A DNA stretch of 64,000 bases, taken from NCBI RefSeq assembly GCF_006345805.1, contig NC_043007.1:22506001-22570000 (forward strand), in the 5' to 3' direction. Shown here in pieces: positions 1 to 64,000 of the stretch. Position 1 is the first letter of the stretch. Each line of letters starts with the position of its first letter. A model generated the notes under the pieces. That model had not been told where the DNA came from. It made no database searches and saw only the letters and a program-made list of their open reading frames with translations. Made by a program: the position numbers and the translations under genes. The stretch comes from Octopus sinensis (lineage: Eukaryota).

Positions 1-388
1 CTCTTCCGGGATGGATGGATGGATGGATGATTGACCAAGAAGCTCCCGTATGGTTTTACAAGCAGTTTTAACAGGTGGCACCTTGACAAGTGTCTTCTAC
101 TACAGCCCTGGGCTGACCAATATACCGTGTAAGTGATTTTGGTAGGTGGAAACTATGTGGAAGCCCGTCATATATATATGTATGTGTGTGTTTGTATTTG
201 TTCTCCACTCTGGCCACTTTACAACTGTGTTGGTTTGTTTATGTCCCTACAACTTGGTGGTTTGGCAAAAAGGGCCAATAAAATACTTATAAATAAGTAC
301 TGGGATTGACTTGGAGGTTTTGCCCCAGCATGGCCACAGTCCAATGACTGAAGCAGCTAAAAGATATATATATTTATAGAGACACATA

Positions 389-590
389 TTCTTTTGCTCT
401 TTTATCTGTTTCAGTCATTTTGACTGCAACTAAGCTGGAGCACCACCTTTAGTCGAACAAATCGACCCCAGGACTTATTCTTTGTAAGCCTAATACTTAT
501 TCTATCGGTCACTTTTGCTGAACCATTAAGTTATGGAGATGTGAACACACCAACTTCAGTTGTCAAGTGATGGTGTGGGGACAAACACAG

Positions 591-628
<38 letters not shown>
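389..628 (-). mobile_element. SINE family A, 3' half (split element)
   Basis: Matches the tail half of full copies such as 21592-22017. Confidence 0.85.
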
Positions 629-629
<1 letters not shown>

Positions 630-640
630 ATAATAATAAA

Positions 641-1657
641 TAGAAATACGGGATGAATTAAAGTTCAAGGATTTCTTATCTTGGGATCACTTCGTTTACG
701 GACAGTCTTGGCAAAAGGAATTCGGAATCAAGAATGAGGCAGGTTACTAGCTTAAGTATGCATAGGAGTCCAGACAGACAATGTAAAAAGAGGGGGAGAG
801 AAGGGCGCGAAGAATCGGCAGCCAATTTCTATCAGCCCTGTAAGGGAGAATAGATCTTAAATATCTATAACGATAACTAGTGAATTATACAGAATATGCA
901 AAAACGAGGCGAGGCTGAAATAGTAAACAGAGTGGCGTCTAGGGGGATCAGAATAATAATAATTAATAAATAATAATAATAAATAGAAATACGGGATGAA
1001 TTAAAGTTCAAGGATTTCTTATCTTGGGATCACTTCGTTTACGGACAGTCTTGGCAAAAGGAATTCGGAATCAAGAATGAGGCAGGTTACTAGCTTAAGT
1101 ATGCATAGGAGTCCAGACAGACAATGTAAAAAGAGGGGGAGAGAAGGGCGCGAAGAATCGGCAGCCAATTTCTATCAGCCCTGTAGGGAGAATAGATCTT
1201 AAATATCTATAACGATAACTAGTGAATTATACAGAATATGCAAAAACGAGGCGAGGCTGAAATAGTAAACAGAGTGGCGTCTAGGGGGATCAGAATAATA
1301 ATAATTAATAAATAATATAATAAATAGAAATACGGGATGAATTAAAGTTCAAGATTTCTTATCTTGGGATCACTTCGTTTACGGACAGTCTTGGCAAAAG
1401 GAATTCGGAATCAAGAATGAGGCAGGTTACTAGCTTAAGTATGCATAGGAGTCCAGACAGACAATGTAAAAAGAGGGGGAGAGAAGGGCGCGAAGAATCG
1501 GCAGCCAATTTCTATCAGCCCTGTAAGGGAGAATAGATCTTAAATATCTATAACGATAACTAGTGAATTATACAGAATATGCAAAAACGAGGCGAGGCTG
1601 AAATAGTAAACAGAGTGGCGTCTAGGGGGATCAGAATAATAATAATTAATAAATAAT
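641..1657 (+). repeat. Tandem array, 3 copies of a ~343 bp unit
   Basis: tagaaatacggg recurs at 641, 984, 1325; units differ only by single-base indels. Confidence 0.97.
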
Positions 1658-1658
1658 A

Positions 1659-2151
1659 TTATTCTGATCCCCCTAGACGCCACTCTGTTTACTATTTCAG
1701 CCTCGCCTCGTTTTTGCATATTCTGTATAATTCACTAGTTATCGTTATAGATATTTAAGATCTATTCTCCCTTACAGGGCTGATAGAAATGGCTGCCGAT
1801 TCTTCGCGCCCTTCTCTCCCCCTCTTTTTACATTGTCTGTCTGGACTCCTATGCATACTTAAGCTAGTAACCTGCCTCATTCTTGATTCCGAATTCCTTT
1901 TGCCAAGACTGTCCGTAAACGAAGTGATCCCAAGATAAGAAATCCTTGAACTTTAATTCATCCCGTATTTCTATTTATTATTATTATTTATTAATTATTA
2001 TTATTCTGATCCCCCTAGACGCCACTCTGTTTACTATTTCAGCCTCGCCTCGTTTTTGCATATTCTGTATAATTCACTAGTTATCGTTATAGATATTTAA
2101 GATCTATTCTCCCTTACAGGGCTGATAGAAATTGGCTGCCAATTCTTCGCG
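1659..2151 (-). repeat. Inverted ~1.5 copies of the 343 bp unit (fold-back arm)
   Basis: Reverse complement of about 1148-1640; symmetry centre about 1641-1658. Confidence 0.96.
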
Positions 2152-2217
2152 GTGCGACCACCACCACCAATACCGAATATCTCTATTTTGCTCCAACTAT
2201 ACCGGATGTCGTTTCTC

Positions 2218-3307
2218 CCACCACCATTATAGGTGTCTACTCTTTGAACCCCCCTCTTCAATACGCTATTTCACCATGCATTACCCCTCTCTCGATATCC
2301 TACGTTCTACTTGACTAGAACCTGTCCTCTGAACCACCCCTCCCACTGGTGTTCCCCTATATTTCTGCACCCCCCCACCACCATTATAGGTGTCTACTCT
2401 TTGAACCCCCCTCTTCAATACGCTATTTCAGCATGCATTACCCCTCTCTCGATATCCTACGTTCTACTTGCCTAGAACCTGTCCTCTGAACCACCCCTCC
2501 CACTGGCGTTCCCCTATATTTCTGCACCCCCCCACCACCATTATAGGTGTCTACTCTTTGAACCCCCCTCTTCAATACGCTATTTCACCATGCATTACCC
2601 CTCTCTCGATATCCTACGTTCTACTTGCCTAGAACCTGTCCTCTGAACCACCCCTCCCACTGGTGCTCCCCTATATTTCTGCACCCCCCCACCACCATTA
2701 TAGGTGTCTACTCTTTGAACCCCCCTCTTCAATACGCTATTTCACCATGCATTACCCCTCTCTCGATATCCTACGTTCTACTTGCCTAGAACCTGTCCTC
2801 TGAACCACCCCTCCCACTGGTGTTCCCCTATATTTCTGCACCCCCCCACCACCATTATAGGTGTCTACTCTTTGAACCCCCCTCTTCAATACGCTATTTC
2901 ACCATGCATTACCTCTCTCTCGATATCCTACGTTCTACTTGCCTAGAACTTGTCCTCTGAACTACCCCTCCCACTGGTGCTCCCCTATATTTCTGCACCC
3001 CCCCACCACCATTATAGGTGTCTACTCTTTGAACCCCCCTCTTCAATACGCTATTTCACCATGCATTACCCCTCTCTCGATATCCTACGTTCTACTTGCC
3101 TAGAACCTGTCCTCTGAACCACCCCTCCCACTGGTGCTCCCCTATATTTCTGCACCGCCCCACCACCATTATAGGTGTCTACTATTTGAAGCCCCCTCTT
3201 CAATACGCTATTTCACCATGCATTACCCCTCTCTCGGTATCCTACGTTCTACTTGCCTAGTACCTGTCCTCTGAACCATCCCTCCCACTGGTGCTCCCCT
3301 ATATTTC
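2218..3307. repeat. Tandem array, 7 copies of a 157 bp unit (C-rich + strand)
   Basis: cattatagg at 2225, 2382, 2539, 2696, 2853, 3010, 3167. Confidence 0.97.
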
Positions 3308-3550
3308 TAAGCACCATCCGAACGTGGCCGATGCCAGACCCCTCTGGCACCTGTGCAGGTGGCACGTAAAAAACACCCACTACACTCGCGGAGTGGTTGG
3401 CGTTAGGAAGGGCATCCAGCTGTAGAAACACTGCCAGACTAGACTGGAGCCTGGGGCAGTCCCGAGCTCCCCAGACCCCGGTCGAAACCGTCCAACCCGT
3501 GCTAGCGCGGAAAACGGACGTTAAATGATGATGATGATGATGATGATGAT
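3308..3550 (+). mobile_element. RTE LINE 3' UTR end with (GAT)n tail
   Basis: Same sequence as the 3' end of the ORF-bearing copy at 11684-13080. Confidence 0.9.
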
Positions 3551-3745
3551 ATATACATATACATATACATATACACACATACATACAACAAGCTTCTTTC
3601 ACTTTCCGTTTACCAAATCTACTCACAAAGCTTTGGTCAGCCTGAGCTTATAGTAGAAGTCACTTGCCCAAGGTGCCATGCAGTGGAACTGAACCCGGCA
3701 CCATGTGGTTGGAAAGCAAGCTGCTTACCACACAGCCACTCCTGC
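3551..3745 (-). mobile_element. SINE family A, 5' half (tRNA-like head) of the split element
   Basis: Reverse complement reads gcaggagtggctgtgtggtaagcagc...ccttgggcaagtg. Confidence 0.85.
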
Positions 3746-4149
3746 AACTATTGTGAACCGTGTTACACTTAACAGGGGGCTGATTTATGGTAACATAGGC
3801 TGGTGATTGAAGGTTCTCCTTGTACTGCAAGAAACACACCCCAGCAACTACCCACAAAGCTCAGCTACCCAGGATACACAGGCTTGTTACTTGTGTTTAC
3901 ATGACCATGCTGTGAGGCTACATTTTTTTTTTTATTAGGGTTTATATACTTACACTCACCAACAGGGGACCAGTGAGGCAGAAAAAATACAAAGGCCCCT
4001 GATCTTAACAAATGACACAGATGAGTGCATTCTGTATATGAAAAGGTAGAGACGATCAAATAAATCCATAACAGTGGAAGGTTCACTAGTGTGGGGTGTG
4101 ATTCGTTTATCACTGATTAATTAATCACTTTTCTTCTTTTTTTTAACTA

Positions 4150-4945
4150 AACCTTCGTGATAAACGCGAATAGATGTATAGACGTTCAGCGACATGCAAC
4201 CAAGAGAAACCCTCCATCAGGCATTTGCCATATTCTGAACGCCTTACTTCCCTAGGCATGGATACATTGAAACTCCGACATCTGGCAGCTGATTTGGCAG
4301 ACACCCATAAAATTATTAACCATCTTACAAACAATAACTCTGAGCACCTTTTCAAACTCCAACTGTCTAACACCCGTGGACATGTTTACAAAGAAAACAG
4401 CACAGCTCCCATGACTTTAGGAAACATTTTTTTCACACTAAGAGTTGCTGAAGCATGGGACAAACTGCCAGCATCAGTTATTAGTTGTCGGAGCACTGCA
4501 TCCTTCAAAACTTCCATGCTTCTTGAGATTCGCTAACACTACACCTGATTTTCTCCCCTCCATACAGACGCAAGCATGTATCTGACTCATACACTGTTCA
4601 CTTCCCAGACATTTGTACATTACTGCATATGCTTTATATGCACTTTTGACAAGTTGTGGTGCACCTGAGCACTGTATACAATAATTTTATTACTATTATA
4701 CATACATACATACATACATACATCCTTCAAAAGTCGGAGCACTGCATCCTTCAAAACTTCCATGCTTCCTGAGATTCGCTAACACTACACCTGATTTTCT
4801 CCCCTCCATACAGACGCAAGCATGTATCTGACTCATACACTGTTCACTTCCCAGACATTTGTACATTACTGCATATGCTTCATACGCACTTTTGACAAGT
4901 TGTGGTGCACCTGAGCACTGTATAAAATAATTTCATTATATTATA
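4150..4945 (+). mobile_element. CR1-group LINE 3' fragment with tandem duplication of its last ~215 bp
   Basis: RRxxx...LPYSERL..LG...NTRGH...FFTLRVAEAWDKLP...SFK ORF2 tail; 4730-4945 repeats about 4484-4700; same family as 51053-51498. Confidence 0.85.
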
Positions 4946-5050
4946 TTGTGTGCAACAAACAAGGGAGGCTACTTAGTTATATAATCACTAGTTGTAGTTC
5001 ACTGATCGTCAGTTATCTAACTTAGTACCGCTGTGTTGTTATCTTTGCAG

Positions 5051-5158
5051 GATGTATTTGAAGAAGATTGAGGATGCTGAACAGAAGATCTCTACTTTGA
5101 GGAAGCAACAGAAGGAAACGGTCAAAGTTGCCAACATTACGTCACAAAATGAGAAAAA
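5051..5158 (+). CDS. KIF27: KIF7/27-like exon: MYLKKIEDAEQKISTLRKQQKETVKVANITSQNEK
   Basis: ttgcag acceptor, gtaagt donor, phase 2-2, 108 nt. Confidence 0.88.
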
Positions 5159-8100
5159 GTAAGTTGACGATGATTCACACCAATGTTAATTCAGGGTTTG
5201 GCACAGCAACAAGTGCAGCAAAGGAAGTGGAGGCGCAATGGCCCAGTGGTTAGGGCAGCGGACTCGCGGTCGGAGGATCGCGGTTTCGATTCCCAGACCG
5301 GGCGTTGTGTGTGTTTATTGAGCGAAAACACCTAAAGCTCCACGAGGCTCTGGCAGGGGGTGGGATGGCGACCCCTGTTGTAGTCTTTCGCTCCAACTTT
5401 CTCTCACTCTTTCTTCCTGTTTCTTGTCTCCGACTTCCTACGCAATCGCTGACCCTGGATGCACATTCAAACATCCGTCGATGCTCTCGGTGTCGGGAGT
5501 TGTTCAGCTAAAAGTCTTCGAGGCGGTGCCCCAGCATGGCCACTGTCCAAAGACCGCAACAAGTGAAATATAAAAGATTCCCATTACTTAATAAGAAGCA
5601 CACCTTGGCCCTTACTCAAAAGTTTTTCCTTCTTTAATTGGACAGAATTGAAGACTTGAAACTGTCTGTACTGAAAATGAAGCAACAACATGAGACTTTG
5701 CAGAGAAAATTAAAAGAAGAACATGACAAGAAATCTAAAATAGAGGTAAAGTTTCAAGATTTAGTTTTGCTTTGTTTTGTGCTTTTTTTTTGTTGTTGTT
5801 TTTGTTTCTACTATTTGTCTTAATTTTAGTGGGTGGATGTTTAACCTCAAATTAACTTTTATCAGTTTCTGAATATTATTTTCATAAAAGATATGTATAA
5901 ATAATGAATGAGTGGTGTGGTGTTTGTGGTGTTATGGGCTGTGATGAGCTATGTGGTGTTGGTGGAGAGGATTGCAGATGAGGCAAATGGAAGTGAAGAC
6001 TGCAAGGGCTGGCAGAAGAGGTATAGGGGCATGCGTGGGCAAAAAGCATGATTGGGGAGTTTGATGAAAGACAGTAGCGTGCAAGGACATGTTTATGTCT
6101 TGACAGTGATCGCTCATCCCGCCGAGGTCGACAGGTAAGGTCTCTGTATTTCTTTCTCCCTCTTGCTTCTTTTACTGTCGTCTTTTTCCTCCATCACACT
6201 ACAAGAGGAAATTGAACCGGTGAGTGTGTTAGATAATAATGCATTTACACTCTTGATATCAACCCAGCTGAAACTGCCTCTGGCCCTGTAGTACAAATGT
6301 CTTTTTTTCATAAGTTTTGAATTAAAATCTTCCACCAAACCTTAGTCACAATTTATGTTCCTAACACTAGCTGAATGATAACAAAGTTATTGTACTAAAT
6401 TCTTTGTTATATTTAAAGTAACTGAAAGAAACACAGAGCATCTCAACAAAAATATGGTAACAAAAGAGTTAAGACAATACGATTCTCCCCAGACAACAAA
6501 ATATCCTTTACTTGTTTTAGCTATTGGACTGTGGCCATGCTGGGGCACAACCTTGAAGGGTTTCGTTGAACGAATCAACCCCAGTACTTATTCTGTTTGT
6601 CGCTTTTGCCAAACAGCTAAAATAACTGGTGCTCTGTTAGTTAGGACAACACCAGTTCCAGCTGATCCGATCAACAGGCCAGACTGCTCATGAAATTAAT
6701 GTTCAAGTGACTGAGCACCCCATAGACACATGTACCCTTAACATAGTTCTCAGGGAGATTCAGCATGGCACAGAATGTGACAAGGTTGGCCCTTGAAGTA
6801 CAGGTAGTCTTCATTCTTGCCAGCTGAGTGGACTGGAGCAACATGAGATAAAGTGTCTTGCTCAAGGACACAGCATGCTGCCAAGAATTGAACTCATGAC
6901 CTTATAATTGTGAGCCAAATATCCTAACCGCTTAGCCACAGGCCTCCACCTCTGAACTGCTTAGTTATAAGCAAATAAACAAACCAGCATGTTTGTCAAG
7001 TGGTGGATAGTGGGGTCAAACAAACACACACACACACACATAGGCTTCCATACAGTTTCTGTGTATCAATTGCACTCACAAGACATTGATTGGCCCAGGA
7101 ATATAGTAGAAGATACCTGCCCAAGATTCCACAAAGTGGTATTGAACATGAAACCATGTGGTTGCAAAGCAGTCTCGTAAACCAGTCAGTCCCCAGACCC
7201 ACAGGCTTCTTGTTTTATATGATAGAGATGATAAAGCAGTATCAGTGATCTCTGCAGGTCCTACATGGTTGGTGTGTTTGACTCAGTTTGATAGAACATC
7301 TCTAGAGAAACCATGGTAAGGGAAGGAAATTCTTGTTGCAGTTTTATGGCCTAATTATGTGAAGGGTCAGATTGGATTGGATTGTCCATGTTTAGTCTAC
7401 TGCAGGATGAAGGTCTCAGCATGTTCTCTCCATCAACCATGGTTTGATGTGGGGACCATGAATTTGAACCTGTGGTCATACTGGTTTGGTCTACCATGCT
7501 ATGCCTACAGAGAGCTGAATGAGAACAGTGTACTGCCATGGCTCCAGTAAAGGGTTGGGTTCAAAATTCCAATACAACTAAGTCCAACACAAGACACCTG
7601 GAGAAAGCTGAAGTGTACAACAGCCTAAACACAGAGAAAGCAGCGGCCAAGATTAGGACACCGTCTGACTAATATAAAAAGAATACATAATATAATTCCT
7701 TGTCTTAGAAATAAAGAATTAAATAAGGAGGAAGGTCTCAGCATGTTCTTTCCACTAACCATGGTTTGATGTGGAGGCTAAGAATTTGAGCTTGTGATCA
7801 TACTGGTTTGATCTACCATGCTATGCCTGCAGAGAGCTGAATGAGAACAGAGTACCCTCGTGAATTCAATAAAGGGTTGGGTTCAAAATTCTGATACAAC
7901 AACTTGAGTTCAGCACAAGACACCTGGAGAAGGCTGGAGTGCTCAACAACCAAAACGTAGAGAAAACAGCAATCAAGATGAGAACACCGTCCAACTAATA
8001 TAAATGTTATACTTAATACAGGCATTGTATGAGGCATTCTCTTCTTCATGTTACTGATTCAGCTTATCCTTCGCAATTTTGAGACATAACATTGTCAAGA

Positions 8101-11100
8101 TGAACTTAGGCAATGAATATGTCCCAACCCTTCGTCTTGTAGATTTGGCTGTATTTATCATTTCTCCTTTTTCCCAGCGAGTGATGCAGCGAGAGAAAGT
8201 TCGTGTGAAGCAACTGGAACAGCGTAACCTCCAGCAGCAGAAAATCTTGAAAAGGAAGAACGAGGAAATTGCTCAAGCTCAGCGTAAACTACGTGGTGCT
8301 TCCTTGCCTCGAATTAACAGGTAAAACCTTCTGTTTCCTTCTGGAAGAGATATCTCTGTGTGTACATGTGTGTATGCGTGTGTTTATATATTGGTTAGTG
8401 TGGAGGCGCAATAGCCCAGCGGTTAGGGCAGCAGACTCGCAGTCATAGGATCACGGTTTCAATTCCCAGACTGGGCGTTATGAGTATTTTTTGAGTGAAA
8501 ACACCTAAAAGCCCCACAAGGCTCTGGCAGGGGGTGGGGTGGCAATCCCTGCTGTACACTTTCACCACAACTTTCTCTCACTCTTTCTTCTGTTAGCCAG
8601 CAGGGTGGCATCATGACCTGACACATTTGTAGGCTTAATAAAAGCGAAATAGAGAAAAGAATGAAAAAAATGTTATTAAACCTACAAATGTGTCAGATCA
8701 TTTTGCCCCACCCAGCCATAGAAAACCATGCCAAATCAGACTGGTGTCTGGTGCAGCCCCTCACCTTGCCAGGCCTGGTCAAACCATCCAACTCATGTCA
8801 GCATGGACAACGGATGTTAAATGATGATGATGCTGAGTGAGTGTGCATATATTACATTGAGAACAAGTGTCTGTTTAAGTCATTATGGTGCTTGATAGCA
8901 GACCAAAAGGTCACTGGTTCATAGTTTGTCTTTGATGTATATGTGAAATTTTTAATCCAGACATCTTTTTCTCTCCCTCCATTTTTTTCCTCTCTCCATT
9001 GTTTCCCATCCTCATTCCTTTCTGTAGAAGATCATAGGTTTGAAACATCAAAAACTTCTTCCATTTTCCATGAGCGTTAAACTAATACATCTTGTTTGTT
9101 GTTCTCTCACCTGTCTTTCATTCTTTGTATAATTTCAAGCCCTCCCCCCCACACACAAACATATTCAACATATGGAACTGTTAATCCAGACACACTTCTC
9201 TCTATTTTTTTTCCTTTTTCCATTTCTCTTTTCTTCATTCCCTTCTGTACAAGAGCATAGGTTTGAAACATCAAAGACTTCTTCCATTTTCCCTGAGCAT
9301 CAAACTAATACACCTTATTTGTTGTTTTCTCACCTGCCACTGTCTTTTTTTTTTTTTTTGGTGGGTGGGTGACAGCGTACAATTTTAAACTATATTATTA
9401 CAATGCATCCATATATGTTTTAGTATTTAAAAAAATTTTTGTTGATATTCTTTTTTTTCTTTTTAATTCTAATCATGATCATCTCATTTGTAATATTATG
9501 CAAACTTGGAGCCCAGCAGAAAGTCACAAATTTAAAGAGTTTTGGCACCTAAAATGAAGTAGTTTTGAAGGGCAATATCAGTTTGCCTTATTTTCGGCTT
9601 CATATGACCTCACCTTCATGTGAATCAGAAAGGAAACTTCCATCAAAGTTTCCTTTTCTGATTATTGTTATTCTTGATGTTGATGGTTATGGTGGCAGTG
9701 GTTGTTTGTTCTTTCTCAAACCATGCCTGACTCATAAAGGCCGGTTTCCCGGTTTCCTTGGCGTATAGGTTCCCCACCTGGACGGGACGCCGGTCCGTCG
9801 CAGGTGAGCTGCAAGATGCAGCAGGAAAGAGTGAGAGAAAGTTGTGGCGAAAGAGTCAGCAGAAGTTCGCCATTACCTTCTGCCGGAGCCACGTGGAGCT
9901 CAGGTGTTTCGCTCATAAACACACACATCGCCTAGTCTGAGATTCGAACCCGCAATCCCTTGACCGCAAGTTCGCTGCTCTAACCACTCGGCTATGTGCC
10001 TCCATGGTGGCAGTGGTGGGAATGATGATGTTGATGGTGATGGTGATGGTAGTGGTAAGGGGAAATTATTCGAAACTGTCTTCTGTTTCTGGCAGTGGTA
10101 ACCATGACTCGATGGAGGAGAAGAAACGGCAGCTGGACCTTGAAGTTGAGAAAATACTAGACCAGCGCCAACAGCTTGAAGAACTTCAGAAGGTTTGCTG
10201 TTTATGTCTTTTTTTTTTTTTACTAAAAAATTTGAAGGGTGTTAAATTTGTGTTTTGTTATAACCTCATAACCTACTGGTTTGTTGGGACACCGTTAAAA
10301 GACTCCCCTTCAGTAATTTCCTGTTGCTTTTACAACACCCTTGGTATGAATTAAGATCAATATTGTAAGCTAATGAAACCCTTGGTAGTAGTAATGTATC
10401 TACTGCCTACACCAATGAACTTTAATTCCCCGTGGCACCTGTATACGGCTAAGTTGACTGAGTTGCTCAAAATAGTGTTTTCCAGGGACAAAATGCAGTG
10501 AATTTCTTATATTACCATATTTGATGGCATATAAGACACACTTTTCCCCAATAAAAAAATGTCTCAAAATATCACTTTGTGCCCTATATGCAAAATTGGC
10601 CCTATATAATGTGCTTTTGGGTTGGATTGGATTGGATTGAATTGCTGATGCTCAGTCCACTGCAGGACAAAGGCCTCAGCATGTTCGCTCTTCCATCCAC
10701 AGTTTGATGTGGTGGCCATGAATTTGAACTTGAAATCATACTGGTTTGATGACCCCCCCCCCCCCCGCCACACTGGCTCAACATGGCATAGCAGGGGGTT
10801 GCAGTTTTTTATTTTTTTTATTTTTTACACTCATATCCAATTACATCGTACCCAATGTCCAAATGATTCTTATTTTATTGACTCTGAAATGATGAAAGGC
10901 AAAATGAACCCTTCAGCAGCATTAAAGTAAGTTATAGGGTTTATATGCTAATTGCCTTATTTAAAAAAAACTCCTAATTAATTGAAATGTCCCTCTTAGT
11001 TGGAGAAAGAAAGCAAAATCAAAAAAGAAAAACATTAACAGCAGTTATTAGAGACTGTCAAAGAGAAAGGAAAGTAATTTCAATAAATGAAGAATTAAAT

Positions 11101-14100
11101 TCTAAGAGTTAATTTATACGTTTCGAGGAAGGAAAGTCTTATTTATCTTTGTTTGCTGGGAAAGGACAACTATGGACATATTTCAGTCTGTTACACCTCA
11201 TCAGCACAGCGTAGTCTACTGAAACCCTGTTTGATCTATTCACAAAGATTTTCCATCTTCATTATCTTCATTTTTTAATGTCCGCCTTCCTTGCTGGCAT
11301 GGGTTGGACAGTTTAACAGGAGCTGGCCAGGCAGACTGCACCATGTTTCTGTGTCAGTTTTGGCATGGTTGTTACAGCTGAATGCCTTTCCTAATACTAA
11401 CCACTCCGCAGTGGGGACTGAGTGCTTTTTAGGTGGCATGGTTTTTAGAGCTGGATACCCTTCCGAATGCAAATCACTTTACAGAAAATACTTGTTACAT
11501 ATACAGATAATTATTGGTCAGTGTAATTTGCATAATTAAACAATATATAAATAAGGGAAATAACTCAAATGGGCCAATACCACGAATTTTGAATAAATAT
11601 ATATTTTAAGTGGTGATATACTTAATATTTCGTTTTTGGATTCAGTTTGCAAAATTCTTTATATATATATATATATATATATACCCAGTGTAAGCTATGG
11701 ACACATAAGAGGTGCAGCAATGTCAAAGGTAGGCTAACTGGGAAGATAGTTTTTGTATGTGGCAGATGCTCAGGAGCATTAACCTCCGAAAATCTGCAGA
11801 AAATAACTTCAGTCACTTTCCAAGGGGAAAAACTAGAAGTAGTTGATAGCTTCCGTTATCTAGGTGACCAAGTCAGTAGTGAGGGTGGGTGCGCTGAAAG
11901 TGTAACTGCTAGAATAAGAATAGCCTGGGCAAAGTTTAGGGAGCTCTTACCTCTGCTGGTGACTAAAGGCCTCTCGCTCAGAGTAAAAGGCAGACTGTAT
12001 GATGCGTGTGTACGAACAGCCATGCTACATGGCAGTGAAACATGGGCCGTGTCTGCCGAGGACATGCGTAAGCTCGTGAGGAATGAAGCCAGTATGCTCC
12101 GATGGATGTGTAATGTCAGTGTACATACTCGACAGAGCGTTAGCACCTTGAGAGAAATGTTGTACCTAAGAGGCATCAGTTGTGGTGTGCAAGAGAGACG
12201 ATTGTGCTGGTATGGTCATGTGGCGAGAATGGATGAAGATAGGTGTGTGAGAAAGTGCCAATCCTTAGCAGTTGAGGGAACCCGTGGAAGAGGTAGACCC
12301 AGGAAAACCTGGGACGAGGTGGTGAAGCACGACCTTCGAACTTTAGGCCTCACTGAGGAAATGACCGGCGACCGAGACCTTTGGAAATATTCTGTACGTG
12401 AGAAGACCAGGCAGGACAAGTGAGCCCAGCCCACTTATGAATGCCTTTCCTCCCTTGGACACAAAGACCTGTTGAGGCAAGCGAAGTCGATATAGAACCT
12501 CATCCGACGACAGGCATGTTGGGGCAAGCGAAATCGAAATCGAAGTCAAAATCGAATTGAACCAGCCAGGATCCCTGGTCTGGTGGTACGTAAAAAGCAC
12601 TATCCGACTTGTGGCCGATGCCAGCGCCGCCTCCACTGGCTTCTGTGCCGGTGGCACGTAAAATACACCAATCTGACCGTACGACAGGCACCCATGCCAA
12701 CCCCCTTGCTTGCGAAGACATGTTGGGGCAAGCGAAATCGAATTGAACCAGCCAGGTTCCCTGGTCTGGTGGTACGTAAAAAGCACTATCCGACTCGTGG
12801 CCGATGCCAGCACCGCCTCGTCTGGCTTCCGTGCTGGTGGCACATAAAATACACCAATCCGACCGTGGCCGTTGCCAGCCTCGCCTGGCACCTGTGCAGG
12901 TGGCACGTAAAAAGCACCCACTACACTCACGGAGTGGTTGGCGTTAGGAAGGCATCCAGCTGTAGAAACACTGCCAGATAAGACTGGAGCCTGGTGCAGC
13001 CTTCTGGCTTCCCAGATCCCCGGTCGAACCGTCCAACCCATGCTAGCATGGAGAACGGACGTTAAACGATGATGATGATGATATATATGTATATATATAT
13101 ATATATAAATAAGGCACAAAAAGAAAATGACTCTCCCCAGACATAACAGGATATACTTAATGTTTCATGCAAAAAAAAAAGAGAGAAAAGAAAGGAGAAA
13201 AATATTTCCCTCTTAGTTGCACAAATTAAACCAACACCTAGCGTAAATTGTTGGCAACTTATAAAGAAAAGGGGAGATAATTTTAATATTTAAGTGCTTG
13301 TGCTCTTCAATTTCAGGAACTGCAAAGAAAAGAAGACATAATCAGCAACAGGGAAGCCATGTTGGTTGAGAAAAGTGAATTGGAAATCAAGAAATTGCGG
13401 TCAAGTCAGATTATGAATAAGGTTGTTCTTTTCTTTAAAGTCTAGTTTCATTGTCTAACTAGCAGTATCGCCCAGCGTTGCTCGGGTTTGTTTTCACCCT
13501 TTAGAATTGGAATTTTTGAAAAGTAAAACTTTTGCTTAGTAGCTTGTTATTCTCTTTAAGTGAACATTTTTCTGGTTGAAATACTCCGAAAAATGGTGAC
13601 ACAGCAGTAAAAAAATCGTAAAAAATAGGGATTTTCATAGAAAAAGTGCACCTTTTTGATGTAAATAATTTTTGGTGTTAACATGGTCCGATTTGATTTT
13701 TTTCTTCTATGGAATGAAGAGCAAGCCTTCTTCTATCATACTCTCAATTTTGGTCAACTTGCGCCGCAGGGTCTCGGAGGAGATAGTGTTAGTTGAAGGC
13801 TACCAAACCTGCCACACACAGGCAACTTCAGCTTTATATAGAGAGAGATGGTTCTCTTATGATCATTATTGAAATGCCATGGTCAAATAGATGAGCCAAT
13901 GTGATACACAAACTGGCTGGATTAAAAGCGTTATGAAATAGACAAGGCCGGTGGTCAGTCAAACTGGCTTTAACAAAAACCGGTCAGACAGAAATAGTCA
14001 GCTGGATGAATTGGTTGGTTAGATAAGTTGAAAGCAATGTTACTGTGATTGACCTGGTCTTATAGTCCCTTGATGATGTAGTTCAAAAGCCTCAGAATCT

Positions 14101-14795
14101 ATATTATATTCTAGGTATGTATTCCAGAACTGAGGTGCATTACTATATTTGCCATAGTATTGTCATCATCATCGTCATCGTCATCGTTTTAATATTCACT
14201 TTCCCATGATTGCATGGGTAACACAGACTTTACTGAGGCAGGTTTTCTATGGCCAGATGCCTTTACTATCACCAACCCACACCTGTTTCCATGCAAGGTA
14301 ATATTTCCCCATGGCCAGACATGATGTCAAGAAAAGAACCCCCCCCCCCCACACACACACACACACGCATACACTTATATATATACTCTTTACTCTTTTA
14401 CTCTTTTACTTGTTTCAGTCATTTGACTGTGGTCATGCTGGAGCACCGCCTTTAATCGAGCAACTCGACCCTGGGACTTATTCTTTTGTAAGCCCAGTAC
14501 TTATTCTATCGGTCTTTTTTGCCGAACCGCTAAGTGACGGGGACGTAAACACATCAGCATTGGTTGTCAAGCAATGCTAGAGGGACAAACACAGACACAC
14601 AAACACACACATACACACATATATATATACATATATACGACGAGTTTCTTTCAGTTTCCGTCTACCAAATCCACTCACAAGGCTTTGGTTGGCCCGAGGC
14701 TATAGAAGACACTTGCCCAAGGTGCCATGCAGTGGGACTAAACCCGGAACCATGTGGTTGGTAAACAAGCTACTTACCACACAGCCACTCCTCCA

Positions 14796-14831
<36 letters not shown>

Positions 14832-17800
14832 CATACACATGTATATTCCTTCTTCTTAAGCCATGCATGGCTCATAAGGGTCTGTTTCCTTGGCGTATGG
14901 GTTCCCCACATGGATGGGATGCCAGTCCATCACAGATGAGCTGCAAGATGCAGGAGGAAAGAGTGAGAGAATGTTGTGGTGAAAGAGTCAGCAGAAGTTC
15001 GCCATTACCTTCTGCCGGAGCCGCATGGAGCTTAGGTGTTTTTTGCTCATAAACATGTAAATATGTAAATATATATGTATGTGTGTGTGTGTGTGTTTAT
15101 GCGTTTGTGTTTGTCCCCCCAACATCGCTTGACAACCGATGCTGGTGTGTTTACGTCCCCCTAACTTAAAGCCAGGTTTACAACCAACTCTTTGTGTGTG
15201 TTGAAGTTTGTCCTGGTTAGTTTTGTCAGGAATCATAAGAAATCTGTGCAGTACCTACAACACTATTTAGTGCTAAGCTTACCATGTCTTCAGGTCAATC
15301 ACCTTGAATCGTGGATGTCCTAATCTGTCCCTATCTTCTAATGAAATGGAAACTCTTTCTAAACTTGCTACAGCTTGATCCTGTAGGAGAAACTTTTAAG
15401 TCAGGATATATAAGAGATAAATATATTCATTTAACCACTTAACATTCTTAGGATTACAGCTGTTTCGCAGCTTTCTCCATGCAGTAATAATTTTGGTGCG
15501 GAATAAAACCCTGTTTACATGTTTGCATTAATATGCATGTTATGTATTATACAATGCAATTGTATATTCACAACTCATTGCAAATAAAGAAAGCTTGCTC
15601 TTTAGACAAAGGTTGAGAAGTCTTTATTCCTAGCCCTTCTACCTGCCGCTTGCACACAATCCCAGGGTGCATTTAGGGCACTTTTCCAAACATCCACTGA
15701 CATTGATGAGATAATAGAGGCAAAAATTCCTTCTGAAGATTTTCCAGGTGTTTTTCTTTGCATTTCATTATGTTTCGGTTTTAAAAATTATTTTCTGACC
15801 CAATATTTCTAGGATTTGATGGGTTTGTCTGCAAAACTGGTGTCAGTTGAAAAGACGATAGAGACCAAAAAGCTGGAGATGATCAAAGCGTCCCAAGACC
15901 AGGAAGAGACTGTACAGAAAGAAATCGATAAATTAAAGCAGGTTCGTACCAATCTTAAGGAGCAACTGGCAACCCTTGATGAAAAACTGACTGATGGATG
16001 TTTGCTTAGTAATCAAGAGGAGAGACGGTAAGGCTGCTTTCTTCCATTTCCACTCTTCATGGCATTTTTGCACTGCTTCTTCTCTTCTTCACTGCATCGT
16101 AGATCCAGAGCTGATTGCTGCACGTGCTTTGGATCAAGTTAATACTGTGAAAATACTAATAAAAATAAATACAAGCTTTCATATTTCTGGATGACAGTCT
16201 TATTTTGTTTATTTCATCTGTTTGTAACAAATTTATAGCTTTTTTTTTTTTCATAAGGAGTGGTTGTGTGGTAAGTAGCTTGCTTATCAACCACATGGTT
16301 CCAGGTTCAGTCCCACTGTGTGGTACCTTGGGCAAGTGTCTTCTACTATAGCCTCGGGCCAACCAAAGCCTTGTGAGTGGATTTGGTAGACGGAAACTGA
16401 AAGAAGCCCATCGTATATATGTATATATATATATATGTATGTGTGTCTGTGTTTGTCTCTGCATCATCGCTTGTCAAGCAATGCTGGTGTGTTCATGTCC
16501 CCGTAACTTAGCGGTTCGGCAAAAGAGACCAATAGAATAAGTACTAGGCTTACAAAGAATAAGTCCTGGTGTCGATTTGCTCGACTAAAGGCGGTGCTCC
16601 AGCATGGCCACAGTCAAATGACTGAAACAAGTAAAAGAGTAAAAGAGAGAGTAAAAAGAGTAAGATGCTTCATGATTAGAGGTCACCTTAACTACAAATG
16701 AAATCTTTTGCTGCATGGAGTTAAATACTTTCTTGTCATCGTTGCCATTAGAAACTCTCTGAACTAGTGATTGCTCCCTTAACTCTTTAGTGTTTAAACC
16801 AGCCATATCCGGCCCAAATTTACTACATGTTTTATATTCAAACTGGCCATATCTAGCCTCTCACACCTAACCTACAGTGACATTCTAAAAATAAACAATC
16901 ATATCATTGAAGCCTCAAAGCTATAAGGTAATGCATGATTAATTCAAAACAATTTGAGTGAAAAAGTATTACATTTAATAGAGAAATTTGAACACCAAAG
17001 GGTTAAAGATCTGAAGTTATTGATGGCGTTTGAGAAAGGTTCTTTCTCATACCTTTACCTCCTTCATGTTAGTATGCACTGGGCAGTTTAACTGGAACCA
17101 GCAGACCAGAAGTCTGCACCAAGCTCCGATGTCTGTTTTGGTATGGTTTCTATGGTTGGATGTTCCTCCTAATACAATCACTTTACAAAGCATATGTAAG
17201 CATATGGATATGAAAATAAACAGATCAACATACAAACGGACAGGTACATAGGCTATAAGAACAGACACATATGGAGACATGGGTCCACACTTATAGAGAT
17301 GCACATCCATACATAGAAACAGACATGCACACACAAGGAAACAGAGGTGCATACATATACAAACACATGCTCACATACACACATACATAAAAAAATACAC
17401 AAACACGGACATGCAAACACATGAATATGCAGAATACATACATACAGATGCACACACATACATATATACATATGCATACACACACATATACATACGTACA
17501 TGCATGCATGCATAGGCACACACACTGACCCACACATGCACACAAACAAACAAAAAGGAACGCAGTGTAAATAACGGACAGTCAAGACTATTGAAAAAGT
17601 TGCAAGACGCAACGAAAATTTTAGGAAAATAAAAATAAGAAGTAAATGGAAATTTTACTGGTGAGTGTGTTACATTATAAGGCACAAAAGAAAATGACTC
17701 TCCCCAGACACAACAGAATATGCTTCAACACACAAACTCATATAAAGAATCTTGCAAACCAAATCCCAAAACGAAATCATCATCATCATCGTTTAACGTC

Positions 17801-18392
17801 TGCTTTCCATGCTGGCATGGGTTGGACGATTTGACTGAGGACTGTTGAACCAGATGGCTGCACCAGGCTCCAATCTTGATCTGGCAGAGTTTCTACAGCT
17901 GGATGCCCTTCCTAAAGCCAACCATTCCAAGAGTGTAGTGAGTGCTTTTACGTGCCACCGGCATGAGGGCGTCAGGCAGTACTGGCAACAGCCACAAAAA
18001 AATCGTTTTTTTTTTTAACATGTCACCTGCACACCGGCACAAGTGCCAGTAAGGTGACACTGGTAATGATCGCGCTCAAATGGTGCTTTTTATGTGTCGC
18101 CAGCACGAACACCAGTTAGCCACTCTGGCAATGATCACGCTTGGATGGTACTCTTAGTGCTCCACTAGCACGAATGCCAGTCATCGAATTTGATTTCGAT
18201 TTCACTTGCCTCAACAGGTCTTTGCAAGCAGTGTCCAATGTACGCATAAATGGGCTGGTTACACCCCTGGCTTATGGTTGTGATACATGTGCCTTGTTGT
18301 ACCCTTATCAGACGGGTAGTCACGATGGGTATACTGGGCTTTGTATATTTTACCCCAGTTTCACTTTGATTGTATGCACTGCTCTCTCACTC

Positions 18393-18436
<44 letters not shown>

Positions 18437-21400
18437 ATTTAATGTAAACAATGCCTCAGGTGCACCACAACTCATCAGATATATTTGGAGTGACACTTTT
18501 AATACCACCAGGTATTCTTCTCATCGCTTTCTCTGTTACTATTCTCTGTACCTGCTTGTTGCTTACAATTCGGTTCTTTCAACTTAGATTTTTTCATTTT
18601 TCCTTTTCTACCAGCTTGTTATTTTTATTTATTTTCATTGAATCTCTCTTTCTCTTTCGCTAAGAAATCGACTGTAGTCAAACCTAGAGAGAGAAAGATT
18701 CCACCCAAGTTTAACCCTTTAGTATTTAAATTGGCCATATCCGGCCAAAATAGTTAATCTGTTTTATGTTCAAACTGACCAGATCCAGGCTCTCACACCT
18801 ACCCTACAATGTTATTCTACATTAGGTAATTACACCATCAAGATCTTGAAGATATGAGATAATGCATGATTAATTCAAATCAATGGGAATCAATAAGCAT
18901 TATGTTTGAGAGAATAATCTGAACACTAAAGGGTTAAATGCTCCAGATGCACTGTATGCCCCTGTGGTACCCCTATAGCTTCAGCAGGAGTTGAGCAACC
19001 AAGGCATGTCAATGCAAGAACGAATGCCTTCTGGTAATCATTCAAGCTCTCTGAGCTCAGGGTTGCCAACATCGGTTTTGCTTCTCATAATTTCAGGGCT
19101 GATATATAAAGAATATAAAGAAACGGGCCATAGCAGTGGATTAACAGAATTGTCAGAAGAACAGGTTTTCACAAGCAGGGTTTATTGTCCAATGAAGGAA
19201 AGGTATGCCTGAGTGGGCTGGTTACACCACAGGTATAGGCCACAGGTTATGGTCTCATCAATACATTTTTCTACAGTTCCTAATAATATTTAATTATAAA
19301 AATGTAATAAGATTATTTTAAAACATCGAAAGGCAAGGAGGGTCCATCTGAGTAAAATAGGAATCAAAGGGGTACACAGGTAAAAGAAACGGTTGAGAAT
19401 CACTGATATTACAATAGAGTATATTAGAGTACTCTATTGTAATAGAGTACTCTATTGCAATAGAGTGCATTAGAGTACTCTATTGCAATAGAGTGCATTA
19501 GAGTACTCTATTGCAATAGAGTGCATTAGAGTACTCTATTGCAATAGCGTACATTAGAGTACTCTGTTGTAATAGAGTACTCTATTGCAATAGAGTATAT
19601 TAGAGTACTCTATTGTAATGGAGTATATTAGAGTACTCTATTGTAATGGAGTATATAAGAGTACTCTGTTGTAATAGAGTACTTTATTGCATTAGAGTAC
19701 TATATTGTAATAGAATACTTTAGAGTACTCTAATGTCATAGAGTGAAAGAGGGAATAAGAGAGAGAGACAGAGAGATAGGCTGACACTCTGATAGTCAAT
19801 CAGAGAAGGACACAGACAGGCAGACAGGTAGAAAGACTCGTTCTGTTAGTGTTTTACATGAGGCCTTAGAATTCTAAAGCTCCTCACCTTTGTGTGTCTG
19901 GCATGAGCTGGGATGCTGCTCTGCTGTGTGATGCTGAACCCTTCCCTATCACTTGTAGGTTAATAGAGCTAGAGGAGGCTGTTGAAGAACTTGACGCTGC
20001 CATTGAGTATAAGAACAAGACCATCGAAAGCAGGCAGATGGAACTTCGGCAATCTTGGTTCTCTGTGCAGGTAAGCTTACATTATGTTTCTTTTTTTTTA
20101 TGTTGTTTTAATGTTTTGATTAATTAATCTTCAACCCCAAGTTCTAATCAATCAGTGTAGCCCCTAATCAAATCCCTTTTGGTACCTGTTTTAATGCCCT
20201 GTTCAAATATTTTTTGACATATTTTCTTTATTGTTCAACCCTATGTTAACCCTGTTTTATCAAGCCCTAATCAAATCCCTTTTTTGAGTGTATGTTTAGA
20301 TTGTTTAGATTGTATGTTTTGATTGTTGAACCGCAGTTGATCAGATTCCTAATTAGATCCCTTTATTTTTTCAATGTTTTGCTTTAATGTTGTTCAGCCA
20401 TGTGTTTTCCCTAATCAATCAAAGCCTGAATCGTTGTCGTCGTTGGCGGCGGCGGCGTTGTTTAACGTCTGCTTTCCATGCTCGACGATTTGACTGAGGA
20501 CTGGCGAATCAGATGGCTGCACCAGACTCCAATCTGATCTGGCACTGTTTCTACAACTGGATGCCCTTCCTAATGCCAACCACTCTGAGAGTGTAGTGGT
20601 TGCTTTTACGTACCACCGGCACGAGGGCCAGTCACGCAATACTGGCAACGACCTCGCTCGAATCTTTTTACACATGCCACCAGCACAGGTGCCAGTAAAG
20701 CAATGCTGGTAACGATCATGCTTGAATGGTGCCTTTTACATGCCACCGGCATGGAAGCCAGTTAACCGCTCTGGCAACAATCACGCTCAGATGGTGCTCT
20801 TAGCACCCTACTAGCACAGGGCTCAAGTCCCGGTACGGCGACGCTGGTAACGATCATACTCGAATGTCAGCACCAATTGATCAAAGACATTCTAACTGTG
20901 ACCATCCCATCTTTTTTTTCCTTAAATCATACAAATCCTTTACTTGTTTCAATCATTGGACTGTGACCATGCCAGGGCACTGCATAAAGGGTTTTAGTCA
21001 AACAAATCAACCCCAGTATTCATTTTTAAAGTCTGGTGCTTCTATCAGTCATTTTTGCCAAACCACTAAGTTACAGGGATGTAAACAAACCAACACCAGT
21101 TGTCAAGCAGTGGCAACGAACAGAAATAAACATGCATATACACACATGTATCTGAGCCTTGTGAGTGGATTTGATAGACAGGGCAGAGAGTAACTGAAAG
21201 AAGCCCATCACACACACATAGAAGTTATATATATCATATCATACCTATTTCATTATTCCCCACAAGGAGCTAAACACAGAGGGGACAAACAAGGACAGAC
21301 AAACAGATTAAGCCGATTATATCGACCCCAAAAGGATTAAAGGCAAAGTCGACCTCGGTGGAATTTGAACTCAGAACGTAGCAGCAGATGAAATACCACT

Positions 21401-24400
21401 AAGCATGTCGCCTGGCGTGCTAACGATTCTGCCAGCTCACCGCCTTATATCATATCATACCTTGATACTGTGTGGACTAAGATCCCCATTGACAGGTCCC
21501 TGATATTTAAAACTGAAGTGTTAACACATATGGTATGCAAATTAGTGACCCCAGTTTTCTGTAGCTGCTGTAATTGTTGAATATATATATAGGCGCAGGA
21601 GTTGCTGTGTGGTAAGTAGCTTGCTTACCAACCACATGGTTCCGGGTTCAGTCCCACTGCGTGGCACCTTGGGCAAGTGTCTTCTGCTATAGCCTCGGGC
21701 CGACCAATGCCTTGTGAGTGGATTTGGTAGACGGAAACTGAAAGAAGCCTGTCATATATATGTATATATATATGTATATATGTATGTGTGTGTATATGTT
21801 TGTGTGTCTGTGTTTGTCCCCCAAGCATTGCTTGACAACCGATGCTGGTGTGTTTACGTCCCTGTCACTTAGCGGTTTGGCAAAAGAGACCGATAGAATA
21901 AGTACTGGGCTTACAAAGAATAAGTCCCGGGGTCGATTTGCTCGTCTGGATGCGGTGCTCCAGCATGGCCGCAATCGGGTGGCTGAAACAAGTAAAAGAG
22001 TAAAAGAGTAAAGAGTATAGTTTGGCTGCTTGTTTCTCTGAGACTGGTTAAATTGATGAAGACACCTCTAATGAGAATTCAATAAGATCCAAAGATTGAA
22101 GGCTGTTCATAATTTTTTTTCAGCCAATGGAGAAACAGCAAAATTAGCCCTGTTTATATAGGTTATGTACCAGAGATGTGCTACCTAGGTAGGCAATATA
22201 GGCAGTGCTCTTCAATATCCTCCCAAAAGACCTGAAAGACCTGCATGGGGTGGATGTAGGTGTCTTCAAAATAAAGCTGGACCTCGTGGCAGGAGGTGCA
22301 GATGAGGGCGGCTGCATCGAACTCTCTCATGCACCAAATGTCAATTGCTAAAAAGCATTCGTGAAGTAAAATCATGTAGCAACACCAAATGGCAGTGCCC
22401 CAGCATGGCCACAGCTCGTGAGCTGAAACTAGATGAAATAAACTGAAATGAAATTTTAAAAAATATCTGTTTTCCATGTTGGCATGGGTTTGATGGTTTG
22501 ACAGGAGCTGGCAAGCTGGAGAGCTAAGCCAGGCTCCATTCTGATTTGACATGGTTTCTATGGCTGGATGCCCTTCCTAATGAGTGTGCTGGGTGCTTTT
22601 ACATGGCACCACATGGGGTATGAATTTTTATGGCCAGCTTGTCTTCTGTTTCTCAGTGTAATCCATTTTTTTCTTTTTCTGTTTTTTTCATTACTTGACC
22701 AGCGTGAGGGTGGGATCTTGAGTTTATTCAACACCCTCAACCCGCAAGAAATGATGTTGCTGCTGATGAAATATTTTGAGAAAGTCATCAACTTCCGTGA
22801 CAACGAGCGCAAGTTGTCTCACAAAATGAATGAGTTTCAGGTAAGCTGTGTTTTATCGTGCTATCGTTACCTGTCTTTTGTTGTTGTTGTTGCTGCTGCT
22901 TGTTTGTTTGTTTGTTTGTTGAGAAAAGCTGTCTTCGTCCCAAAGCTCGCAAGATCGCGCCTCAGGATTGTCTGTAGTGGGAGAAGTCCGAAACATGGTC
23001 CTTTGCTATTCGTAAGACCCGCAGAAGAGAAAGCAGGTCAACCCCCCGACACCGAGAGCATCGATGGATGGATGAATGCGCATCCAGGCTCAGCGGTTGC
23101 ATAGGAAGTCGGGGACAAGAAACAGGAAGAAAGAGTGAGAGAAAGTTGGAGCGAAAGAGTACAACAGGGGTCACCACCACCCCCTGCCGGAGCCTCGTGG
23201 AGCTTTAGGTGTTTACGCTCAATAAATACACACAACGCCTGGTCTGGGAATCGAAACCGCGATCCTCCGACCGCGAGTCCGCTGCCCTAACCACTGGGCC
23301 ATTGCAGAGGTGCTGCTACAGTTGTTGGCAGCGGCAGCGGTGAGGAGGGAGATGATTTTTATTGTTTAAACCGATGTCTGTCAGCAGATTATTGTCGGAC
23401 AGTAATCACTAGAAGAAGCCGTAGTCTTCTTGTCATTAATGTCTAACATAGGCACTACTTTCAGATTTTGAAGGAAGGAACTTTTTTATTTTATCAACCC
23501 TGGAGCAATGACTGTGAAGTGAACCTTAGCAGGATCTGAACCCAAAACAGAACTTGTTGTAACTAGAAGCTGCAAGGCATTTTATCTGAAACTCTGCATT
23601 TTCTGCCATCTGTTTCTCTCGCCATTACTGCTGCTGTCGTTAGTTATGGTTGTTAATTCAAAAGAATGATGTGGCTGTGATCGTTTTCGATTAGACATAA
23701 TCTATAACAGCGTTTCTCAACCTTATAATTTTGGGTCCCCTGTTTCGATGGGAGCCTCCAGCTTTATGAGAATTTCCTGACCCCATCCTGTCAGAAAACA
23801 GCTTCTAAGCAACTGGTTGTTTTAATGGTGGAAGAAAGAGGGGAATTCCATCAGAAAAAATTTTTATCTATTTTCTCGGTAAGTATGGGGGCTAGAAAAA
23901 AATACAAACCGCATACCAATCTATGTACCCATCTCCACATGTGTGCCATTTTTTATGCGAATCCACCCAGCCATTTGGCTGTGAACCTCAAGACAAGAAA
24001 GAATACAACGATCGCCCATGTCCAATTTATATTATAGACTAGCAGTATCGCCCGGCATTGCTCGGGTTTCTAAGGGAAATAACTATATAAGCATTTTTAG
24101 AGAGTTACTTCCCTTATATAATAGCAAAAAATGCAAAAAAATGATGGTAAATTATTTTTAAATCGTAGACTCATCGTAGACGCGCGCTAATACCCAGAAG
24201 GGCTCGATATGAATCACGACTATAAGATACCCGGTTTTGGTTAAACTGCACCGCAAAATGTGGGAGTAGTTAGGAATCTAAATCAGAGGAGACAGACTCT
24301 CACACACACAACTTCAGTTTTATATATAAAGATTAACTATTCTTAACTATTTTTTAAAATTCCAGAGCAGAATCGAAGAACAAGACAAGTTACTCCATGA

Positions 24401-27400
24401 AGCTGAAAACCATCACCAGAGGGCCAGTTTTGACATTGACCGTAGACTCACTCAGCAGCAGCAACGGTATGAACAGAAAATTGGTGTACTAATGCACCAG
24501 TTGGCACAGATTAATGAAAACAGTGAAGACACTGTTAAAGAAGAACCCCATGCCAAGTAAGAAATGCCTGATGGAGACAACTGTCTCCTGTCCTTTGTCT
24601 GCTGTGCACCTTTCTCTGACATCATTCATACTAAGCTCCTTTTTTGTCTACATTCCTCGTTCTCATCACCATGTTGTCGCTATAAGTCATGTTGGTACCA
24701 TCCGAGCATGATCGTTGCCAGAGCAACAAACTGGCCTCCATGCTGGTGGCATGTAAAAAGCACCATTCAAGCGTGATCGTTACCTGGGTCGCCTTTCTGG
24801 CACTTGTGCTGGTGGCACGTGAAAAATCATTCGAGCAAGGTCGTTGTCAGTGCCACTGGACTGGCTCCTGTACAGGTGGCACATAAAAAACACCATTTGA
24901 GCGTGGCCGTTGCCAGTACTGCCTGATTGGCCCTCGTGCCGGTGGCACGTAAAAGCACCCATTACACTCTCGGAGTGGTTGGCGTTAGGAAGGGCATCCA
25001 GCTGTAGAAACTCTGCCAGATCAAGATTGGAGCCTGGTGCAGCCATCTTGTTCGCCAGTTCTCAATCAAATCGTCCAACCTATGCTAGCATGGAAAGCAG
25101 ACGTTAAGCAATGATGATGATGATGATGACGTTATCTACTGACTAGATATACTGACTTATTGGCTGCATCAATCATTGAAACTTATTTTGTTGTCTTCAT
25201 CAGTCACAGTCACTACCTTATTCTCTACATTAGTCATACAAACTACTCTATTAATTACATCAGTCATCACTAGCCTATACTATGTATCAAGTTTATACAT
25301 TACTCTGTGCAACAGATTAGATATGTTCAAATGACACTCAGAGGTTTTTAAGAATCCATAAAAAGAAAAGTTACGTCTTATTTACTGTTGAGGACTTTGT
25401 CTTATTGCAGGTTACGCAGCTTGGAAAAGGAGTTGTACTACTACAAGAAAACCAGTAGAGATCTGAAGAAGAAGCTACGGGATAAAGAAAGTACATCACT
25501 GTGTCAATCAGGTAATCTCTCTCTCTCACACACATACACGCACACACATACATACATGCACACACATATATATGACAGGCTTCTTTCAGTTTCCCTCCAC
25601 CAAATCCACTCACAAGGCTCCTTTGGTTGGCCCACGGCTATAGTAGAAGACACTTGCCCAAGGTGCCATGCTGTGGGACTGAACCTGGAACCATGTGGTT
25701 GAGAAGCAAGCTACTTACCACATAGCTATGCTTCAATTTAATATTTTTTTAATTTAGAGTGTGACCACCTCCATTTCAGAAAAATCAGTCATCCAGAATG
25801 TTTTTCAAATGGAAGGTTCCAGAAAATTTATGTTGTACATGTATTACTATCAGAGTAGTTCTCTATTGATCTATTGATCCTCTGTTGTTTATAGTGATGA
25901 ACCATATATACATCATTGTGGAACCTATTTTCAGCTAGGTGGACTGGACTAGGTTTTCCATCTGTCCTTCTACGTAGCATCCATTTATCTGGAAACAAAT
26001 TGCATCTCCACATGATACCCATTGAATTGTTCCTTCAAATAATATCCAAATAAGTAGACTGGACCGTGAATGTTAAGTGATGCATGACCTGTGGGTCTGT
26101 TTCTATCCCATAATTCTGCAATCTCACTTGACCGCAGTTACTCAACAGAAATCAATGGCCTCTATGTAGTGACTTGACCTGCTAGAAATAGCAACCAAAT
26201 CTACTTCAGATCACACCCTACCATCTTAATAAAGAACACACTGTTGTCTATGATATACAAATGGTTGGCTGGTCGTGGTCATTGTAATCTACATTTGTTG
26301 TTGTTTGACTGCAAGAAATAACAACAAATTATCCCTCAATCCACACCCTACCATCTTCAAGAGTCAGCTCATTAGATGATGTAGTCCTTTACACTATATT
26401 TGAAGAAGAAGAAAATTGAAGGGATGGTCATGAATAGGCTGTCTTTGATCATAGACCTGCTCAAACAAGACTGAAAATGATAAAAAATAAGACCACTTCA
26501 TCATCACACATTAAAATACAATGCTATACTTAAACATTTAATCTTTGCCTTTTCAGAAGATCTTGGCCCAAAACTCGTTAAGTCAAAAGAATTTCCTAGG
26601 TGCAAGTCTTCCACTACAAACAGGTAAGAGGATAACATTGTTTTTAGTCTGTTGTCATCAGCCTCAGCTCAGGTGTGAAGCAAGGTGTTTCTCCAGGGCT
26701 TTAACTGAAACACTTTACTCAACTGCTTGTTCTTGAAACCTTGTTTGTGAGTGAATAACTCAATGTATTCCAAGCCTTTATGTTGCTACTTATATAGGCC
26801 TAACAACTTTATTTAGGCGAAACATGCTGCCCCCTCAAACTGTTAAGTAACAATGGGACCAGTTATTTTTACCCCCATCCAAAGCTGCTGATAAGGCCCT
26901 CGTGGGCCCTGATTTCACTGTGAGACTAAATACCTGTGGCTATAAGAGTTTATATATTTCCTTCTTCAATTGTCCAGTGACTCTCAGCTGTGGTTCATTG
27001 ATTCGTTGTTTATGTTTTGTTTCAATTCTAGGAACTCGGTGGTCAGCTTTTCACCAAGCAGCCAACACAACCAAGAACTTCCAAGTCAGCAGCCGGAATT
27101 ATTCTGTGAGAATAATAAAACCGATCAGTCTGGGACTAAACCAGTTGTTGCTACTTCACTCCAGTTTTTAGGTAAGGTTTCCATGGTTACTCTTTGCTGC
27201 AGATTGCTAACAAGCTGTTGACTAATTGGTGAAGCAACAATGCTGGGCTGTTCTCCTAGCTTCTGCTTATATTTAGGAGGACAGACAGTGATTCAACATT
27301 ACAGCATCAAAAGTTAGAAGTGATGAAAATATTAGTAATATCATCATCATGGCTCAGCTTCGCGAATGAAGATCAGGAAGGCTGTCCACGTCGTGTGCAA

Positions 27401-29512
27401 GCACGCTCATGACTGACAAGTCCGATATGGGAAATGCAGGTCCGTGAGCAGTGTCCACAGACGAAGGTAACATCCAGTGTGGTGTCAGAGGTGGCTCGTG
27501 CCTTCCTCCTGCATCTCTTGTCTTTAAGTGTGTCTCTTCTTTGTTCCTCAAACTCGGTGACTGCATTGCAGATATTGTGACGCCAGACATCACAGTCCGC
27601 AGCCGGGTCTGACCAGCATTGGTGGTCAATATGACATGCTGTTAGAGACTTCTTGAGGCAGTCTTTGTAGCACTTCCTTGGAGCTCCTCTCATACGGTGG
27701 CTGGTGAAGAGTTCACCAAACAGGGCAATCTTAGGAAGGCAATGGTTCTCCATTCTGGAGACATGCCCTGCCCATCGGAGGTGGTACTTCAATAGCGTGG
27801 CTTCAATGCTGGGGATCTCAGCCCGCTCCAAGACTTCAATGTTTGTGACGAAGTCACTCCAGTGAATGTTGAGGATGGTGCAAAGACATCGCTGGTGGAA
27901 GCGCTCAAGGAGATGGATGTGACTGCGGTAGGTGACCCAGGTCTCCGAGCCGTAGAGAATATACCAAGAATCTAAGTTACATTCAAAATTGAATGCAGTA
28001 TGGCATTTACTCTTAACTTCAGATAGATATAAGCATGGGTTTTAATGTTTGCCAAGTGGCAAAAGTGTTGAGTAAAGTTATTTGGTTGCAGACCTCCTTT
28101 CAGTCTTTTTATTACCACTGGGTCACACAAAGTCCCCAGATGGTAACATTAAGGCGGCGAGCTGGCAGAAACGTTAGCACATCGGGCAAAATGCTTAGCG
28201 GCATTTCGTCTGCCGCTAGATTCTGAGTTCAAATTCTGCCGAGGTCGACTTTGCCTTTCATCCTTTCGGGGTCAATTAAATAAGTACCAGTTATGCACTG
28301 GGGTCGATGTAATCAACTTAATCCCTTTGTCTGTCCTTGTTTGTCCTCTCTTTGTTTAGCCCCTTGTGGGCAATAAAGAAATAAAATGTTAACATTGATT
28401 TCAAGGCCTTCCTGGATGAGTGACTGGTTATTCAAAGACATTTATAGATTGTAAATTTATTCTGTCCAGTTACGTATCAGTATAGTGGTCATTTGCAAAC
28501 TCCAGAGGTGACACTTTCATTTCTCCTTAGCCCTCACGTCACACAGTTGTTAATGTTTATTTCAGTTGGGTCACGCCCTTCCAATTGCTATAGATTCGTA
28601 ATGCATCTTACGGCTGTGCCTGTCGCCTGGAAGGTGAGGAATCCTACATTGGGAGTGGTAAGGACTAGGGTAGGGTAGCTGCCTGCTTATTGTGATCATT
28701 CGTCTTTTGGTTTCTTGTAGCTTTACTCTCTTTTACAAACCCAGTGAACATATATTTCCTATTTCAAAGAAATTCAAACAATAGATATAAGAACCAAGTT
28801 AAAAAGATTCTCAACATTTCAACTTCTAGGGTTGACATGAAGACACCCACCTCCAATAGGGGCCTTAACTCTCATATTTTAGAGCTCCATGACCTCCATT
28901 TTTCAGGAGCAAAATCCTTTTAACAGGTTCTATAAGACTGGAATTTTGGAATCTGTGCATAAAAATCAGTAGTATGTGATACATGTAGCACGATTACAAT
29001 TTTTTAGGGTGTGTACAGAGGGAAAGAACCCTCATCTGCAATTTTGATGAAATTCGAATCATAGTTATTCCAGTTCATTACAGAAAATATAACAGGAAAG
29101 TCTAATTCTTCAGTTGCATGTAACACGGGCAACGCCAGGTATCTCTGCTAGTTTTATATATATATTAATATATATTAAATTGACATCTATAGGCAATGTA
29201 AATTAGATTCACTTTTGACCATAGGCTGAAACAGCTGTAAGAAGTAATTTTTAGGATTTCATTAATTTATACTATGACTTTTAAAATCTGTATTTGTATT
29301 ATTATCTTATCTATTGATTTATATATTTTGTATGCTTTTGATGTTCTCATTTGTAAAATGAATAAATATTCCAACATTATAATATCCGTAAGTTGATGAA
29401 CAAACCAAATTTTCTTATTTGTATTATATATTAAATATATATTAAATATATTGTCAATTTGATTTTCTCTTTTTATCTTCCAGATTCCTTAGAAGTTAAC
29501 TCCAGTGGTTGA
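5051..29512 (+). CDS. KIF27: Kinesin-4 family KIF7/KIF27-like protein, 3' partial gene (13 coding exons, coiled-coil stalk and tail)
   Basis: Exons 5051-5158, 5646-5745, 8178-8320, 10096-10192, 13317-13421, 15813-16027, 19959-20070, 22703-22840, 24366-24556, 25411-25511, 26557-26623, 27032-27171, 29484-29512. All have AG/GT boundaries and compatible phases, giving one open frame. Motifs QQQKILKRKNEEIA, KKLRSSQ, LEEAVEELDAAIEYKN, KYFEKVINFR, DRRLTQQQ, LEKELYYYKKTSRD and terminal DSLEV match remembered vertebrate KIF7/KIF27 tails. KIF7 versus KIF27 cannot be resolved. Confidence 0.92.
5229..5501 (+). mobile_element. SINE family B (tRNA-derived head)
   Basis: A-box tggcccagtgg and B-box ggtttcgattcc; other copies at 8402-8590(+), 9712-10004(-), 14855-15052(-), 22900-23305(-), 63312-63585(-). 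Confidence 0.88.
5646..5745 (+). CDS. KIF27: KIF7/27-like exon: IEDLKLSVLKMKQQHETLQRKLKEEHDKKSKIE
   Basis: gacag acceptor, gtaaag donor, phase 2-0. Confidence 0.88.
6255..6472 (+). mobile_element. piggyBac-like MITE family 2, degenerate
   Basis: Same family as 34885-35108; ends aaagagttaa. Confidence 0.7.
7370..8000 (+). repeat. Two tandem ~325 bp units, each ending in a decayed hammerhead-like motif
   Basis: aaggtctcagcatg at 7410 and 7732; gacacCTGGAGA at 7598 and 7924; partial third copy at about 10620-10790. Confidence 0.75.
8178..8320 (+). CDS. KIF27: KIF7/27-like exon: RVMQREKVRVKQLEQRNLQQQKILKRKNEEIAQAQRKLRGASLPRIN
   Basis: ttcccag acceptor, gtaaaa donor, phase 0-2; QQQKILK.K.EEIA motif. 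Confidence 0.92.
9000..9345 (+). mobile_element. Two tandem decayed Penelope-like terminal repeats with CTGT(A/T)GA-type hammerhead remnants
   Basis: CTGTAGA-AGATC-ATAG-GTTT-GAAAC at 9022 and CTGTACA-AGAGC-ATAG-GTTT-GAAAC at 9245; downstream sequence shared with the 41488 and 45706 copies. Confidence 0.6.
10096..10192 (+). CDS. KIF27: KIF7/27-like exon: GNHDSMEEKKRQLDLEVEKILDQRQQLEELQK
   Basis: ggcag acceptor, gtttgc donor, phase 2-0. Confidence 0.88.
11684..13080 (+). mobile_element. RTE-clade LINE, 5'-truncated (RT C-terminus, long modular 3' UTR, (GAT)n tail)
   Basis: ORF 11647..12423: LEVVDSFRYLG, KGRLYDACVRTAMLHGSETW, RLCWYGHVARM, RGRGRPRKTW; flanked by (AT)n on both sides. Confidence 0.93.
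13317..13421 (+). CDS. KIF27: KIF7/27-like exon: ELQRKEDIISNREAMLVEKSELEIKKLRSSQIMNK
   Basis: tttcag acceptor, gttgtt donor, phase 0-0; LRSSQ motif. Confidence 0.9.
13459..13848 (-). mobile_element. Non-autonomous Helitron
   Basis: On the - strand: 5' TC, 3' GC-rich hairpin then CTAG, inserted between A and T, no TSD. Confidence 0.85.
14384..14798 (-). mobile_element. SINE family A, full length
   Basis: tRNA-like head, CORE-like ccttgggcaagtg, internal (AT/GT)n, (GTAAAAGA)n tail. Confidence 0.9.
15813..16027 (+). CDS. KIF27: KIF7/27-like exon: DLMGLSAKLVSVEK...LSNQEER
   Basis: ttctag acceptor, gtaagg donor, phase 0-2. Confidence 0.9.
16257..16662 (+). mobile_element. SINE family A, full length
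   Basis: As above. Confidence 0.9.
17200..17560. repeat. Degenerate (CA/TA)-rich low-complexity tract
   Basis: Mixed ACAC/ATAC/GCAC repeats producing spurious VCVC ORFs. Confidence 0.85.
17777..18260 (-). mobile_element. RTE LINE 3' UTR fragment
   Basis: catcatcatcgtttaacgtc... start; further copies at about 20455-20870(-), 22460-22625(-), 24690-25128(+), 37978-38408(-), 38786-39069(-), 54058-54690(+), 55875-56190(-), 58901-59130(-). Confidence 0.88.
18715..18933. mobile_element. piggyBac-like MITE family 1
   Basis: TTAA|CCCTTTAG...CTAAAGGG|TTAA; relatives at about 16780-17006, 35330-35550, 49655-49902, 52750-52940, 53043-53270. Confidence 0.85.
19408..19746. repeat. ~28 bp minisatellite built from palindromes
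   Basis: Unit attagagtactctattgcaatagagtgc contains tagagtactcta and actctattgcaatagagt. Confidence 0.92.
19959..20070 (+). CDS. KIF27: KIF7/27-like exon: LIELEEAVEELDAAIEYKNKTIESRQMELRQSWFSVQ
   Basis: ttgtag acceptor, gtaagc donor, phase 2-0; LDAAIEYKN signature. Confidence 0.93.
21592..22017 (+). mobile_element. SINE family A, full length
   Basis: Best-preserved copy; others at 36099-36543(-), 39105-39480(+), 40987-41265(-), 25555-25730(-), 52235-52515(+). Confidence 0.92.
22203..22455 (+). mobile_element. CR1/L2-group LINE 3' end (family distinct from 4150 and 51053)
   Basis: Translates VLFNILPKDLKDLHGVDVGVFKIKLDL, then RAAASNSLMHQM in a shifted frame; ends with the GGC(A/G)GTGCCCCAGCATGGCC tail. 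Confidence 0.7.
22703..22840 (+). CDS. KIF27: KIF7/27-like exon: REGGILSLFNTLNPQEMMLLLMKYFEKVINFRDNERKLSHKMNEFQ
   Basis: gaccag acceptor, gtaagc donor, phase 0-0. Confidence 0.9.
22900..23305 (-). mobile_element. SINE family B, full length with (CAAA)n tail
   Basis: tRNA-like head at 23305, tail at 22900-22920. Confidence 0.9.
24039..24332 (-). mobile_element. Non-autonomous Helitron
   Basis: A|TC...hairpin-CTAG|T on the - strand; same subfamily as 60519-60906. Confidence 0.88.
24366..24556 (+). CDS. KIF27: KIF7/27-like exon: SRIEEQDKLL...DIDRRLTQQQQRYEQKIGVLMHQ...EEPHA
   Basis: ttccag acceptor, gtaaga donor, phase 0-2. Confidence 0.9.
25411..25511 (+). CDS. KIF27: KIF7/27-like exon: LRSLEKELYYYKKTSRDLKKKLRDKESTSLCQS
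   Basis: ttgcag acceptor, gtaatc donor, phase 2-1; LEK.LY.YKKTSRD motif. Confidence 0.92.
26557..26623 (+). CDS. KIF27: KIF7/27-like exon: DLGPKLVKSKEFPRCKSSTTN
   Basis: tttcag acceptor, gtaaga donor, phase 1-2; supported mainly by phase fit. Confidence 0.7.
27032..27171 (+). CDS. KIF27: KIF7/27-like exon: NSVVSFSPSSQHNQELP...VATSLQFL
   Basis: ttctag acceptor, gtaagg donor, phase 2-1; low-complexity tail. Confidence 0.7.
27341..27958 (-). mobile_element. RTE-BovB-type LINE, 5'-truncated
   Basis: ILYGSETW...RFHQRCL...LRWAGHVSRM...LFGEL...RGAPRKCYKD...CGHCSRTCISHIGLVSHERAC; (ATG)n tail. Confidence 0.9.
28153..28384 (+). mobile_element. SINE family C (tRNA-derived)
   Basis: ggcggcgagctggcagaa...gagttcaaatt head; others at about 21245-21448(-), 34330-34470(-), 40155-40361(-), 42622-42880(+), 45865-46075(-), 56980-57170(+), 59675-59810(+). 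Confidence 0.88.
28950..29151 (+). mobile_element. Helitron 3' end (divergent family); 5' boundary unresolved
   Basis: cacgggcaacgccaggtatctctgCTAG|T at 29124-29152. Confidence 0.55.
29484..29512 (+). CDS. KIF27: KIF7/27-like terminal coding exon: DSLEVNSSG*
   Basis: Long polypyrimidine tract then ttccag; phase 1; DSLEV resembles the DSIEV motif near the vertebrate KIF27 C-terminus; TGA at 29510-29512. Confidence 0.75.
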
Positions 29513-29865
29513 GAATGTTCAAGATCCATGTTCTGGTGAGATTGTTTAAGGGTTTATACCTTAAAAGGGTTCGCTTGTAAATTACTGCTGATATTTCTTG
29601 ACTGGAAGATGGAGCATTAACATTTCAAAAACTTGCATCATTGAGCAAAATGCCTTCTGGTTCTTTAGACAAGACAACAATATAATATGAAACTTTACAG
29701 CCGTGTTTAGACAGACTGACAGTGGATTACATGATGTCTAGAACCAGTGGAACTCAGAGAAACACACACACACGTATATATGTATATACATCTGTGTGTG
29801 TGTTTGTGTGCATGATGAAACATTCAGTAGGATATCATTTCATTGTAAAATAATCACCATTATAT

Positions 29866-29871
29866 AATAAA
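29866..29871 (+). terminator. Candidate polyadenylation signal (AATAAA) of the kinesin gene
   Basis: AATAAA about 350 nt after the stop codon; no transcript evidence. Confidence 0.35.
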
Positions 29872-30559
29872 TCATTTTGTAAAATACATGTTGAACAAAT
29901 AATGTTGCTTGACATCAATGTTGACTTAAGCAAGCATTTAAAACATTGGAGGGTGCTGTAGTTTCATAAGAAAAAAATAGTATAAAATAGACTTTGATAT
30001 TTTGCATTCAGAAAATATATATATATATATATATATATATAAGAATGAGACTAAAGGAAATGTTAGAATATCATTTGAGATGTAGTTTGTAATAATTGTC
30101 ATTGGGAGAGTATGCTTCTTATACACACTTAAATATATTGAGTAAAGTTGGATCTCTCTTTTTTTTCTGTCTATTGTTGCCTTGTGTATGGGTGGGAGGT
30201 TATTTAAGTGCAGTTATTATAGTAATATTTCCATGAATCTATCCTTCACCTGGCTGCCGTTTATGTTTTATATGTCTCAGCTCAGTATTTCTTTATTTGG
30301 ATATAGTTAAAAACAGTGGCAATCCACTTGAACTATAAGCATATCAGAGCACGCATATCCATCTGATAACTTCCCCTCCAGATAAATACTATAATATGAG
30401 TCTTTATTTCCCTTCCAGATAAATTCTATAATGTGAGTCATTAAGGCTTTACACAACAGATCTCTAATTATGTTGAGCTAACAAGGAAAGCTCTACAGAG
30501 TTTAATCACACTCTGCTGTCTTACATAAGGAAAGGACACACTGCATAATAAAACCTAAT

Positions 30560-30901
30560 CTGAGATCCCCTTCGGTCACAACACAGACCATGGGATTGTA
30601 CCTAGAAAGTTACCCTCCCAGGCACAATTCCGGGCAAGGCTGTTTATGGAAGACCAGCAGTCGCCCATGCATACCAGCCTCCCCTCTCCACACCACCAGT
30701 GTTATCCAAGGGAATGGCAAAGGGGCCAATACAGCTTGGCACCTGTGACGTCACAACTCATTTCTACAGCTGAGTGAACTGAAGCAACGTGAAATAAAGT
30801 GTCTTGCTTAAGAACACAACACGCAGCCCAGTCCAGGATTCGAGCTCACAACCTCACAATCATAAGCTCGACGCTCTAACCACTGAGCCATGTGCCTTCA
30901 C
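30560..30901 (-). mobile_element. SINE family D (tRNA-derived)
   Basis: gtgaaggcacatggctcagtggttagagcgtcgag head; relatives at about 58395-58670(-), 6670-6950(-), 51950-52210(-). Confidence 0.85.
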
Positions 30902-32996
30902 ATATAATCAATAAAATCTAATATATTCCAAAAAAAAAAAACATGGAATGCTTCATTTGAAATACCTTTGAGCATAGCTCTGCTCAAACAGGGTTAGTTT
31001 GGAACTGAACAATAACAATGTGTAATCTTGCTACTGTCTTTTTAGTAAGACAGCTTGTCTTTGGCACTGCAATTCAGTTTTTAGCATGCTGTATAAAGCA
31101 GTATTGTACTCATGTTATTGTAAATGTGCTTTTTTTGGTTGGCCACAAAACCTTCATGGAATGGTAAAATAGATAGGAAACAAAAACATAGAAATCATCC
31201 AAAGTTATTGAATCAAAAATCACATGAAAACAAGATTTTGTACATGCAAATTTATTTTATTAAGATATTTTGTAAAAAGGTTGTTTTAAGAAAAAAACAT
31301 ATTTTAAGAGAACAGAGTAAGAATATCTCAAAAATAAAAACCCCCCCAAAAAATCTAGCATTTTTCTTACGATCTTTCAAAATAATTAGCTACATTGTCA
31401 CAATTATTGGTTAAATTCTAATACTTTGTGCTTTGAAACAAAGAATGCTTTAAAACTTTTGTATTTGCTAAGTAATTATATTTGTTATTTGGCAGCAATT
31501 AAAACCAGTTATTTAACTCTGTAATGTTGTTATTTCATACTGTCAGCCTTGTGATCAAAGATATTCTAGCCATGATCATCCAGTTTTTTTTTCTTTTTAG
31601 GCATAGTGTATCTGGGACTACAGTTATCTAATGCTTCCTTTCTTTTTAAGAAAATAAGATATGATATGAGGGAGATTTGACTGTTATTTCTAACAGGTTG
31701 AGCAGCTGCAAAGAGGCTTCCTCACCAGTTTGAAATTTATAACTTTTTACCATTTAGTAAACATGAAGTATAAAAAATATCATTCTTATAGATATTTAAT
31801 TGTACAGTTTAGGAAATGTATATAAAAATACCCACAAAAGCAAATATATCAAAGTTTTTTTTTTTAATTTAAAAACAAAATATTGATTTGTTTCAGTTAG
31901 AAAAATTTTTTTTAATTTGTAGAATATTCGAAAATAAAATATACAAATTCCTTTTGAAAAACTGATTTAGTTGCGTTATATGTTCATATCTTGAAGTATT
32001 GGGAAGGAAAAACCAAAACCACGCACCAAAATGGAAGCCTTTGCAGTGGTAGGTGATTGCATTGGTACAGACATGTCAGCAACTAGTTCTACCTCATGGA
32101 TATCCAATAACATCTTTGGAGATACATTTTTATTATGCATAAATATTAGCAAAAACTATTTCAGCTTCAGTAAATTATTTGCTGTTTTAAATGAAAATCT
32201 TACTCAACCTAGCAAGATACAATAGAAAGAATATTAGAATGGACAAGAATAACCAAAAGTAGATTATGGAAGATTTGAAAGCAATTCTGCTAAAGATCGG
32301 ATGCAGGGCCTTCCATCATTCTTAGGGTAACTGTAAAGGGTTTGTCTATTTAATGGTGTGGTGCTGTTTCAATCAAAATATAAATAAAATATCTTAATGT
32401 TATATTAGAATATCTGGTCATATCAACTGAGAGATATTTGATCAATTGTGAAAAGTTGTGGTTTTATGAAAATATAATGCCCTGTTGGCACACTGCCCAA
32501 AACAGTTTAAGAAGGGTTGAAGGTAAATAGAAAAATAGCGAGGAAAACATTCCAGATATCAATTGATAGCAATTGTTGTGGACAAAGCGACAGAAAGAAA
32601 AAAAGTCATCAAAGAAATGTACTATTCTCAATAAGTTGAAGAATGATATTGGAAAAGACAGGAGTAACAATCTTTGCACCAATAAATTTAATACAAAATT
32701 GATCTCAGACACGTAGTTACTTTAAAACATTTCTTCAACAGATCATATTTGATAGGTAAATTATGTTAACCACATTAATTGTAATATTTATTAATAAATC
32801 TTATCAGATGCATTTAATTTCATGTTCAAATTCTGCTCAGATTCACTACACATCTACCTAAATACATAAAACTAATTACTGACTGTACATAAGAGTCATT
32901 ACAACTGATAACCATTCCACTATAAAAATAGATTGAATAAAATCAAATCTTTACGAATTTCTCTTCAAAAAACTGAATGAGTCTCAAGCTTGACGT

Positions 32997-45133
<12,137 letters not shown>

Positions 45134-45705
45134 AATCAGTCTTAAACCTTTAGTAAAGAAAACTTCTGTTCGAATGGAATTGCTTGTGCACTGCCTGCTT
45201 ACTGCACATCAAAGGAGATGTGTGTAGGGGGGGGGGGCTACTAAAAATTGCTTTTAACCTTTTCAAGTCAGCCTATATTTTAAGATTAAGAAAACCAGTT
45301 GGAGTTAGTAATAAATGACCTCTAAATGCATTAAAAACATCATAAAATGATCAGATGACTATTTCAGAAAACAATCACTCCCACACAGGTACATAATACC
45401 TGAACACAGACAATATATACACACACATAAACAACAACTTCTACCCACAAACATACACACAAATTAGTCAGACACACACACAACCACCCGAACAAACACA
45501 CATCAACTGCTACATTCAATATACACACCACCATTCTCAAATACATCCCCATACTTGCACACCTTAGTTCGTTGGGGTCACCATTATAATTTTTATTATT
45601 ATACCCCTTCATTCAACCTCTTTATTTTACTTCTTCCAGTCATCTCACCTGTTGGATAGTTGAACTATAGTTTCTTATCACTCTCTCCATGTTTTTCCTC
45701 TTAAT

Positions 45706-45743
45706 CTTTTCTGTTGAAGAGTTTAGGCTTGAAATGTAAAAGG
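45706..45743 (+). ncRNA. Second CUGUUGA hammerhead-like fold (partly decayed)
   Basis: CUUUU-CUGUUGA-A-GAGU-UUAG-GCUU-GAA-AUGU-A^-AAAGG; stems kept by G-U pairs. Confidence 0.55.
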
Positions 45744-46617
45744 CTTTTCCATTTTCCCCTGAGCATTAAACTAATACATCTGCTTGTTGTTCCTACACTA
45801 GTCGTCTTTTGTTTTCTGTAAATTTGAACCCTATATATATGTGTGTGTGTGAGACAGGCTTCTTTCAGTTTCTTATTTCTTTATTGCCCACAAGGGGCTA
45901 CACAGAGGGTACAAACAAGGACAGCTAAAGGGATTAAATTGGTTACATTGACCCCAGTGCGTAACTGGTACTTATTTAATCGACCTTGTTGGAGTTTGAA
46001 CTCAGAACATAAAGACATACAAAATACCGATAAGCATTTCGCCCAGTATGCTAATGTTTCTGCCAGCTCACAGTTTCTGTCTACCAAAGTAACTCACAAA
46101 GCTTTGGTCAGCCTAGGGCTATAGCAAAAGACACTTGCCTAAGGTGTAACTGTAAAACCATCAGCCTCATTACTATTATGATTAGAACGTTTCTATAATC
46201 ATTGGTCATGAAGGAAGGGCTGTGCCCAAGAACTCTTTTGCCTCAAAAGAGGGAGGAAGTTATCTTTAATGCTTGCAATAGAGCAGACTGCTAAAAGCAC
46301 TCAAAATCTGCTTCTTAATTGTCTAGGGTCTAGAAACAAGTACCAGGGGCCAATTTAATCAATGATCAATTGTACAATAATTACAAGAGAACCAACACAT
46401 TGTAGCTTCTGAAAAAACAAATATACATTCATCTGTAAATAATCCCTATTACAACATAAATCATTTTGTAAAATACACTTTCAACAAATAGTATTGCCTG
46501 ACATCAATGTTGACTTAAGCAAGCAGAGCTAACTTGGAATTAAACAATAATAAAATATAATCTTGCTACTGTCTTTTTAGTGAGACAGCTTGTATAAAGC
46601 AGTATGGTACCAATGTA

Positions 46618-47731
46618 TCATCAGGTCACTCCATAAGTTGTGTCCGATTTTACCTTTTTTAAAATTGAATGAGATTTAATAGAATTTTAGAATGTCCAAT
46701 GGAATTAAAATTTATTTTTATGCATTTCTGTACATTTAAACTAATTAAATTTTATTTTGCAGAATAATAGAATTAAAATTTCTTTGATTAAAACCCTTTC
46801 TAACATGGAAGTATCCAAAGAACACTTGAGGCACATAATGCTTTATGAGTACAAAAAAGGAAACTCTGCAGCTGAAGCGACTTGAAACATACACTCAGTT
46901 TATGGGGAAGAATGCTTGAATGAAAGAACTTACAGAAGATGGTTTGCAAAATTCAGAAATGGAGATTTCAGCCTTGAAGATGAAGATCGAACAGGACGTC
47001 CAGTTGAGTTTGATGATAAACTCCTTGAGGCATTACTTGAAGAAAATCTTGCATTATCAGTAGAAGAATTGGCAATAAAGCTTAGTTCAAACCATACAAC
47101 TGTTCATTGTCATCTTCAACATCTTGGAAAGGTTCTTAAAATTGGAAATTGTGTGCCTCCACAAATCCCGAGTTGACATCTGCTCTTCTCTCCATTCATG
47201 TGAACTCATTTCACCCTTTTTGGATAGACTTGTAATGAAAAATGGATCTTCTATTGAAATGTTAAACGTCGTAAACAGAGGCTTGGTAAAAGGGAAAAAG
47301 CTCAACCACAATTGGGAAGGGAACTTCATGGGAAAAAGGTTCTTCTCTCTATCTGGTGGGATTGCAAAGGAGTAATTCACTCTGAATTGTTACCACCTAA
47401 TGCAACAATCAATGCTCAAGTCTACTGTCAGCAATTAGAGCATTTGAACCAAGTTTTGAAGAAAAAAAGACTCGCTTTAGTGAATTGAAAAGGAGCGATG
47501 TTTCATCAGGATAATGCACAACCCCACACTGCAAAGATCACATCACAGAAGATTGAAGAGCTTGGTTGGGAAAAAATTCCTCATTCGCCTTGTTCTCCTG
47601 ACCTTGCTCCTCAGACTACCATTTGTTTCGTAGTTTACAGAATCATTTGGTGGACATAACTTTCGCAAGCCAGGAGGAGGTCGAAACCGATATTTCAGAC
47701 TTCTTCGCTTTGAAACCAAAAGAGTTTTATA
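46618..47731 (+). mobile_element. Mariner (DD34D) transposon, inactive, 3'-deleted
   Basis: TIR-like tcaggtcactccataagttgtgtccgattt; ATG at 46805 (MEVSKEHLRHIMLYEYKKG), stop at 46883; HTH motifs RRWFAKF, GRPVEFD; (D>N)EKW, HQDNA, SPDLAP.DYHLF with frameshifts; no right TIR. Confidence 0.93.
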
Positions 47732-49246
47732 GGAAGCAAAAACGAGTACAAATCACTCAAAGTTATTGAATAAGAAAACACATGAAAACAAGATTTTACA
47801 CATGTAGATTTATTTTATTAAGATATTTTGTAAAAAAAGGGTATTCAAAGAAAAACACTATATTTTAAGAGAACAAAGAACATCTCAACAAAAAAAATCT
47901 AGCATTTTTCTAAAAAGCTTTCAAAAAAATCTGCTACATTGTCACAATCATTGGCTAAATTCTAACACTTTGTGTGTTTTGAAACAAAAAATGTATTTTT
48001 GTAACATTTTACTATGCAGTAGTGTTCAATACTGTTTACATAAAACATGAAGTATAAAAAATATTGTTCTTATAGATATTTAATTGTACAGTTCAGGAAA
48101 TGTATTAAAAAAAAAAAGCCATAAAAGCAAATTTATCAAAGTTTTCTTGAAAATTTTTCTTAAAAAATATAGATTTACTTCAATCATTAGAAAAATTTTT
48201 TTTAATTTGTAGAATATTCGAAAATAAAGTATATAAATTCCTTTTGAAAAACTGATTTAGTTGCATTAAATGATTGTTATGTGTTCATATCTTGAAGGAT
48301 TGGGAAGGAAAAACGAACATCATGCACCAAAATGGAAGCCTTTGCAGTGGTAAGTGATTGCATTGGTAGCAGACATGTCAGCAACTAGTTCTACCTCATT
48401 AATATCCAACAACATCTTTGGAGATACATTTTTGTTATACATAAATATTAGCAAAAACTATTTCAGATTCAGTAAATTATTTGCTGTTTTAAATGAAACG
48501 GTTACTGTTTTAAATGAAAAGCTTACTCAACCTAGCAAGATGCAATAGAAAGAATATTAGACTGGACAAGAATTACCAAAAGTAGATTATGAAAGCAATT
48601 CTACCAAAGATCGGATGCAGGGCCTTCCATAATTCTTAGGATAACTGTAAAGGATTTGCCTATTTAATGGTGAGCAAAAACAGTCCAGATCTCAATTGAT
48701 AGCAATCATAGTGGAGAGAAAAAGAAAAAAGTCATCAAAGAAATGTACTATTCTCAATAAGTTGGAGACAGGAGTAAGAATTTAGATGCTGATGAAATCT
48801 TTGCACCAATAAATTTAATACAAAATAAAAATAAAAGTATTAGAGGGCAATGTTGACCTCAGACACATTGTAGTTACTTCAAAACATTTCTTCAACAAAT
48901 TATATTTGATATGTAAAACATTTCTTCAACAAATTATATTTGATATGTAAATTATGTTAAGCACATTAATTTTAACATTTATTAATAATTCTGTTTTACA
49001 ATAATAAAAAAAACTTGCTTTAATTTTCTTTGGTTTAAAATTTTCCAACAGAAATTGGAAGAAACATCTTGTGTTCAAATTCTGCTCAGATTCACTACAC
49101 ATCTACCTGAATACATAAAACTAATTACTAATTGTACATTAGAGTCATTACAATTGATAACCATTCAACTATAAAAATAAATTGAATAAAATCAAATCTT
49201 TACGAATTTCTCTTCAAAAAACTGAATGAGTCTCAAACCATTACGT

Positions 49247-62707
<13,461 letters not shown>

Positions 62708-62830
62708 AATCAGTCACGTTCCTTCGGCAAAGAAAAGTTCTGTTTGAATGGAATTGCCCGCGCACCGTCTCCTGACTGCGCATCTAGGGGGACCTAACTA
62801 AAAATTGCTTTTAGCCTTTTCAAGTCGACC
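62708..62830 (-). promoter_or_regulatory. CpG-containing 5' UTR/proximal promoter of PTGR1b
   Basis: Directly upstream of the ATG, CpG-retaining, homologous to 45134-45260. Confidence 0.5.
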
Positions 62831-64000
62831 TATATTTTGAGATTAAGAAAGTCAATTAATAGTGAGTGAGGGTGTATTTTCTTCAAATATTTACTTATAT
62901 CAAGTAAACAAATGACCTCTTAATGCATTAAAACCATCATAACATGATGAGATGACTATTTCAGAAAATTATCAGCGTTTTCTTTGAGTGTTTAAAAGAC
63001 AAATTTAGCTGGGGCAAAATGAGTAAGCCAAGATAAGATAAATTTGCTGCTCCCATTCACCCAGAGATAACATTTGAAAACAAGCCCGTGCACATCGTTA
63101 TCCATTCATAGACACTAGAAAGATCAGAAATGCAAAAATAAATAAATGAATGAATGAATAAATAAATAAAAATAAGAATTAAAAATCCAAATATCTGGGT
63201 CAAATGAAAGAGGATCAGGGAAAAAAAAACACGTGGAATTTAACGAAACTCGACAAAATAAAAAAAATATATAAAAAACTCAAGATAAAATATTTGCTGA
63301 TATTGTTGTTTGCTCCTTCTCGAGCTATGCCTGGCTCATAAAGGCCGGTTTTCTTAGGTTCCCCACCTGGACGGGACGACAGTCCGTCGCAGGTGAGCTG
63401 CAAGATGCAGGAGGAAAGAGTGAGAGAATGTTGTGGCGAAAGAGTCAGCAGAGATTCACCATTACCTACTGCTGGAGCCGCGTGGAGCTTAGGTGTTTCG
63501 CTCATAAACACACACATCACCCAGTCTGAGATTCGAACCCGCGATCCCTCGACCGCGAGTCCGCTACTCTAACCACTAGGCCACCCCTCATATTACTTAC
63601 CATTATTTTTTGAAACTTGAAAATTATCAAACTAGACAACAGTGTGAGAAAAATTGACTTGAAATCCAAAAGAAAAACGAATATTTATTGTTAATCACCA
63701 AAAATTATTCAGATATTTTATTAGCGACCTCAATTACAATCGGGTTCAAAGTTGGAAACAATTTTTTGGAAACCGGACTTGCCACCTGACGATGTTTCGG
63801 TCTCTCACAACTTTTATAACTATGCTGACTGATACAGCAGCACCAAATAATCAAACCATACTTGCAATGTCATGATTTCAAAGAGGTAAGGAGAAAATAA
63901 CGAGAAATCAGGAGTTACTCATTTTGACCCGGTTACTAATTTTGCACGACCGGCCATCCTTAGAAAATTTCCTTAAAAGAATTTGATTGAAAGATATGGA

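Follow-up and report, generated by a model that had tools for sequence, protein, structure and literature searches.

A LINE-tailed block with two tandem arrays inside a split SINE of Octopus sinensis: most likely one chimeric retrotransposition

Introduction

How short satellite arrays reach new euchromatic sites is debated, the routes under discussion being circular DNA, hitch-hiking on transposons, and repair synthesis. Cephalopod genomes are dominated by SINEs and LINEs. In Octopus sinensis, a 64-kb stretch of contig NC_043007.1, the whole of which is here called the window, carries a 2.9 kb block (629-3550) inside the central (AT)n of an old SINE. From left to right, this block holds a 343-bp unit repeated 3.00 times, 1.44 inverted units of the same repeat, a 65-bp linker, a 157-bp unit repeated 6.95 times, a LINE 3'UTR segment, and (GAT)8.7. 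The two tandem arrays are unrelated to each other, and the block ends in a LINE tail. The question raised by this locus is how two arrays, one of them partly inverted, and the end of a retrotransposon came to share one insertion site. The most likely answer is a known kind of event with an unusual cargo, namely one LINE-driven chimeric retrotransposition.

Architecture of the locus

All the elements were confirmed at the coordinates of Table 1, far above chance. The original prediction missed the 65-bp segment (2152-2216) between the inverted 343-bp units and the 157-bp array. The 3 x 343 bp and 7 x 157 bp arrays that it described were recovered by Tandem Repeats Finder (623-1658, period 343, 3.0 copies, 99% matches, score 2044; and 2217-3308, period 157, 7.0 copies, 97%, score 2079). 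The inversion, which had been put at 1.5 units, is real and measures 1.44 units by BLAST, where a search with one 343-bp unit returned reverse-strand copies at 1974-1637 (97.9%) and 2151-1975 (unit positions 167-343, 99.4%).

Table 1. Features of the insert and of the SINE that flanks it (window coordinates).
Feature	Coordinates	Strand	Basis or remark
SINE-like ~400-bp repeat, 3' half including internal (CA)n	389..610	-	80-83% identity to four two-half copies
(AT)9, left remnant of SINE central microsatellite, left insert border	611..628	.	read directly
343-bp unit x3.00 (1030 bp)	629..1658	+	proposed twin-primed (inverted) cDNA
343-bp unit, inverted, x1.44	1657..2151	-	overlaps forward arm by 2 nt ('ta')
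65-bp linker	2152..2216	+	resembles nothing else examined
157-bp C-rich unit x6.95 (1091 bp)	2217..3307	+	Tandem Repeats Finder
5'-truncated terminal segment of LINE 3'UTR	3306..3524	+	84-85% identity to three copies of one subfamily
(GAT)8.7 microsatellite-like LINE tail	3525..3550	+	Tandem Repeats Finder (ATG/GAT), 100% matches
(AT)2(ACAT/ATAC)n, right remnant of SINE central microsatellite	3551..3590	.	
SINE-like repeat, 5' half	3591..3748	-	82-85% identity to at least 6 copies

Each flank of the block (389-628 and 3551-3750) corresponds to one half of a ~400-bp repeat, of which the window holds four other copies with both halves contiguous and three more that are partial. When the flanks are joined, they rebuild a full-length SINE, as expected from the claim that a single SINE had been split at its central (AT)n. 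In the alignment, the joined flanks are colinear with the intact copies and the join falls in the central (CA)n(AT)n microsatellite, the intact copies having (AT)n or (AT/AC)n at the insertion position. Box A- and box B-like motifs can be seen by eye in the 5' half (3591-3748), where neither ARAGORN nor Rfam called a tRNA.

At the left border, the (AT)9 and the first 343-bp unit overlap by 2 nt ('at'). Both flanks of the insert consist of (AT)n, so that a target-site duplication can be neither delimited nor excluded. None of the internal junctions at 2151/2152, 2216/2217, and 3307/3308 contains (AT)n. Because this sequence is absent from the internal joins and its left remnant, the (AT)9, is found 2.7 kb to the left of the LINE segment, beyond the 343-bp array, target DNA encloses the whole of 629-3550 as one unit.

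The CpG observed/expected ratio is 0.82 in the LINE tail, 0.93 in the 343-bp array and 0.51 in the 157-bp array, with 0.49 for the window as a whole and only 0.34 (389-610) and 0.22 (3591-3748) in the two parts of the flanking SINE; the linker gives 1.38, being too short for a reliable ratio. As far as CpG content is readable, the insert seems to be younger than the SINE, because the tail and the 343-bp array are CpG-rich, a signal absent from the 157-bp array, and the SINE is depleted.

The LINE tail and its family

The sequence at 3308-3550 matches about 15 other places in the window. One of them is found 430 bp past the stop codon of a reverse-transcriptase/PHD ORF, where it forms the end of that element's 660-nt 3'UTR. 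The copy with this ORF is placed at 11686-13082, and the ORF at 11686-12423 has 161 homologues at E<=1e-5, many of them with the Pfam domains RVT_1 (PF00078) and PHD (PF00628), the closest named ones coming from Octopus vulgaris and O. bimaculoides. Since a matching tail lies 3' of a reverse-transcriptase ORF, the tail of the insert is the 3' end of a LINE, in agreement with the LINE 3' UTR ending in (GAT)n that had been proposed.

Besides the three closest copies, the segment shows 74-78% identity to a second subfamily. Other LINE copies end in (GAT)5-7, and tails of (GAT)5-9 together with differing 5' ends are found in ~15 copies of the window and ~12 of O. vulgaris. Of 10 window copies, 6 have an AT-rich microsatellite as their 3' flank. 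In the closest subfamily, copies inserted in (AT)n are bordered by it on both sides, and their points of 5' truncation all differ. This target preference is partial, as it applies to ~4-5 of 12 independent copies in the O. vulgaris loci. Microsatellite-like tails are usual for RTE elements (PMC9115989, PMC6007223), and a ~600-nt 3'UTR is on record for an octopus RTE (PMC9115989). By its type of tail and variable 5' truncation, the octopod LINE would be RTE-like. Its PHD-like finger and its repeat-bearing 660-nt 3'UTR are not traits of a classic RTE, and the window carries the ORF in a 5'-truncated copy only.

The join between the 157-bp array and the LINE reads tatatttct-aa-gcacc, and other LINE copies read aaa(a/g)cacc or gctaagagcacc at this position. 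The earlier observation that both partners would continue with 'gcacc' does not hold, since 'aa' and 'gcacc' are both LINE sequence. The true overlap (3306-3308) is 0-2 nt ('ct'), the two partners are on the same strand, and no target DNA lies between them. An attempt to date the LINE tail against a consensus failed, as the tail lies 15% from one subfamily and 22-26% from the other and has more CpGs than any of these copies (16, the most of nine). The 15% from the nearest subfamily seen reflects divergence between subfamilies rather than age, and the tail is therefore not datable against the arrays.

The 343-bp array and its inversion

The 343-bp unit contains a 34-nt tract of A and T only, inside which the forward array both begins and stops. 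The breakpoints at 629, 1657/1658, and 1659 all fall within this tract, a coincidence that we put at ~1e-3, or at 1e-2 with the first breakpoint given. The inverted part instead stops mid-unit at ...ttcttcgcg (2151). The arms of the inversion are unequal (3.00 vs 1.44 units) and the right one then enters unrelated sequence, which excludes a simple snap-back or fold-back duplication of the array.

Read in the sense of an RNA, the second cDNA would start at tract position 14-16 and the first stop at 28-30, leaving a gap of 11-15 nt, a relation that can be stated only modulo the 343-bp period. The phases are those of adjacent segments with a small gap, a pattern that fits twin priming. At 627-630, moreover, the ...ATATAT-3' end of the target meets the A/U-only tract with an overlap of 2 nt, so that an internal site complementary to the target end is present. 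The inversion by twin priming that had been suggested for this locus thus fits in some detail, with three breakpoints in the A/T-only tract and the predicted phase relation. The junctions at 2151/2152 and 2216/2217 give no interpretable signal.

Variation within the two arrays

The three forward 343-bp units differ by no substitution, but only by 1-bp homopolymer indels and length variants of the A/T tract; the inverted part adds one C>T at a CpG and one homopolymer indel. This amounts to 1 substitution in 1523 bp. The 157-bp array shows, in 1091 bp, 12 singleton substitutions and one variant common to four non-adjacent units. The substitution loads differ accordingly (12 in 1091 bp vs 1 in 1523 bp, P ~2e-4), and at the rate of the 157-bp array ~17 substitutions would be expected in the 343-bp array (Poisson P ~1e-6). 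With such unequal loads, both arrays cannot have been identical at one birth and then drifted. On-the-spot expansion or homogenisation of the 343-bp array is possible, given that its units are near-identical and those of the 157-bp array are not. Both lengths are close to integers, the 1030 bp of forward units being 3.003 periods and the 157-bp array (6.95 units) falling 2-8 nt short.

Neither BLAST nor nhmmer matched the linker to other sequence of the window or to the four O. vulgaris loci. Its reading as a degenerate 157-bp unit was not accepted, the similarity being a weak match of 13/15 nt to the boundary of that unit (P ~0.05 vs shuffles).

A proposed single target-primed insertion

As in chimeric retrocopies, the 3' end and tail of the LINE itself close the insert beside target DNA, and the foreign part is fused directly to the truncated 5' end of the LINE on the same strand. 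With the LINE's natural 3' end adjoining the target microsatellite and (AT)n confined to the outer borders, the block appears to be a single LINE-mediated insertion, which the original prediction had suggested. A single target-primed event, counting also the variant in which a pre-formed transcript was copied, is probable. Its more specific form, one target-primed reverse-transcription event by an RTE-like LINE with a switch onto a non-LINE RNA, is the best reading of the locus and is put forward tentatively. The sequence itself shows how the locus is built and bordered, that its tail belongs to a LINE, and how the phases relate; the RNA intermediate, the single switch, and the donor locus we infer.

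According to this reading, the LINE would have nicked the (AT)n in the middle of the SINE and begun cDNA synthesis on its own (GAU)n-tailed 3'UTR. After ~245 nt, the reverse transcriptase would have moved from the LINE RNA to a non-LINE one with the structure 5'-(reverse-complement 343 unit)x4.5 or more - 65 nt - (157 unit)x7-3', most likely by one template switch or an RNA-RNA ligation. The other broken end of the target, ...ATATAT-3', may have annealed to the A/U-only tract of the 343-bp repeat and primed a second cDNA by twin priming, which would yield the three inverted units and the loss of 11-15 nt of the tract at the join. The arrays would have been largely present already in the donor RNA, rather than made by rolling-circle copying, and this RNA may have been a read-through transcript of a locus with two neighbouring tandem arrays. 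Of the proposed switching of the reverse transcriptase off the LINE RNA, one switch onto a satellite-bearing transcript is kept; several switches are not needed given twin priming. The exactly 3.00 forward units and the 6.95 units of 157 bp count against this reading, as a random piece of a long transcript does not predict them. So do the absence of a second copy of the units and the linker from the sequences searched, the near-identity of the 343-bp but not of the 157-bp units, and the partial preference for (AT)n.

Search for further copies and donors

The remaining 61 kb of the window and 81 kb of O. vulgaris (four loci) yielded no second copy of the 343-bp unit, the 157-bp unit, or the linker. 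Exact 21-24-mers of both units gave zero matches in viral, metagenome, and prokaryote genome collections. The ORFs of units and junctions had no match in protein databases by exact or homology search, a look-up that is uninformative because the units carry stops in all frames. A search via the neighbouring ORFs found no allelic or orthologous locus on record. The origin of either unit from the LINE 3'UTR repeats, the SINE, or a nearby repeat was rejected, with no similarity by BLAST or nhmmer. Inspection by eye at 629 and 3307 revealed no Helitron ends (5'-TC...CTRR-3').

Alternative explanations

The strongest rival, possible but on the unlikely side, is a ready-made composite transcript, originating from 5' transduction or from an SVA-like non-autonomous family and copied as one template with or without twin priming. 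Here a truncated LINE tail would have lain downstream of the 157- and 343-bp arrays already in the donor, whose read-through RNA was recognised via that tail. The same evidence for a single insert (borders, direct joins, CpG content) speaks for it, and a LINE that recognises its own 3'UTR will mobilise whatever RNA bears that sequence, the route taken by SINEs with LINE tails and by SVA (PMC13174262; PMC6007223). However, the LINE/157 join is merely moved to the donor locus, where it would still be without the target microsatellite expected at a normal 5' junction. The 145 kb examined also hold only one composite with these internal junctions, a count that excludes only very abundant families, of more than ~10,000 copies.

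Somewhat less probable is a stepwise origin at the DNA level, in which the LINE tail and the 343/157 block arrived separately in the fragile (AT)n. The block would derive from satellite-derived extrachromosomal circular DNA, break repair, or template switching during replication, followed by local amplification and arm-to-arm conversion. The different histories of the arrays suggested by 12 vs 1 substitutions (P ~2e-4) suit this account, as do the near-integer arrays (3.00, 6.95) and the partial end units that sum to one monomer, which recall the pattern proposed for re-integrated circular DNA in Drosophila (PMC7403614); the lengths of 1030 bp and 1091 bp are suggestive in this respect, yet are also expected from local duplication between A/T tracts. 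Since the 343-bp breakpoints all lie in an A/T tract resembling the target microsatellite, microhomology-driven events are plausible, and junction overlaps of 2 nt also suit end joining. Against this, the block must have landed exactly at the 5' end of the LINE and left no (AT)n between. Moreover, its orientation and phase relations are predicted by twin priming but not by DNA-level events, the unequal arms exclude a simple fold-back duplication, and the tail and the 343-bp array are similarly CpG-rich.

A further proposal, which is improbable, takes the near-integer arrays as copies of multimeric or circular templates taken up by the LINE reverse transcriptase during integration. If true, octopus LINE 3' ends would routinely found new arrays, either foreign or of their own tail, by an RNA-mediated and ribozyme-free route of satellite birth and dispersal. 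The O. vulgaris locus L001 contains at 3682-4496 a 5.9 x 137-bp array of a LINE tail, which implies that tandem copying at LINE 3' ends occurs in octopus.

The stricter version in the original prediction, in which the reverse transcriptase switched to circular RNAs of 157 and 343 nt and copied them repeatedly, the near-identical units being rolling-circle copies, is very improbable and found no support. In its favour, variation within the arrays is almost all singletons and star-like, array lengths are near integers, and the O. vulgaris LINE tail is followed by five more head-to-tail copies of its last 137 nt with the same start base. Animal retrozymes, with tandem units of 150-450 bp, are also expressed as circular RNA (PMC7229834). 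Nevertheless, no Rfam ribozyme was detected on either strand at E<=10, the scan of 300-3900 at this threshold returning only microRNA-precursor matches at the palindrome centre; 629-3550 holds no CUGANGA hammerhead core on either strand; and circular folds of the units are no better than those of shuffles (z -1.7 to +0.2). A retrozyme or ribozyme origin was rejected on these grounds. The single substitution found in the 343-bp array where ~17 are expected rules out that both arrays were identical at a single date of birth, the 157-bp variant common to four non-adjacent units also counts against this version, and neither the 65-nt non-repeat linker nor the mid-unit break at 2151 is a product of a circle.

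Least probable of all is an assembly artefact, a repeat or palindrome mis-joined or mis-counted in a long-read assembly: three of the few differences between 343-bp units are 1-bp homopolymer indels typical of long-read errors, and assembly is difficult for a ~1 kb palindrome whose spacer is 17 nt and whose units are nearly identical, so that copy numbers may be wrong, but the mirror image, unlike that of a fold-back read, stops after 493 bp and gives way to unrelated sequence, a single SINE supplies clean halves at the two outer borders, and the 157-bp array retains real substitutions.

Comparison with known systems

As a single unreplicated locus, the insert is an instructive example and establishes no new mechanism. 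If the reading as a LINE insertion with a two-array cargo is true, the locus would exemplify the RNA-mediated dispersal of satellites in a cephalopod, and chimera formation and twin priming, documented mainly for mammalian L1, would reach an RTE-like element that targets (AT)n.

Chimeric L1 insertions through template switching, RNA ligation, and twin priming are documented (PMC13174262). Like the U6/L1, Alu/L1, and mRNA/L1 chimeras described there, the octopus insert has a 5'-truncated LINE 3' end with its own tail, to whose 5' end foreign sequence is joined directly and in the same orientation, at the usual kind of target of the LINE. It differs from them in that the LINE is RTE-like, with a (GAT)n tail and an (AT)n preference, and in that the cargo is 2.7 kb with two tandem arrays instead of a small RNA or an mRNA. 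As in L1 inversions by twin priming (Ostertag and Kazazian 2001, cited by PMC13174262), an inverted 5' segment adjoins a direct 3' segment, the phases fit adjacent template stretches with a small gap, and the internal priming site is complementary to the target end. Unlike in L1, the template is tandem, so that adjacency can be demonstrated only up to a multiple of 343 bp; nor does the L1 model predict that the inverted segment has its far end in the A/T tract as well.

The tandem-repeat cargo ahead of a module recognised by a LINE is shared with SVA, other composite retroposons, and LINE 5' transduction, although SVA has thousands of copies and the octopus composite one in the 145 kb examined. 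Metazoan non-LTR retrozymes likewise consist of tandem units of a few hundred bp with low GC (38% in the 343-bp unit) and are thought to spread via circular RNA and a borrowed reverse transcriptase (PMC7229834; bioRxiv 10.64898/2026.07.22.740005). The 343-bp unit falls within their range of 150-450 bp and GC <50%, and the 157-bp unit is borderline with a GC of 51%. By definition, however, retrozymes carry a type I hammerhead ribozyme in every tandem unit (bioRxiv 10.64898/2026.07.22.740005), whereas the octopus units have neither a hammerhead or other ribozyme on either strand nor a stable circular fold. Finally, the spread of Rsp-like and 1.688 satellites by microhomology or circular DNA in Drosophila (PMC7403614) resembles the octopus case in its short new arrays at euchromatic sites, its partial end monomers that sum, or nearly sum, to one unit, and its short junction microhomology. 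What sets the octopus insert apart from those satellites is a naturally tailed LINE 3' end, a feature that suggests reverse transcription.

Insert and target site

In this eukaryotic, repeat-rich window, the flanks 389-628 and 3551-3750 each match one half of an interspersed repeat of ~400 bp, of which the window also holds four copies with contiguous halves and additional partial ones. The joined flanks are colinear in alignment with the intact copies and meet inside the central (CA)n(AT)n microsatellite, bearing out the original prediction of a single SINE split by an insert. Neither ARAGORN nor Rfam calls a tRNA in the repeat, so the name SINE is based on its size, its copy number, its defined ends and motifs that look box-like by eye. 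A related SINE-like repeat on the plus strand (~75-375, 65-68% identical) adjoins the 3' end of the split SINE, so that both 3' ends meet.

The predicted contents (343-bp units x3.0, 157-bp units x7.0 and an inversion) are present, although the inverted part comprises 1.44 units rather than 1.5, and a 65-bp linker had been overlooked. Neither unit has other copies in the 64 kb (BLAST).

Features of the insert and of related or neighbouring repeats (window positions)
Feature	Position	Description	Source
Left border	629	2-nt overlap with (AT)n	
343-bp array	623-1658	period 343, 3.0 copies, 99% matches	Tandem Repeats Finder
Forward 343 arm end	1658		
Inverted 343 arm start	1657/1659	2-nt overlap 'ta'	
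Inverted 343 copies	1974-1637 + 2151-1975	reverse strand, 1.44 units	BLAST of one 343 unit
65-bp linker	2152-2216	unrelated sequence	
157-bp array	2217-3308	period 157, 7.0 copies, 97% matches	Tandem Repeats Finder
(ATG/GAT)8.7	3525-3550	perfect	Tandem Repeats Finder
Closest-subfamily LINE copies, (AT)n on both sides	11686-13082, 39070-38803, 54057-54672	5' truncation point differs in each	
(AT)n/(TA)n flank pairs	11660-11685/13086-13110; 39069-39101/38785-38770; 54040-54058/54693-54705	also 56121 flank	
(AAT)n, 5' side of one LINE copy	38412-38458		
Tandem units in LINE 3'UTR	12549-12866, 54057-54405	186 bp x2 (93%), 159 bp x2.2 (98%)	
Other arrays, unrelated to 343/157 units	4487-4945	246 bp x1.9 (97%)	
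	19407-19745	28-bp palindrome-rich units, about 5-6 copies; higher-order periods 56, 74, 102 bp	
	39478-39908	48 bp x9.1 (89%)	
	60662-60853	101 bp x1.9 (85%)	

The LINE tail

The 3' part of the insert was correctly recognized as a LINE 3'UTR. Segment 3308-3550 matches about 15 window places, and at 11686-13082 it terminates a 660-nt 3'UTR following the stop codon of an ORF whose homologues carry Pfam reverse-transcriptase and PHD domains; it is therefore a LINE 3' end. The closest named relatives of the translated ORF (11686-12423) are partial matches of 71-87% identity in Octopus vulgaris and O. bimaculoides, which identifies the window as octopod DNA. The tail copies form two subfamilies, to which that of the insert is 84-85% and 74-78% identical, and its 16 CpGs exceed those of each of eight other copies compared. 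The tail thus belongs to a lineage otherwise unsampled, the identity figures giving no age.

The copies end in (GAT)5-9, and an AT-rich microsatellite is the 3' flank in six of ten window copies, the (AT)n preference being weaker in O. vulgaris (about 4-5 of 12 independent copies in 81 kb); it is marked, not absolute. The tandem units within the LINE's own 3'UTR vary in period and number between copies, and the terminal 240-nt segment is homologous to them over its first ~70 nt. ORF fragments at 27373-27831 (minus), 4174-4536 and 51027-51428, with the motifs LRWAGHVSRM... and LPYSERL...LGM.SL, resemble C-terminal parts of other LINE families and have no Pfam match at E<=0.1.

A probable single insertion

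Within and around the insert, (AT)n is confined to 611-628 and 3551 onward, and is absent at 2151/2152, 2216/2217 and 3307/3308. LINE homology begins at 3306-3308, where gctaagagcacc or aaa(a/g)cacc stands in other copies, so the last 157-mer and the LINE overlap by 0-2 nt; the gcacc said to be shared there lies two bases off the join. Had a LINE entered (AT)n alone, (AT)n would be expected on its 5' side, like that beside its relatives. The tail has a CpG observed/expected of 0.82, the 343 array of 0.93 and the linker of 1.38 (from very few bases), compared with 0.22-0.34 in the SINE halves and 0.49 in the whole window. These borders, the direct join, the expected 5' (AT)n and the CpG content favour a single, fairly recent insertion of 629-3550, in line with the proposed single retrotransposition; the 157 array is the exception in CpG content, its value of 0.51 not exceeding that of the window.

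Inversion and proposed twin priming

The 343 unit includes a 34-nt tract of A and T only, which holds all three breakpoints of the 343 array. If the RNA sense is that of the LINE strand, the left arm corresponds to a cDNA begun at tract position 14-16 and finished at 11-13, three units upstream, and the right arm to a cDNA that stops at 28-30, with a gap of 11-15 nt at the presumed second-primer site. The arms fit the twin-priming pattern of adjacent template segments with a small gap, valid modulo 343 bp only, and the tract, as the presumed internal priming site, is complementary to the target end ...ATATAT-3'. A simple snap-back or fold-back duplication is excluded, as the arms are unequal (1030 vs 493 bp) and the right one enters unrelated sequence. 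Rfam microRNA-precursor models (MIR1435, mir-3817, MIR390 and others) have scores of at most 72.8 bits at 1540-1759, below gathering thresholds; microRNA genes were rejected, these models matching the long hairpin of the 343-bp palindrome centre.

Variation between the arrays

Among the seven 157 units there are 12 singleton substitutions, and a further variant is common to units 3, 5, 6 and 7. The 4.44 units of the 343 array differ by a single substitution, C>T at a CpG, by 1-bp indels in homopolymers (three) and by the length of the A/T tract. Under equal rates this split has P of about 2e-4; at the 157-array rate, ~17 substitutions are expected in the 343 array (Poisson P about 1e-6). The arrays were therefore not both born identical in one event and left to drift. 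Either the 157 variation came from a heterogeneous donor array, or the 343 array was later expanded or homogenised. The plus strand of the 157 unit (2217-3307) is very rich in C (ccccccc, cccctctctc, cccctccc), so its complement is rich in G runs and could form G-quadruplexes.

Other loci

Exact look-up of the unit and junction ORFs found none on record; the unit ORFs have no homologues, and matches of a junction-spanning ORF are confined to its LINE-tail portion. No exact 21-24-mer of the two units occurs in the viral, metagenome or prokaryote collections, and neighbouring ORFs retrieved no allelic locus. The tail's antisense ORF led to 81 kb of O. vulgaris sequence, four loci with many LINE tails, where BLAST and nhmmer, with a working positive control, found no relatives of the 343 unit, the 157 unit or the linker. 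In one of them (L001; GCA_951406725.2, OX597840.1:24804822-24825151), a LINE tail at 3682-4496 (minus) is followed by five head-to-tail copies of its last 137 nt (period 137, 5.9 copies, 97% matches). The repeat consists of the last ~115 nt plus (GAT)5GACGATA, each short unit beginning identically with gcatccagctg; tandem arrays from LINE 3' ends therefore exist in octopus. A second such case, at 9951-10242 of L001, has two copies of period 156.

Origin of the insert

The likeliest origin, put forward tentatively, is one LINE-driven chimeric insertion, in which twin priming would account for the inverted 343 units and the cargo RNA would be a transcript from a locus holding two tandem arrays. 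A pre-formed composite transcript or composite family has a smaller chance of being correct. Assembly by steps or at the DNA level, with local amplification, is slightly less likely again.

Rolling-circle copying of circular RNAs, as originally proposed, is very improbable. A circular or multimeric template would suit the mostly singleton variation and the near-integer array lengths (3.003 and 6.95 units). However, no ribozyme of any Rfam family was found at E<=10, the only hits being the artefactual microRNA-precursor models on the palindrome centre; the hammerhead core CUGANGA is absent from 629-3550; circular folds of the units are unremarkable against dinucleotide shuffles (z -1.7 to +0.2); and the substitution counts are incompatible with joint identical birth. 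An assembly artefact is least probable of all. The suggested seeding of satellites by LINEs goes beyond what this locus shows.

Comparison with known systems

LINE chimeras, twin priming and transduction are known biology (PMC13174262); the kind of event is thus familiar, and the host, LINE type and tandem-array cargo are new here. Microsatellite-like tails are described as usual in RTE elements, one of which, from octopus, has been published with a 3'UTR of ~600 nt (PMC9115989, PMC6007223); the present LINE, whose tail is of this type, is a candidate RTE element. A metazoan retrozyme by definition has a hammerhead in each unit (bioRxiv 10.64898/2026.07.22.740005; PMC7229834), a feature found in neither the 343 nor the 157 unit. 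For re-integrated circular DNA of Drosophila, near-integer lengths like those of the two arrays have been proposed as a signature (PMC7403614).
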